Positions 1 to 64,000 of a stretch of DNA of 64,000 nt are shown here, piece after piece. The position numbers were made by a program, and so were the translations under genes. The stretch covers positions 26,416 through 90,415 of the forward strand of contig JASLMH010000001.1 in assembly GCA_030746635.1 (NCBI GenBank). The letters are read 5' to 3'. Below the pieces are notes generated by a model. It did no database searches and was not told the origin of the DNA. It worked only from the letters and a program-made list of their open reading frames with translations. Numbering within the stretch: position 1 is the first letter of the stretch; the number at the start of each line of letters is the position of its first letter. This DNA comes from Alphaproteobacteria bacterium. GTDB taxonomy: Bacteria; Pseudomonadota; Alphaproteobacteria; GCA-2731375.

Positions 1-228
1 GGCCTCGCGTACGGCGGCGAAGGCCTCGGGCAGCAAATCCTCCAGCGAGGCGCCATCCCGCTGGCGGCCGCGGAATTCATCGGTCTTGGCACGCAAGGCC
101 TCGTCCGACAGCGCCTCGAACTCCGCTTCCAGGGCATTGATCTGGGCCACCGGTTCGTCGAGCTGCTTCAGCACGCGTTCGTTGGACGAACCGAAAAGGC
201 GCTTGCCGATGCCGCCGAGCAATGTCAT
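1..228 (-). CDS. secA: Preprotein translocase SecA, N-terminal fragment (runs off the left edge)
   Basis: Not in the ORF track. Reverse strand from ATG at 228 reads [76 protein letters not shown], the typical SecA N-terminus. It is divergent from ppi-argJ-mutT, as is usual in alphaproteobacteria. Confidence 0.95.
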
Positions 229-497
229 TGAAGGTCCTTCAGAAACAATACGAACCGGCGCGGTCACCGCTATCCGGCGGCCGCCTTGTCGCGCGATGGC
301 TGAGACATAAGGGGCGGTCGGGTCCCTGTCAACGCAGCCGACGGGATGACGCCAACCGGCCGCCGAGCCCGGATCACAATACTATGTGAGCAATTGCCGC
401 ATCGGCTTGTTCCCGGCCCAGCGATGGCCCATGATGCGGCATCGCGCCGACCGGCCCACCCTGGTTCCGGGAACGCCGAATAGAAGGTCCCCCACCA

Positions 498-1367
498 ATG
501 ATCAGGTTATCGACCGCCGCCGCCGGCGCGGCTTTTACTATTGCCGCGTTGCTGGTGTTTTCCGCTCCTCTCGGCGCGCAAACCGTGGATGACGACCAGG
601 TCGTCGCCTCGGTCAACGACAGCAAGATCCACTTCCGCGACGTGCGCGAGGCCTTTCAAAGCCTGCCGGAGCAGTACCGCGACGTGCCCCTGCCGCAGAT
701 CTACCAGGCCCTGATCCAGCAACTGGTGGAACGCCGCCTGGTCCTGTTGGCGGCGGAGAAAGCGAAATTGGGCGACGATGCCGAGGTCCAGCGGATGCTG
801 CGGCAGGCCCGCGACCGCATCCTCGAACGCGCCTACGTCAACCACCAGGTGGAAAAGGCGGCGACCGAGGAGCGCCTGCGCGCCAGGTACGAGGCGGAAA
901 AGGGCGGCGCCGGCGGCCCCGAGGAAGTGCATGCCCGGCACATCCTGCTGGAAAGCAAGGAAGACGCCGAACACGCCCTGGCCGAGTTGGGCAAGGGCGT
1001 CGATTTCGCGGCCTTGGCGAAGAAACTGTCCAAGGGACCCAGTGGCGCCCAGGGCGGCGATCTGGGCTTTTTCGCCAAGGGCGACATGGTCCCCGAATTC
1101 GCCCAGGCGGCGTTCGCCCTGAAACCCGGCGAGGTTTCGGCGCCGGTGAAGACGCAATTCGGCTGGCACATCATCAAGCTGGTGGCGCGCCGGCAGGCCA
1201 AGGGGCCCTCGTTCGCCGAACGCGCCCCTGCCCTGCGCCAGGAAATCGCCCGCGAGGTGATCGGCGAAAGCCTGGGCACCCTGGCCAAGGGCGCCGAGAT
1301 CAAGGTCTTCAACCTGGATGGCACCCCGGGCAAGGTGCCGGCGATCGGCAGCCGCAACAGCGGCTGA
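498..1367 (+). CDS. Parvulin/PpiC-type peptidyl-prolyl isomerase (exported)
   Basis: Signal peptide, HARHIL and GGDLG..KGDMVPEF rotamase motifs, KTQFGWHIIK. Confidence 0.92.
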   Translation: MIRLSTAAAGAAFTIAALLVFSAPLGAQTVDDDQVVASVNDSKIHFRDVREAFQSLPEQYRDVPLPQIYQALIQQLVERRLVLLAAEKAKLGDDAEVQRMLRQARDRILERAYVNHQVEKAATEERLRARYEAEKGGAGGPEEVHARHILLESKEDAEHALAELGKGVDFAALAKKLSKGPSGAQGGDLGFFAKGDMVPEFAQAAFALKPGEVSAPVKTQFGWHIIKLVARRQAKGPSFAERAPALRQEIAREVIGESLGTLAKGAEIKVFNLDGTPGKVPAIGSRNSG

Positions 1368-1464
1368 GGGAAGTGGCGGCGCCCGCCCCACGCTTGTCCG
1401 GGCGCAGGCGGCCCGCTACCATCCCCCGCCCTTGTCAGCCGTCGCACCAGCTGCTGGATGAGCC

Positions 1465-2703
1465 ATGCCGGAGACGCCGACTTCGCCCTTCGCGCCCGAG
1501 CGCTTCCCGAAACTGCCCGCCATCGCCGGTCTGCGCCTGGCCGCGCTGGCGGCCGGTGAACGCTATCGCGCCCGCGCCGACCTGACCCTGGCGGAACTGG
1601 CGCCGGGCAGCACCATCGCCGGTGTGTTCACCCGATCGACCATGCCGGGGGCGCCGGTCACCTGGTGTCGCCGATATATCGGCCGGGGCCGGGCCCGGGC
1701 GATTGTCGTCAACGCCGGCAACGCCAATGTTTTCACCGGCCGTCAGGGCGCCGCCGACGTGCGCGCCACCGCCGGCGCCGTGGCCGCGGCCGTGGGCTGC
1801 CGGCCGGCCGACGTCCTGGTCGCCTCGACCGGGGTGATCGGCGAGAACCTGGCGGTCGACCGCCTGTTACGGGCGATCCCGCGGCTGCATGGCAAGCTGC
1901 GGCCACGAGCCTGGGCGGCGGCGGCGCGGGCGATCTGCACCACCGATACCTTTGCCAAGGGCGCCGCCGCCGAGGCGACGATCGACGGCCACACCGTGCG
2001 CATCGCCGGCATCGCCAAGGGCAGCGGCATGATCGCCCCGGACATGGCGACCATGCTGGCCTTCATCTTCACGGACGCCAAGTTGCCGGCGGACGTCCTG
2101 CGGTCACTCCTGCGTTGGGCCAATCAGCGCAGCTTCAATTGCATCACCGTCGACGGCGACACCTCGACCTCGGACACGGTGCTGTTGGCGGCCACCGGCC
2201 AGGGCCCTCGCCACGGCAAGGTGGCGGCGGCCGGCGACCGCCGCCTGGCCCCCTTCAAGGCGGCGCTGCTGTCGGTGATGCGCGATCTGGCCCAGCAGGT
2301 GGTGCGCGACGGCGAGGGCGCCTCCAAGTTCATCGAGATCCAGGTCAGCGGCGCCGCCTCGGCCCGGGCGGCCCGGCGCATCGCCCTGACGATCGCCAAT
2401 TCGCCGCTGGTGAAGACGGCGATCGCCGGCGAGGACGCCAATTGGGGCCGGATCATCATGGCCGTCGGCCGGGCCGGGGAAAAGGCCGACCGGGACCGCC
2501 TGGGTATCCGCGTCGGCGGCGTGCAGATCGCCGAGCACGGCCATCCCCACCCCGACTATCGCGAGGAACAGGTGCAACCGCATATGGAGGGGCGGGAGAT
2601 CGAGATCGCCGTCGACGTTGGCGTCGGCCGGGGCAAGGCCACGGTCTGGACCTGTGACCTGACCCACGGCTACATCTCGATCAACGCCGACTACCGTTCC
2701 TGA
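1465..2703 (+). CDS. argJ: Bifunctional ornithine acetyltransferase / N-acetylglutamate synthase
   Basis: KGSGMIAPDMATML and DGDTSTSDT autoproteolysis motifs, DGEGASK, C-terminal WTCDLTHGYISINADYRS. Confidence 0.97.
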   Translation: MPETPTSPFAPERFPKLPAIAGLRLAALAAGERYRARADLTLAELAPGSTIAGVFTRSTMPGAPVTWCRRYIGRGRARAIVVNAGNANVFTGRQGAADVRATAGAVAAAVGCRPADVLVASTGVIGENLAVDRLLRAIPRLHGKLRPRAWAAAARAICTTDTFAKGAAAEATIDGHTVRIAGIAKGSGMIAPDMATMLAFIFTDAKLPADVLRSLLRWANQRSFNCITVDGDTSTSDTVLLAATGQGPRHGKVAAAGDRRLAPFKAALLSVMRDLAQQVVRDGEGASKFIEIQVSGAASARAARRIALTIANSPLVKTAIAGEDANWGRIIMAVGRAGEKADRDRLGIRVGGVQIAEHGHPHPDYREEQVQPHMEGREIEIAVDVGVGRGKATVWTCDLTHGYISINADYRS

Positions 2704-3110
2704 TGCCCAGCGCCCCATTGCTGCTGGTCGCCGCCATCGCCCTGGTCGACATCGATGGCCGGGTGCTGGTGCAGCAGCGGCCCGAGGGCAAGCAGATGGC
2801 CGGACTGTGGGAATTTCCGGGTGGCAAGGTGGAAGCGGGAGAGACCCCGGAGGCATCGTTGATCCGCGAATTGAAGGAAGAACTGGATATCGACGTGACC
2901 GAAGCCTGCCTGGCGCCGTTCAGTTTCGCCTCGCATGCCTATGCCGATTTCCACCTGCTGATGCCGCTTTTCGTCTGCCGCCGCTGGCAAGGCGCCGTCC
3001 GTGCCCGCGAGGGACAGGCATTGAAATGGCTACGGCCGGCGCGCATGGGCGATCTGCCGATGCCGCCGGCCGACAAACCCCTGGTCGCCATGCTGCGCGA
3101 TCTGCTTTAG
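2703..3110 (+). CDS. mutT: 8-oxo-dGTP diphosphatase (Nudix)
   Basis: Nudix box WEFPGGKVEAGETPEASLIRELKEE, translationally coupled to argJ (TGATG). Confidence 0.93.
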   Translation: MPSAPLLLVAAIALVDIDGRVLVQQRPEGKQMAGLWEFPGGKVEAGETPEASLIRELKEELDIDVTEACLAPFSFASHAYADFHLLMPLFVCRRWQGAVRAREGQALKWLRPARMGDLPMPPADKPLVAMLRDLL

Positions 3111-3147
3111 TGCTTTTCAAGCGAAATCCCGGCCAAACCGGGCTGCT

Positions 3148-3498
3148 TCAGTCGGATAGGCGCAGGCTCTGGATATAGGCGACGATGTTCTCGATATCCT
3201 GTTGCGAAAGCTGGATCGGCGGCATCGGCTCGTGCGGCGCCGCCAGGAAGGCCCGCAGGACCGTCGGCGTCTTCGCCGGATCGGTCGCCAGGGTGGCGAA
3301 CGGCGGGCCCACGTCGCTGCTGGTGGTCGCGCCCTCGGCGACCAAGTGGCACTCGGCGCACCAGCGCTTGGCGGCGGCTCGGCCGGCCGCGAGATCGGCG
3401 ACGATCTGCTGGGCAGTCGCAGGCGTCGGCAAGCCGGGTTGTAGGGCGAGCGCCAGGCCCGCCGATAGGATCCAGGTGAGAAGCCGTGTTTTCCGCAT
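3148..3498 (-). CDS. Small periplasmic monoheme cytochrome c
   Basis: Signal peptide, CAECH heme-binding motif, distal PMPP Met ligand. Start placed at ATG 3498. Confidence 0.85.
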   Translation of the reverse strand: MRKTRLLTWILSAGLALALQPGLPTPATAQQIVADLAAGRAAAKRWCAECHLVAEGATTSSDVGPPFATLATDPAKTPTVLRAFLAAPHEPMPPIQLSQQDIENIVAYIQSLRLSD

Positions 3499-3564
3499 AC
3501 GATCAGTATCCTCCGCGCCGTCGCCGCGGCGCATTGCGTTCGCTCAAGGTGGCGGGGCGGCAAC

Positions 3565-4122
3565 ATGAAGGCGCCGTTCCATCTGCCCCTGCGCACCGAT
3601 AATCTGGTGCTGCGCACCCTGGAACGCAACGACGCGCCGATTATCGCCCGCCTGGCCGGCGATTGGGAAGTGGCGCGCTGGACCGCCGACATCCCCCATC
3701 CCTACGACGCCCGAATGGCCCGCGAGTTCATCGCCTGGACGGACGGTGAGTTCGCCGGCGGCCGGCGCTACGTCTTCGCCATCGTCGCCCGCGCCACCGG
3801 CGCTTTCGCCGGGGTGATCTCGCTGACCCTGAACGGCCGGCTGGAAGGCGAGATCGGCTATTGGATCGGCCGGCCCCACCAGGGCCAAGGCCTCGGCCGC
3901 GAGGCGGCGCGGGCGGTGGTCGCCCTGGCTTTCGGCGAATTGGCCCTGAGGCGGGTGGTCGCCGCCTGTCTGCCCGAGAACGAGCCGTCCTGGCGGGTGA
4001 TGGCGGCCTGCGGCATGTCCCAGGTCGGCCAGATCCAGCGCTGGGCACCAGCCCGCCGGCAAACCTTCGAAATGCTGCTCTACGCCGTCGACAACCCGGC
4101 GCCGGAAGCCGATGCGCCGTGA
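3565..4122 (+). CDS. GNAT N-acetyltransferase, RimJ/RimL family
   Basis: EIGYWIG, QGQGLG acetyl-CoA motif, ENEPSWRVM. Confidence 0.88.
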   Translation: MKAPFHLPLRTDNLVLRTLERNDAPIIARLAGDWEVARWTADIPHPYDARMAREFIAWTDGEFAGGRRYVFAIVARATGAFAGVISLTLNGRLEGEIGYWIGRPHQGQGLGREAARAVVALAFGELALRRVVAACLPENEPSWRVMAACGMSQVGQIQRWAPARRQTFEMLLYAVDNPAPEADAP

Positions 4123-4163
4123 CACCGACGGTTACGCCAATTTGCGGAAAGATCGACCGGTAG

Positions 4164-4273
4164 GCATGCTTCGAGACGGGCGCTCCGCGCCCTCCTCAGC
4201 ATGAGGATAACCTATTGAAAATGAAGAACTTTCTTCATCCTGAGGAGAGCCGCAGGCTTGTCTCGAAGGATGC
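4164..4273. repeat. Inverted pair of REP-like palindromes between convergent genes
   Basis: 4164-4206 gcatgcttcgagacgggcgctccgcgccctcctcagcatgagg and 4233-4273 cttcatcctgaggagagccgcaggcttgtctcgaaggatgc are imperfect reverse complements around an AT-rich spacer. Confidence 0.8.
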
Positions 4274-4321
4274 CTGGGGGAGATCATGCTCTTTGCATCT
4301 CGGCATTAGGCAATCGCCCCC

Positions 4322-5848
4322 TCACCAGGCGTCGATCGCCCGCTTGCGGCCGGTGCGCGGCGGCGGCGGCGGCATCGCCTCCAGGGTGCGGGCGAGGAAA
4401 TGCCGGGTATCGGCCGGGTCGATAATGTCATCGATTTCGAACTTGGCCGCGACCTCGACGCCGGTGTTCATACGCTTCAAATCCTCGGTGGCGCGGGCAT
4501 GGATGGCGGTGCGTTCGGCCTCGTCGGCGGCGGCCTCCAGTTCCGCCCGGTGGGTGATATTGACCGCTCCCTCCAGGCCCATGCCGCCGAACTCGGCGGT
4601 CGGCCAGCCGATGCACAACGCCGGGTCCAGGCCGCGCATGCCCATGACATAACCGCCCAGGCCATAGGCCTTGCGCAGGATCACCGTCATGAACGGCGTG
4701 CTGGCGCTGGCCAGGTTGATCAGCAGGCGCCCGGAATGCCGCACCAGGGCGGTCTTCTCCACCTCCGGCCCGACCATCAGCCCCGGCGTGTCGCACAGGA
4801 ACAGCATCGGGATGTCGTAGGCGTCGCAAAGCTGGATGAAGCGGCTGGCCTTGTCCGAGGCGGGGCTGTCGATGGCGCCGGCCAGCACCATCGGCTGGTT
4901 GGCGATCACTCCGACCGGCCGCCCTTCGATGCGGATCAACGAGGTGACGATGGCGCGGCCGAACCTCGACCGCAGTTCCAGCACCGAATCCAGATCGGCA
5001 ATCCCCTCGACCACGCGGCGGACGTTATAGGCCCGGCGCGGGTTCTCCGGGATCAGGGTGCGCAGTTTCTCGCTATCCGGCGCCCGCCAGTCGCCGAGGG
5101 GCGCCTGGAAATAGCCAAGGTAGCGCTTGGCCGCGGCGATCGCCTCGGCCTCGTCGGCCACCGCCAGGTCGACCACGCCGTTGTCGACCTGCACCTTGAT
5201 CGGGCCGATGTCCTCCGGTTGGAAGCGCTCGCCCAGGGCGGCCTCGACCAGGGGTGGGCCGGCCATGCCGATGTTGGCCTTCGGCGTGGCGATCAGTAGA
5301 TCGCACATGCCGGCCAGGTTGGCGTTGCCGGCGAAACAGCGGCCGGTGACGATGCCGACCAGGGGCGCCAGACCGGACAGCCGGGCGAAGGCCATGAAGG
5401 TCGTCAAATCCAGGCCCAGGCCGGAACCAACGCTCAAATCGTGCGGCCGGGCGCCGCCGCCCTCCAGCCAGCAGATCAACGGCAGCCGCAACTGCTCGGC
5501 CAGCTCGAAGATGCGGTCGTGTTTCTTGTGGTTGATCAGGCTCTGGGTGCCGGCATAGACGGTGTAGTCATAGGCCATGACGGCGCAAGGCCGGCCGTCG
5601 ACCTGACCGGTACCCATCACCAGACCGTCGGCGGCGCCCGCCATCTCGGGCCGGGCCGGCCGCGACAGGGCGCCGTATTCGGCGAAACTGCCCGGATCGA
5701 GGAAGGCGTCGACCTGTTCCCGGGCCGTCCAATGGCCGGTCTTGCGCCGCTTCGCCACGGCCTCGGGCCGGGCCGCGTCCAGGGTCGCCGCCCGCAGCCG
5801 GCGGACTTCCTCGACGTCGTCGCGCGACGGCGTCTTCTTATCACTCAC
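4322..5848 (-). CDS. Acyl-CoA carboxylase carboxyltransferase (beta-type) subunit, stand-alone
   Basis: TAREQV..FLDPGSF, YDYTVYAGT, EGGGARP, FLCDTPGLMVGP, LRKAYG, IDDIIDPADTR motifs. Confidence 0.9.
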   Translation of the reverse strand: MSDKKTPSRDDVEEVRRLRAATLDAARPEAVAKRRKTGHWTAREQVDAFLDPGSFAEYGALSRPARPEMAGAADGLVMGTGQVDGRPCAVMAYDYTVYAGTQSLINHKKHDRIFELAEQLRLPLICWLEGGGARPHDLSVGSGLGLDLTTFMAFARLSGLAPLVGIVTGRCFAGNANLAGMCDLLIATPKANIGMAGPPLVEAALGERFQPEDIGPIKVQVDNGVVDLAVADEAEAIAAAKRYLGYFQAPLGDWRAPDSEKLRTLIPENPRRAYNVRRVVEGIADLDSVLELRSRFGRAIVTSLIRIEGRPVGVIANQPMVLAGAIDSPASDKASRFIQLCDAYDIPMLFLCDTPGLMVGPEVEKTALVRHSGRLLINLASASTPFMTVILRKAYGLGGYVMGMRGLDPALCIGWPTAEFGGMGLEGAVNITHRAELEAAADEAERTAIHARATEDLKRMNTGVEVAAKFEIDDIIDPADTRHFLARTLEAMPPPPPRTGRKRAIDAW

Positions 5849-5863
5849 TGGTGCTTCCTTCCC

Positions 5864-7063
5864 TCAAGGCAACAGAACCGTCTCGAACGGATAGCTGGAC
5901 AGCGGCCGATGGCCGTCGGCGGTGACCAGGATCTGCTGCTCCAGTTTCACCGACTCGCGGCCGCCGTCGCGGCCGACCAGGGACTCCACGCACAGGGTCA
6001 TGCCTTCGCGGATGGTGCCGTCGTAGCCGATACGGTCGAAATCCTCGAGATAGGGGATGGCGGGATATTCGTCGCAAAGACCGATGCCGTGGGCCAGGCA
6101 GGAATAGCGGTGGCCGATGCATTCGGGGGGCAGTTGGTAGGCGATCTCGGCGAATTCGCGGAACGCCAGGCCCGGCTTGATCAGCCCCAAATTGTAGTGC
6201 AGTTGGGCGTGACCGATGGCGTAGAGCTCGCGCTGTTCGGGGCTGGGCGGGCCGTCGCCGCACAACCAGCTTCGCGAGATATCGGCGCAATAGCCGTTCG
6301 GGCCGACCAGGTCGGTGTCGAAGCTGACCATGTCGCCGGCCTCGATCACCCGGTTGGAGCATTCCTGGAACCAGGGGAAGGTGCGGGGGCCGGAGGTCAA
6401 CAGGCGGGTTTCGATCCATTCGCCGCCCAACTCGATATTGCACTGGTGCAGGATCGACCACAGGGCGTTTTCGGTGATGCCGGGCCGTAACGCCGCCTGC
6501 ATGCGCCGCATGCCCTCCTCGCAGGCCTCGATCGCCTCCATCATCGCCTGGACCTCGACCTCGGCCTTGATCACCCGGGCCAGTTCCATCACCTCTTCGC
6601 CATCGAGGATCTCGATCTGCCGCTCGGCCAGCGCCCGGTTGCCATGGGGATCGACCTTGTCGACGGCCAGGCGTCGGTTGCCGCCGCCGTGCAGGCGCAG
6701 CAGTTCGGCGATCTCGTCGGCCCAGCGCCCGGCCAGTTCCTCCGACCGCTGACCGGCCTCGAAGTAGAAATAGGCGGTGGCCGGGCGGATTTCGTCGATC
6801 ACCTCGATATCGGCCGACAGATGTTCGCAGTTGTGGAAATCGAACAGCACCACCGGTCCCTCGGTGGGGATGAAGGCGTAGCGGACCTTGTTGTGCATGG
6901 TCCACACCTGCATGTTCGAGGTATCGGTGGCATAGCGGATATTCAGCGGGTCATAGAGCAGGATGCCGGCATAGTCCCGCTGCCTGAGCTGCTCCCGCAC
7001 CCGTTCCAGCCGATAGGCGCGCAGCGCCGGCCGATCGACCGCTGAATCGTGAAATACCGTCAT
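5864..7063 (-). CDS. dddP: M24B-family protein most like DMSP lyase DddP
   Basis: YDPLNIRYATDTSNMQVW, GGEWIETRLL.SGPR..PWFQEC, SFDTDLVG, CADISRSW, HGIGLCDE, LCVE, KLE segments match the DddP subfamily as I recall it. ATG 7063 follows a GAGG RBS. Confidence 0.72.
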   Translation of the reverse strand: MTVFHDSAVDRPALRAYRLERVREQLRQRDYAGILLYDPLNIRYATDTSNMQVWTMHNKVRYAFIPTEGPVVLFDFHNCEHLSADIEVIDEIRPATAYFYFEAGQRSEELAGRWADEIAELLRLHGGGNRRLAVDKVDPHGNRALAERQIEILDGEEVMELARVIKAEVEVQAMMEAIEACEEGMRRMQAALRPGITENALWSILHQCNIELGGEWIETRLLTSGPRTFPWFQECSNRVIEAGDMVSFDTDLVGPNGYCADISRSWLCGDGPPSPEQRELYAIGHAQLHYNLGLIKPGLAFREFAEIAYQLPPECIGHRYSCLAHGIGLCDEYPAIPYLEDFDRIGYDGTIREGMTLCVESLVGRDGGRESVKLEQQILVTADGHRPLSSYPFETVLLP

Positions 7064-7091
7064 CGCCCGCCTCGCCGCCGCCGCTGCCACG

Positions 7092-7766
7092 TCATTCGAT
7101 GATGACGTGTTCCTTGGTGATGATGAAATCGATTTCGTCCCCGGTATCGAGGAAATTCGGCTCGTCGGCGCGGGTTAGGTCATAGGCCTCGGAGCGGGCA
7201 GATTCCCGCATCGCCGCCACCGAATCGAACCAGGTGATGGCACAGCCGTCGATCGCGGGCTGCCGGCCGTCGCGATAGCCGCCCGGCAGGCAATGGCTTT
7301 GCACATAGCGCCGGATCACCGGGATCTCGGCCGCGATGGGCCCGTGCACCTGGCGCCAATAGCGTTGGAACTCATCGACCGGCATGCCCGGCTTGCGATG
7401 CACGAATTCGACGTTCTTCACGCCGCCCTCGGGGATCGGGCCGTCCTTGATGACATGTTCGTTGGTCAGGATCAGGGCCATCGAGGGGCGATCGATGAAC
7501 ACCTCCTCGTCGGCCTGCACGGCGGCGTAGGCATCGGACCCCGCCATGCCGCGCAACACGTCCACGTCGTCGACCCAGATCTCGGCGATGCCGTCGTAGA
7601 CCAGCTCGCCCTTGCGGTAGCCGCCCGGCAGGGCATGGGATTGGATATAGCGGCGCAGGTTCGGCAGCCGCTTCACAACCTCGGCATGGTCGCCGCGCCA
7701 ATAGCTCTGGAAATCCTCGACCGTCATGCCGGTCTTGCGTTTGATGCAGGTGATCGCCTTGATCAT
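7092..7766 (-). CDS. Protein with two tandem EthD domains
   Basis: Two internal copies of RK.GM..E.F..YW...H....RRY.QSH.LPGGYR...DG....W.D. Confidence 0.88.
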   Translation of the reverse strand: MIKAITCIKRKTGMTVEDFQSYWRGDHAEVVKRLPNLRRYIQSHALPGGYRKGELVYDGIAEIWVDDVDVLRGMAGSDAYAAVQADEEVFIDRPSMALILTNEHVIKDGPIPEGGVKNVEFVHRKPGMPVDEFQRYWRQVHGPIAAEIPVIRRYVQSHCLPGGYRDGRQPAIDGCAITWFDSVAAMRESARSEAYDLTRADEPNFLDTGDEIDFIITKEHVIIE

Positions 7767-7862
7767 GGTTTCCTCCCGATTTCTCGGCCTCCCAGCCTGT
7801 CATTGAAGCCGTCGCGCGGCAACCATTCCCCGCCGCCATCGCAGGCAAGAACGACGGCGGCG

Positions 7863-7878
7863 TTAACGCTGCGTTAAC
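7863..7878. promoter_or_regulatory. CtrA-type binding box TTAA-N7-TTAAC
   Basis: gTTAAcgctgcgTTAACc matches on both strands, in the divergent intergenic region between the EthD gene and the PAS kinase. Confidence 0.7.
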
Positions 7879-7992
7879 CAAAGTTGCCGAAAATTAAGGA
7901 AGATAAATGCCCCTCAGGGCCAATTCGGCCGGCGTGGCGCGAACGCCGGTCAAACCGTCAGACAAAGCGCGCACGGGCACGGAATTCAAAGC

Positions 7993-9885
7993 ATGGGCAT
8001 GAGCAAGCGCAAGGTCGTCGATGTCCTGCCGGTCGCCGGAGACGATGCCACGTTTTCGGCCGGGCAGAGTATCGAACACTTCCCCATTGGCATGGCTGTC
8101 TTCGACGCCGACTACCGCTTGGCGGCCTGGAACAGCGCCTATGCGGAAACCACCAGGCCGCCCGCCGAAATCCTCCGCGTCGGTGTGCCGATGCGGGAGA
8201 TGTTGCTGAAACTGGCGGAACGAGGGGTCCTGGGCCCGGGCGAGGCCGAGGAATTGGCGCAGACCAGGTTCGACGAGTTGCGAGGTGGCGCCGATCAGCG
8301 CGAATACGTCTACCCCGACGGCCGCATCGTCGAGGTGCGCACCACCGCTCCGCCGGGCGGCGGCCTGTTCGTCGCCTGCATCGACGTCACCGCGAAACGA
8401 CAGGCCGAGACCTCCCTGCGCGAGAGCGAACAGCGCCTGCGCGACTTCGCCGATACCGCCGGCGACTGGCTGTGGGAAATGGGTCCCGATCTCCGCTTCA
8501 CCTACATGTCGGAGCGGGTGGCAGACTTCACCGGCAAACCCGCCGCCTGGCATATCGGCAAGACCCGCACCATGGTGTCCGACCCGGAGCGGGACGAAGC
8601 GGCCTGGCGCCAGCACTTCGAGGATCTGGAACAGCGCCGGCCGTTTCGCGATTTCCAGTTCTTCCGCCGGGACGACAACGGCCGCAAGCAGTGGTTCAAC
8701 ACCAACGGCAAGCCCCGCTTCGACGGCGATGGCAACTTCCTGGGCTATCGCGGCGCCGCCTCCGACATCACGGCGCGCAAGAATGCCGAGATCAGGGTCA
8801 AGGAACTGGCCGCCATCGTCGCCTCGACGGACGATTCGATCTTCAGCGTCAGCCGCGACGGCACCATCGCAAGTTGGAACCCGGCCTGCGAAAGACTGTA
8901 CGGCTACACCGCCGAGGAAGCCATCGGTCAGCGCGGCAGGCTGCTAAGCGGCGACGAGGAGCAGGCACAGTCGCAACAAGCGTTTTGGCAGCAGGTTCTG
9001 CGCGGCGAGCCGGTCGAACAGGTGGAGGTTACGCGCACCCACAAGGACGGCCGCCCCCTGACCATAGCCTTGACCCTATCGCCAATCCTCGATGACGTTG
9101 GCGAAATCGTTGGCGCCTCGGGCATCGGCCGCGACATCACGGAGCAGAAACGCGCCGAGACGTCGATCGCCGATCAGCGGGACGAACTGCAGCGCATGAA
9201 CCAGCAGAAGAACCGCCTGTTCTCGATCATCGCCCATGATCTGCGGACACCGTTCAACAGTCTGCTGGGGTTTTCCGAGATCCTCGCCAGTCATTCCGAC
9301 AACCTCGAACGCAAGGAGGTCGGTGATTATGCCCGGATGGTTCACGAGTCGGCGCAGCAGGCCCACGAATTGCTGGAAAACCTGCTGGAATGGGCCCGGC
9401 TGCAAATGGGCCGGCGGACCAGCGAACCAAGACCGCTGGATGTCACGGCCGCGATCAATGCCGCGCTGAACCTGGCCGGAGCGAATGCCGCGCAAAAGGA
9501 GATCGCCCTGGAGCGCGGCGACATCGCCGTGCTGACCGCCTTCGCCGACCCGGCGATGGTGGAAACCGTGTTGCGGAATTTGGTCGCCAACGCGGTGAAA
9601 TTCACCGACGCGGGCGGCAGCGTCACGGTATCGGCGCAACGCCGGGAAAAAACCATCGCGATCACGGTATCCGACACCGGCATCGGCATCGCGAACGATC
9701 GCCTCGCCGGCCTGTTCGATATGTCCACCGCCACCAGCACCATCGGCACGGCCGGCGAAAAAGGCACCGGCCTCGGCCTGCATCTGTGCAAGGACCTGAT
9801 GGAATTGCAGGGCGGCGACATAGAAGCGGAGAGCACCCCGGGCCAGGGTTCGACCTTCCGCGTCACGCTGCCCTCGGCCATTTGA
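7993..9885 (+). CDS. Cytoplasmic multi-PAS sensor histidine kinase
   Basis: Three PAS-like repeats, H-box AHDLRTP, N-box NLVANAVKFT, DTGIG and GTGLGL. No transmembrane segment seen. Confidence 0.92.
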   Translation: MGMSKRKVVDVLPVAGDDATFSAGQSIEHFPIGMAVFDADYRLAAWNSAYAETTRPPAEILRVGVPMREMLLKLAERGVLGPGEAEELAQTRFDELRGGADQREYVYPDGRIVEVRTTAPPGGGLFVACIDVTAKRQAETSLRESEQRLRDFADTAGDWLWEMGPDLRFTYMSERVADFTGKPAAWHIGKTRTMVSDPERDEAAWRQHFEDLEQRRPFRDFQFFRRDDNGRKQWFNTNGKPRFDGDGNFLGYRGAASDITARKNAEIRVKELAAIVASTDDSIFSVSRDGTIASWNPACERLYGYTAEEAIGQRGRLLSGDEEQAQSQQAFWQQVLRGEPVEQVEVTRTHKDGRPLTIALTLSPILDDVGEIVGASGIGRDITEQKRAETSIADQRDELQRMNQQKNRLFSIIAHDLRTPFNSLLGFSEILASHSDNLERKEVGDYARMVHESAQQAHELLENLLEWARLQMGRRTSEPRPLDVTAAINAALNLAGANAAQKEIALERGDIAVLTAFADPAMVETVLRNLVANAVKFTDAGGSVTVSAQRREKTIAITVSDTGIGIANDRLAGLFDMSTATSTIGTAGEKGTGLGLHLCKDLMELQGGDIEAESTPGQGSTFRVTLPSAI

Positions 9886-9907
9886 GGCCGGGGAACGGCG
9901 CCCTGAC

Positions 9908-11779
9908 TTAGCCGGCGGCCCGGTCGTGCGCCGGCGGTTCGTCGTCGGCCGCCACCGCTCCCAGGCAATCGCTGATTTCGTCGTGATCCAGGGTTTCCTG
10001 TTCTTCCAGCCGGACGATCAACCCTTCGACGTCGGCCCGATGGGTGGTGATCAGTTGTTCCGCCCGGGTTTCCGCCTCGGCCAGCATCCCCCGCACCGCC
10101 TCGTCAACTTGATGGGCGGTCTGGTCCGAGAAATGCCGCGGCTGGGCGATTTCCCGGCCCAGGAAAGGGTGCGATTCCGACTGCCGCAGGTCGACCGGGC
10201 CGATGTCCTCGGCCATGCCCCAGCGGGCCACCATGGCCCGGGCCAGCTGGGTTGCCTGGCGGATGTCGTCATCGGCGCCCGATGAGACGCCGCCCAGCAA
10301 CAAACGCTCGGCCGTGCGACCGCCCAGCATCACCACCAGGCGATCACGCAGATAGTCCTCCGGCAGGGTATGGCGGTCCTCCTCGGGCAGCATATGGGTA
10401 CCGCCCAAGGCCCGGCCGCGCGGAATGATGGTCACCTTGTACAGCGGGTCGGCGTTCGGCAGGTAGTGGGCGGCGGCGGTATGGCCGGCCTCGTGTACCG
10501 CCAGACGATGACGTTCCTCGGGCTCGATCGCCAGCTTGCGCACCAGACCCATCATCACCCGATCGCGCATCTCGTCCAGATGCCGCATGGTGATTTCCGT
10601 TGCGCCCTCGCGGGCCGCCGCCAGCGCCGCCTCGTTCACCAGGTTCTTCAGATCGGCGCCGGAAAATCCCGGTGTCGCCCCCGCCACGATACCGAGATCG
10701 ACATCCCCCGCCATCGGTTTCTGCCGCACATGTACGCCTAGGATGGCCCGCCGGGCCTCGCGATCCGGCAGTTCCAGGGTCAGGTGACGGTCGAACCGGC
10801 CGGGCCGCAGCAGCGCCGGGTCCAACACGTCGGGCCGGTTGGTGGCGGCCAGCACCACCACCGCCTCGTGCCCCTCGAAGCCATCCATTTCCGAGAGGAT
10901 CTGGTTCAGGGTCTGCTCGCGCTCGTCATGGCCGCCGCCCAGGCCGGCGCCGCGGACCCGGCCGATGGCATCCAGTTCGTCGATGAAGATGATGCTGGGC
11001 GCCTTTTTCTTCGCCTCCTCGAACATCTTGCGGACCCGGCTGGCGCCGACGCCGACGAACATCTCGATGAACTCCGAGGCCGAGATGTGAAAGAACGGCA
11101 CCCCCGCCTCGCCGGCCAAGGCCTTGGCCAGCAGGGTCTTGCCGGTGCCGGGCGGTCCCATCAGCAGGATGCCGCGCGGCGGCTCGGCGCCCAGCCGGGT
11201 ATAACGCTCCGGATCCTTCAGGATATCCACCAGTTCCGCCACTTCGCGCTTGGCATTGTCCTGGCCGGCGACGTCGGCGAAGCGCACGTCCGGCGTCCCC
11301 TTGTCGTGGGCCGCGGCGCTGCCGGCAAGGAAATCGCCGATGCCACGGCCGCCCATGCCGCCGGCGACGTTGCGGTACATGCGGTTCCAGAACCATAAAT
11401 AGACCGCCAGCAGCCCGACCCAGATCAGCGTCGTCCAGATCGCCCCGGCACCGTCGGCGTCCGGCCGGCTGATCACTTCGACGCCCTGCTGTTCCAGCAG
11501 CGGCATCAACTTCGGGTCGCCGAAGGCTGGAATATTGGTGCTCAGTTGCTGGCTCGGCTGGCCGCCGGGGCCCAGGGCCATCGGCTGGCTCAGGCGGGCG
11601 GTGACGGCGTTGCCCTGCAGTTCGACGTGGGCGATCTCGCCGTCGCTCAGCAATTCCTTGAAGCGGCTATAGGCGACCTCGACGCCGTCACGCCGTGGCC
11701 CCGAGGCGAACAGCGAGCTCACCACCAGAACGGCCACGATCACCGCCACCAGGGGCAGCCACCTGGGAATTTGTTGCAT
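9908..11779 (-). CDS. ftsH: ATP-dependent zinc metalloprotease FtsH (probably a paralogue)
   Basis: N-terminal TM helices, [28 protein letters not shown] zinc motif. Confidence 0.93.
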
Positions 11780-11969
11780 CGCGCCCTCGCCATGGGTCGG
11801 TCGGCCGCATGATACGCCGGAATTGCGGCCAATGGCGACTGCCAGGCGGGCCCGTCCGGACTTGTGGGCTTGGTTTCCGGGCGCCGGGAAGGTTGATCGG
11901 GGCCGCCGTCCCTCTTATGTCAGTTCGGCGGGGTCGGCATGGCGCCGGCCCGGCTAGGAGGGACCAACG

Positions 11970-12947
11970 ATGGTGGCGGATCGTTTGATGGGGCAGGCCC
12001 GGCGGTTGTTGCCGAAGCCGGGGACGACGCGCCTGCGCGCGGCCGGCGGTATCGCCGTCGCCCTGCTCGTCGCCGCCTTGTTCTACTATCCGGTCGGCAT
12101 GCTGATCACCCATACGATCGACGACGACGCTGCCTTCCAGGCGCCGGCCGAATTGTCGGCCGAGAACGGCAGCCAGGCCGTCGCCGTCGCCATCGCGATG
12201 ATCGAGCGCGAGGTCAACCAACACCGCTGGGTCGCCAACGACCCGTTCTTCCTGCCGCCGGCGGCGCTGGACAACATGCCCAACTTCCAACAGGGCATCA
12301 TCTCGGCCCTGGCCCGTTTCGCCTTCGAGTTGACCGACCAGATCGGCCGGACGCGGGGCACCAGCCAGACCGATCCCGACCTGCAGGAAGCCTCCGGTCA
12401 ACTACAATATTCCGGCGATGTCTGGGTGTTCGACCTCTCCACCTCGCTGGCCCCGACCACTACCTCGGAGGCACGCTACCGCAAGGCCGCGCGATCGCTG
12501 CGCGCCTACAACGAACGTCTGGCCTCGGGCAATGCGGTGTTCGAACGCCGCGCCGACAACCTGCTTGCCACCCTCGACCGTTTCGCCCTGGACATGGGCG
12601 CCTCGTCGGCGGCGATCGATCGCCACGTGGCCGAACATGCGGGCGATCTGATCGATACCCGGGCCGACGACATCTTCTACGGCATCAAGGGGCAGTCCTA
12701 TGCCTATTACCTGATCATCCGGGACTTGGGCGGCGACTACGCCAATGTCATCGGCGAACGCGAACTGGGCGGCGCCTGGGCCAAGATGCTGGAAAGCCTG
12801 CGGGCGACGGCGGAATTGTCGCCCTTGGTCGTGGTCAACGGGCAACCGGATTCGCAGGCCCTGCCCAGCCATCTGGCGGCTCAGGGCTTCTATTTGCTGC
12901 GCGCCCGCACCAAATTGCGCGAAATCACCAACATCTTGCTGAAATAG
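11970..12947 (+). CDS. DUF2333-family membrane-anchored protein
   Basis: One TM helix, then DNMPNFQQG, WVFDLS, RADNL..TLDR and DDIFY motifs recalled for DUF2333. It lies next to a USP gene. Confidence 0.7.
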   Translation: MVADRLMGQARRLLPKPGTTRLRAAGGIAVALLVAALFYYPVGMLITHTIDDDAAFQAPAELSAENGSQAVAVAIAMIEREVNQHRWVANDPFFLPPAALDNMPNFQQGIISALARFAFELTDQIGRTRGTSQTDPDLQEASGQLQYSGDVWVFDLSTSLAPTTTSEARYRKAARSLRAYNERLASGNAVFERRADNLLATLDRFALDMGASSAAIDRHVAEHAGDLIDTRADDIFYGIKGQSYAYYLIIRDLGGDYANVIGERELGGAWAKMLESLRATAELSPLVVVNGQPDSQALPSHLAAQGFYLLRARTKLREITNILLK

Positions 12948-13050
12948 TGGGTGCTAAGCCGGGCCGCTTGCCCGCACCGGCGGGGACTGGCACCATGGTA
13001 GGAGTTGGGCTCACCTGACCGCCGGCCCGGCACGAAGCTGTGGGGAACGG

Positions 13051-13542
13051 ATGAACGACGACCTCAAAAACGGCAGGCCCGAACGCACCAAGTTCCTCTG
13101 CGTGGTCGACGATTCGCCCGAGTGCCGGCTGGCCCTGCGTTTCGCCTTTCGCCGGGCGGCGCGCACCGGCGGCGGCGTCGTTCTGTTGTACGTCATCGAG
13201 CCGGCCGATTTCCAACACTGGATGGCGGTGGAAAACCTGATGCGCGAGGAAGCCCGCGAAGAGGCCGAGAACATCGTGCAGACGCTGGCCGAGGAAGCCA
13301 GCAAGTGGTCCGGCATCATGCCGGAATTCGTCATTCGCGAGGGCCGCAAGCAGGACGAAATCCTCGCCCTGTTGGAGGAAGCGCCGGAAATCCGCCTCCT
13401 GGTGCTGGGCGCCTCGCCGGACAAGGAAGGTCCGGGGCCGCTGGTATCGGCCCTGGCCGGACAGTTCGCCGCTTCCATGCGGGTGCCGATCACGGTGGTG
13501 CCCGGAGATCTGACCATGGACCAGATCGACGCGGTCACCTGA
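13051..13542 (+). CDS. Universal stress protein (UspA family)
   Basis: FLCVVDDSPEC, LVLGAS, PITVVPG. Confidence 0.88.
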   Translation: MNDDLKNGRPERTKFLCVVDDSPECRLALRFAFRRAARTGGGVVLLYVIEPADFQHWMAVENLMREEAREEAENIVQTLAEEASKWSGIMPEFVIREGRKQDEILALLEEAPEIRLLVLGASPDKEGPGPLVSALAGQFAASMRVPITVVPGDLTMDQIDAVT

Positions 13543-13578
13543 GGCGGTTGGGGCACCGGCGGACCAACGTCCCACCCA

Positions 13579-14973
13579 TCATTGCCAAAGCGGCGCCTCG
13601 AAGCTTTCCGTCGAATAACGGGAAATCCGAACGCGCGGCGACCAGAAATCGCCGGGCAAGCCGGCCTTGAGCTTCAACTGGGACAGGAAATCCGCCGGCT
13701 CTGGAATGGTCTTCCAGACCTGCGGCAGGAAGGTGCCGCGCCGCCCGCCCTCTTCCAGCAACAGACCGTCAAGGCCCGGCCGCAATTGCCGCAACAGATC
13801 GTCCTGATCATCGAAGGTCATCTCGGCAATCACGCCAAGCACCGAGATGCCGATCTCGAGGCCGTCCAACTCGGTCTCCGTCATGGCGGCAAACCGCGGG
13901 TCCTGGAAGGCCGCGGCCTGGGCGTGCAGGGCCACGTCGGCGATCAGCGGCCGGCTCGGTTGCAGGCCACCGATACAGCCGCGCAGCCGCCCCTCGCGCC
14001 GCAAGGTGACGAACGAGGCACGCCGGCAGGTGATCTCCAGATCATGCTCTTCGGGATCGATCGACGGGCGGCCGCCGCCGACCACACCCTGGTGAATAGC
14101 CGCGCCGGCCATCTGCAGCAGTCGATCGCGCCCCTCGGCGGAAATCCGGACCTCGGTATTGGCGGCAAAGGTCCAGCCGCCATAGCCGACCACCTGATCG
14201 CGGCTGCCGGCGGTATCGCCGGAATTGCGCAGGTCGATGGTGGTGGCGCGCAGATCGTGCCGCCGGGCGGCCCTCAGCAACCCCTCGATGGGCCGGGCAC
14301 CGCAGGCGTCATGGCCGTCCAATTCGTCGAGCGCCAGGGTTTCGATGGCCCCCCGGGTATCGGCGTCCAGGCGCCGCGCCGTCGCGTAGTCCTGATAGTG
14401 GCTCAGGTCCGAACTGATCACGATCAGGGTTTCGGGACCGCCCCAAAGCCGCTCCAGCACCGCCGCGACCGCCGCGCCGTCGGCGTTGCCGACCACCAGC
14501 GGCACCACCGAGAAGTCGCCCAGCACCTTTTGCAGGAACGGCAGTTGCACTTCCAGGCTGTGCTCCATTTGATGCGCCGGGTCGGATTGCTCGACGAAGG
14601 GCAGATCGGCGAGGACGGCGATGGCCGCCCGATCCACCGGCACCGGACCCAATGGCGTGGCGAAGGCGGCGACACTTGGCACCGCCAAGCCGGCCACCGC
14701 CACCCGGTGCGCCGGTCCCAACAGCACCACCCGGCTGATGCCTCCGGCCAGCGGCGCCAGATGGGCATAGACGCTGGCGGCGATGGCACCGGAATAGACA
14801 TAGCCCGCGTGCGGCGCGATCACCGCCTTCGGCGGCACCGTCGTCGGGGCCCTGGCAGCGGCCAGGAAACCATCGACCTGGCGGGCCAATTCGCCGGGAT
14901 CGGCCGGATAAAACATCCCCGCCACCGCCGGCGGCCGAACCGGGCCTTCGAAAGATGCGGTACTGGAAGTCAT
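13579..14973 (-). CDS. AmmeMemoRadiSam protein B (MEMO1-like) fused to protein A (AMMECR1-like)
   Basis: VRPPAVAGMFYP, PHAGYVYSG, EHSLEVQLPF, SSDLSHY, GDTAG and VVGY in the N-terminal part. ASFVTL...GRLRGCIG, LEIGISVL and GTFLPQVW in the C-terminal part. Confidence 0.92.
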   Translation of the reverse strand: MTSSTASFEGPVRPPAVAGMFYPADPGELARQVDGFLAAARAPTTVPPKAVIAPHAGYVYSGAIAASVYAHLAPLAGGISRVVLLGPAHRVAVAGLAVPSVAAFATPLGPVPVDRAAIAVLADLPFVEQSDPAHQMEHSLEVQLPFLQKVLGDFSVVPLVVGNADGAAVAAVLERLWGGPETLIVISSDLSHYQDYATARRLDADTRGAIETLALDELDGHDACGARPIEGLLRAARRHDLRATTIDLRNSGDTAGSRDQVVGYGGWTFAANTEVRISAEGRDRLLQMAGAAIHQGVVGGGRPSIDPEEHDLEITCRRASFVTLRREGRLRGCIGGLQPSRPLIADVALHAQAAAFQDPRFAAMTETELDGLEIGISVLGVIAEMTFDDQDDLLRQLRPGLDGLLLEEGGRRGTFLPQVWKTIPEPADFLSQLKLKAGLPGDFWSPRVRISRYSTESFEAPLWQ

Positions 14974-15044
14974 GCCAGCCATCATCATATAGTCTTCAGA
15001 TAGTCAGATTGGCCGGTTTGCCAAGGCTCGGCAAGGATTTGTCG

Positions 15045-16163
15045 ATGACCGAACATGATCAGCAGCGGACCGACCCGGCTCGTTTCGAGGGCAGCGTCGG
15101 CCGTTATTGGCAAACCCTCGAGGACGGCCGTATCCGCTGTGACCTGTGCCCCCGGGCCTGCCGGATCAGGGACGGCCAGCGCGGCCTGTGTTTCGTCCGC
15201 GCCGCCCAGGACGGCCAATTGCTGTTGACCACCTATGGCCGCTCCAGCGGCTTTTGCGTCGATCCGATCGAGAAGAAACCGCTGAACCACTTCCTGCCGG
15301 GCACGCCGATCCTGTCGTTCGGCACCGCCGGCTGCAACCTGGTCTGCAAGTTCTGCCAGAACTGGGACATCAGCAAGTCGCGGCAGATGGACACCCTGGC
15401 CGATGCCGCCTCGCCCGAGCAACTGGCCACGGCGGCGCGCCGGCTGGGCTGCCGCTCCATCGCCTTCACCTATAACGACCCGGTGATCTTCCTGGAATAC
15501 GCCGTCGACACGGCGGAGGCCTGCCATCGCCAGGACATCCGCACCGTGGCGGTGACGGCGGGCTATATCTGCGAGGAACCCAGGGCGGAATTCTTCCGCC
15601 ACATGGACGCCGCCAACATCGATCTGAAGGCGTTCAACGAGACCTTCTATCGCAAACTGACCGGCTCGGCCCTGCAGCCGGTGCTCGACACCTTGGTCTA
15701 TCTGGCCACCGAGACCGAGGTCTGGTTCGAGATCACCACCCTGCTGATCCCGGGGGAGAACGACTCCGCCACGGAAATCGAAGCCATGTGCCGTTGGATC
15801 CACGATCATCTGGGACCCGACAGGCCGGTGCATTTCACCGCCTTCCACCCCGACTACCGCATGCGCGAGTACCCGCGGACACCCCACCAGACCCTGCTTC
15901 GGGCGCGGGAAATCGCCCTGAAACAGGGCCTGCATTACGTCTATGTGGGCAACGTCCACGACGATGCCGCCGGTAGCACCTATTGCCCGGGTTGCGGTGA
16001 ACGGGTGATCGGCCGGGACTGGTATGTGCTGACCCGCTGGCATCTGAGCGATGCCGGCGCCTGTCTGTCGTGCGGTGGGCAAATCGCCGGCCGCTTCGAC
16101 GGCCCGGCCGGCGATTGGGGCAGTAAGCGCCGGCCGGTGCGTCTGTCCGCGGCGGCTACCTGA
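15045..16163 (+). CDS. AmmeMemoRadiSam radical SAM enzyme
   Basis: CDLCPRAC, DPIEKKPL.HF.PG, GCNLVCKFCQNW, FTYNDP, C-terminal CPGC. Divergent from the B-A fusion. Confidence 0.93.
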   Translation: MTEHDQQRTDPARFEGSVGRYWQTLEDGRIRCDLCPRACRIRDGQRGLCFVRAAQDGQLLLTTYGRSSGFCVDPIEKKPLNHFLPGTPILSFGTAGCNLVCKFCQNWDISKSRQMDTLADAASPEQLATAARRLGCRSIAFTYNDPVIFLEYAVDTAEACHRQDIRTVAVTAGYICEEPRAEFFRHMDAANIDLKAFNETFYRKLTGSALQPVLDTLVYLATETEVWFEITTLLIPGENDSATEIEAMCRWIHDHLGPDRPVHFTAFHPDYRMREYPRTPHQTLLRAREIALKQGLHYVYVGNVHDDAAGSTYCPGCGERVIGRDWYVLTRWHLSDAGACLSCGGQIAGRFDGPAGDWGSKRRPVRLSAAAT

Positions 16164-16827
16164 TAGCGTTTTTTTGGCTCGGTTGGCGACGGGCGCGCCA
16201 GGCGGCTCGGCGGCGCTGGAATTCCGCCTGGGCCAGCCGCTGCCGTTCGGTCATGGCCCGGCGGCGTTCCTGGTGCCAAAGCCGCATGACCTTGATCCGG
16301 TAGGGCCGGCCTAACGTTTCGGTAGCGGAATGGTAGTGCGCGACGGCGGCGCTCCACGAACGGTACTGGCCATGCAGCCGGCGCAGCAGCCGCGCCGCAT
16401 AGTCGATGTTGCTGACCGGCTCCAGGGCCTGTCCAAGGTCGCGGAAGGCGCGAGGATGATAGTGCAGGTTCACCTGCATGCAGCCGACGTCGATGTTGCG
16501 CACGCCCTTGGCCCGCAACCGCTTCACCGCCGCCAGCGCCGCCGCCTTGTTGGCGAAGTGGCGGCCGCGCCGCTCGGCATAAACCGTCCAGGGCCAGGCA
16601 ACAAATGCCCGGCGCGGGGCCAGCCAGCGGCCGGCTTCGGCCAGGGAAATGGCCGACAAAAGTTGCGCCGGAATGCGGTATCGGCGCTCGGCCTTGGTGA
16701 TTTCGTGTCGGCAGTCGATGGCCGGAATAGCGTTGTTTTCCGGGCCTTGCCGGGCGGACGCCACGGTCGTCGGCTGGCTCGAAAGCAGCCCCGCCGTCAA
16801 CACCGCCAATCGCCAAAATCCGCTCAT
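16156..16827 (-). CDS. Lytic transglycosylase (SLT domain), flagellum/pilus-associated type
   Basis: AISLAEAG catalytic Glu, WPWT, IDVGCMQVN..YH, AVAHYHS. Start moved to ATG 16827 because the longer ORF start lies inside a sigma-54 promoter. Confidence 0.85.
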   Translation of the reverse strand: MSGFWRLAVLTAGLLSSQPTTVASARQGPENNAIPAIDCRHEITKAERRYRIPAQLLSAISLAEAGRWLAPRRAFVAWPWTVYAERRGRHFANKAAALAAVKRLRAKGVRNIDVGCMQVNLHYHPRAFRDLGQALEPVSNIDYAARLLRRLHGQYRSWSAAVAHYHSATETLGRPYRIKVMRLWHQERRRAMTERQRLAQAEFQRRRAAWRARRQPSQKNAIR

Positions 16828-16864
16828 CGTGCCATCGTCCGCATTGCCTTTCACCGATTCCATA

Positions 16865-16879
16865 GCAAAAGCCATGCCA
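16865..16879 (-). promoter_or_regulatory. Sigma-54 (-24/-12) promoter of the lytic transglycosylase
   Basis: Minus strand TGGCAT-GGCTT-TTGC with exact GG-N10-GC spacing, 38 nt upstream of ATG 16827. Confidence 0.7.
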
Positions 16880-16926
16880 ACTCGCCCGATGTCGGCGGCA
16901 GGCGGACGCTTCGCGGCAAATTTTGG

Positions 16927-17832
16927 CTATTCGGCGGCGGCTTCCAGGGGCTCGAAAGCGGTCGGCGGCAGGCGTCGAACATCGGCGATCAGCCGGGTCA
17001 TCGCCGCGGTCATTTCCGCCAGGTCAGGGCTTGGGGCGACCTGTTCCTCGTCCATGTAGAGGCGGCGATTGATTTCGATCTGCAGGGCGTGCACGCCGGC
17101 CGCCGGGCGGCCGTAGTGATAGGTAGTGAAGCCGCCGGCATAGGGGTTGTTGCGCAACACCCGATAGCCCAGATCGCTTAGGGTCTGGTGCACCCGGTCG
17201 GTCAATTCCGCCGCGCAGGTGGTGCCAAACCGGTCGCCCAGGACGAAATCGGCCCGCCTCGGCCCGCCTTCGCCATCCACCAGGCCATTGCTCGACGGCA
17301 TGGAATGGCAATCGATCAACAGGCAGTAGCCGAAGGCCCCTCGCGCCTGGTCGATCAAGCCGGCCAGGGCTTGGTGATAGGGGTGGTAGATCCGCCGCAC
17401 CCGCGTCTCGGCCTGGCTGAAGGACAGTCGCCGGCGATAGATGTCGCGGCCGTCGGCGGCCACCCTGGGAATGGTGCCCAGGCCGCCGGCGACCCGCAGC
17501 GAGGCGGCGTTGACATGCTCGGGCAGCGGTTCGCTGAACATCGCCGGGTCCAATTCCCACGGCTCCCGATTGGGGTCGAGATAGACGCGGGCATATTCCG
17601 CCCGCAACAGCGGCGAACCCTGGGCCGGCGCGGCGGCGAACAATTCCTCCATGAAGCTGTCGGCGGAACGCCGCAGCACGATCTCCGGCACGGCCGAGGC
17701 GGCCAGTAGTTCGGGCGGATAGTGTTGGCCGCTGTGCGGCGAGGCATAGATCGCCGGCGACAGCTGCCGTTCGGGCATATCGATGGTGAAGGGTGGCGGC
17801 GCGCTCCCACGGCGCCCTTTCGCGGTCGTCAT
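16927..17832 (-). CDS. N-formylglutamate amidohydrolase
   Basis: ASPHSG, ARVYLDPNR, GLGTIP, YHPYH, LIDCHSMPS, DFVLGDRFG, NNPYAGG, HALQIEINR. Confidence 0.9.
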   Translation of the reverse strand: MTTAKGRRGSAPPPFTIDMPERQLSPAIYASPHSGQHYPPELLAASAVPEIVLRRSADSFMEELFAAAPAQGSPLLRAEYARVYLDPNREPWELDPAMFSEPLPEHVNAASLRVAGGLGTIPRVAADGRDIYRRRLSFSQAETRVRRIYHPYHQALAGLIDQARGAFGYCLLIDCHSMPSSNGLVDGEGGPRRADFVLGDRFGTTCAAELTDRVHQTLSDLGYRVLRNNPYAGGFTTYHYGRPAAGVHALQIEINRRLYMDEEQVAPSPDLAEMTAAMTRLIADVRRLPPTAFEPLEAAAE

Positions 17833-18089
17833 CCTTGCTCGGTCCCGTTTGCCCGTATCAAACGCACGGGCCAGCCCGCGCCTCCGCCGGCATGCTATCA
17901 CGCCCGCGGGGCGAAACGGAAATTCCGCGCGCCAGGGGCATCCATCGGCCCTCGGGCGATGAAACGGGCCATCGAGGGCTGTTGATGTATCTTTACTCTT
18001 TGCTAGTGTTGTGCGGCTACCGTGGCCGGATGCGCGCTCAGCGAGTCATGGCCGGGCCCACGATAGACCTGCCTGGTTTCGAGGACAGC

Positions 18090-18449
18090 ATGGCAAAGAT
18101 CCTTTTGGCGGAAGACGACGATTCGATGCGGCATTTCCTCAGCCGCGCGCTCGAACGCGCCGGCCACGAAGTGTTCGCGGTGGGCCAGGGCGACGAGGCG
18201 CTGCCGGTGCTGGCCGAGGGTCGGTTCGATCTGTTGCTGGCCGATATCGTAATGCCGGAAATGGATGGCATCGAGTTGGCGCGCCGCGCCGTGGCGGTGG
18301 ATCCGCGCATCCGCATCATGTTCATCACCGGTTTCGCCGCCGTCGCCCTGCGCAACCGGCGGACCTCGCAGGCCGACGCCAAGGTGCTGTCAAAACCCTT
18401 CCACCTGCGCGACCTGGTCGACGAAATCGACAAGACCCTGGCGGCCTAG
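18090..18449 (+). CDS. cpdR: Single-domain response regulator CpdR
   Basis: MAKILLAEDD.SMR.FL..AL, DIVMPEMDGIELAR, MFITGFAAVAL, VLSKPFHLRDLV. Sits between the formylglutamate hydrolase and tRNA-Val. Confidence 0.9.
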   Translation: MAKILLAEDDDSMRHFLSRALERAGHEVFAVGQGDEALPVLAEGRFDLLLADIVMPEMDGIELARRAVAVDPRIRIMFITGFAAVALRNRRTSQADAKVLSKPFHLRDLVDEIDKTLAA

Positions 18450-18537
18450 GTGACGCGGCAACGGCGGGCTTGCACCGCCATCGGCTTTCCAATATATCGG
18501 CAACGTCCGTCGCGGCGCCAACCGCCCTGACGGCGAT

Positions 18538-18614
18538 GGGCGCGTAGCTCAGATGGTTAGAGTGCCGTCTTGACATGGCGGAGGTCCCTGGTTCAATTCC
18601 AGGCGCGCCCACCA
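18538..18614 (+). tRNA. tRNA-Val (GAC)
   Basis: GGGCGCG acceptor stem pairing with CGCGCCC, D-arm TAGCTCAGATGGTTAGAG, anticodon loop TT-GAC-AT, T-loop GGTTCAATTCC, encoded 3' ACCA. Confidence 0.97.
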
Positions 18615-18940
18615 CCCTTCGCCCTGCGGGCTTCGGGTGGCAGGCCACCCGAAACCGCATGTTGGGCGAAGGAGTGTCCTCCGAAGCCTTGGCGAAGGAG
18701 GACTGGTACCGTTTCTCCATCAAGGGCTGACGAACTGGCCCTTCGCTCTTCGAGCTTGCCCACTCCGCCGAAGTAGCCTTCGGCTACGAAGGCCGGGCGG
18801 GTGGCAAGCCACACGGAGTTCGTTAGACGAAGGAGTGTCCTCCGACCTTCAGTCGGCCGAAGCCGACTTTCGGTCGGCGAAGGCCGAAGCCTCCTGCCAG
18901 CCGTAGCCTCGGCGAAGGCTGGTGGCCAAGGGGGACTGGT
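18615..18940. repeat. Cluster of nested REP-like palindromes (two related units, the second carrying three extra hairpin modules)
   Basis: Two copies of cttcgc..gct-tcgggtggca.gcc followed by cgaaggagtgtcctccga-agcct-tggc.aagg.ggactggt. The second copy is interrupted at three places by CCG(A/T)AG-stem-CGAAGG hairpins. Confidence 0.85.
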
Positions 18941-19013
18941 GCAATTCCATCGTCAGAGGCCAGTCATCAAGACCTCGCGGGCCGCCAACCGGCCGATAAC
19001 AATCTTCGCCCGA

Positions 19014-19028
19014 TTAACCGCCGATTAA
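19014..19028. promoter_or_regulatory. CtrA-type box TTAA-N7-TTAA
   Basis: TTAAccgccgaTTAA, 70 nt upstream of the methyltransferase ORF. Confidence 0.55.
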
Positions 19029-19097
19029 GGCATTTGCCGCAGATTACGGCGGTGTATCCGTCATTTTTTCGGATGATGCCAAGACGGTGATGGAACC

Positions 19098-20045
19098 TTG
19101 CCCACGCTAGCGGAAGAAGAGGCCCCGGCGGCCGCCGGCATGCGGTCCCTGCTCAGCCGCCTGCATGCCTGGTGGGAAGGGGACGAGGTCGCCGGCGACG
19201 ACGCCGACGATCCGAACGGCCCGTCGGCGCTGCGGGGTGGCGGCAACGGCCAGTCGGCGATCGCCGATGGCTGGCCGCCACGCCGCCTGGAAGCGGTCCA
19301 ACGGATGTTCGCGCCGGGCTGCACCTTCCCGGGCGGCCGCCAGGAGGTGCTCCAGCAAATCGAACCCCTTGGCCTGGCCGAGGAGATGACGGTTCTCGAC
19401 ATCGCCGCCGGCATCGGCACGGCGGTGCGCATCATCGCCGAGGGGACCGGCGCCCGGGCCGACGGTCTGCAGGAAGACCCCAACCAACTGGAAATCGCCA
19501 ACAGGTTGGCGGCCGAAGCCGGCTTGGCCGACAAGGCCGTGCTGAAGCCGGGCGTCCTGGGCCATTGCGCCATTGAGCCGGAAAGCCGGGATGCCGTCTA
19601 CGGCCGCCAGGCGCTGCTGGAAGTCACCGACAAGGACGCGGCCTTTCGCGCCATCTGGGACTTGCTGAAACCCGGCGGCCAGGTGCTGTTGGTCGAATTC
19701 GCCGCCACCGGTACCGTGACCACCGAGGACATTCAGGAATGGGCCGGTTTCGAGAATATCCGGCCGCGATTGATCACCGCCGCCGAGACCAAGGAAAAGC
19801 TGGCCGCCGCGCATTTCCATGTCAACGCGGCCGAGGACATCACCGAGACCTATTGCCGCCAGGTGCTGCACGGCCTGGGCGGCATGGCCGATACCCTCAA
19901 GCAACGGCAATTGCCCAAGGAGTTGCGGTCCTGGGTCCTGTGGGAAGCGGAATTCTGGGCCCGCCGCGTCGGCATGCTGCAAAAAAGCGAGATCGGCATG
20001 TTCCGCTTCCACGCCAGCAAGGAAGTCAAGGACGCGGCGGCTTAG
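19098..20045 (+). CDS. Class I SAM-dependent methyltransferase (start uncertain)
   Basis: VLDIAAGIG motif I, LLKPGGQVLLVEF. Confidence 0.8.
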   Translation: MPTLAEEEAPAAAGMRSLLSRLHAWWEGDEVAGDDADDPNGPSALRGGGNGQSAIADGWPPRRLEAVQRMFAPGCTFPGGRQEVLQQIEPLGLAEEMTVLDIAAGIGTAVRIIAEGTGARADGLQEDPNQLEIANRLAAEAGLADKAVLKPGVLGHCAIEPESRDAVYGRQALLEVTDKDAAFRAIWDLLKPGGQVLLVEFAATGTVTTEDIQEWAGFENIRPRLITAAETKEKLAAAHFHVNAAEDITETYCRQVLHGLGGMADTLKQRQLPKELRSWVLWEAEFWARRVGMLQKSEIGMFRFHASKEVKDAAA

Positions 20046-20144
20046 CCCCTCATCGGCAGGGGACGGCGCGTTGACAGGCTGGGGGGCCATCTGTATGTTC
20101 CGCCGACCTTTGAGGCCGCCGGGAACCGGCAGAATGGTGTTGTC

Positions 20145-20270
20145 ATGAAAGTCGTGAATTCGTTGAAGACCATCAAGAAGCGTCACCGCGACTGCCGCGT
20201 CGTGCGTCGCAAGGGCCGCGTCTACGTGATCAACAAGACCAATCGCCGCTTCAAGGCGCGACAGGGCTGA
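20145..20270 (+). CDS. rpmJ: 50S ribosomal protein L36, zinc-free (type B)
   Basis: Below the ORF-track cutoff: [41 protein letters not shown]. Confidence 0.96.
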
Positions 20271-20304
20271 GCCGCGAAAAGGTCCTCGGCCCAGGCCGCA
20301 GCCA

Positions 20305-20331
20305 AGCCGCGCCCCAAGGGCGCGGTTTTTC
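20305..20331 (+). terminator. Intrinsic terminator after rpmJ
   Basis: agccgcgccc-caa-gggcgcggtt hairpin followed by a T-run. Confidence 0.75.
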
Positions 20332-20385
20332 GTTGTGCCATCGTTTGCTATTAATCAGGGGCCGCAACGGATAGGAGCCGCCGCC

Positions 20386-21870
20386 ATGCGCATGCCCGAA
20401 CCCGATGCCCAGGTGCTCGCCGACCGCGCCGGCCTGGTCGAGGCACTGCGCCGGATCGTCCCCGGCGAAGGGGTGATCGCCGACGATATCGAGCTTCGCG
20501 CCTATGAATCCGACGGCCTGACCGCCTATCGCCAGACACCCCTGGCGGTGGTGCTGCCCGCCAGCGTCAGCCAGGTCGCCGAGGTGCTGCGGCTGTGCGA
20601 GACGCGCGGCACCAAGGTGGTGCCGAGGGGGGCCGGCACCTCGCTCTCGGGCGGCGCCCTGCCGCTGGCCGACGGCATCATCCTGGGCCTGGGCAAGTTC
20701 AACCGGATCCTGGAAATCGATTACGAAAACCGGGCCGCCCGGGTACAACCCGGCGTCACCAACCTGGCCATCAGCCAGGCCGTCGATCATCAGGGCTTCT
20801 ACTACGCGCCCGATCCCTCCAGCCAGATCGCCTGCACCATCGGCGGCAACGTGGCGGAAAACGCCGGCGGCGTGCATTGCCTGAAATACGGCGTCACCAC
20901 CAACAACCTGCTCGGCCTGGAAATGGTGCTGTTGAACGGCGAGGTGATCCGGGTGGGTGGCAAGCACCTGGACGCCGGCGGCTACGACCTGCTGGGGTTG
21001 CTGACGGGTTCGGAAGGCCTGCTCGGGGTGATCACCGAGGTTACCGTGCGCATCCTGAAGAAACCGGAGACCGCCCGGGCCCTGCTGATCGCCTTCCCCA
21101 GTATCGACGCGGCCGGCGATTGCGTGGCCAAGGTGATCGGCGCCGGCATCATTCCCGGCGGCATGGAGATGATGGACAAACGGGCCACCGAGGCGGCCGA
21201 GGCCTTCTGCCATGCCGGCTATCCCCTGGAAGCCGAGGCCCTGTTGATCGTCGAGCTGGACGGCCCCCAGGCCGAAGTCGACCATTTGATCGACCGCGTC
21301 AGGGAGATCGCCGACGGCTGCGGCGCCAGCAGCCTGCGGGCCTCGGAAAACGAGGAGGAGCGCCTGCAGTTCTGGGCCGGCCGCAAGGCGGCGTTCCCCG
21401 CCGTCGGGCGGATCAGCCCGGACTATCTGTGCATGGACGGCACCATCCCGCGCAACCGCCTGCCCGAAGTCCTGACCCGCATCGCCGAACTGAGCGTCAA
21501 ACACGGCCTTCGCGTCGCCAACGTGTTCCACGCCGGCGACGGCAACCTGCACCCCTTGATCCTGTACGACGCCAACGCCGGCGAGCTGGCGGCGGCCGAA
21601 GCGTTCGGCGCCGACATCCTGCGCCTGTGCGTCGAGGTCGGCGGCGTGCTGACCGGCGAGCACGGCGTCGGCGTCGAAAAGCGCGATCTGATGGGGGTGA
21701 TGTTCAGCGAGGAAGACCTGAACCAGCAGCAGCGCCTGAAATGCGCCTTCGACCCCAGCGGCCAGCTGAATCCGGGCAAGGTGTTTCCGGAACTGCACCG
21801 TTGCGCCGAACTGAGCCAGATGCACGTGCACCAGGGCCAGTTGAAGTTTCCCGATCTGCCGCGTTTCTGA
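20386..21870 (+). CDS. glcD: Glycolate oxidase FAD-linked subunit
   Basis: PRGAGTSLSGGA, PDPSSQIACTIGGNVAENAGG, FHAGDGNLHP, GEHGVG. AGGAG RBS before ATG 20386. Confidence 0.95.
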   Translation: MRMPEPDAQVLADRAGLVEALRRIVPGEGVIADDIELRAYESDGLTAYRQTPLAVVLPASVSQVAEVLRLCETRGTKVVPRGAGTSLSGGALPLADGIILGLGKFNRILEIDYENRAARVQPGVTNLAISQAVDHQGFYYAPDPSSQIACTIGGNVAENAGGVHCLKYGVTTNNLLGLEMVLLNGEVIRVGGKHLDAGGYDLLGLLTGSEGLLGVITEVTVRILKKPETARALLIAFPSIDAAGDCVAKVIGAGIIPGGMEMMDKRATEAAEAFCHAGYPLEAEALLIVELDGPQAEVDHLIDRVREIADGCGASSLRASENEEERLQFWAGRKAAFPAVGRISPDYLCMDGTIPRNRLPEVLTRIAELSVKHGLRVANVFHAGDGNLHPLILYDANAGELAAAEAFGADILRLCVEVGGVLTGEHGVGVEKRDLMGVMFSEEDLNQQQRLKCAFDPSGQLNPGKVFPELHRCAELSQMHVHQGQLKFPDLPRF

Positions 21871-23096
21871 TGAGCGAGCTGCTGAAGCCGGGCGATGCCG
21901 CCCAGGTGCTGGAAGCGGTGCGCTGGGCGGCGGCCAGCGAAAAACCGCTGGAGGTGCTGGGCGGCGGCTCGAAACGCGGCCTGGGCCGGCCGAACCACGC
22001 CGGCCACCGACTGGACCTTACCGCCCTGAGCGGGGTCAGCCTGTACGAACCGGAGGAGTTGGTGCTGACCGCCTCGGCCGGCACCAGCCTGGGCGAAATC
22101 CAGGCCATGCTGGCCCAGCAACGCCAGCAACTGGCCTTCGAGCCGCCGGACCTGGCTGATCTGTACGGCGGCGATGGCGAGCAGACCATCGGCGGCGTGC
22201 TGGCCGCCAACCTGGCCGGCTCGCGCCGCATCAAGGCCGGCGCCGCCCGCGACCATCTACTCGGCGTCAAGGGCGTCTCGGGCCGGGGCGAGGAGTTCAA
22301 ATCCGGCGGCCGGGTGGTAAAGAACGTCACCGGCTATGACCTGTGCAAACTGATGGCCGGCAGCTTCGGCACCCTGGCGGCGATGACCGAGGTCACCGTC
22401 AAGGTGCTGCCGGCACCCGAGAAAACCCGCACCGTGCTGGCCTTTGGCCTGGCCGACGAGGCGGCCGTCGCGGCCCTGGCCCAGGCGGGAGGCAGCCCGC
22501 ACGAGGTCTCGGGCCTGGCCCACCTGCCGGCGGCGGTGGCGGCCCGCTCGGCCGTCTCCTACGTCAACGGCGCCAACGCCGCCGTCACCGCCGTGCGAAT
22601 CGAGGGGCCGGCGCCGTCGGTTGCGCACCGCACCGGGGCCCTGCGCGAACAATTGGCCGCCGTCGGCGCGGTGGAGGAGCTGCACGGCAGCAACAGCGCC
22701 GCCCTGTGGCGCGAGGTCGGAGCCGTCGCCGGCCTGCTGCCCGACACCGGGGCGGTGATCTGGAAGGTCTCGGTGCCCCCGATCGACGGCCCGGCGGTGG
22801 CTCGCCGGGTGCTGGCCGAGGGCGGCGAAGGCTATTACGACTGGGCCGGCGGCCTGGTCTGGCTGGCCCTGCCGCCGAGCGACGATGCCGGCGCCGATCT
22901 GGTGCGCGGCGCCGTGGCGGCGGTAGCGAGGGGCGGCGATGGTGGCCACGCCACCCTGATGCGGGCACCCGAGGCGATGCGCGGAGCCGTCGAGGTGTTC
23001 CAGCCGCCGATCCCGGCCCTGGCGGCGCTGCAAGGCCGCATCAAGGAGGCCTTCGATCCATTGGGCATTCTCAATCCAGGCCGGATGTATCCCTAG
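21870..23096 (+). CDS. glcE: Glycolate oxidase FAD-binding subunit
   Basis: C-terminal part of the track ORF 20595..23096, real start ATG 21870 (TGATG). [31 protein letters not shown]. Confidence 0.94.
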
Positions 23097-23098
23097 TC

Positions 23099-24391
23099 AT
23101 GCAGACCGAATTTTCCCCTGACCAACTGACCCGGCATGACCTGGCCGAGGCCGACCGGATCCTGCGGAGCTGCGTGCATTGCGGCTTCTGCACCGCCACC
23201 TGCCCGACCTACGTGCTGCTGGGCGATGAACTGGACAGCCCCCGCGGCCGCATCTACCTGATCAAGAACCTCCTCGAACAGGGCGGCCCGCCCGATGCCG
23301 CCACGGTCAAGCATGTCGACCGCTGCCTATCCTGCCTGTCCTGCATGACCACCTGTCCATCGGGCGTCGACTATATGCACCTGCTGGACAACGCCCGGGC
23401 CCGGATCGAGAACGAATACACCCGGCCACTGCCCGAGCGCCTGCTGCGCCGGCTGTTGGCCTGGCTGCTGCCCCGGCCCGGGCTGTTCCGCCTGGCACTA
23501 TCCTCGGCCCGGCTGGCCAGGCCCTTCGCCGGCCTGCTGCCCGGGCGCCTGCGGGGCATGCTGGGAATGGCACCGGCCAGCCTGCCGGCCCGATGGAATG
23601 GCGATCGACCGCAAGTGTTCCCGGCCCAGGGACAACGGCGAATGCGGGTCGCCCTGATGACCGGCTGCGCCCAGCAGGTCCTGGACCCGGCCATCAACCG
23701 GGCCACGGTGCGGCTGTTGACTCGGCTTGGCTGCGAGGTGGTGGTGGCGGCGGGCGCGGGCTGTTGCGGCGCCCTGACCCTGCACATGGGCCGCCGGGAC
23801 GATGCCCTGGAGAGCGCCAGGGCCAATATCGCCGCCTGGAACCGGGAACTGGCAGGTGACGGCCTGGAGGCGGTGGTGATCAACGCCTCGGGCTGCGGCA
23901 CCACGGTGAAGGACTATGGCCATCTGCTGGCCGGCGACCGGAACTGGGCCAAGCCGGCCCAAGCGATCGCCGGATTGACCGTCGATGTCAGTGAATTACT
24001 GCAACGGCTGGAGTTGCCAGCCGTCGAACAACCCAGCGGCCTGAAGGTGGCCTATCACGCCGCCTGCTCACTGCAACACGGCCAGCAAGTGCTGGCGCCG
24101 CCGAAGCAACTGCTGGCCGAGGCCGGCTTCCAGGTGGTCGAGGTACCCGAAGGGCACTTGTGCTGCGGCTCCGCCGGCACCTACAACCTGTTGCAGCCGG
24201 AGCTGGCCGATCAACTGCTGGCCCGCAAGGCCGACAACATCCGGAGCACGGCGCCGGATGTTGTCGCCGCCGGCAATATCGGCTGTCTGGTGCAACTGCG
24301 TGGCGGCCTGGATCTGCCGGTGGTGCACACCGTGGAACTGCTGGATTGGGCCACCGGCGGCCCGAAACCACCGGCGCTCACGGGGATATGA
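23099..24391 (+). CDS. glcF: Glycolate oxidase iron-sulfur subunit
   Basis: [24 protein letters not shown], two CCG domains. Real start ATG 23099 within track ORF 22343..24391. Confidence 0.95.
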
Positions 24392-24437
24392 AGGCGATTG
24401 GTTGGCCGCGGGCGCCCGCCCGGCTTATTCTGTCAAC

Positions 24438-24992
24438 ATGCGCCTGTTGATCAGCCTTTTCGCTTCCGGCTTGCTGCTGCTGGCAGCCGGCGATGCCCCG
24501 GCCGACCAGAAGGACCCCCGCCTGGACGAATTGTTCGGCCGCCTGCACAGCGTCGAGGACGGCAAGCAGGCCCGCCTGATCGAGGGCCTGATCTGGCGCG
24601 TCTGGCTGGAGACCGACAGCGCCACCGTCGATCTGCTGATGGGCCGGGCGGTCACTGCGATGTCGGCGGAACGCTACCGGGAGAGCCTGGAACTGCTGGA
24701 TACCATCGTCCAATTGGCGCCGGACTATGCCGAGGGTTGGAACAAGCGGGCCACGGTGCGCTACCTGATCGGCCAGGATCGGGCGGCGATCGCCGACGTC
24801 GAGCGGACCCTGGAGCTGGAGCCCCGGCATTTCGGCGCCCTCAGCGGCCTGGGCCTGATCCACAAGCGCCTGGAGAACGAGGCCGCCGCCCTGGAAGCCT
24901 TCGAGCAGGCCCTGGCGGTCAACCCCCATCTGGGCCACGCCCAGGCCGAGATCAAGCGCCTGAAACGCAAGGTCAAGGGCGAGAAGATCTGA
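24438..24992 (+). CDS. Exported tetratricopeptide-repeat protein
   Basis: Signal peptide, AEGWNKRAT, LELEPRHFGALSGLG. Confidence 0.85.
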   Translation: MRLLISLFASGLLLLAAGDAPADQKDPRLDELFGRLHSVEDGKQARLIEGLIWRVWLETDSATVDLLMGRAVTAMSAERYRESLELLDTIVQLAPDYAEGWNKRATVRYLIGQDRAAIADVERTLELEPRHFGALSGLGLIHKRLENEAAALEAFEQALAVNPHLGHAQAEIKRLKRKVKGEKI

Positions 24993-25008
24993 GCGCCGCT
25001 ACTTCGCC

Positions 25009-25449
25009 CTACTCCCGGCCGTAGGCGTCCAGGCCTTGACGGGCCAGGGCATCGGCGGCTTCGTTGCCGGGATCGCCGGCATGGCCCTTGACCCACAACC
25101 AATCCACCTGATGCCGGGCCAGGGCGGCCTCCAGCCGTAGCCACAGATCGGCGTTCTTCACCGGTTTCTTGGCGGCGGTCTTCCAGCCGTTGCGCTTCCA
25201 ATTGACGATCCATTGGGTGATGCCGTCGCGCAGATAGGTGCTGTCGGTGTGGACGGTCACCTGGCAGGGCCGCTTCAGGGCTTCCAGCGCCGCGATCGCC
25301 GCCGTCAGTTCCATGCGGTTGTTGGTGGTTTGGCTTTCGCCGCCCTTCAATTCCCGTTCGTGGTCGCCGTAGCGCAGCAGCGCGCCCCAGCCGCCCGGCC
25401 CCGGATTGCCGGAGCAGGCGCCGTCGGTATAGATCTCGACCTGGTCCAT
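25009..25449 (-). CDS. rnhA: Ribonuclease HI
   Basis: [40 protein letters not shown]. Confidence 0.97.
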
Positions 25450-25453
25450 GCCG

Positions 25454-26416
25454 TCAATCGAGGCCATAGGCGCCCGGACCGTCGACCCGCTGGTGGAAGC
25501 GCATCTTGTGCAGGTATTCCAACGGATCCTTGGGCTTGACCATGGCCCCGTCGACCTGGTTCAGCCAGTCATACAGCCGCGTCAGCAGGAAGCGCAGGGC
25601 GGCGCCCCGGGCCAGGCGCGGCAGCGCCCGCAATTCCGCCTCGCTGACCGGGCGGACATCGCGGTAGGCCTGCAACAGCCGCCGCGCCTTGGTGATGTTG
25701 AACTCGGCGCCGCGTTCGAAGCACCAGGCGTTGAGGCAGATCGCCAGGTCGTAGGCCAGGGCATCGGTGCAGGCGAAATAGAAATCGATCAGGCCGGACA
25801 GTTTTTCGCCCATGAAAAACACGTTGTCCGGGAACAGATCGGCGTGGATCACCCCCCTCGGCAACGCCTCGGGCCAGTGATCGGCCAAATCCCGGTATTC
25901 CCGGGAAATTTCATCGCCCAGGCCGGCGGCGACCTCGTCGGCCCGATCCACCGTGGCCTCCAGCAGTTGCTGCCAGCCATCGATGGCCAAGGCATTGTGC
26001 CGGATATGGGGGAAATCCAGGCCGGCCAGGTGCATGCGGGCCAGGGCGGCGCCGACCTCGGCGCAATGCTCGGCCCTGGGCCGTTTCGGCCAGACCCCGC
26101 GCAGGAAGGTGACGATCGCCGCCGGCTTGCCCGCCAGGCGGCGCAGGGCGGCGCCGTCGCGGCCGTGGATCGGCGGCGGGCAGGGAATGTCCCGGGCCGA
26201 AAGATGGTCGAGTAGGGCCAGGAAGAACGGCAGATCGTCGGGATCGACGCGCTTCTCGTAGATCGTCAGGATGAAGCTGTCGCGTTCGGTCTGCAAAAGG
26301 AAGTTCGAATTCTCCACGCCCTCGGCGATGCCCTTGCAGGCGACCACCTCGCCGATGTCGTATTCGGCGACGAACCGCAACAGCTCGTCATCATCGATTT
26401 CGGTGTAGACCGCCAT
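25454..26416 (-). CDS. thrB: Homoserine kinase type II
   Basis: [35 protein letters not shown]. Confidence 0.95.
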
Positions 26417-26439
26417 GGCTATCGTACGCCGGGCCGGAT

Positions 26440-27384
26440 TTAAGCCCGCAACTCCCTGGGCAGTTTGAACTCGAGATCCTCGACGGCCGTGACCACCGGC
26501 TCAATGTGGACGTCGAACCTTTCGCGAAAGGCGTCGATGACCTCGTCGACCAGCACCTCCGGCGCCGAGGCGCCGGCGCTGATGCCGACCGTGGCGACGT
26601 CCCGCAGTTCCGCCCAATCGATGTCGTCGGCCCGCTGCACCAGCCGGCAATAGGCACAGCCGGCCCGCTCCGCCACCTCCACCAGGCGCCGGGAGTTCGA
26701 GGAATTCGGCGCCCCGATCACCAACAAGGCATCGCAGCGGCCGGCGATCGCCTTGACCGCGGCCTGGCGATTGGTGGTGGCATAGCAGATATCGTCCTTG
26801 CGCGGCCCGATGATGCCCGGGAAACGATCGCCCAGGGTCTCGACGGTGGCGGCGGTCTCGTCCACCGACAGGGTGGTCTGAGTGATATAGGCGACCTCGC
26901 CGTTGGCCGGCAGGGCCAGGGAGCGGGCCTCCTCGACCGTTTGCACCAGGCTCATCGCGCCCGCCGGCAACTGGCCCATGGTGCCCACGGCCTCCGGATG
27001 GCCGGCATGGCCCAGCATCACCACGTGGCGGCCCTTGGCGTGGTGCTGTTCGGCCTCGCGATGCACCTTGGTGACCAGCGGGCAGGTGGCGTCGAGGAAC
27101 CGCAGCCCCCGGCGCCGGGCCTCGTCGGGCACCGATTTTGGCACCCCGTGGGCCGAGAAGATCACCCGGGCGCCATCGGGCACCTCGTCCAATTCGTCGA
27201 CGAAAACCGCGCCGCGCCGTTCCAGGCCCTCGACCACGAAGCGGTTATGGACGATTTCGTGACGCACATGGATCGGCGGGCCGAACCGCTGCAGGGCCAG
27301 TTCGACGATTTGGATGGCCCGGTCGACACCGGCGCAAAAGCCCCGCGGCGCGGCCAACAGGATGTCGATCTTCGCTTGGCTCAT
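26440..27384 (-). CDS. ispH: 4-hydroxy-3-methylbut-2-enyl diphosphate reductase
   Basis: [43 protein letters not shown]. Confidence 0.96.
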
Positions 27385-27617
27385 GTTCACCGATTCGGCG
27401 CCGGGCGCAACCCTCCGGCCCGCCGCCGCATGCCCCTTGTCCACCGGCCGCCGCTTCACTAAGTTGAGGCCCGCCCGCCAACCGACCCGGCGCCGGCGCG
27501 GGGTCGTGCCGCCGCCCGAACCTATTACAAAACGGCCCGCCGCAAAACAGCGTGATCCGCGAAAACAAGGCCATGCAGACATCGCGACAAAGGGGTAACG
27601 GCGAGGGGCGGCCGCGA

Positions 27618-28142
27618 ATGCGGCGGCTGATCCCGGCGGGTCTGCTGTTGCTGGCCATATCGGCGCTGCCGGGCTGCGGGCTGTTTCCGAGCGAGGAAGC
27701 CAGGCCATGCCCCCGGGTGTCGTTGCTGAACGATGCCGGTCGCCTGATCGCCTACCGCGAGGGCCCGGGCCGCGATCTGACCGACGTGCGCTACGAGGCG
27801 CGGGTGGAAGACGTCAACTGGGCCTGCGGCTACACCAAGAATCGACTGCGGGTGGCGGCCAAGATCGACATCGTCGCAACCCGGGGGCCGGCCTCGAGGC
27901 AAGGCAAGATCAGCGTGCCGTTCTTCGTGGCGATCACCGGCGGCGATCAGCAGATTCTCGCCAAGCAGGCCTTCAAAAGCGAACTGGTTTTTCCCAAGGG
28001 GCGCCGCCGCGCCGGCGTGCGCGAGGAGATCGAGCAGATCATCTTCCTGCGGGAAGGCGAAACCGGCGCCCACTACGAGATCATCGTCGGTCTGCAACTG
28101 TCCGAAGAGCAGCTTCGGCTGAATCGCCGCCGCCGCTTCTGA
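27618..28142 (+). CDS. Conserved lipoprotein of unknown function
   Basis: Lipobox LPGC, CPRV and C.Y motifs. Start uncertain (27552 or 27618). Confidence 0.7.
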
Positions 28143-28299
28143 GCCGGCCGGCCAACCGCCCCTCGGCACCGGTCCGACGGCGCGGATTTCCACGCCAACG
28201 GCCCCGCCGACGGGCTGCTCCGTTGACTCTCGGCCCCGGCCACCTATCATCGGCTCCGACGTCCGCCGGCCCGGTTAGTGGCACCGGCGGTGGGCGGCC

Positions 28300-28560
28300 A
28301 GACAGATGAACCCCGCGGGAGAGTTCGGCCGTGGGCCCGGTGGACCATCGGGCATGACGCGCCGGCGCCGAAGGAGCAAGCTCCCCGCAAACTCTCAGGC
28401 AACGGGACCGCGGGGCGATGTCACTCTGGAAAGCAGGCGCGGCCACGAACGCGGCTTCCGCGTAGTACGCGCCTCACCGAAGGGGCGAGGTCCCGATGCC
28501 GGCGATGACCGCATGGCCGGCGGCGGGATGAACTCTCTCAGGTCCGACGACAGATCGGGG
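28300..28560 (+). ncRNA. Tandem glycine riboswitch
   Basis: Aptamer 1: ccccgcgggagag...ccgaaggagcaa...aactctcagg...ggaccgcgggg. Aptamer 2: ctctggaaag...ccgaaggggcga...ctctcaggt...gacaga. Directly upstream of gcvT. Confidence 0.92.
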
Positions 28561-28609
28561 GCGGTGGAACCAATGGCTGGTTCCACGCTGCTTGCTGTCG
28601 GAGGACCGA

Positions 28610-29746
28610 ATGGCCCAGCCTACCGATGCCGCCCCGACTGGCGGTGAATTGCGGAAAACGCCGCTGCATGGCCTACACGCGGCCCTGGGCGGCAAGCTGG
28701 TGCCCTTCGCCGGCTATGAAATGCCGGTGCAGTTCGCCGCCGGTATTCTCGGCGAACACCTGCATACCCGCGATGCCGCCGGGCTGTTCGACGTCTCCCA
28801 CATGGGGCAGGCTCGCCTGCGGGGCGATGACCCAGCCCGGGCCCTGGAGGCCCTGGTGCCGGCCGATATCGCCGGTCTGGCAACCGGCGCCATGCGCTAC
28901 ACCCAGCTGACCAACGAGGCCGGCGGGATCATCGACGATCTGATGGTGACCAATGCCGGCGAGCATCTGTTCCTGGTGGTCAACGGCGCCAACAAGGACG
29001 GCGATTTGGCACACCTGCGCGCCGCCCTGCCCGGCGGCATCGAGGTCGAGCATCGCGACGGCGATGCCCTGCTGGCCCTGCAGGGGCCGGCGGCGGCGGC
29101 GGTGCTGGCGCGGCTGGCACCCGGGGCGGCCGACCTCGTGTTCATGACGGCGGCGGCGATCAGCGTCGGCGGCATCGACTGTTTCGTCTCCCGCTCCGGC
29201 TATACCGGCGAGGACGGCTTCGAGATTTCCCTGCCGGGGGACCGGGCCGAGGGCCTGGCCCGGCGCCTGCTGGACGAGCCGGAGGTCGAGCCGATCGGCC
29301 TGGGCGCGCGGGATTCCCTGCGCCTGGAGGCCGGGCTCTGCCTGCACGGCCACGACATCGATGGGACCACGACGCCGATCGAGGCCGGCCTGACCTGGTC
29401 GATCCAGAAGCGCCGCCGCCAGGAGGGCGGCTTTCCCGGCGCCGGCATCATTCAGGCGCAGCTTCGGGACGGCCCGGCCCGGCGGCGGGTCGGCATCCGG
29501 CCGGACGGCCGCGCCCCGGCCCGTGAACATACCGAGATCCTCGATGCCGCCGGCGCCAGCGTCGGCACGGTGACCTCCGGTGGTTTCGGTCCCAGCGTCG
29601 GCGGCCCCGTCGCCATGGGTTATGTGCAAAGCGCCAACGCCGGCGAAGGCAGCGAGTTGGGGCTGATGGTGCGCGGCCGCAGCCTGGCCGCCAGGGTCGT
29701 CAAGATGCCTTTCGTCCCGCAACGTTATTACCGGGGCCGGGCGTGA
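28610..29746 (+). CDS. gcvT: Glycine cleavage aminomethyltransferase T
   Basis: LFDVSHMGQ, RSGYTGEDGFE, GLGARDSLRLEAG, TSGGFGPS. Confidence 0.97.
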   Translation: MAQPTDAAPTGGELRKTPLHGLHAALGGKLVPFAGYEMPVQFAAGILGEHLHTRDAAGLFDVSHMGQARLRGDDPARALEALVPADIAGLATGAMRYTQLTNEAGGIIDDLMVTNAGEHLFLVVNGANKDGDLAHLRAALPGGIEVEHRDGDALLALQGPAAAAVLARLAPGAADLVFMTAAAISVGGIDCFVSRSGYTGEDGFEISLPGDRAEGLARRLLDEPEVEPIGLGARDSLRLEAGLCLHGHDIDGTTTPIEAGLTWSIQKRRRQEGGFPGAGIIQAQLRDGPARRRVGIRPDGRAPAREHTEILDAAGASVGTVTSGGFGPSVGGPVAMGYVQSANAGEGSELGLMVRGRSLAARVVKMPFVPQRYYRGRA

Positions 29747-29807
29747 GAGTACCCATCCCGATACCTTCGAGCGGCCAGCCAAGGGTCAACAAAAACAGGA
29801 GCACGGC

Positions 29808-30185
29808 ATGAGCGATATCCGGTTTAGCGAGGAACACGAATGGATCCGCGTCGACGGTGACGTCGGCACCTGCGGCATCACCGAATTCGCCCAGGAACAG
29901 TTGGGTGACATCGTCTATGTCGAACTGCCCGAGGCCGGCCGCCAGGTCGCCCAAAACGAGGAAATCGCCGTCGTCGAATCGGTCAAGGCAGCCAGCGAGC
30001 TCTACGCCCCGGTAGCCGGCGAGGTGGTCGACAGCAACCAGGCCCTGGTCGACGACCCGGCCAAGGTCAACGCCGATGCCATGGGCGAGGGCTGGTTCTT
30101 CAAGATCCGCCTGTCCGATCCAGGGCAACTGGACGCCCTGATGGACGAGGCCGCCTACCTGGCGCTGGTGGCGGAGCAGGCCTGA
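29808..30185 (+). CDS. gcvH: Glycine cleavage H protein
   Basis: [14 protein letters not shown], lipoyl site VESVKAASE. Confidence 0.97.
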
Positions 30186-31531
30186 TGCGCTACCTGCCCC
30201 ATACCGAGGCCGACCGTCAGGCCATGCTGGCCGCCATCGGCGTCGGCGCGATCGACGATCTGTTCGACGACGTACCGGCCTCGGCCCGTCTGCCGGAGCT
30301 GCTTGATTTGCCGAACCATCAGGGCGAGATGCAGGTGGAACGGGACCTGGAGGCGCTGGCCGGACGCAATCTGTCGGCCGGCGCCGCGCCCTGCTTCCTG
30401 GGCGCCGGCGCCTACCGCCATCACCTGCCGGCCGCGGTCGACCATCTGATCCAGCGCTCGGAATTCCTCACCGCCTATACCCCCTACCAGCCGGAGGTCA
30501 GCCAGGGCACCCTGCAGTACCTGTTCGAGTACCAGACCCAGGTGGCGCTGCTGACCGGCATGGAGGTGGCCAACGCCTCGATGTACGACGGTGCCACCGC
30601 CTGCGCCGAGGCGGTGCTGATGGCCCACCGCCTGAACAAACGGCGGCGCACCCTGCTCTCGGGCGGCCTGCATCCCCATTACCGGGAGGCGACCGTCACC
30701 GCGACCCAGTTCACCAATTTCGAGATGGCGGCGCAGCCGCCCGACGCCGATGGCGGCGAGGATCTGGCCGCCCTGATCGACGACGACACCGCCTGCGTGG
30801 TGGTGCAGAACCCCGACGTGTTCGGCCGCCTGCATGACCTGAGCCCGCTGGCCGCCGCCGCCCAGGCCAAGGGCGCCCTGCTGGTGGCGGTGGTCACCGA
30901 GGTGGTCTCCCTGGGCGCCTTGACGCCGCCGGGCGAAATGGGCGCCGACATCGTCGTCGGCGAGGGCCAATCCCTGGGCAATCCGCTGAACTTCGGCGGT
31001 CCGTATCTGGGCCTGTTCGCCAGCCGGCAGAAGTTCCTGCGGCAGATGCCGGGGCGTCTGTGCGGCGAGACCGCCGATGCCGAGGGCCGGCGCGGCTATG
31101 TGCTGACCCTGTCGACCCGGGAACAGCACATCCGGCGGGAAAAGGCGACCTCCAACATCTGCACCAACTCCGGCCTGTGCAGCCTCGGTTTCTGTATCCA
31201 CCTCGCGCTGCTGGGCGAAACCGGCCTGCGCCGCCTGGCCGGATGGAACCATGCCCGGGCGGTGCAAACGGCAGACGCCCTAGGGGCGCTGGATGGCGTC
31301 GAGGTGCTGAACGACAGCTTCTTCAACGAGTTCACGGTCCGTTTGCCGCGGGCCGCCGACGGCGTGGTTTCGGACCTGGCGGAACGCGGCATCCTGGGCG
31401 GGGTGCCGCTCAGCCGCTTCTACCCCGACGACGGGGCGTTGGCCGATCTGCTGCTGGTCGCCGCCACCGAGAGCAATACCGAGGATGACATCGCCGCCCT
31501 CGCCGGCGCCCTGGCGGAGGTGCTGTCATGA
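30185..31531 (+). CDS. gcvPA: Glycine dehydrogenase subunit 1
   Basis: [38 protein letters not shown]. Confidence 0.96.
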
Positions 31532-33090
31532 GCCATGCCAGCGATCTTTCCCGGCCCGGCGCGGCGGGCGCCGCGGCGCCGATCACCACCAACAGCGGTC
31601 ATCGCGGCCTCGATCTGGAGGAACCGCTGATCTTCGAACAGGACGCGCCGGGCCGCTGCGGCGTCGACCTGCCGGAACCGCCCGAGTTGGCGGGCCGCCT
31701 GGGCGGCCTGGAACGGCAAGCGCCGATCGGCCTGCCGGGCCTCACCGAGCCCCAGGTGGTGCGCCATTTCGTCCGTCTGTCGCGGAACAACTTCGCCATC
31801 GACGCCGGTCTCTATCCGCTCGGCTCCTGCACCATGAAGCACAACCCGCGCCTGAATGAAAAGCTGGCGCGGCTGCCGGGCTTCGCCGATCTGCACCCCC
31901 TGCAGCCGGCGGAAACCGTGCCGGGCGCGCTGCAATTGATCGACGAGTTGGCGCAATGGCTGATCGCCCTGACCGGCATGCCGGCGGTGGCGATGTCGCC
32001 GGCCGCCGGCGCCCATGGCGAACTGTGCGGCCTGATGTGCATTCGCGCCGCCCTGGAGGCGGCGGGCGATGCCCGCGAGGTGGTGCTGGTGCCGGAATCC
32101 GCCCACGGCACCAATCCGGCCACGGCGGCGGTATGCGGCTACCGGATCGAGGAGATCCCGGCCGATGGGCGTGGCCGGGTCGATCTGGCCGCCCTCACGG
32201 AGCGGCTGGATCCGACGGTAGCGGCGATCATGCTGACCAACCCCAACACCTGCGGCCTGTTCGAGACCGATATCGTCGAGATCGCCGAGGCGGTGCACCA
32301 GGCCGGCGCCTACTTCTATTGCGACGGCGCCAACTTCAACGCCATCGTCGGCAGGGTGCGGCCCGGCGATCTGGGCATCGACTGCATGCACCTGAACCTG
32401 CACAAGACCTTCTCCACCCCCCATGGCGGCGGCGGCCCGGGCAGTGGACCGGTGGTGCTGTCGGCGGCCCTGGCGCCGTTCGCGCCGTTGCCGATGCTGG
32501 TGCGCGGCCCCGACGGCCCGCGCCTGGCCGAACACGCGACCGAGGCCGACGGCACGGCCGCCAGTTTCGGCCGGATGAAGGCCTTCCACGGCCAAATGGG
32601 CATGTTCGTCCGGGCCCTGGCCTACATCCTCAGCCACGGCGGGGACGGGCTGCGCCAGGCGGCCGAGGACGCGGTGCTGAACGCCAACTACGTCCTGGCG
32701 GAACTGCAGGACCAAATGTCGCTGTCGTTCCCCGGGCCCTGCATGCACGAAGTACTGTTCGACGACGGCTTCCTCAAGGACACCGGCGTCAGCACCCTGG
32801 ATTTCGCCAAGGCGATGATCGACGAGGGCTTCCACCCGATGACCATGTACTTCCCCCTGGTGGTGCACGGGGCGATGCTGATCGAACCGACCGAATCGGA
32901 ATCCAAGGCCTCGATCGACCAATTCATCGCCAGCCTGCGCCACCTCGTCGAGCGGGCCAAGGCCGGCGATGCGGCGCTATTCGCCGGCGCCCCCTACCTG
33001 GCGCCCCGGCGCCGCCTGGACGAAACCCAGGCGGCCCGCAAGCCGGTGCTGCGCTGGACCCCGCCGGCGGAAGAAGCGGCGGCGGAATAG
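31528..33090 (+). CDS. gcvPB: Glycine dehydrogenase subunit 2
   Basis: [32 protein letters not shown]-lysine motif, IEPTESESK. Confidence 0.96.
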
Positions 33091-33150
33091 AGGTGCACCA
33101 CACCACACGGCGTCGGATGCCATCGGCCGTCGCGTTGGCCAACCAGACGG

Positions 33151-33756
33151 CTATGGCGCGTACAGGCGGCTAAACCGCGCCGCCGCCCGGTTTGCCCGGG
33201 CCAAGATTTCCGCCTCGCCCGGCGCGGGTAGCAGTCCAAGCAGACGCCTGATTTGACTGTCGCCGATCAGCAAGCCGAGGAAATCCTCGGCCGCTTCGGA
33301 CGGCGTGTCGATTTGCCAGGTGCCATTCCGGCTATGCCCTTCGAGGAAGCGGATGAAATCGGGTAACGTGGCCTCGCGGCCGGCGCTGGCCAGGACCTGG
33401 GCCAGACGCGAATCGGACGCCGCTTCCGAGATGGCGGCCCGGTTGATCGCGACGGCGTCCTCGCCCAGAAGCAGTCGCAGCAGCGCTTGGCCGAAGGCCA
33501 CCAGCACGGATTCGGCGGTGGTATCATTTTCGAGGCGGGGCGCCAGCGCAGCCTGCACCGCCCGCGCATTGCGTCGGATCACCTGTTCGAACAGGCCCGG
33601 CTTGTCGCCGAACCAGGCATAAAGGGTTTCTTTCGAGGCCGAGGCACGGTTTGCGATCTCCAGCATGCTGGCGCCGCGATAGCCCCGCTCGGCAAGAACC
33701 TCGACGGCGATATCCATTATTTCGTTACGACGTCTCTCGCGCGATGCCGCCTTCAT
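33151..33756 (-). CDS. TetR/AcrR-family transcriptional regulator
   Basis: HTH ASMLEIANRASASKETLYAWFGDKPGLF. Confidence 0.92.
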   Translation of the reverse strand: MKAASRERRRNEIMDIAVEVLAERGYRGASMLEIANRASASKETLYAWFGDKPGLFEQVIRRNARAVQAALAPRLENDTTAESVLVAFGQALLRLLLGEDAVAINRAAISEAASDSRLAQVLASAGREATLPDFIRFLEGHSRNGTWQIDTPSEAAEDFLGLLIGDSQIRRLLGLLPAPGEAEILARANRAAARFSRLYAP

Positions 33757-33792
33757 CGTTCCAATCCGTTTGGCGTAGCACTTGACATAAAC

Positions 33793-33836
33793 CGTACCAT
33801 ACGGTACGGATAAGAGCAAGCGTACCGCTGAGTACG
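33793..33836. promoter_or_regulatory. Two palindromic CGTAC-N6-GTACG sites, candidate TetR operators
   Basis: 33793-33808 CGTACcatacgGTACG and 33821-33836 CGTACcgctgaGTACG in the divergent intergenic region, next to TTGACA at 33782-33787. Confidence 0.75.
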
Positions 33837-33857
33837 GCTCTGTTCAGGAGAAAACCG

Positions 33858-34256
33858 ATGTCGAACGCCAGGGAAACCGGCGCACTACCAAATTACCTCG
33901 CCACCGCCGCGATTACGGTCCTGCTGACGCTCACTGGCGTCATGCTGCTGGCGATGATGTCGCGAACCGCGCCTCATCCGCCGCTCGAAGTGCCGCCTTT
34001 CGCGCTGGGCCCCTTCCTCGGCGCCTCCCTGGCGATCGGCGCGGCAGCCTTCCACGTTCTCAGTCAGGGCGGCCGCCACGGCGCTACGCTCGCCATTCTG
34101 TTCGCGCTCACGGCCTTGGTGTCGTTCGGGCCCCAGAAATACCTGGACCCGCAGTTCTCGCGCATTTGGCCGGCCGTGATCACGGCACAAGTCGCCGTGG
34201 TCACGATATTCGTCTGGGGTGTTGCCGCGGCCTGGCGCCGACGGCGCGCGCCCTGA
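33858..34256 (+). CDS. Small membrane protein (about four TM helices), unknown function
   Basis: Hydrophobic ORF with AGGAG RBS, divergent from the TetR gene. Confidence 0.7.
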   Translation: MSNARETGALPNYLATAAITVLLTLTGVMLLAMMSRTAPHPPLEVPPFALGPFLGASLAIGAAAFHVLSQGGRHGATLAILFALTALVSFGPQKYLDPQFSRIWPAVITAQVAVVTIFVWGVAAAWRRRRAP

Positions 34257-34284
34257 GGCGACGCCGGCCAGTGATCAACGGCAT

Positions 34285-35856
34285 TCAATCCAGGGCGTGA
34301 AACGCCGGACCCGCCTCGCCTTGCCGGGCCGCATGGGCGGTCTCCCGCAGCACCCGGCGTAGGACCTTGTTGGCGGCGTTTCGGGGCAGGGCATCGACGA
34401 AGACGTAGCCCCTGGGCCGCTTGTAGGGGGTCAGGGGACTGGCCTTGCAATGGGCGTCCAGCTCCGCCGCCGTTGGGGCCGGCTTGGCAGCGACGACGCA
34501 GGCCACCACTCGTTCCCCCCAATAGGCGTCCTCGACCCCGACCACCGAGACCTCGCGGATAGCGGGATGGCCGGCCAGCACCGGCTCGACGTCGTCGGGA
34601 TGCACGTTCTCGCCGCCGCTGCGGATGACGTCGTCGACCCGGCCGATGAATTCCACATCGCCGTCCTCAAGCAGCCGAAAAGCATCGCCGGTGAAGTACC
34701 AGCCTTCGCGCAGTTTCTCGGCGGTGGCGTCGGGCCGATCCAGATAGCCGTTGAAGATGGTGTCGGTGTCGCCGTCGACGATCAGTTCGCCCTCCTCCCC
34801 CGGCGCCACCCGGTCGTCATGGCCGCCGCCATAGCGGATCACCCGCACCCGCGAGTAGCGGCCCGGTCGCAGGCGGGTGGCCTGGCCCACCGGCTCGGGG
34901 TGGTACAGCGAGCACATGGTCTCGGTGGTGCCGTAGATATGCCGGATGGTGGCCGGCCATTCACCGTCGATACGCGCCAGCAGGCTGGGCGAAATCGAGG
35001 CGCCGCCGTAGAGCACCAGCTCCAGCGAGGCCATCTTGGCGGGATCGTAGTTGGCCGCCCCCACCATGGCGGCGTAGAAGGTCGGCACGGTGAACAGGAA
35101 GGTGATCCGGTGCTCGGCGACGGCGTCGACGGCCTTGGCCGGGTCGAACTGCGAGACCACGTAATAGGTGGCGTTGTAGGTCAGGGCGGCGAGGAAATTG
35201 CCGTAGAAGCCGATGGCGTGGCTCAGGGGCGCCAGGCCCAGGATCCGGCCATGGGTGCCGCAGCGCAGCCCGGCCATGGGCGAGATCCAGACGATGCGTG
35301 GCTCGGTGGTGCGGTGGGGGATTTCGACGCCCTTGGGCAGGCCCGTGGTGCCCGAGGTGTAGAAGATGTAGGCCAGATCCTCCGGCCCCGGCCGCACGAA
35401 CGGCGGCAGGCCGCCGCCATCGCCGCGACAGGCGGCGAAGCTCTCGGCACCCTCGACCTCGCCGCCGGCACACAGCAGCGGCGTGCCGTTGGGCAGCGCC
35501 CCCGCGACCGCCTTCGCCATGTCCGCGTTGGGCAGTACGATCGCCCCCTGCATGCCGCCCTCTCGCACCAGTTCGGCCACCTCGTCCGGCGTCAGCCGGG
35601 CATTGACCAGGGCCGGCACCGCCCCCAGCCGGGCCAGGGCCAGCAGGATCAGGGCATGCTCCAGCAGGTTGGGTAGCACGGTGGCGAAGCGCGATCCCGC
35701 CGTCACCCCACGAGCGGCCAGTCCGGCGGCGACGGCGTCGACCTCGTCGATCAGTTGCCGATAGCTCAGGCGCCGCTCGCTGCGGTCATCGACGATGGCC
35801 AAATGATCCGGCGTGCGCTCCGCGGCGTACCAGACCAGATCGTAGCTGCTGTGCAT
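34285..35856 (-). CDS. Aryl-CoA ligase resembling 4-chlorobenzoate:CoA ligase
   Basis: FYTSGTTGLPKG, IYGTTETMCSLY, GRVDDVIRSGGENVHP, NAANKVLRR, plus segments close to FcbA as I recall it (LGAVPALVNARL, GEEGELIV). Confidence 0.8.
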   Translation of the reverse strand: MHSSYDLVWYAAERTPDHLAIVDDRSERRLSYRQLIDEVDAVAAGLAARGVTAGSRFATVLPNLLEHALILLALARLGAVPALVNARLTPDEVAELVREGGMQGAIVLPNADMAKAVAGALPNGTPLLCAGGEVEGAESFAACRGDGGGLPPFVRPGPEDLAYIFYTSGTTGLPKGVEIPHRTTEPRIVWISPMAGLRCGTHGRILGLAPLSHAIGFYGNFLAALTYNATYYVVSQFDPAKAVDAVAEHRITFLFTVPTFYAAMVGAANYDPAKMASLELVLYGGASISPSLLARIDGEWPATIRHIYGTTETMCSLYHPEPVGQATRLRPGRYSRVRVIRYGGGHDDRVAPGEEGELIVDGDTDTIFNGYLDRPDATAEKLREGWYFTGDAFRLLEDGDVEFIGRVDDVIRSGGENVHPDDVEPVLAGHPAIREVSVVGVEDAYWGERVVACVVAAKPAPTAAELDAHCKASPLTPYKRPRGYVFVDALPRNAANKVLRRVLRETAHAARQGEAGPAFHALD

Positions 35857-36023
35857 GGGTCCCCCCGACGACGACGCCGATGTCCGATGGTAGCAGCTAT
35901 CGGCGAGCGCCGGAGGCACAGTTTACCAGCCGGCCGTCGATGCCAGCGGCGCCCGCAAACACCGACCCGAGCGATCCTCACGTATTTTGGCCTATACTGT
36001 CATCGGGGAACTGGGGGAAATGG

Positions 36024-36869
36024 ATGGCAGGCGTCGAAAGTGATGTGCGGTCGGTTGCCGCCGCCGACGGCGTGGCGCTCGAATACGAGGTGCTGGGTCA
36101 AGGACCGACGGTCGTGCTGGTACACGGGGCCCTCGGAAGTCGTTTGGTGTTTTCGCGGCAGCGGTCGGCGCTGGCCGAACGGTATCGCCTGATCCTGCCC
36201 AGCGCGCGCGGCCACGACGGCACTACCGCCGTCTGGCCCAATGACTACGGCATCAACGGCAGCGAAATCGATGACCTGTGCGCGGTGCTAGCCGCCGAAG
36301 GTACCGACCGGATCCGCCTGATCGGTCATTCAAGCGGCGGCGCCGTGTGCTTTGCATTTGCCCGGCGTTTTCCGGAACGGGTGGATCGCATGGTGCTGAT
36401 CGAACCCTCCCTCCTGGCTCACCAGCCCAACCCGCCCGAACTGATCAAGCTGGCGGAGACGATCGAGGAGATCGCTGAGATCGGCGAAGCGCAGGGGGAT
36501 ATGGCGGCGTTGCGAGCCACCTTGGACATGGTCGCCGGCCATGCCTGGCGACAACTGGATGAAGAGACCAAAACCGTCCGTCTGAAAGCGATGCAGCATT
36601 TGGCGACATTCGTCGTGCCCCACTGGCGCGCGCTGTTCAGCCATGTGGTAGCGGATGCGGATTTGCAGGCCTTGCAACCGCCGACATTGCTGCTCTACGG
36701 CGACGCGAGCTTTGCTTTTGAAGCGGCGATCGCCGCGCGCTTCCAGTCAGTCCGACCGGATTTGCCGCAGATCCTCCTGCCCGATGCGGGCCATGCCGCC
36801 CATCTTGAACGTGCCGACATCGCCACGCCGGCAATCCTGGATTTCCTGAACGACGGAGCGTCGTCCTGA
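36024..36869 (+). CDS. Alpha/beta-fold hydrolase
   Basis: LVHG oxyanion motif, GHSSGG nucleophile elbow, DAGHAAH catalytic His. Confidence 0.9.
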   Translation: MAGVESDVRSVAAADGVALEYEVLGQGPTVVLVHGALGSRLVFSRQRSALAERYRLILPSARGHDGTTAVWPNDYGINGSEIDDLCAVLAAEGTDRIRLIGHSSGGAVCFAFARRFPERVDRMVLIEPSLLAHQPNPPELIKLAETIEEIAEIGEAQGDMAALRATLDMVAGHAWRQLDEETKTVRLKAMQHLATFVVPHWRALFSHVVADADLQALQPPTLLLYGDASFAFEAAIAARFQSVRPDLPQILLPDAGHAAHLERADIATPAILDFLNDGASS

Positions 36870-36880
36870 GGCGTGCCTCA

Positions 36881-37303
36881 TCACCCGGCGGACTGATCCC
36901 AGGATGGCGCCTCGAGAATCTTTTGCAGCCCCTCCTGCTGTTTGCTGAGCGAGCGCCGCCGCCCGCCGCCCACCGCTTGCCAGGCATCGAGGAATTTCGC
37001 CGTCAGCGCGCAGGTGGCGCCATGCGCGGCGATATAGCCGGCGCCGGCCAGGCGGGCGAAACCGCCCATCAGTTCGGCGTCGGTGAAAATGGCGTGATTG
37101 ATGGCATCGCCGGCGCCGTAGATATCCTCCAGCGTCGTCGCCGGTTTGCCCCCTTGGGCCGTCTTGATCGCCTGCAGCAGCCAGACATCGCTCCATTGGC
37201 TCGGGCCGGGGTCGCCGGCGCCCTCCGGCACCAGTTCGCCGCCGGTGTCGGCCAGATAGGCCTTGGCGGCCTTGCGGTAGGTGGCACGGTAGTCCTTCGC
37301 CAT
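36881..37303 (-). CDS. Hypothetical protein
   Basis: ATG 37303 preceded by AAGGAAG. Protein-like composition, no family recognised. Confidence 0.55.
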   Translation of the reverse strand: MAKDYRATYRKAAKAYLADTGGELVPEGAGDPGPSQWSDVWLLQAIKTAQGGKPATTLEDIYGAGDAINHAIFTDAELMGGFARLAGAGYIAAHGATCALTAKFLDAWQAVGGGRRRSLSKQQEGLQKILEAPSWDQSAG

Positions 37304-37358
37304 GGTGCTTCCTTGTCGTAGGTGAATGCGACCATACTCCGGGCAGGAGCAACCGGCC

Positions 37359-37979
37359 ATGAGCAACAACCAGGCACCACCCCCCTCGGCGCCGGGCGGC
37401 TGGCGAAAACGGCTCGGCGGCCTGGCCTGCCTGCTGACGGCGGCGGTTCTGCTGGCGGCGATCGGCGTCATCCTGGTCGAGCGGTTCGGCCGCCAGCCGA
37501 TCCAGATCAGCGGCACCATCGACCGGGTCGGCTCCCGCACCCATCCCGGCCAGTTCCGGCGCACCGCCATCAACGCGGCGGCCCTGCAGCTGACCCTGAA
37601 GCGAGCCCTGGTGAAGGGCCGCTATCAGCCGGTGTTCGGCCACCAGCCGTCGATCTGGCCCACGGACGAGGCCGAGGACCTGGCCCAACGCCTGCCGGTC
37701 GGCACCCGGGTGCGGCTGACCGTCGATCGGCGGCAATTGGTGGCGGCCAAGGACCATCTACTGGAACGTCACCGCCTTGAACAGGCCTTTGGCATTTACG
37801 AGCCGCCGATGCTGGGCAACGCCGGCGGCGTGGCCATCATCGCCCTGGAGGCCGACGGCGCACTGGTTTTCGATACCTCCGGCGAATATCTGGAGTTCGG
37901 CCTGGTGGTCGCTTTCTGCCTGCTGGCGATGCTGATGTTCGGCGCCGTCGGCTTGGCCCTGGTCCGGGGAACGATCTGA
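37359..37979 (+). CDS. Hypothetical membrane protein with N- and C-terminal TM helices
   Basis: AGGAG RBS, two hydrophobic segments flanking a soluble domain. Confidence 0.6.
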   Translation: MSNNQAPPPSAPGGWRKRLGGLACLLTAAVLLAAIGVILVERFGRQPIQISGTIDRVGSRTHPGQFRRTAINAAALQLTLKRALVKGRYQPVFGHQPSIWPTDEAEDLAQRLPVGTRVRLTVDRRQLVAAKDHLLERHRLEQAFGIYEPPMLGNAGGVAIIALEADGALVFDTSGEYLEFGLVVAFCLLAMLMFGAVGLALVRGTI

Positions 37980-38053
37980 GCGAAACCGGCACCGGTTGAT
38001 CCGTCGCCTTCGACCGGCCTATCGTCGGGGGCGAACACGCGGGGGAAACGATC

Positions 38054-38881
38054 ATGACGGACGCACCGGCATTCGATGCCGAGGCCTTTCGCGAATTCGA
38101 GCACGGCGGCTGGGAGAACCTCGCCGCCGGTTACGAAAAATACTGGACCGAGATGACCACCGACATCGCCGGCCCCTTGCTGGACGGGACAAAGGTTGGT
38201 GAAGGCTCGCGCCTGCTCGATGTGGCCACCGGCCCGGGCAACATCGCCGGGGCAGCGGCGGCGCGGGGTGCCGTGGTGACCGGCGTCGATTTCTCGGAAA
38301 CCATGGTCGAGATGGCCCGCCGCGACTGCCCGGGAGCCGAATTCAGACAGGGCGATGCCGAAGCGTTGCCGTTCGATGCGGCCGGCTTCGACGCCGTGGT
38401 GATCAATTTCGGCATGCTGCACTTCCCCGATCCGGACAAGGCCCTGGCCGAAGCCCAGCGGGTGCTGCGGCCCGGCGGCGGCATCGGCATCACCGCCTGG
38501 TCGAGGCCGGGCGAAACCGGCATCGGCATCGCCATGGGTGCGGTCAGGGACCATGGCCGGATCGACGTGGATTTGCCCCAGGGCACCGACATGTTCCGTT
38601 TCGCCGATGCCGACGAGTGCCAGCGCGTGCTCTCGGCGCTCGGCTTCGTCGATATCGCCAGCCGCAAAGTCCCCCTGACCTGGCGGTTCCGGTCGCCCGA
38701 CGACCTGATCGTCGGTTTCATGGATGCGGCACCGCGCAGCGGCGGCCTGCTGAAGGCCCAGACCCCCGAGGACCTGCGGGCCATCCGGGACGCAATGCGT
38801 CAGGCCGCCTTGGCCTACGAACAGGACGGGGCCTATCACATCCCCATGCCGGCGGTGCTGACGACGGCGACCAAAAGCTAA
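38054..38881 (+). CDS. Class I SAM-dependent methyltransferase (UbiE-like)
   Basis: LLDVATGPG, QGDAEALPFD, FGMLHF, RVLRPGG. Confidence 0.9.
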   Translation: MTDAPAFDAEAFREFEHGGWENLAAGYEKYWTEMTTDIAGPLLDGTKVGEGSRLLDVATGPGNIAGAAAARGAVVTGVDFSETMVEMARRDCPGAEFRQGDAEALPFDAAGFDAVVINFGMLHFPDPDKALAEAQRVLRPGGGIGITAWSRPGETGIGIAMGAVRDHGRIDVDLPQGTDMFRFADADECQRVLSALGFVDIASRKVPLTWRFRSPDDLIVGFMDAAPRSGGLLKAQTPEDLRAIRDAMRQAALAYEQDGAYHIPMPAVLTTATKS

Positions 38882-40284
38882 CGGGCCGGCACCAGTTTCC
38901 AGACCTTGCCGGATTGTCCCACCGGGATGCCGTGGGCCGTGGTCAGCAGGTAGAGCTCGCCGTCGGCGTCCTGGCCCAGGCTGTGCAGGCGCACGTCGAG
39001 TTGCGCCAAGCGCGCCACCGACCATTGTGCCCGCCACGAATTCGACGGCGTGGCGACGAACAACTGCCCCGACGGCTTGCGGATGTCGGAACTGAAGTCG
39101 CCGAACACGAACCTACCGTACAGCCCCGGCAGGGCCTTGCCGCGATAGACGAAGCCGCCGATGTTGGCCGTACCCATGGGCCTGGCCTTGACCGCCGATT
39201 CCTTGCGCATCACCGACCAGTTGGCGTACTCGACGATCGGATCGCGGATCGGTTCGCCCAGCGCGCCCTTGCGTGCGCAGTCCTCGGGCGGGTCGAAGGC
39301 GCGGGCCCTGTCGTAGCAGTGGCGGCCCTCCCGGATGGCCCAGCCGTAGTTGCCGGGGCGGTCGACCAGATAGACCGTCTCCCAGAACGACTCCGCGACG
39401 CCGCTGACGAACATATCGCCGTTGCCGGCCTTATCGAAGGTCAGGCGGAAGGGGTTGCGGAAGCCCCAGGCATAGATCTCGTCCCGCCCCTCGACCTTGC
39501 CGCGAAAGATATTCGTCGTGGGAATGGCATAGCCGGGATGGCCACGGTCGACGTCCAGGCGCAGGATCTTGCCGTTCAGGCGTTGGGTGTCCTGGGCATA
39601 GCGGTCGTATTTGTGAAAGCGTTTGGGGATCTTGAACGGATCCTCGGGGATCTCCTCGGCGTGGCGGGCCGGGTCCTTGGACTTGGGCGCCACGTGGATG
39701 TCGGGCACGCCGTGGGCACCGCCGCCATCGCCGACCCCGACATAGAGGTAGCCGTCGGGACCGAAGGCCAGGCCGCCGCCGTTGTGCTTGCGGTTGACCC
39801 AATCCAGCTCCAGCAGCACCCGTTCGCTGGCCCGATCGGCCCGGTTGGGATCGTCGGCCGAGACCTTGAACTCCGACATCCGCCAGGTGTAGGCGGTCTT
39901 GCCCGCGTAGGGCGATGCCGGCCGCCGCTTGGCGCTATAGTTGACGTAGAACAGCCCGTTGCCGGCGAAATCGGGATGAAAGGCCAGGGCCAGCAGGCCG
40001 CGCTCGTCAAAGGCCTTGCGCAGCGGCGTCAACCGGTCGCGCAGGTCGAGGAACGGCGGTTCCAGCCGCTTCCCCTTGGCGTCCAGCACCCACAACAGGC
40101 CGAGCTGATCGCCGACGAAGCGGCGGCCCGAGCCGTCCGGCGGCGCCGTCAACAGCAAGGGCGCGTTGAAGCCCTCGGCCACCAGTTGCAGATCGACCTT
40201 GGGCAAAACCTCATCGGCGCGTGCCAATCCCGCCGGCAGCGCCAAGGCCAGCGCCATGGCGGTCGTCAGAAACGTGCGTTCCAC
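38878..40284 (-). CDS. Exported glucose/sorbosone (PQQ-dependent sugar) dehydrogenase family protein
   Basis: Signal peptide, ERGLLALAFHPDF, HNGGGLAFGPDGYLY, IYAWGFRNPFR, NYGWAIREG. Confidence 0.88.
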   Translation of the reverse strand: MERTFLTTAMALALALPAGLARADEVLPKVDLQLVAEGFNAPLLLTAPPDGSGRRFVGDQLGLLWVLDAKGKRLEPPFLDLRDRLTPLRKAFDERGLLALAFHPDFAGNGLFYVNYSAKRRPASPYAGKTAYTWRMSEFKVSADDPNRADRASERVLLELDWVNRKHNGGGLAFGPDGYLYVGVGDGGGAHGVPDIHVAPKSKDPARHAEEIPEDPFKIPKRFHKYDRYAQDTQRLNGKILRLDVDRGHPGYAIPTTNIFRGKVEGRDEIYAWGFRNPFRLTFDKAGNGDMFVSGVAESFWETVYLVDRPGNYGWAIREGRHCYDRARAFDPPEDCARKGALGEPIRDPIVEYANWSVMRKESAVKARPMGTANIGGFVYRGKALPGLYGRFVFGDFSSDIRKPSGQLFVATPSNSWRAQWSVARLAQLDVRLHSLGQDADGELYLLTTAHGIPVGQSGKVWKLVPAR

Positions 40285-40341
40285 CCGAAGCCCCCCTCGT
40301 CCCCCTGTTCACGCCGATCACACTAGCCGGTCACAAGGCGA

Positions 40342-40366
40342 GAAAAAACCCCGCCACGGGCGGGGT
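40342..40366 (-). terminator. Intrinsic terminator of the F0 atp operon
   Basis: Minus strand accccgcc-cgt-ggcggggt followed by a T-run. Confidence 0.8.
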
Positions 40367-40393
40367 CTGCAGGACGATGATGTCGCAGGCGGC

Positions 40394-40873
40394 TCAGTTC
40401 AGGTTCCGGCGCAGATCGGCGGTGGCGGCGTCGACCAGGGCGTCTGCCCGCTCGCCCTTGACTTCCTGGGCGATCACCCGGGCGGCCGCCTCGACGGCGA
40501 CCTGCACCGCCGTCTCGCGCACTTCCTTCTCGGCCTGGGCCTCGGCCAGGCCGATCTTTTCCAGAGCCTGTTGCTCGCGCCGGGCCACCCCTTCCGCCAG
40601 CTTGGCGGCGGCGATATCGGCCTCCCGCCGGGCCTCCTCGGCGGCATGGGCGACGATTTCCTTGGCCTCGTTCAGGGCGTCGCGCTGCTTGCGTTCGTAG
40701 TTGGCCAACAGCGTCTGGGCCTCCTCGCGCAACTGCCGGGCCTGATCCAATTCGTCGCGGATCTTTTCGGCCCGATCATCCAGCGCCTTGGTCAACATGC
40801 CCGGCACCTTGAAATAGAACAGCACGCCGATGAAGACGACAAAGGCAACGCCGACCCAGAATGTCGCGTCCAT
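40394..40873 (-). CDS. atpF: ATP synthase F0 subunit b
   Basis: MDATFWVGVAFVVF...KVPGMLTKALDDRAEKIRDEL. C-terminal part of track ORF 40394..41413. Confidence 0.93.
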   Translation of the reverse strand: MDATFWVGVAFVVFIGVLFYFKVPGMLTKALDDRAEKIRDELDQARQLREEAQTLLANYERKQRDALNEAKEIVAHAAEEARREADIAAAKLAEGVARREQQALEKIGLAEAQAEKEVRETAVQVAVEAAARVIAQEVKGERADALVDAATADLRRNLN

Positions 40874-41364
40874 CAGCCGGCCTCCCGCATGGCCGCGTCG
40901 ACGGCCTGTTCGACCGTCGCGCTGGGCACCTCGGCATCGATCAGCCGCTCGGCCGCCGCCTGCGCCAGTTCCGCGGCAACGCCGCGCAACTCCGCCAGGG
41001 CCTCGTTCTTGGCAGCGGCGATCCGCTCGGCCGCGGCATTGGCCTCGGCGGCCAGCCTTTCGGCCACCTCCGCGTTGCGCTGTTCCGCCGCGGCGGCGGC
41101 CTCGGCCGCGTGCTGTGCCAGGGTCGCCTGGGCCTCGGCCCTGGCTTCCGCCAGCGCCGCCTCGTACTCGGCGATCACCGTCTCCGCCTGCTGCTTCAGC
41201 TGCTCGGCCTGGTCGAGATCGTCGGCGATCCGGTCCGAGCGGCTTTCCAGCACGTCGGCGACGCGGGGCAGCGCCACCCGGGCCATCAGCAGATACAGCG
41301 CGACAAAGGAGATCACCAGCCACAGCATCTGTGGCGCGAAATCCTCCATCCAGAATTGCGGCAT
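40873..41364 (-). CDS. ATP synthase F0 subunit b-prime
   Basis: MPQF...FAPQMLWLVISF..LY.LM...ALPRV. Confidence 0.93.
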   Translation of the reverse strand: MPQFWMEDFAPQMLWLVISFVALYLLMARVALPRVADVLESRSDRIADDLDQAEQLKQQAETVIAEYEAALAEARAEAQATLAQHAAEAAAAAEQRNAEVAERLAAEANAAAERIAAAKNEALAELRGVAAELAQAAAERLIDAEVPSATVEQAVDAAMREAG

Positions 41365-41453
41365 CGTCTCGCTCCGTCTCTATTCGGGGCCCCTTGTGTG
41401 ACCGCCTGGCCACGGACCCAAGGTCAACCGCCGGGGGCCTGCCCGGCGACGGC

Positions 41454-41681
41454 CTAGAAAACGAACAGAATGATCAGCGCGACGACGAGAGCGAACAGGG
41501 CGATGGCCTCGGTCAGGGCAAAGCCCAGGATCACCCGGCCGAACACCGCCTGGGCGGCGCCCGGGTTGCGCATGGCTCCGGCGACGTAGTTGCCGAAGAT
41601 CAGGCCGATACCGATACCGGCGCCCCCCATGGCGATGGCGGCAAGGCCGGCGCCAATCAGTTTCGCAGCGGCTGGTTCCAT
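41454..41681 (-). CDS. atpE: ATP synthase F0 subunit c
   Basis: [21 protein letters not shown] proton-binding Glu. Confidence 0.97.
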
Positions 41682-41741
41682 GGTTCCGTTCCTTCGTTTC
41701 AGGTTGTGATTGGGAAAGCGATATCTCCGCCCCGGTCCCGA

Positions 41742-42491
41742 TCAATGCTCCAGATGGATAGCGTCGTTCAGGTAAAGGCAGGTGAGAATGGTGAACACGT
41801 AGGCCTGCAGCACCGCGATGGCGATTTCCAGGCCGGTCAAGGCGACGATCAGCGCGAACGGCAACACCCCGAAGATGCCCATCTGCACCACGAAACCGCC
41901 GAACACCTTCAACATGGTGTGGCCGGCGGTCATGTTGGCGAACAGCCGCACCGAGTGGCTGATCGGCCGCATGAAATAGGACAGGACCTCGATCGGCACG
42001 ACCAGCAGCAGCATCACCGCCGGCACCCCCTTGGGCACGAAGAAGGACAGGAAATGCAGGCCGTGCCGGGTCAGGCCGATGACGGTGACCAGGATGAACA
42101 CCGCCAGGGCCAGGGTGATGGTCACGGCGATGTGGCTGGTCACGGTGTAGGAGTACGGCAGCATCCCGACCAGGTTGCAGATCACGATGAAGCTGAAGAT
42201 CGTGAATACGAAGGGGAAGTATTTCCGCCCCTCGGTGCCGATCGTTTCCTTGATCATGTTGGCGATGAACTCGTACCAGAGCTCGGCCACCGACTGCCAG
42301 CGACCCGGCACCATGGCCCGCCGGCTGGTGGTCAGGGTCAGGAACAGGGTGACCACGATGACGGCGGCGATCATGAAGGCGGCCGCCTTGGAAAACGAGA
42401 TATCCAGTCCGCCGATTTGCCAGTCGCTCAAGCGGCCGATGACGAACTGATGCATCGGGCTGTCGTGATCGATGTGACGTTCAGTCGTCAC
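41742..42491 (-). CDS. atpB: ATP synthase F0 subunit a
   Basis: VPGRWQS, RPISHSVRLFANMTAGH, LQAYVF..LTC.YL. GTG start at 42491. Confidence 0.95.
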   Translation of the reverse strand: MTTERHIDHDSPMHQFVIGRLSDWQIGGLDISFSKAAAFMIAAVIVVTLFLTLTTSRRAMVPGRWQSVAELWYEFIANMIKETIGTEGRKYFPFVFTIFSFIVICNLVGMLPYSYTVTSHIAVTITLALAVFILVTVIGLTRHGLHFLSFFVPKGVPAVMLLLVVPIEVLSYFMRPISHSVRLFANMTAGHTMLKVFGGFVVQMGIFGVLPFALIVALTGLEIAIAVLQAYVFTILTCLYLNDAIHLEH

Positions 42492-42873
42492 GTCCGTCTC
42501 CCCGCTCCTCGTCGCCGGCCCGGTCGGGTCCGGCATCGGCGGCATCACCCGTCAGGGCCCGTGCCGCCTCGGCATCCATGCGCAGCGCCGTGCGCACCGC
42601 GTTGCTCAGTCCGGCCGCGCCGCCCAGAAACAGGAACAGCAGCATCAGCCACGGCGTGGTTCCGAACCAGTAGTCCAGCGCCCAACCGATGCCGGTGCAG
42701 ACCACCACGGCGACGACGATCTCGATCGAAATGCGCCACGCCGCGCCCAGCCCGGCACCCATCGCTCTGTCCGCGTCCGGGGTCTCCGGCTGCTCCAGGC
42801 CCGCCGACCGGCGGACCTTGGATATCCGGACGCCCAATTCATCCAGGGATGGGGGCTCGTTCGGACTGGACAT
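42481..42873 (-). CDS. atpI: ATP synthase assembly protein AtpI/AtpZ
   Basis: GIGWALDYWFGTTPW, first gene of the F0 operon. Confidence 0.88.
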   Translation of the reverse strand: MSSPNEPPSLDELGVRISKVRRSAGLEQPETPDADRAMGAGLGAAWRISIEIVVAVVVCTGIGWALDYWFGTTPWLMLLFLFLGGAAGLSNAVRTALRMDAEAARALTGDAADAGPDRAGDEERGDGRDD

Positions 42874-43077
42874 GTTGCTCGGGGGCTGCGTCGCTTACGG
42901 GCACTCGCCGGTGGATGCCTGGAAACAGATAACGACACCCGCCATACGAAAACAAGCGCCCGGCCACGACTGGGCCGGAAGCGGGCGCAAGATACGAGAG
43001 GCCCCCGGTCGTGTCAAGGGCCAATGATTTGCAGACAACCCACTGAAATCAAAGGGCAATTCACCCCCAGCGTGAGT

Positions 43078-46000
43078 TCATGCCGTGGCCCGAATGCGTT
43101 CCGCCCGGGCCAGGTCGACCGAGACCAGTTGCGACACCCCGCGCTCGGACATGGTGACGCCGAACAGCCGGTCCATGCGGGCCATGGTGTAGGGGTGATG
43201 GGTGATGATCAGGAAGCGGGTGCCGGTGACCCGGCCGATCTCGCCCACCAAATTGCAGAAACGCTCCACATTGGCGTCGTCCAGCGGCGCGTCGACCTCG
43301 TCCAGCACGCAGATCGGCGCCGGGTTAGTCAGGAACACCGCGAACAGCAGGGCCAGGGCGGTCAGCGCCTGTTCGCCGCCCGACAGCAGCGACAGGGTCT
43401 GCAGCCGCTTGCCCGGCGGGCTGGCCATGATTTCCAACCCGGCCTCCAGCGGATCGTCCGATTCGACCAGTGCCAGATGCGCCTTGCCGCCGCCGAACAG
43501 GCGCACGAAAAGGTCCTGGAAATGCCCGTCCACCGCCGCGAAGGCGGCCAGCAGCCGCTCGCGACCTTCCCGGTTCAGGGAGGAGATGCCCTGACGCAGC
43601 CGGGCGATGGCGGCTTCCAGATCGGCCCGCTCGGCGGTCATGGTCTCCAACTGCTCTTCCAGCTCGGCCGCCTCCTGCTCGGCCCGCAGGTTGACCGCGC
43701 CGAGATTCTCGCGCTCCCGCTTCAGGCGCTCGAGCTTGCGCTCGGCCTCCTCCAGCGGCGGCAACTCCTCGGCCTCGCCGACGCCGGCGACCTCCAGGAT
43801 TTCGTCGGGAGCGCATTCCAGCACCTCGGCGACCCGGCGGACCACCTCCTGGCGGCGCTCCCGGCATTGTTCGACGCCGGCCTCGCGCCGCACCCGTTCC
43901 TCGCGGGCCGCCGCCAGGGCCTGCTCCGCCTGCCGTTGCGCCTCGGCCAGGTCGTCGACCCGGATTTCGGCCCCGGCCAGGGCCTCGGCCGCTGCCTGGC
44001 GGGCGCCATCGGCCGTCTCGATCTGTTCCAGCAGGGCCCGCCGCCGCTCGGCGATCTCCTCGGGCCGGCGTTGCAACTCGGCCAGTTCGGTTCGCGCCGC
44101 CTCGGCCCGCTGGGTCAGTTCCTCGCCCTGGCGCCGGGCCGCCTCGGCGCGCTGGCGCCAGCCGTCCCGTTCGCCGGCGATGGCGGCGATGCGTTCGGCC
44201 CGGGCGGCCGCCTCGCGGCGCAATTGATCCTGGCCGTTGCGGACCTCCACCAGGGCGGTGCGCTGGCCGGCGACCTGCCGGCGCAGGTGGTCCAGTTCGA
44301 CCCGCAATTCGTCCATCGCCGGCAGGTTTTCCAGCTGCCCGGCGGTGTCGGTGCGGGCCTGGTCGGTCTCCGCCAGGTCGGCCTCGACCTGGGCGATGGT
44401 CTCGGCCAGGGTCGTCAGCCGCGAGGACCGGGCGGCGGCGTCCCGCTCGGCCGCCGCCTGCTCGGTGCGGGCCTGCTCCAGGGTTTCGCCGGCCAGGCGT
44501 GCCCCTTCGCGCGTGGCGGCGCGGGTCCTGGCGGCCTGCTCGGTGGCCTCGCGGGCCGCCGTCAGGGCCTGCCGCGCTTCCTCCAGGCGGGGCCGCAGGA
44601 CTTGCCGCTGTTCCTTCACCTCGTTCAGCCGGTTGCGCTGGGCCAGGCGCACGGCGGCGGCGGTCTCGGCGCCGGTGCCGACGGTCAGGCCGTCCCAGCG
44701 CCATAGCGCGCCCTCGACCGAGACCAGGCGCTGGCCATAGGCCAGATCGGCCACCAGTTGGCCGCCGTCGGCGGCGTCCACCACGCCGACCTGCGACAGC
44801 CGCCGGTTCAGGGCCGGCGGCGCCACGACATAGCGGGACAGGGGCGTCGCACCGGCGGGCAGCGCCGGCGCGTCGGCCCGTGGATCCAGGCGGTGCCAGT
44901 GCACCGGCGCCGCCTCGTCGGTCGGCACGTTAAGGTCGTCGCCCAGGGCGGCGCCCAGGGCCACTTCGTAGCCCGGCGACACGGTGACGGCATCGATCAG
45001 GGGCGGCCATAGTTCCGCCTCCCGGCTTTGCAGCAGATTGGCCAGGGCATTCTGCTCGGCCGCCAGGCGGCCGTCCTCGGCCTCGGCTTGCTGGGCCGCC
45101 TCACGGGCACGGGCCGCCGCCTCCTCGCGGCCGGCATGCGCCGCCTCGGCCCCTTCCAGGCGTTCGCCGGCCGCCTCGGCCGCCTCGCGGGCCTGCTCGA
45201 AGGCCCGGTTGGCGGTCTGCAGCCTTTCATCGCCGGCGGTTTCGGCCGCCAGGCCGGCCCGGGTTTCCTCGGCCTCGCGGCGGCGCTCGGCCAGCCGGCT
45301 CAGACGCTGTTCGGCCTCGGCCAGGGCCCGGCGCAGGGCTTCCGCCCGGGCGGCTTCGCTGGCCACCCGGTCGGTCAGGGCCTCCAGGTCCCGCTCCTGA
45401 TCGGCCAGCAGCGTCGCCGCCTGGTTGACCCGGCCTTCCGCCTCGGCCTGGGCCGTCTCTTCGCCGTCCTGTTCGGCCCGGCGCGCCCCCTCCTCGGCCT
45501 CCAGCCGTTCGATGGCGGCGGCCGCATCATCGGCCAAATTGCGCTCGCGGCCCTGGTCGACGTCGATCTGCCGCAGGCGCGCCCGCAATTGCTCGGAGGT
45601 TTCGGCCAGGCGCTGTTCTTCCTGGTCCAGGCCGTCCCGGGCCACCGCCAGGCGATGCAGCGCCGCCGCCGCCTCGGCTTCGGTCTGGCGCAATTCGGGC
45701 AGGGCCTCGGCCGCCTCGGCATGGGCCGTGGTCGCCCGGGCGGTGCCCTCGGTCAACTCCGCCACGCCGGCGTTGGCCTGCTCCAGCCCCTCGCGGGCCT
45801 CGGCGAGTTGCGCCTCGGCGCGGCTGAACAGCAGGTGCAGCTGGATGCCGTCGAAGCGGCGGATCTGCTCGCCGATGCGGCGGAACCGGCGGGCTTGGCG
45901 GGCCTGCCGTTTCATGTTCTGCAACTGCGCTTCCAGCGCCTGCATCACGTCGTCCAGGCGTTCGAGATTGTTTTCCGCCGCGCGCAGGCGCAGTTCGGCC

Positions 46001-46536
46001 TCGTGACGGCGGGAATGCAGGCCGGTGATGCCGGCGGCTTCTTCCAGCAGGACCCGGCGCTGCACCGGCTTGGCGTTGATCACCTCGCCTATGCGCCCCT
46101 GGCTGACCAGCGAGGGCGACTGCGCCCCGGAGGCGGCGTCGGCGAACAGCAACTGCACGTCGCGGGCCCGCACTTCGGCGCCGTTGATCCGGTAGGCCGA
46201 GCCGCTTTCCCGCTCGATGGTGCGGCTGACCTCCAACTCGTCCAGGTCGTTGAAGGCGGCCGGGGCGCTGCGATCGCTGTTGTCGATGCTCAACGCGACT
46301 TCCGCCAGGTTGCGGGAGCCGCGGTTCTGGGCGCCGGAGAAGATCACGTCGTCCATGGCGCCGCCGCGCATGCGCTTGGCCGAGTTCTCCCCCATCACCC
46401 AACGCAGGGCCTCGACCAGGTTCGATTTGCCGCAGCCGTTCGGCCCGACGACACCGGTCAGGCCGTCCTCGATCACCAGTTCCGCCGGTTCGACGAAGGA
46501 TTTGAAGCCCGTAAGCCGAAGTTTGTTGAATTGCAC
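43078..46536 (-). CDS. smc: Chromosome segregation protein SMC
   Basis: GFKSF, VGPNGCGKSN, long coiled coil, LSGGEQALT, LDEVDAPLDD. Confidence 0.97.
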   Translation of the reverse strand: MQFNKLRLTGFKSFVEPAELVIEDGLTGVVGPNGCGKSNLVEALRWVMGENSAKRMRGGAMDDVIFSGAQNRGSRNLAEVALSIDNSDRSAPAAFNDLDELEVSRTIERESGSAYRINGAEVRARDVQLLFADAASGAQSPSLVSQGRIGEVINAKPVQRRVLLEEAAGITGLHSRRHEAELRLRAAENNLERLDDVMQALEAQLQNMKRQARQARRFRRIGEQIRRFDGIQLHLLFSRAEAQLAEAREGLEQANAGVAELTEGTARATTAHAEAAEALPELRQTEAEAAAALHRLAVARDGLDQEEQRLAETSEQLRARLRQIDVDQGRERNLADDAAAAIERLEAEEGARRAEQDGEETAQAEAEGRVNQAATLLADQERDLEALTDRVASEAARAEALRRALAEAEQRLSRLAERRREAEETRAGLAAETAGDERLQTANRAFEQAREAAEAAGERLEGAEAAHAGREEAAARAREAAQQAEAEDGRLAAEQNALANLLQSREAELWPPLIDAVTVSPGYEVALGAALGDDLNVPTDEAAPVHWHRLDPRADAPALPAGATPLSRYVVAPPALNRRLSQVGVVDAADGGQLVADLAYGQRLVSVEGALWRWDGLTVGTGAETAAAVRLAQRNRLNEVKEQRQVLRPRLEEARQALTAAREATEQAARTRAATREGARLAGETLEQARTEQAAAERDAAARSSRLTTLAETIAQVEADLAETDQARTDTAGQLENLPAMDELRVELDHLRRQVAGQRTALVEVRNGQDQLRREAAARAERIAAIAGERDGWRQRAEAARRQGEELTQRAEAARTELAELQRRPEEIAERRRALLEQIETADGARQAAAEALAGAEIRVDDLAEAQRQAEQALAAAREERVRREAGVEQCRERRQEVVRRVAEVLECAPDEILEVAGVGEAEELPPLEEAERKLERLKRERENLGAVNLRAEQEAAELEEQLETMTAERADLEAAIARLRQGISSLNREGRERLLAAFAAVDGHFQDLFVRLFGGGKAHLALVESDDPLEAGLEIMASPPGKRLQTLSLLSGGEQALTALALLFAVFLTNPAPICVLDEVDAPLDDANVERFCNLVGEIGRVTGTRFLIITHHPYTMARMDRLFGVTMSERGVSQLVSVDLARAERIRATA

Positions 46537-46564
46537 CCGGTGTTGCCCCCTGTTCCCGGCCGCG

Positions 46565-47173
46565 CTAGCGCAGATGGCTGGCCAGCAGTTTGTCCCAACG
46601 GTCCATGGTCATGGCGCCGCTGGTCTTCTTGCCGTTGACGATGAAGCTGGGCGTCGAATCGACGCCGTACTTCTTGTTGCCCTCCAGCCGGTTCTTGAGC
46701 ACCACGTCGGCCAGGGCCCGATTGCCCATGCAGCTTTCGAAGCGTTCCTTGGAGATACCGCCCAGGCGGGCGATCTTGGCCAGCACCGCCTGCGGGTTCG
46801 AGGCCTGGGCCCATTTCGCCTGTTGGCGGAACAGCACTTCGATCATGCCGAAGTAGCGTTTCTCGCCGGCGCAGCGGGCCAGCATCGAGGCCTGCAATGC
46901 CAGTGGGTCGAAGGGAAATTCGCGAAAGATCATGCGGACCTGGCCGGTATCGATGTACTTGGCCTTGAGTTCCTTGAAGGTCTTGAGGTGAAAGTTGGCG
47001 CAATGGGGACAGGTCATCGAGGCATATTCGATTACCGTCACCGGCGCGTCGGCCGCGCCGACGGCCATGTCGCCCTGGGCATAGCCCGCATCGGCCGCCA
47101 CCGCCGGCGGGCCGCCCAGCAGCAAGGCCGCCGCCAGGGCAAACGCCACAACTAACACTTTAACTTGGGTCAT
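46565..47173 (-). CDS. DsbA-family thioredoxin-fold protein
   Basis: Signal peptide, EYASMTCPHC, REFPFD, STPSFIVNG. Confidence 0.9.
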   Translation of the reverse strand: MTQVKVLVVAFALAAALLLGGPPAVAADAGYAQGDMAVGAADAPVTVIEYASMTCPHCANFHLKTFKELKAKYIDTGQVRMIFREFPFDPLALQASMLARCAGEKRYFGMIEVLFRQQAKWAQASNPQAVLAKIARLGGISKERFESCMGNRALADVVLKNRLEGNKKYGVDSTPSFIVNGKKTSGAMTMDRWDKLLASHLR

Positions 47174-47300
47174 CCTCTCTCCTACCCACAAGATGTGGTG
47201 TCGACTATAGGCGCGCCGCGCCGTTCCGACAAGCTCTCCGTTAGCCATTTCAGTCCCCAATCGCGCCATCCAAAGCCAGAAATGCATGCCTTTGCGGCGG

Positions 47301-47804
47301 CTATGTGGCGTCCTGGCCACTATCCCGCCGTCGCCCCATGACGCCGGCGCCAAGCCGCCGCAAGGCCAGGCGCAGGCCCTCGCTGCGGGTGGCCGAGACG
47401 GTTTCGTCCAGCGCCGTCGCCGCCGCCGGCGACAGCGGCGCCGGGGCCGGCTTGTCGCCGGCCGGTCTGGCCGGCAGCGGTCCCTGCACCAGTTGCAGCC
47501 GGTCGACGGCGTGGTAGCCGTAAAAAGTATTGATGCGCTCGATCAGCATCGGCGCCTGGTGCTGCAGTTCCACCGCCGCCGCGCCGGCCACGCGCACGTG
47601 CAGCACCGCGCCACCGGCATCGCCGCGCCGCTGCACGATTTTTTCCGGCACCGTCAGCGCCGCCAGTTGTTCGCCGACGATGGCCGGCCAACGGGCGATC
47701 ACCTCGCCCTCGGCGAAGCCCCGGCGGCGAAAGGCGGCGCCGGCGGCCCGGCGCAGGATGGTGCCCGCCGGCACCGGCGCCCTTTTGTGGCGGCGTTCGG
47801 TCAT
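47301..47804 (-). CDS. DUF721/DciA-family protein
   Basis: ARWPAIVG, LQH.APMLIERINTFYGY, located upstream of dsbA-smc. Confidence 0.85.
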   Translation of the reverse strand: MTERRHKRAPVPAGTILRRAAGAAFRRRGFAEGEVIARWPAIVGEQLAALTVPEKIVQRRGDAGGAVLHVRVAGAAAVELQHQAPMLIERINTFYGYHAVDRLQLVQGPLPARPAGDKPAPAPLSPAAATALDETVSATRSEGLRLALRRLGAGVMGRRRDSGQDAT

Positions 47805-47912
47805 GGCGCCATCTTGCGGGAGTTCGCCTTCCCCGTCATCCCGAATACGGGGTGGGTGCAATAACAGTTGCTTGAAGGAAGGCGGCTAGTGCTTCAAGAC
47901 GCCGTGCACGCC

Positions 47913-48665
47913 TCAATCGGAGCCGCCAAGGGCGCTGGCGACGATGTAGGCGCCCAGCAGCAACAGCACGACGAAGAACACCCGCCGGAACGCCCCTTCG
48001 GACAATCGATGGCGAATCTTTTGGCCGAACACCATGCCGATGAGGGCTGGAACGATGGCCGCGACGGAGACTAGGCCGAGCTCCGCGGTCAGCAGATTGT
48101 TTCCCTGCAGGGCGACGCCCAGGGCCAAGGTGGAAACGGTGAACAGCACGCCCATGGCCAGGATCAGCATGTCGCGGGGCAGGCCGATGGACTGCAGGTA
48201 CAACACGCCAGGCACCACGAAGGAGCCCGTCATGCCCGTCAGCACGCCGTTCACCGTGCCAACCACCGGCCCGATCCAGACTTCCTGGCGACCGCTGACG
48301 GCGAAATGCAATCCGGCCAGACTGGCCGTCGCGTAGACCACCAGCAATAGGCCCAGCAGCGCCGACAGCAGGGAGAGGTCGACCCGGGTCAGCGCCGTGG
48401 CGCCGAGCCAGACGGTGACCGTGGCCATCAGCAGGAACGGCCACAGCCGCCGCAGGATGGCCCGGCCGTTGCCGCCGACCACGGCCTGCCAGAGATTGGT
48501 GACGAAGGAGGGCACCAGTAGCAGGGCCATGGCGTGCGGCAGATTGATCGCCACCGTCAGGACCGCCAGACTGACCGTCGGCAGGCCCAGGCCGATGACG
48601 CCCTTGACGGTGCCGGCCAGCAAAAAAGTGCCGGCAATGATCAGCATGGTGGCGACGTCGAGCAT
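47913..48665 (-). CDS. TSUP (TauE/SafE sulfite exporter) membrane protein
   Basis: AGTVKGVIGLG, NGVLTGMTG, about eight TM helices. Confidence 0.88.
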   Translation of the reverse strand: MLDVATMLIIAGTFLLAGTVKGVIGLGLPTVSLAVLTVAINLPHAMALLLVPSFVTNLWQAVVGGNGRAILRRLWPFLLMATVTVWLGATALTRVDLSLLSALLGLLLVVYATASLAGLHFAVSGRQEVWIGPVVGTVNGVLTGMTGSFVVPGVLYLQSIGLPRDMLILAMGVLFTVSTLALGVALQGNNLLTAELGLVSVAAIVPALIGMVFGQKIRHRLSEGAFRRVFFVVLLLLGAYIVASALGGSD

Positions 48666-48714
48666 TCGGTCATGCTAGACCGTTTCCAAAGTTGGCGGAA
48701 AGGTAGCTGGCGCC

Positions 48715-49767
48715 ATGACACGGCAGCGCGACACGAGCGGCAGGTTGCTGCGCTGGTATGACCATCACCGCCGCGAGTTGCCGTGGCGGGCGCCGCCGGG
48801 CCGTCGGGCCGAGCCCTATCGGGTCTGGCTGTCCGAGATCATGCTGCAGCAGACCACCGTCGCCGCCGTCGCACCCTATTACCGGCACTTCCTGAAACGC
48901 TGGCCGACGATTCGGGAGCTGGCCGCCGCCGAGCTGGACGAAGTGCTGCATGCCTGGCAGGGCCTGGGCTATTACGCCCGCGCCCGCAACCTGCACAAAT
49001 GCGCCAGGGCGGTCAGCGCCGAGCACGGCGGCCGTTTCCCCGAGGACCAGGCGGCCCTGCTGGCGCTGCCCGGCATCGGCCCCTATACCGCCGCCGCCAT
49101 CGCTGCCATCGCCTTCGACCAGGTGGCGACGCCGGTGGACGGCAACGTCGAACGGGTGGTGGCGCGGCTGTTCGCGGTGGCCGAGCCGGCGCCCGCCGGC
49201 AAACCCGAATTGCGCCGTCTGGCGGCGACCCTGACGCCGGTCCGGCGGCCCGGCGATCATGCCCAGGCGATGATGGACCTGGGCGCCACGATCTGCCTGC
49301 CGCGCGGGCCGCTTTGCGATGGCTGCCCGTTGCACGACGACTGCCAAGCCCAAAAACAAGGCATCGCCGCCCAATTGCCCCGGCGGTCGCCGAAACGCCA
49401 GCGGCCGACCCGCCATGGCGTCGCCTTCTGGCTGCGGGATCGCGACGGCCGGCTGCTGTTGCGCCGGCGGCCGGAAGAGGGGCTATTGGGCGGCATGATG
49501 GAAGTGCCCGGCACGCCGTGGCGCGAGGAACCCTGGGGCAAGGACGAAGCCATCGCCCATGCCCCGGCGACGGCCGAATGGCGAGAGATCGCGGGCACCG
49601 TCAGTCATGTTTTCACCCATTTCCGCCTGGAATTGACGGTGCGGGCGGCGGTCACCGAGGAGCCAATCGGCAAAGGGGGCATCTGGGCCATGCCGGCCGA
49701 ATTGGGCCGATACGCCCTGCCCACCGCCATGAAGAAAGTGGTGCGCCATGCCCTGGCGGCGGATTAG
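48715..49767 (+). CDS. mutY: A/G-specific adenine glycosylase
   Basis: WLSEIMLQQT, LPGIGPYTA HhH, VDGNVERV, CLPRGPLCDGCPLHDDC Fe-S loop. Confidence 0.97.
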   Translation: MTRQRDTSGRLLRWYDHHRRELPWRAPPGRRAEPYRVWLSEIMLQQTTVAAVAPYYRHFLKRWPTIRELAAAELDEVLHAWQGLGYYARARNLHKCARAVSAEHGGRFPEDQAALLALPGIGPYTAAAIAAIAFDQVATPVDGNVERVVARLFAVAEPAPAGKPELRRLAATLTPVRRPGDHAQAMMDLGATICLPRGPLCDGCPLHDDCQAQKQGIAAQLPRRSPKRQRPTRHGVAFWLRDRDGRLLLRRRPEEGLLGGMMEVPGTPWREEPWGKDEAIAHAPATAEWREIAGTVSHVFTHFRLELTVRAAVTEEPIGKGGIWAMPAELGRYALPTAMKKVVRHALAAD

Positions 49768-49875
49768 GAGACTGCCGGCTGAGTGACGCGTGTGCTTCGG
49801 TCAATCGGATAATCGGCATTGTCTGCCACTGGGCCGTTTCGTTGGAGCCGCTACATTTGGTAACGTGGAAGCACT

Positions 49876-51657
49876 GTGGGTGCTTGGGAAATTTTGCGAG
49901 GAGACTTGGCTGCCGCGACCAGCCGAGAATTTGAGCGTCGGGCGCTGCCTGTGATGCGGCTGTTTCAGCCTGACATGATACAGGCCCCAGAGCTGGCGGG
50001 CTTGGACAGAGCTGGCATAGATCTTCTCGTATGGTCCGACACCCGAACATTCCCTTGGGTGGTTCAGTGCAAGGGATTTAAAGAGTTCGAGGAATTAGGG
50101 GAATCACAAACGAAACAAATTCTGAAATCGATCAAAAAGTTCCATGAGTCCCCTTATTCATGTGAAGAGTATGTTCTTGTCCACAACCGCACGGGAGAGA
50201 ACAGACAGGCTGCGGCCGCGAACAACGAAGCGCTGAATGCGCTCCGTGAGGACGGTAAGGCGACTAGCGCTCAATTGTGGGACAGGCAAACTCTGATCAA
50301 GCTTGCCAAACGCAGACTCCGAACCATGCTCGTTGATAGAATGCGGCAAGAAGCGGAGCAGGTGCTAAGCAATAACGAGAAACTGTTTCGATTTGGCTCA
50401 GCCTACGTCTCCGACGTCCCGGTTTCTTGTCAGACTCTAACTTTCAATCCGAGTGCCGACTTGCGAGTGGACAGTGTTGACGTTTACAGGGTTGCCGAGT
50501 TGATCCTTTCTCAATCGAAAGCAAGATGGACGATGCTAACGGGGCCATTTGGCACTGGCAAAACTACAACCGCGCTCCATGCCGCAAGGTCTGCTGGCTA
50601 TGACGTAATCTATGTGCGCGCCGAAGCGATGACCGAGAGGGGAGGGACGGAAGGCACGAACGTAGTGTTTAGCAGAATTGTGGATGCCCTTGCCGTTTTT
50701 GATGACTTCGAAGACACCACCCGAACCCTAGCGAGCCGGTTGGCTGGTCCGACGTTGGCTGGGGTGCTCAAAGGGCGCCAAACAGATTTCGCCCTAATCA
50801 TTGACGGATTGGACGAGAATAGGATTTACGGGAAAGCTGAAGGCGTCCGGCAACTCACCAACGAGTTGGCGGAAATGCGGTGCCCCATAGTCCTGACGAC
50901 GAGAAAGGAGCACTTTGATTCCACATTCAGCAATTTTGAGCGGCTATTTGGAAAAATTTCGCAGAAGGGGCGTTCAGGTAGAGACGCTAGAATTTTTTGC
51001 TTGGAGCTTTGGTCAAATCGCGCGGTAAAGGCGCTTCTCAAGAATGCGATAAAGATTGCTAAGGCTGAAGAGCGGCCCTACTTGGAAAATTTCTTGCACG
51101 CATTGGAAATTGGCAGGGCTGACGACATCTACGGCGGCTTGCATCGGCATCCCCTATTTCTTCAGATGATATTGGAAGAGATAGCTAGTGGCATCATGGA
51201 ACATCGTAGCCGCGCAGAGCTTATTCGCAATTGGGTGGAGCGAAAGATCAAACGAGACATCAACGTGGACCGAATGACGCCGGTTGAGATAGTGGATGAG
51301 GACAGCTTTGTAGAATTGATGATGACTCTTCAGGAACGGGTCGCGAGCCGGATGACCGTGTCTGAATCAAGTCAATGGTCTCTAACAGAGCATATTGGTT
51401 CCGACATCGTGGAGCGGGAAGCGCGAAGAATTTTCAATGATAACGCTGTTGATATTAGTTCAGTATTGGGTTGCTCTGTTTTGAGCGCGGTAACTCCACG
51501 TCACAGGGGGCAAATGCCAATAAGATTCCTCCTTAGAGTGTGCCAAGAGTTTTTCATCGCGGCCTATCTCCATCGAACAGATCAGAAACCCACCGGTTAT
51601 CCTGATCCCGTTGTTGAGCTGTGGGAAGAGCTGGTGGAGCATTCAGTAGCTTACTAA
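49876..51657 (+). CDS. Mrr-like restriction-endonuclease domain fused to a STAND/NACHT NTPase (low-GC, candidate defence protein)
   Basis: N-terminal REFE, DRAGIDLL and VVQCK nuclease motifs. Walker A GPFGTGKTT, Walker B LIIDGLDE, VLTTR, HPLFL and QEFFIAAYL. Visibly AT-richer than its flanks. Confidence 0.8.
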   Translation: MGAWEILRGDLAAATSREFERRALPVMRLFQPDMIQAPELAGLDRAGIDLLVWSDTRTFPWVVQCKGFKEFEELGESQTKQILKSIKKFHESPYSCEEYVLVHNRTGENRQAAAANNEALNALREDGKATSAQLWDRQTLIKLAKRRLRTMLVDRMRQEAEQVLSNNEKLFRFGSAYVSDVPVSCQTLTFNPSADLRVDSVDVYRVAELILSQSKARWTMLTGPFGTGKTTTALHAARSAGYDVIYVRAEAMTERGGTEGTNVVFSRIVDALAVFDDFEDTTRTLASRLAGPTLAGVLKGRQTDFALIIDGLDENRIYGKAEGVRQLTNELAEMRCPIVLTTRKEHFDSTFSNFERLFGKISQKGRSGRDARIFCLELWSNRAVKALLKNAIKIAKAEERPYLENFLHALEIGRADDIYGGLHRHPLFLQMILEEIASGIMEHRSRAELIRNWVERKIKRDINVDRMTPVEIVDEDSFVELMMTLQERVASRMTVSESSQWSLTEHIGSDIVEREARRIFNDNAVDISSVLGCSVLSAVTPRHRGQMPIRFLLRVCQEFFIAAYLHRTDQKPTGYPDPVVELWEELVEHSVAY

Positions 51658-51813
51658 TTCAGACGAAATCTTCTCGTTTCACCCGCTGCGTTGTAGCTAG
51701 CTGCGTTAACTAGGACTCACGCGGGGGATACCCAATTCGTGGCGTCAAGAACCCTGCCTACTTTTGGTTTTCCGGCGGTGGCGCGAACTGGCGCAAGTCG
51801 CATCGGAACGGTG

Positions 51814-52958
<1,145 letters not shown>

Positions 52959-52979
<21 letters not shown>

Positions 52980-53582
52980 CAGAAGCCGTTTGATAGGAGC
53001 GAAGGAGCGGCGGTGGTGCACCGTCACCCCCAAACGGGCCAAACCGTCGCGGTGTTCGGCGGTGCCGTAGCCCATATTGCGCTCCCAGCCGTAGCCGCCG
53101 AATTCGGCCGCCAAATCGGCCATCAGGGCATCGCGGCTGACCTTGGCGACGATCGAGGCGGCGGCGATGGAGAGCGAGCGGGCATCGCCCTTGACCAGGC
53201 ATTCGACCCGGCAGGACAGATCGGGCGGCCGGTTGCCGTCGACCAGGGCGGCGGCCGGCGGCCGCGGCAGGGCGGCGACGGCGCGCCGCATCGCCAGCAT
53301 GGTGGCGCCGAGGATATTGAGGCGGTCGATCTCCGCCACCTCGGCCCGGCCGACGCCGATCTCCGCCACCTTGGCCAGATCGGTGAACAGCGCCCGCCGC
53401 CGGGCCGGCGCCAGGACCTTGGAGTCGGCCAGACCGGGGGGGATTTCGCCGGGCCGCAGGATCACCGCCGCCGCCACCACCGGCCCGGCCCAGGGGCCCC
53501 GGCCGGCCTCGTCGATGCCGCAGACCGGCGCCGGCAGCGCCGCCTCGTATGCATAGTCGGGATCACTCGGCGGCCTTGCCAT
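52959..53582 (-). CDS. rnhB: Ribonuclease HII
   Basis: CGIDEAGRGPWAGPV, LVDGN, KGDA.S.SIAAASI.AK, HRRSF. Confidence 0.96.
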
Positions 53583-54975
53583 CGCCCATCGGCTCCGTTT
53601 CGGCGGGTGACTCGAAGCCGGCGTCCTCCACCCCGTCGTCCACCGCATCGTCAGTGGCCGCCCGCCGCTGCCGCGCCTCGGCCAGCAACTCCTGGGCCGC
53701 CTGATAGCCGCGCTCGCCCAGATGCACCGAAAAACGCACGGTGTGCTGGGTGGCCGAGACCATCGCCCTGGTCTCCCGACCGAACAGGTAGTCCAGCAAT
53801 TCGCGGAAGCTGCCCACCCGATGCCAGACCAGGTTCTCCAGCCGGCGGGCGACCAGCAGCCACAATGGGCTGAGCATCAGGCTGAGGGCGATGACCGAAA
53901 CCACGACCCGGCTACCGCTCTCCAGGATTAGGCCGGCGGCGGCCCCGGCGGCGACCAGGACGAAGGAGAACTCGCCGATCTGGCCGATGCTGACGCCGGC
54001 GATCCAGGCCCGCGGCCAGGGCTCGCCCAACAGCCGCAACAGGCCGACGTTCATGGCCGACTTGAACAGGGTGACCACCAGCAGCACCACCATCACCTCG
54101 CCCAGATGCTGCCAGATGAAGCCGACGTCCAGCAGCAGCCCGATGGACACGAAGAACACCATCAGCAACACCCCCTGGATCGGCTTGGCCGCCCCCAGCA
54201 GGGGCGCCCGGGCGGTCGAGTTGCCGATCCAAAGGCCGGCCAGGAAGGCGCCGTAGGCCGGCGACAGACCGAGCAAGGCCGACAGCAGCGAGGCGCCGAA
54301 GCAATAGGCGAGCGCGGTGATCGCCGCCACCTCGACGTTGCCGCGCACGGCGCGGGCGAAGGGCACGTTGACCCGCTCGCGCCGGGTCAACACGACGATC
54401 ATCGCCGCCAGCAGGGCGACGGCGATCAGGATCTTCAGATAGCCGCCGAAGGCGATGCCGCCGCCGGCCAGGCCCTGGATCACCAGCAGCATCGGCACCA
54501 CCGCCAGATCCTGGGCGATCAGTACGCCGACGGCGGTGCGGCCGATCTCGCTGCGCAATTCGCCGATGTCCTCCAGCAGCTTGATGGCCACGGCGGTGCT
54601 GGAGATGGCCACCACGAAACCCATGACGATGGCGGTTTCCCAGGAACGGCCAAACAGATGGGCGATCAGCAGCATCACCGCCACCGACAGCACGATCTGC
54701 GCGCCCGCCCCCAGCACGGCCAGCCGCAGCACCCGGCGAAAGGCCCGCAGCGAAAGCTCCATGCCGATGATGAAAAGCAACAACAGCACGCCCAGCTCGG
54801 CCAGGGTCTCGATCGGCGCCCGGTCGGGGAACAGATCGAAACCCGATGGCCCCAGCACGACGCCGGCGACGATGTAGCCGACCACCGCCGGCTGCCGCAG
54901 CCGTTGCAGCACCAGACCCAGGATCAGGGCGCTGGCGGCCAACAGGGCGATTTCGAGAAGGCCGTCGGTGTGCAT
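53563..54975 (-). CDS. CPA2-family cation:proton antiporter (Kef-like, no obvious KTN domain)
   Basis: AELGVLLLLFIIGMELS, SSTAVAIK, LIAQDLAVVP, QIGEFSFV. Confidence 0.9.
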   Translation of the reverse strand: MHTDGLLEIALLAASALILGLVLQRLRQPAVVGYIVAGVVLGPSGFDLFPDRAPIETLAELGVLLLLFIIGMELSLRAFRRVLRLAVLGAGAQIVLSVAVMLLIAHLFGRSWETAIVMGFVVAISSTAVAIKLLEDIGELRSEIGRTAVGVLIAQDLAVVPMLLVIQGLAGGGIAFGGYLKILIAVALLAAMIVVLTRRERVNVPFARAVRGNVEVAAITALAYCFGASLLSALLGLSPAYGAFLAGLWIGNSTARAPLLGAAKPIQGVLLMVFFVSIGLLLDVGFIWQHLGEVMVVLLVVTLFKSAMNVGLLRLLGEPWPRAWIAGVSIGQIGEFSFVLVAAGAAAGLILESGSRVVVSVIALSLMLSPLWLLVARRLENLVWHRVGSFRELLDYLFGRETRAMVSATQHTVRFSVHLGERGYQAAQELLAEARQRRAATDDAVDDGVEDAGFESPAETEPMGDGKAAE

Positions 54976-55001
54976 GCGGCCCTAATCTACCATGGCAGAT
55001 T

Positions 55002-56240
55002 CTATCGACCGGCCAGCAGCAGCATGTTGAGCGGGTGCAGCACCGCGTAGATGGCATCGAAACGGGCCTTGAAAGCGGCCCAATCCAGCTTGGCGCCAGC
55101 GGCCCGCAGGCGGCCATGGATCTGCCGCAGGCTGCGCCCACCGTCGATCAGGGCGACGATTTCGGCCGAATCGGCCGGCAATTCGAACCGGCAATCGACA
55201 CCGCCCAGCCGGGCGCTCAGGCGCGGCGACTTGGCCAGGCTTTCGGCCAGCCGCGCCGTCGGCATCTCGCGCAGCACCGGCACCATGGCCGGATCGTCCG
55301 GGCGGGCCGCGCCGCCGTCCCGGTTGCCGGCCTTGACGGCATAGAAGACATGGGTCTTCAAGGCGCCGGACAGGTCCTCGGCCAGGGCCCAACGCTCGCC
55401 CTCGGGCAGCGCCCGGGCCCGGTCCCGCAGTTCGTCGTCGGCCAGGAAGTTGGCCGGATCGTACTCCCCGGGCGGCAGGAAGCCGCTGATGCGCAGGCCC
55501 GCCGCAGCCGTCATGGCCAGGATCTCGGGCACCAGGTAGGCCCGGTCGCGGGGATGCAGCAATAGATCGGTGAAGCCGGCGTCGTCGCCGCCGAGGTGGT
55601 CGGCCAGGTGGGGATTGCGCTTCAGCCAGTTGCCGGCGGGCAGATCGGCCACCAGGGCGCGGGCCAGGCGCAGCCGCTCGGCGCCGGCCTGATCGCCGGC
55701 CAGGCGGCGGATCGCCCGCTGCGCCGGATAGACGCCGTGGCGGCCCAGGGCGCCGTACAGCATCAGGCCCAGGCCGCCGTCGTCCTTCAGGGCGGCGACC
55801 AGGGCCGCCAGGCCCCGGTCCGGCTCGGCCAGATGATGCAGCACGCCGCAGCAATCGATGTAGTCGAACGGCCCCAGGCCCAATTCATCGAGGTCGAGCA
55901 GCGAGCCGTGGTGAAAAGTGATGTTGTCCAGTTGGCGGGCCGCCGCCCGGGCCCGGGCGACCTCCAGGCTGGCGGTCGAGAGATCCAGGTAGTGGACGCT
56001 GCCCCCACCGCGATCGGCCAGGTGCTGGGCCAGCATGATGGCGCCGTCGCCGGTGCCGCCGCCGGCCACCAGGGCGGTCAGGGCGCCGGCCCGTCGGCCG
56101 GCATAGACGTAGTGCTCGACTTCCAGGAGATGGCTCGGCGAACCGGTGATCAGGCGCCCTGCCTCGTCGGCCGGATCGCGGGCCGGGTAGGGGTGGGCCT
56201 CGTACTGGTCGCGGACCGCGCGATCGTCGGGTGCCGTCAT
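55002..56240 (-). CDS. Class I SAM-dependent methyltransferase with C-terminal extension
   Basis: QYEAHPYP, LVAGGGTGD, DYIDCCGVLHHL. Confidence 0.85.
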   Translation of the reverse strand: MTAPDDRAVRDQYEAHPYPARDPADEAGRLITGSPSHLLEVEHYVYAGRRAGALTALVAGGGTGDGAIMLAQHLADRGGGSVHYLDLSTASLEVARARAAARQLDNITFHHGSLLDLDELGLGPFDYIDCCGVLHHLAEPDRGLAALVAALKDDGGLGLMLYGALGRHGVYPAQRAIRRLAGDQAGAERLRLARALVADLPAGNWLKRNPHLADHLGGDDAGFTDLLLHPRDRAYLVPEILAMTAAAGLRISGFLPPGEYDPANFLADDELRDRARALPEGERWALAEDLSGALKTHVFYAVKAGNRDGGAARPDDPAMVPVLREMPTARLAESLAKSPRLSARLGGVDCRFELPADSAEIVALIDGGRSLRQIHGRLRAAGAKLDWAAFKARFDAIYAVLHPLNMLLLAGR

Positions 56241-56265
56241 GACGATGGCCGCCGCCCCTGTTGAA

Positions 56266-57246
56266 CTAGCCGTCGATGGTGACCACCGCCTTGCCGACCA
56301 CCTCGCGGTTGATCAGAGCGTACAAGGCGTCGGGCACCTCGCTCAGGGTGAAGCGATGGGAGATGTTCGGCCGCAACTTGCCCTCGCGGTACCATTCGAA
56401 CAGCTTCTCGATATTGGCGCGGTTCTCTTCGGGGTAGCGTTCGGTGAAGGCGCCCCAGAACACGCCGACGATGGAGCAGTTCTTCAACAGGGCCAGATTG
56501 GCCGGCGCCTCGGGGATCCGGCCCGAGGCGAAGCCGATCACCAAAAGCCGGCCGTTCCAGTTGATGCAGCGCAGGGATTGGTCGAACACGTCGCCGCCGA
56601 CCGGGTCGTAGATCACGTCGGCGCCGGCGCCGCCGCAGATCTCCTTCACCTGGTCCTTGAACGGCCCGTCGTTGTAGTTGATGACGTGATCGGCGCCGTG
56701 TTCCAGCACCTTTTGCAGCTTCTCGTCGGTGCTGCCGGTGCCGATGATCCTGGCGCCCATGGCCTTGCCGATCTCCACCGCCGACAGGCCGACGCCGCCC
56801 GCGGCGCCGTGCACCAAAAGCCATTCATCGGGCTGCAAATTGCCCATCTGCATCAGCGCATAGGCCGAGGTACCGTAGGTCAGCACGAAGGCCGAGCCGA
56901 CCTCGTAGTCGACGCCGTCGGGCAACGGCAGGCACTTCACCTCGCGGGCGTTGACCTCCTCGGCGAAGGCACCGTTGCCGGTCATGGCGATCACCCGATC
57001 GCCCGGTTTGAACTGCGTGACCTTGGCGCCGACGGCGATCACATCGCCGGCGCATTCCGAGCCGGGCGAGAACGGAAACGGCGGCTTGAACTGGTATGTG
57101 CCCTGGATGATCAGGATATCCGGGAAATTGACGCCGGCGACGCGCACCCGGACCCGGACCTCGTTGTCAGCCGGCGGCGGCAGTTCGTGATCTTCCAGCA
57201 CCAGGCTTTCGGGCGGTCCGTATTCCTTGCACAGCATCGCTTTCAT
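56266..57246 (-). CDS. NADPH:quinone oxidoreductase (MDR/zeta-crystallin family)
   Basis: GVNFPD, HGAAGGVG, YDPVGG, GRLLVIGFASG. Confidence 0.92.
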   Translation of the reverse strand: MKAMLCKEYGPPESLVLEDHELPPPADNEVRVRVRVAGVNFPDILIIQGTYQFKPPFPFSPGSECAGDVIAVGAKVTQFKPGDRVIAMTGNGAFAEEVNAREVKCLPLPDGVDYEVGSAFVLTYGTSAYALMQMGNLQPDEWLLVHGAAGGVGLSAVEIGKAMGARIIGTGSTDEKLQKVLEHGADHVINYNDGPFKDQVKEICGGAGADVIYDPVGGDVFDQSLRCINWNGRLLVIGFASGRIPEAPANLALLKNCSIVGVFWGAFTERYPEENRANIEKLFEWYREGKLRPNISHRFTLSEVPDALYALINREVVGKAVVTIDG

Positions 57247-57391
57247 TACGTCTTCCCCTGCAATTCGTCACTTCATCGTCCATGGTCGGGTGGCGTGGAA
57301 TTATCACAAAGCGGGGGCGTTTGTCCCCCATCGGCGCTATCCTGCCGCGCCAGGGCGCGAAACGATAAAGATTGAACCGGGCAAAACGACG

Positions 57392-57928
57392 ATGACGCGG
57401 GGATATTTCGGCATCGGCGTCGAGCGGCTGAGCAAGCCGATGAACGCCGGCAACCTGTTCCGCTCGGCGCATGCCTTCGGCGCCGGCTTCCTGTTCACCG
57501 TCGCCGGCAGTTATCACCGCGGCCAGGCGATCTCGGATACCGGCCGCTCGACCGATCAGGTGCCGTTCTACGAGTTCGGCTCGGTCGGGGAGATGAACCT
57601 GCCCGAGGGCTGCCGCCTGGTCGGCATCGAACTACTGGACGAGGCGGTCGAGTTGCCGACCTTCAAGCACCCGATCCGGGCCGCCTACGTGCTGGGTCCG
57701 GAGCGGGGCAGCCTGTCGCCGGATCTGGTCGCCCGCTGCGATCACCTGGTGAAGATCCCCACCAGCTTCTGCGTCAACGTGGCCATGGCCGGGGCCATCG
57801 TGATGTACGACCGGACCGTCAGCCTGGGCCGGTTCGGCGAGCGCGCGGTGTTCAGCCGCAATCCCGGCACGGCGCCCGAGCCGCACGTCCAGGGCGCCCA
57901 GATCATCCGCAACAAGGAGCCGGAATAG
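57392..57928 (+). CDS. SpoU/TrmH-family RNA methyltransferase
   Basis: PMNAGNLFRSAHAFG, VLGPERGSL, CVNVAMAG. Confidence 0.9.
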   Translation: MTRGYFGIGVERLSKPMNAGNLFRSAHAFGAGFLFTVAGSYHRGQAISDTGRSTDQVPFYEFGSVGEMNLPEGCRLVGIELLDEAVELPTFKHPIRAAYVLGPERGSLSPDLVARCDHLVKIPTSFCVNVAMAGAIVMYDRTVSLGRFGERAVFSRNPGTAPEPHVQGAQIIRNKEPE

Positions 57929-57969
57929 GGAAATTCGCCAACGCCTGGAAATTGCCAAATGGCGCGTCT

Positions 57970-58497
57970 ATGTTGAGCGCCATGATTAGACCATTCACTT
58001 TGCTCGCCGCCGCCCTGGTGTTTTGCGCCGCCGGCGCCGCCCAGGCCCAGAAACCCAAGATGCTGCTGAAGGGCGCCGAGATCTGGGGCGCCTTTTCGGT
58101 CAAGGAGAAGGGCGGCCTGGCCTGTTACATGGCCGGCCAGCCATTGGCCACGGCGCCCAAAGGCGTTAAGCGCGACCCGATCTGGCTGCTGGTCACCCAT
58201 CGGCCGCACAAGAAGATCAGGAACGAGGTCAGCGTCTACGCCGGCTATCCCTTCAAGCCGCGCGCCGCCGTGACGATCGATGTCGACGGCAAGACGTTCG
58301 AATTGTATACGGTCGACGACACCGCATGGGTCGAGGATCCGAAGACGGAGGCGGCGATCGTCAAGGCCATGCGGGCCGGCCGCAAGATGGTCGTCCGCGG
58401 CTTGTCGAAACGGGGCACCAAGACGACCGACACCTATTCCCTGAAGGGTTTCACCAAGGCCCATCAGGCGATCAACAAGGCCTGCAAGGTGAAATAG
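57970..58497 (+). CDS. Invasion-associated locus B (IalB)-family exported protein
   Basis: Signal peptide, [22 protein letters not shown]...C. Located upstream of rlmN. Confidence 0.82.
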
Positions 58498-58520
58498 CCG
58501 CCGCCGGTCAAGGGTGGGCC

Positions 58521-59633
58521 ATGGCCCAAACGGATAGCGATAGACCAACGCCACTGATCGGCCTTTCGCGGCCGCAATTGCTGGATCTGCTGGCCGACCT
58601 TGGCGTGCCGGAGCGGCAGCGCAACATGCGGGTCAGGCAGCTCTGGCGCTGGCTCTACAATCGCGGCGTTCGCTCGTTCGACGAGATGACCGATCTGGGC
58701 AAGGACCTGCGCGCCGCCCTGCGGCAGCGGCACGCGGTCGGCCGACCGGATATCGCGACGGCCCTCAAATCCACCGACGGCACCGCCAAATGGCTGTTCC
58801 GCCTGGCCGACGGCAACGAGGTGGAAAGCGTGCACATCCCCGACCAGGACCGCGGCGCCCTGTGCATGTCCAGCCAGATCGGCTGCAGCCTGAACTGCCG
58901 CTTTTGCCACACCGGCACCCAGGCGATGGTGCGCAACCTGACACCGGGCGAGATCGTCGGCCAGTTGCTGGCGGCACGGGACGCCCTGGGCGAATGGCCG
59001 ACGCCCGAGGGCAACCGGCAAATCTCGACCATCGTGATGATGGGCATGGGCGAGCCGCTGTTGAATTTCGACAACGTCGCGCAAGCCCTGAACCTGATCA
59101 TGGACATGGACGGCATCGCCTTCTCGCGCCGCTCGATCACCCTCTCGACGGCCGGCGTGGTGCCGGCGATGGACCGCTGCGGGCGCGAGTTGCGGGTCAA
59201 CCTCGCCGTCTCGCTGCACGCCGTGCGGGACGAGATCCGCGACGAACTGGTGCCGCTGAACCGGCGCTATCCGATCGCGGATCTGCTGCGGGCCTGCCGC
59301 GACTATCCGGCGGCGAGCAACGCCCGGCGCATCACCTTCGAATACGTGATGTTGAAGGACGTCAACGATTCCCTGGCCGACGCCCGGGAACTGGTGCGGC
59401 TGATCCGCGGCATCCCGGGCAAGATCAACCTGATCCCGTTCAATCCCTGGCCCGGCGCGCCCTATGAGTGCTCCTCCAACAACCAGATCCACCGCTTCGC
59501 CAAGCTGATCAACGACGCCGGCTACTCGGCGCCGATCCGCACCCCGCGCGGCCGCGACATCATGGCCGCCTGCGGCCAGTTGAAGTCGGCCAGCCAACGC
59601 CCGCCGCGCCGGGCGGCGGCGGCGGCGTCATAG
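58521..59633 (+). CDS. rlmN: 23S rRNA/tRNA adenine C2-methyltransferase
   Basis: [43 protein letters not shown]. Confidence 0.96.
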
Positions 59634-59642
59634 GGCCCGGTC

Positions 59643-60011
59643 ATGATCTGGAGACTTCTCACCGCCGTTGTGTTGTTGACCGCCACCATGGCGGTCGGCC
59701 CATCGCCGGCCCGGGCGGATGCCGGCTTCCTGGCCGGCGTCAGCGATTTGCCGCTGATGCCCGGCCTGCGCGAGGTTCCCGAGGCCACGGTGGTGTTCGA
59801 CAAGCCGGACGGCCGCATCGTCCGGGCGACGGCGACCGGGAAACACGACAGGGCCGAGGTGTTGCGGTTCTATGCCGAGACCCTGCCGCAGTTGGGCTGG
59901 CGCGCCGTCGCGCCCAGCCGCTACGCCAGGGAGGGCGAGAGCCTGCGGATCGAGGCGCGCCCGGGGGCCGACGGCCTGACGGTGCGCTTCTCCATTACCC
60001 CCGGACAATGA
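59643..60011 (+). CDS. Exported hypothetical protein
   Basis: Signal peptide, DLPLMPGL, FYAETLPQLGW. Confidence 0.7.
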   Translation: MIWRLLTAVVLLTATMAVGPSPARADAGFLAGVSDLPLMPGLREVPEATVVFDKPDGRIVRATATGKHDRAEVLRFYAETLPQLGWRAVAPSRYAREGESLRIEARPGADGLTVRFSITPGQ

Positions 60012-60078
60012 CACCGGCGCGCCGTGGCGGCGGCCGGCCGAATGAAACCGACGAACGGACAGACGAGAGGTAGCGAGC

Positions 60079-60855
60079 ATGGCCTACGAGAACATCCTGG
60101 TGGAGACCCGGGGCGGCGTGGCGATCATCACCCTGAACCGGCCGGAGGCGCTGAACGCCCTGAGCAGCGGCCTCGTCGCCGACGTCGGCCAGGCCCTGGA
60201 CGGCTTCGAGGCGGACGAGGCGATCGGCTGTATCGTCGTCACGGGCAGCGAGAAAGCCTTCGCCGCCGGCGCCGACATCAAGGAGATGGCGCCGAAAAGC
60301 TACATGGACGTCTACAAGGAGGATTTCATCACCGTCGGCTGGGAGCGAGTGGCGCAAAGCCGCAAGCCGATCATCGCCGCCGTCGCCGGCTTTGCCCTGG
60401 GCGGCGGCTGCGAGATGGCGATGATGTGCGATTTCATCATCGCCGCCGACAACGCCAGGTTCGGCCAGCCGGAAATCAACCTCGGCATTATCCCCGGCGC
60501 CGGCGGCACCCAACGGCTGACCCGTTTCGTCGGCAAGTCCAAGGCCATGGAGATGTGCCTGACCGGTCGGATGATGGACGCCGAGGAGGCCGAACGGGCC
60601 GGCCTGGTCAGCCGGGTGGTGCCGCTGGATGAGTTGCTGGACGAGGCGGTGGCGACGGCCGAGAAGATCTGCAAGCTGTCGCGGCCGATCGTGATGATCG
60701 CCAAGGAAAGCGTCAATCGGGCCTATGAAACCACCCTGGCCGAGGGTGTGCGATTCGAACGGCGGCTGTTCCATTCGACCTTTTCCACCGAGGATAAGAT
60801 GGAGGGCATGGCCGCCTTCCTGGACAAGCGCGAGGCGCAGTTCAAGCACCGTTGA
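60079..60855 (+). CDS. Short-chain enoyl-CoA hydratase
   Basis: [32 protein letters not shown]. Confidence 0.95.
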
Positions 60856-61003
60856 CGCCGCCGCCGCCGGATTCCGCGCCGGCAGCGGCCGACTGACTCG
60901 CCGGCCGGCTGCACAACGAGTTTACAGCGGCCGGGCCGATTGTTATTCAATTGGCGCTGCGGAGGGCTGGCGGCTGGGTTTTGCGGACAGGTGAGCGGGC
61001 GTC

Positions 61004-61936
61004 ATGAAGCTGCTTTCGGGAAACAGTAACCGGCCGTTGGCCGAAGCCATCGGCGCCTATCTGGAAACGCCGCTGACCAAGGCGGACGTGCGGCGCTTCT
61101 CCGACATGGAAGTGTTCGTGGAGATCCACGAGAACGTGCGCGGCGAGGATGTCTTCATCATCCAGTCCACCTCCTCGCCGGCCAATGACAACCTGATGGA
61201 ACTGCTGGTCTGTATCGACGCCCTGCGGCGCGCCTCGGCCCGCCGGATCACCGCCGTGCTGCCCTATTTCGGCTATGCCCGCCAGGACCGCAAGCCGGGG
61301 CCGCGGACGCCGATCTCGGCCAAGCTGGTGGCCAACCTGATCACCACCGCCGGGGCCGACCGGGTACTGACCATGGACCTGCACGCCGGGCAGATCCAGG
61401 GCTTCTTCGACATCCCGACCGACAATCTGTTCACCGGGCCAGTGTTTACCCGCGACATCGCCGAACGCTATGGCGAGGACAAGTTGGTGCTGGTCTCGCC
61501 CGATGTCGGCGGCGTCGTCCGCACCCGGGCCCTGGCCAAGCGGCTGGACGCCGACCTGGCGATCGTCGACAAACGCCGCGAGCGGGCCGGCGTATCCGAG
61601 GTGATGAACATCATCGGCGAGGTCGAGGGCCGGATTTGCGTGCTGGTTGACGATATCGTCGATTCCGCCGGCACCCTGTGCAACGCCGCCAACGCCCTGA
61701 TGGAACAGGGGGCCGAGCAGGTCTCGGCCTACGTCACCCACGGCGTGCTCTCGGGCGGCGCGGTGGCGCGGGTCACTGCCTCGGCCCTGGATATTCTGTC
61801 CGTCACCGACAGCATCGCCGCCACCGAGGCGATGCGCCATGCCCGCAACGTCCGCTCGATCTCCGTCGCGCCGCTGATCGGCGAGGCGATCCGCCGGATC
61901 AGCGACGAATCCTCGGTCTCTTCGCTGTTCGATTAG
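61004..61936 (+). CDS. prs: Ribose-phosphate pyrophosphokinase
   Basis: [39 protein letters not shown]. Confidence 0.97.
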
Positions 61937-61972
61937 GCCGCCGCTACCAGTCAAGCCGCCTGAATCGTGCTT

Positions 61973-62689
61973 CTAGGCAGTCCGCTTGCGTCGCCGTGCG
62001 AAGCCAAGACCCGCGAGTCCTACTGCCATGACGGCCAGGGTGGTGGGCTCGGGAACAGGTGGAGCCGCACTCGAATAGGCTTCGAAGTTATCGGCGCCGA
62101 AGAACGTTCGACTGTCGGTCAGATCCCGAACCTGCACCGAAGTAAAACTCTCGCCGGCGTCATACAGGATGCCGAAAAAGCCGCTCGATGATCCGAGAAT
62201 GGTGGGACCGGTGATGTTGTCGCCCAACGAGGTGAGTAACGTCAGCGGATTGGCATCGTTGGATGGCGTGTTGGACGGTCCCCGATAGTCGAAGCCCAGC
62301 GCCGCGATCGCCCCGTGGGTGATCAAGGTGTCTCCGGCTGGGGGGCTGTAGGACACCAGACTTACGTATGACGTCCCATTGACCGTCTGGGAGCCGGAAA
62401 GGGGGCTTGTATCACGAATGCTCCACGACGTGTCCGTGCCGTAATTGCCGCTTACGGTCGCGAAATTCATGAATCCCGCCGATACGCCGGTGGGATTGCC
62501 ATATATCGTCGTGCCGGTGAATGTATTGAAGTTTTCGGAGAGATCCCCTACCCCGCCGCCGGCAGCCGCACGCCAACTCGCCCGATCGGTGAAGGTCAGA
62601 AAACCGGCACTGGCGGTATCGACGAATGACATCGCGGCCAGAACAATCCCCAGACCAAGTGGCAGTGTCCGCAAGGATACCTTTTTCAT
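61973..62689 (-). CDS. PEP-CTERM sorting-domain surface protein
   Basis: Signal peptide ending ASA, Ser/Thr/Gly-rich body, C-terminal VPEPTTLAVMAVGLAGLGFARRRKRTA. Confidence 0.93.
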   Translation of the reverse strand: MKKVSLRTLPLGLGIVLAAMSFVDTASAGFLTFTDRASWRAAAGGGVGDLSENFNTFTGTTIYGNPTGVSAGFMNFATVSGNYGTDTSWSIRDTSPLSGSQTVNGTSYVSLVSYSPPAGDTLITHGAIAALGFDYRGPSNTPSNDANPLTLLTSLGDNITGPTILGSSSGFFGILYDAGESFTSVQVRDLTDSRTFFGADNFEAYSSAAPPVPEPTTLAVMAVGLAGLGFARRRKRTA

Positions 62690-62882
62690 AGGCCGATACC
62701 TTTCCAACTGCGTCCTTGTTTCCCGACGCGGCACAATCACCGCCGACGCCGCGCTCAAAAGCGGCCGCACGCACTACAGCACGCACCCCGAAAACGGTCA
62801 CCGCAAAGCCGCGGCGAATATTCGGCCTCACGATGCCGACTGTTCACCATCTCGCGGTCGTCGATGTTTCGAGAAACGCCAC

Positions 62883-62897
62883 GCAAAATCTGTGCCA
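62883..62897 (-). promoter_or_regulatory. Sigma-54 promoter of the PEP-CTERM gene
   Basis: Minus strand TGGCAC-AGATT-TTGC, a full -24/-12 consensus match. Confidence 0.85.
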
Positions 62898-62972
62898 GTT
62901 TTGAATGAATCCGTAATACTCAAATTTTTCAATCACTTACAGAAAGTGGTCTAGTGACGTCAGCGCCGGATC

Positions 62973-63000
62973 TGTAAAGTTCACTTAACACTTCGTTAAC
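62973..63000. promoter_or_regulatory. Candidate enhancer TGT-N12-ACA overlapping a CtrA-type box
   Basis: TGTaaagttcacttaACA at 62973-62990 and TTAAcacttcgTTAAC at 62985-63000. Confidence 0.5.
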
Positions 63001-63203
63001 TTTCCAGCCAGCCGAACCGACCACCCGGCGCGACGCCGAAACAGCGCGTCGAGGACCGTCTCCGGGTCGATGAGGCAGCCGGCACCGACATCGACAGCAT
63101 TGTCCCACTGGACTACTGTGCCGAAATCATGGCCTACGGAGCGCATCCGGGATCGCGTTCGGTCGGCCGTGAATACGTACCGCGCCAAGTCAACGAGGAC
63201 CGC

Positions 63204-64000
63204 ATGTCCGTGGACAGTTTCAAGTACCTGCCGAAGAGCTTCCGGCCGATGTTCGAGGATGTCGACATCGAGGTCGAGGGGGCCGTGTGGGCGCCCTTCG
63301 AGAAGCCCCTGTCCGAGGCCACCATCGCGGTGCTCTCCTCGGCCGGCATTTTCCTCAAGGACAGCCAGCAGGGTTTCGACATGGAGCGCGAAAAGCGCGA
63401 GCCGACCTGGGGCGATCCGAGTTGGCGCGCCATTCCCCGCGACGTAGGGCAGGATCGGATCGACGCGGCCCATCTGCACATCAATACCGAGCACGTAAAG
63501 CGGGACGTGGGCGTGGCCCTGCCGCTGCGCGCCCTGGCGGCGCTCGAAGCCGACGGGGTGATCGGCCGCCTGGCGGCCGAGAACTACTCGGTCATGGGCT
63601 ACCAGGAAAACGGCTGCGCCGTCTGGCAATCGCAGACCGGGCCCGAGATCGTCAACCGGCTGCGCCACGAGGCCGTCGACGCCTTGATCCTGGCGCCTGC
63701 CTGACCGGACTGCTGCCGCAACGTGCCCGTGCTGGCACGTATCATCGAAGGGGCAGGCATACCCACCGTGACGGTCACCATGATGCCGGATCTGGCGAGC
63801 AAGACGCGGGTTTCGCGGCTGCTCGGGGTCGAATTCCCCTTCGGTCAGGCCTTCGGCATGATCGACGATCTCGACATGCAGCGAGAGGTGGCCGAGGCGG
63901 CGGTGCGTCTGCTGGAAGAGGCGCAAGAGCCCGAAAGCCGGCGCGATTTGGACATCGAATGGCCGATCGACACCAAGACCGCCTACCGCGCCTGGCAACC
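63204..64000 (+). CDS. PrdB/GrdB-family reductase selenoprotein B, in-frame TGA at 63702-63704 read as Sec (runs off the right edge)
   Basis: WAPFEKPLSEATIAVLSSAG, TGPEIVNRLRHEAVDALILAPA-U-PDCCRNV...IIEGAGIPTV parallels PrdB (LTAG-U-GTCHR...IEEAGIPT). The frame stays open for 98 codons after the TGA. GAGGA RBS before ATG 63204. Confidence 0.85.
63721..63740 (+). promoter_or_regulatory. Bacterial SECIS-like hairpin
   Basis: acgtgcc-CGTGCT-ggcacgt perfect 7-bp stem. The loop begins 23 nt after the UGA and has GU at loop positions 2-3. Confidence 0.7.

Follow-up and report, generated by a model that had tools for sequence, protein, structure and literature searches.

The stretch of DNA that we analysed (64,000 nt, referred to here as the window) carries on its minus strand a DddP-type M24B gene, which forms the middle of three tightly spaced genes of the same orientation (Table 1). 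The stop codon of the preceding gene, encoding a tandem EthD-domain protein, lies 28 nt before the M24 start, and the following gene, encoding a lone carboxyltransferase, starts 15 nt after the M24 stop. The open frame of the M24 gene covers positions 5864-7090 and would give 408 aa from a GTG codon. The ATG at 7063 is the likely start; it is favoured over the GTG at 7090 because a GAGG sequence is found 6 nt upstream of it, and it yields a protein of 399 aa. The public gene call has the same 399-aa form, and the homologues of the window protein are 395-400 aa long and open with M[TA]VFH. An earlier interpretation, made from the letters of the DNA (the sequence-only reading), had placed the gene at 5864-7063, which matches this frame. 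A scan for promoters and terminators gave nothing usable. By Pfam, the protein consists of a creatinase/prolidase-like N-domain (PF01321) and an M24 pita-bread catalytic domain (PF00557).

Table 1. Genes, ribosome-binding site and codons of functional residues at the DddP-type locus (window coordinates; residue equivalents in brackets).
Feature	Position	Strand	Evidence
Tandem EthD-domain protein, 224 aa, upstream	7092..7766	-	Pfam PF07110 twice, TIGR02118
GAGG ribosome-binding site	7070..7073	-	sequence read, 6 nt before ATG at 7063
DddP-type M24B gene, 399 aa	5864..7063	-	ORF; Pfam PF01321 and PF00557; NCBIfam NF043017; PDB 4B28; AlphaFold2 model
W54 codon (= Trp95 of RlDddP)	6902..6904	-	alignment to 4RZY
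D249 and D251 codons, FDTD (= metal ligands D295, D297)	6311..6319	-	alignment; PMC4108388
D261 codon, CADIS (= metal ligand D307)	6281..6283	-	alignment
RYSCLAHGIGLCD: Y320 (= Y366), H325 (= ligand H371), D331 (= proposed base D377)	6071..6106	-	alignment; roles PMC4108388
E360 (CVE) and E375 (KLE) (= metal ligands E406, E421)	5939..5986	-	alignment
Lone carboxyltransferase, 508 aa, downstream	4322..5848	-	Pfam PF01039

The genes flanking the operon are housekeeping or unrelated ones (SurA-like PPIase, ArgJ, GNAT, PAS histidine kinase, FtsH). Within the operon, the EthD-domain protein had no sequence match in the PDB. The best PDB match of the carboxyltransferase was the CT domain of the long-chain acyl-CoA carboxylase 4RCN (E 6e-139), with PccB at ~1e-75. 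A role of this protein as PccB in acrylate or propionate use is weakened, since the 4RCN CT domain is far closer; this leaves a simple route from acrylate via propionyl-CoA to PCC unsupported, and no acrylate genes were found in the window operon. Searches of the window genome, whose assembly is 83% complete, gave no match to a BCCT-type transporter and no cupin-type DMSP lyase, and the NF043017 search of the same assembly returned the 5864-7063 gene as its sole DddP-like gene. The gene context thus holds no signal that points to DMSP.

We also looked at how far this arrangement extends. An identical protein in the same three-gene operon is present on the scaffold TARA_SAMEA2619970_METAG-scaffold_19472 and in the MAG GCA_030744475.1. 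From the identical protein on a Tara Oceans scaffold it follows that the organism is oceanic, which bears out the marine origin proposed by the sequence-only reading. In the related locus L003 (79% identity) the order is EthD, EthD, M24, CT, and in L008 (76% identity) EthD and M24 occur together with the carboxyltransferase absent. The operon as a trait of the whole family was rejected, as among the related loci the EthD and carboxyltransferase neighbours are confined to the closest relatives. Among 24 genomes of the same family no close orthologue was found, the best match being 58% identical, and the distribution of the gene is on this account patchy.

To place the protein among M24 enzymes we compared profile, sequence and structure searches. 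The phmmer search against the PDB gave RdDddP (4B28, E 5.8e-109) and RlDddP (4RZY, E 4.4e-104), while the best prolidase reached only E 3.9e-15 and, in the PDB sequence search, creatinase 7YTO reached E 1.3e-4. The NCBIfam DddP model NF043017 matched with 439.6-440.2 bits (E 1.2e-131). Similarity of this order is far from what chance would give. The NCBIfam models of peptidases, creatinase, DoeA and MetAP gave 25-44 bits against cut-offs of 171-850; among these, PepQ, PepP and YpdF scored 26-41 bits (cut-offs 393-630) and the DoeA model NF038259 44 bits (cut-off 575), all below threshold. An AlphaFold2 monomer model of the window protein was obtained with pLDDT 89 and pTM 0.87. Foldseek aligned it to four DddP structures with TMq 0.92, rmsd 2.4 Å and E ~1e-45; prolidases came next (TMq ~0.72, E 2e-25), and DoeA and creatinase gave TMq 0.69-0.75. 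By fold and sequence similarity the window protein belongs with the DddP family in the wide sense, including DddP2, and every other M24 enzyme is more distant from it than DddP. In the light of these PDB, NCBIfam and Foldseek scores, the label of a generic Xaa-Pro peptidase is wrong at the subfamily level, as the sequence-only reading had held.

Functional residues of DddP have been described for solved enzymes. In RdDddP the metal ligands are D295, D297, D307, H371, E406 and E421, and Y366 and D377 are the candidate catalytic residues, with D377 favoured as the base (PMC4108388). A review states, giving no residue numbers for the Trp and Tyr, that a Trp and a Tyr hold the sulfonium while an Asp removes the C-alpha proton (PMC5395565). 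We numbered the residues of the window protein by alignment to 4RZY and checked the corresponding codons in the window. The sulfonium-binding pair of the review we take to be Trp95 and Tyr366 of RlDddP. By this alignment all nine functional residues are kept in the window protein: the six metal ligands, D331, Y320 and W54. The ligands that the sequence-only reading had picked out in FDTD, CADIS, HGIG, CVE and KLE align to the DddP metal ligands, and its Tyr in RYSCLAHG is Y320, the equivalent of Y366. Y320 and H325 lie within RYSCLAHGIG, and D331 lies within GLCDEYP. The mutations of the solved variants 4S00 (Y366A) and 4S01 (D377N) hit the equivalents of Y320 and D331. The set tells groups of the family apart: among 110 aligned family members, 90 keep all of the nine, and remote paralogues scoring 290-320 bits, among them the second copies carried by Hwanghaeella, Mesorhizobium and a Rhodobiaceae MAG, lack W95 and D377.

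Close homologues of the window protein are labelled 'Xaa-Pro peptidase family protein', 'Xaa-Pro aminopeptidase' or 'M24 family metallopeptidase', and the fold and five metal ligands are common to prolidases and the window protein. Both points speak for the ordinary M24B peptidase or hydrolase of automatic annotation, that is, an Xaa-Pro dipeptidase, aminopeptidase P, creatinase or ectoine hydrolase. We nevertheless regard this as very improbable, given the low scores of the peptidase, creatinase and DoeA models (25-44 bits, cut-offs 171-850), PDB prolidases that reach E 4e-15 at best where DddP reaches 1e-109, and a structural match of TM 0.72 against 0.92. Moreover, D251 (= D297) is present in the window protein, while methionine aminopeptidase lacks it, and RlDddP was inactive on Val-Pro (review PMC5395565). 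Still less credence can be given to a non-functional or decaying paralogue. The patchy occurrence among relatives, with no close orthologue in same-family genomes and 58% identity at best, would fit such a paralogue; however, the frame is intact, a ribosome-binding site and tight spacing of the operon genes are present, an independent Tara scaffold and a MAG carry the very same sequence and operon, all catalytic residues are kept in relatives at 76-80% identity, and the structure model is confident.

Membership in the wider family does not make the window protein a canonical DddP. The curated NCBIfam model NF043017 has an equivalog cut-off of 600 bits; the window protein scores 160 bits under it, and the match begins only at profile position 50. 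A conserved N-terminal extension of ~45 residues (NRKIDP...DNDRVEIGPT..AF.EW), present in canonical, DddP1-type and SAR116 proteins, is absent from the window protein, which in the alignment starts at the point where the extension stops. By its score below the cut-off, its lack of the extension and its placement outside the canonical clade (see below), it is not a canonical DddP. Compared with canonical DddP (Roseovarius nubinhibens, Ruegeria pomeroyi; structures RdDddP 4B28 and RlDddP 4RZY/4RZZ/4S00/4S01), it has the same fold, ligands, Tyr, Asp base and Trp at 45% BLAST identity, yet it lacks their 5-residue insert after helix 168-191 and reads GLCDEYP where they read GLCDEWP. The DddP of SAR116 (Candidatus Puniceispirillum) and the DddP1 of Oceanimonas doudoroffii likewise keep all functional residues; unlike the window protein, they reach 602-633 bits, possess the N-terminal extension and fall in the canonical clade.

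A closer counterpart was found in Oceanimonas, the genus of locus L080 (Oceanimonas sp. CHS3-5), whose genomes we searched with NF043017. The DddP1-type proteins of the genus scored 624-635 bits (SAR116, 602 bits), and some genomes carried a second copy at 425-430 bits, with the match starting at profile positions 52-53. In genome G012, this copy (G012:C11:1762673-1763827) is by exact-sequence match UniRef G5CZE7 / AEQ39103.1, the DddP2 of O. doudoroffii, and the 633-bit copy is G5CZD9, DddP1. DddP2 scores 429.6 bits, has 416 aa and lacks the canonical N-terminal motif; it is labelled 'DMSP lyase' in UniProt and 'M24 family metallopeptidase' at NCBI. The literature treats DddP1 and DddP2 as functional enzymes, of which DddP2 is more efficient and stands apart phylogenetically (PMC10989825, PMC6309047, both citing Curson et al. 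2012). A DddP of a scallop symbiont, 55% identical to DddP2, cleaves DMSP in E. coli; its ligand numbering (D263 onward) implies an N-terminus ~32 residues shorter than that of RnDddP, although the reported size is ~55 kDa (PMC10989825). Since the validated DddP2 reaches no more than 430 bits and its N-terminus is likewise short, the 600-bit cut-off is no functional boundary.

Like DddP2, the window protein has a short N-terminus (399 vs. 416 aa), the same nine functional residues, the local motifs AHGIG, VES and KLEQQ, and a sub-threshold score (440 vs. 430 bits). It differs in that DddP2 is experimentally active, while the activity of the window protein is a prediction, and in its setting, as the window gene lies between EthD and carboxyltransferase genes and the DddP2 gene in a cluster with a Rieske oxygenase and a BCCT transporter. 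The window protein shares 54% identity with DddP2, 55% with DddP1, 56% with the SAR116-type DddP and 45% with RdDddP, and DddP2 itself is 51% identical to DddP1 and 43% to RdDddP. From these pairwise values, the window protein is within the divergence range of proven DMSP lyases.

The phylogenetic position was examined in a quick tree and in a careful maximum likelihood tree of 109 sequences (LG+C20+F+G4, UFBoot/SH-aLRT). The full-length canonical DddP representative fell outside the best 150 homologues, and a further homology search supplied the canonical sequences; neither the fungal DddPs nor that of the scallop symbiont are in the trees. The named 50%-identity cluster representatives among the homologues were Cladocopium and a foraminifer. 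Canonical (Roseobacter) DddP, DddP1 and SAR116 DddP formed a clade of 18 sequences (support 100/99), nested in a clade of 42 (99/95) together with Mesorhizobium, Rhodobiaceae, actinobacterial and SAR324 sequences; neither clade includes the window protein. It belongs to a clade of eight sequences (100/99) whose other members are Hwanghaeella grinnelliae, Minwuia and metagenomic contigs, including Tara Oceans ones. The quick tree placed DddP2 outside a clade uniting the window clade and canonical DddP, and the careful tree joined the window clade with DddP2 in a group of 31 sequences (88/91), which also holds sequences without the base (D377V). Both trees agree in deriving the window clade from the last node that DddP2 and canonical DddP have in common. 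However, deep branches are short, and an arrangement that unites all validated enzymes, by grouping DddP2 with the 42-sequence clade to the exclusion of the window clade, is not rejected by the AU test (delta lnL 13.1, p 0.255). The bracketing of the window clade by validated enzymes is our best estimate and is not secure. A phylogeny with validated DddPs, which the sequence-only reading had named as its check, accordingly places the window protein outside the canonical validated clade and groups it loosely with DddP2, an active enzyme that is also outside that clade.

Many related loci place such genes beside betaine-demethylation genes. In 30 of 88 loci, an MttB-family methyltransferase gene lies no more than a few kb from the M24 gene, often directly upstream and on the same strand, and in 27 of the 88 an 810-aa DAO-FAO_M-GCV_T (DMGDH-like) gene was present too. 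The MttB-linked loci come from Minwuia, which is in the eight-sequence clade of the window, Roseibium, Rhodobiaceae, Propylenella, a gammaproteobacterium and ~20 species of Mesorhizobium/Aminobacter; many carriers of related genes are soil bacteria, e.g., Mesorhizobium. The DddP-like genes of these MttB/DMGDH-like clusters (Minwuia, Mesorhizobium, Roseibium, Rhodobiaceae) share the residue signature of the window protein and its sub-threshold range (429-481 bits), and the Minwuia cluster copies are 66-69% identical to it within the same clade. The window gene, unlike all these, stands outside such a context; in the window genome an MttB and a DMGDH-like gene are direct neighbours on contig C72, and no M24 gene separates them. 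In O. doudoroffii, the DddP2 gene is flanked by genes for a GbcA-like Rieske oxygenase and a BCCT transporter, and a sigma-54 two-component pair is located upstream.

These observations bear on an explanation by which the same catalytic machinery serves another small zwitterion as native substrate, an N-betaine-type osmolyte or a demethylation product, with DMSP cleavage absent or a weak side activity. Candidates would be beta-alanine betaine, a proline- or carnitine-type betaine, or an N-methyl amino acid derivative, and the organism would then be no meaningful DMS producer through the window gene. We rate this as a serious possibility, short of an even chance. It draws on the frequency of MttB and DMGDH-like genes beside the M24 gene, on the adjacent pair kept in the window genome, on the Rieske and BCCT neighbours of even the validated DddP2, and on the abundance of the family in soil rhizobia, desert isolates, Actinomycetota and Chloroflexota. 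It also draws on substrate profiling in a preprint of the Tawfik lab (bioRxiv 10.1101/168930), by which even canonical DddP cleaves DMSP only promiscuously and its native function is unknown. On the other hand, the window gene adjoins no betaine gene, its DMSP-specific set (W, Y and the Asp base) is complete, the window-like DddP2 and the scallop-symbiont DddP cleave DMSP in E. coli, and an alternative substrate has been shown for no member of the family. A further elaboration, which we consider quite unlikely, is that DddP-signature enzymes are by origin C-alpha-deprotonating lyases of nitrogen-osmolyte (betaine-type) catabolism with DMSP cleavage as a side activity, and that the window enzyme moved from an MttB/DMGDH cluster into its three-gene unit, where the EthD protein and the long-chain-type carboxyltransferase would process the product as a CoA ester. 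If true, this would be an undescribed small pathway.

Our somewhat favoured interpretation is that the window gene encodes an intact, catalytically competent DddP-type lyase of the short-N-terminus kind that includes DddP2. Fold, family, the full residue set, the intact three-gene operon and the oceanic origin are established for this gene; metal content, dimer formation and DMSP turnover we infer by analogy with the solved DddPs. On that analogy, the protein would be a homodimeric M24B pita-bread enzyme with a two-metal (mainly Fe) centre on D249, D251, D261, H325, E360 and E375, and its second chain would shape the substrate tunnel. DMSP, or another beta-onium propionate, would bind a metal through its carboxylate, W54 and Y320 would hold the positively charged sulfonium, and D331 would take the C-alpha proton, so that beta-elimination would yield dimethyl sulfide and acrylate. 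The prediction that the protein releases DMS from DMSP when expressed in E. coli carries slightly better than even expectation. DMSP as the main physiological substrate seems rather doubtful to us; in vivo relevance has been demonstrated for canonical and SAR116 DddP (PMC5395565, PMC4304780).

In favour of a DMSP lyase are the wide margin by which DddP is nearest, the conservation of the nine residues, a divergence at the level of DddP2, descent in the tree from a validated node, and the occurrence of the gene on a Tara Oceans scaffold, from an environment in which DMSP is available. Against it are the score below the cut-off, the position outside the 100/99 clade, the AU result (p 0.255), the base-less D377V sequences in the shared group, the lack of any DMSP-specific gene nearby or among the hits in the 83% complete genome, the MttB gene in 30 of 88 loci, the many soil carriers and the substrate profiling that makes DMSP cleavage promiscuous even in canonical DddP. 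Our literature search turned up no negative DMSP-lyase assay for the window clade, a group of eight putative lyases. The DMSP lyase proposed by the sequence-only reading thus stands as far as its likeness to DddP; lyase activity proper and DMS production by the organism are not established for a protein that scores 440 against 600 bits, lacks the extension, lies outside the canonical clade and has a context without DMSP signal.

DddP releases the climate gas dimethyl sulfide, and dddP is the DMSP-lyase gene most often counted in ocean and sediment metagenomes. Surveys with loose HMM or identity thresholds count sequences like that of the window as dddP, while curated annotation calls them peptidases. 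In one study, dddP was assigned to 37.8% of sediment bacteria, largely of Pseudomonas and Mesorhizobium types (PMC7039863). Neither rule tracks function: the curated cut-off drops the validated DddP2, and the loose rule admits lineages with a betaine-catabolism context. The result for the gene itself is modest, a plausible DMSP lyase predicted from sequence. The window protein is probably a new member of the wider DddP family, from a branch comprising Hwanghaeella, Minwuia and Tara Oceans contigs, and DMSP cleavage is predicted for this protein. Its lineage is a test case for the functional boundary of 'dddP' and could help to calibrate estimates of the share of DddP in bacterial DMS production.

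The lone carboxyltransferase of the window operon, which also holds the EthD and DddP-type M24 genes, was found to be far nearer to the CT domain of 4RCN, a single-chain long-chain acyl-CoA carboxylase, and to 5FIF than to PccB. Neither a biotin carboxylase gene nor a carrier gene lies in its vicinity. Over the EthD and M24 genes we observed a mild dip in base composition, with a G+C content of 0.637 (window 6001-8000) vs. 0.675-0.69 in the flanking 2-kb bins, which fits the patchy distribution of the M24 gene among relatives. Upstream of EthD-M24 in the two closest relatives (L003 and L008), a divergently oriented GS-like gene (Gln-synt_N_2 and Gln-synt_C) lies in a region also encoding an isochorismatase, a GNAT protein and a class III CoA-transferase; the GS-like orthologue in the window genome (68% identity) is located on another contig, C55. 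The same genome carries directly adjacent MttB-family and DMGDH-like genes (58-59% identity to the Minwuia pair flanking a DddP-like gene), yet, unlike in Minwuia, no M24 gene separates them.

Locations of the features described
Feature	Sequence	Positions	Strand
Carboxyltransferase	window	4322-5848	-
Region upstream of EthD-M24	L003	654-4444	
Region upstream of EthD-M24	L008	1375-5155	
MttB-family/DMGDH-like pair	window genome, C72 (outside window)	3464-7366	
Rieske oxygenase (GbcA-like)/DddP2/BCCT transporter	O. doudoroffii, L110	7808-12121	
DddP2 (L108)	G012:C11 (outside window)	1762673-1763827	
Third DddP copy (L099)	G012:C11 (outside window)	1445469-1446776	

Second or third DddP-like paralogues (L095-L098) were noted in the genomes of Hwanghaeella, Mesorhizobium and a Rhodobiaceae MAG. 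They score 290-320 bits against NF043017, the NCBIfam DddP model, and retain the metal ligands but carry Y or F in place of Trp95 and G in place of the base, Asp377. These paralogues constitute an enzyme type of their own.

The O. doudoroffii genome encodes a third DddP copy (WP_211284166.1; 449 aa, 634.8 bits), which is 84% identical to DddP1 and clusters with Psychrobacter DddPs at the 90% identity level; the literature consulted names only DddP1 and DddP2. The DddP2 cluster is preceded by a sigma-54 two-component pair and followed by a LysR regulator and a DAO oxidoreductase. Although experimentally validated, DddP2 has a profile score of only 429.6 bits and is left out by the 600-bit cut-off of NF043017, hence its RefSeq name "M24 family metallopeptidase". 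This gap in annotation extends to an entire group of sequences.
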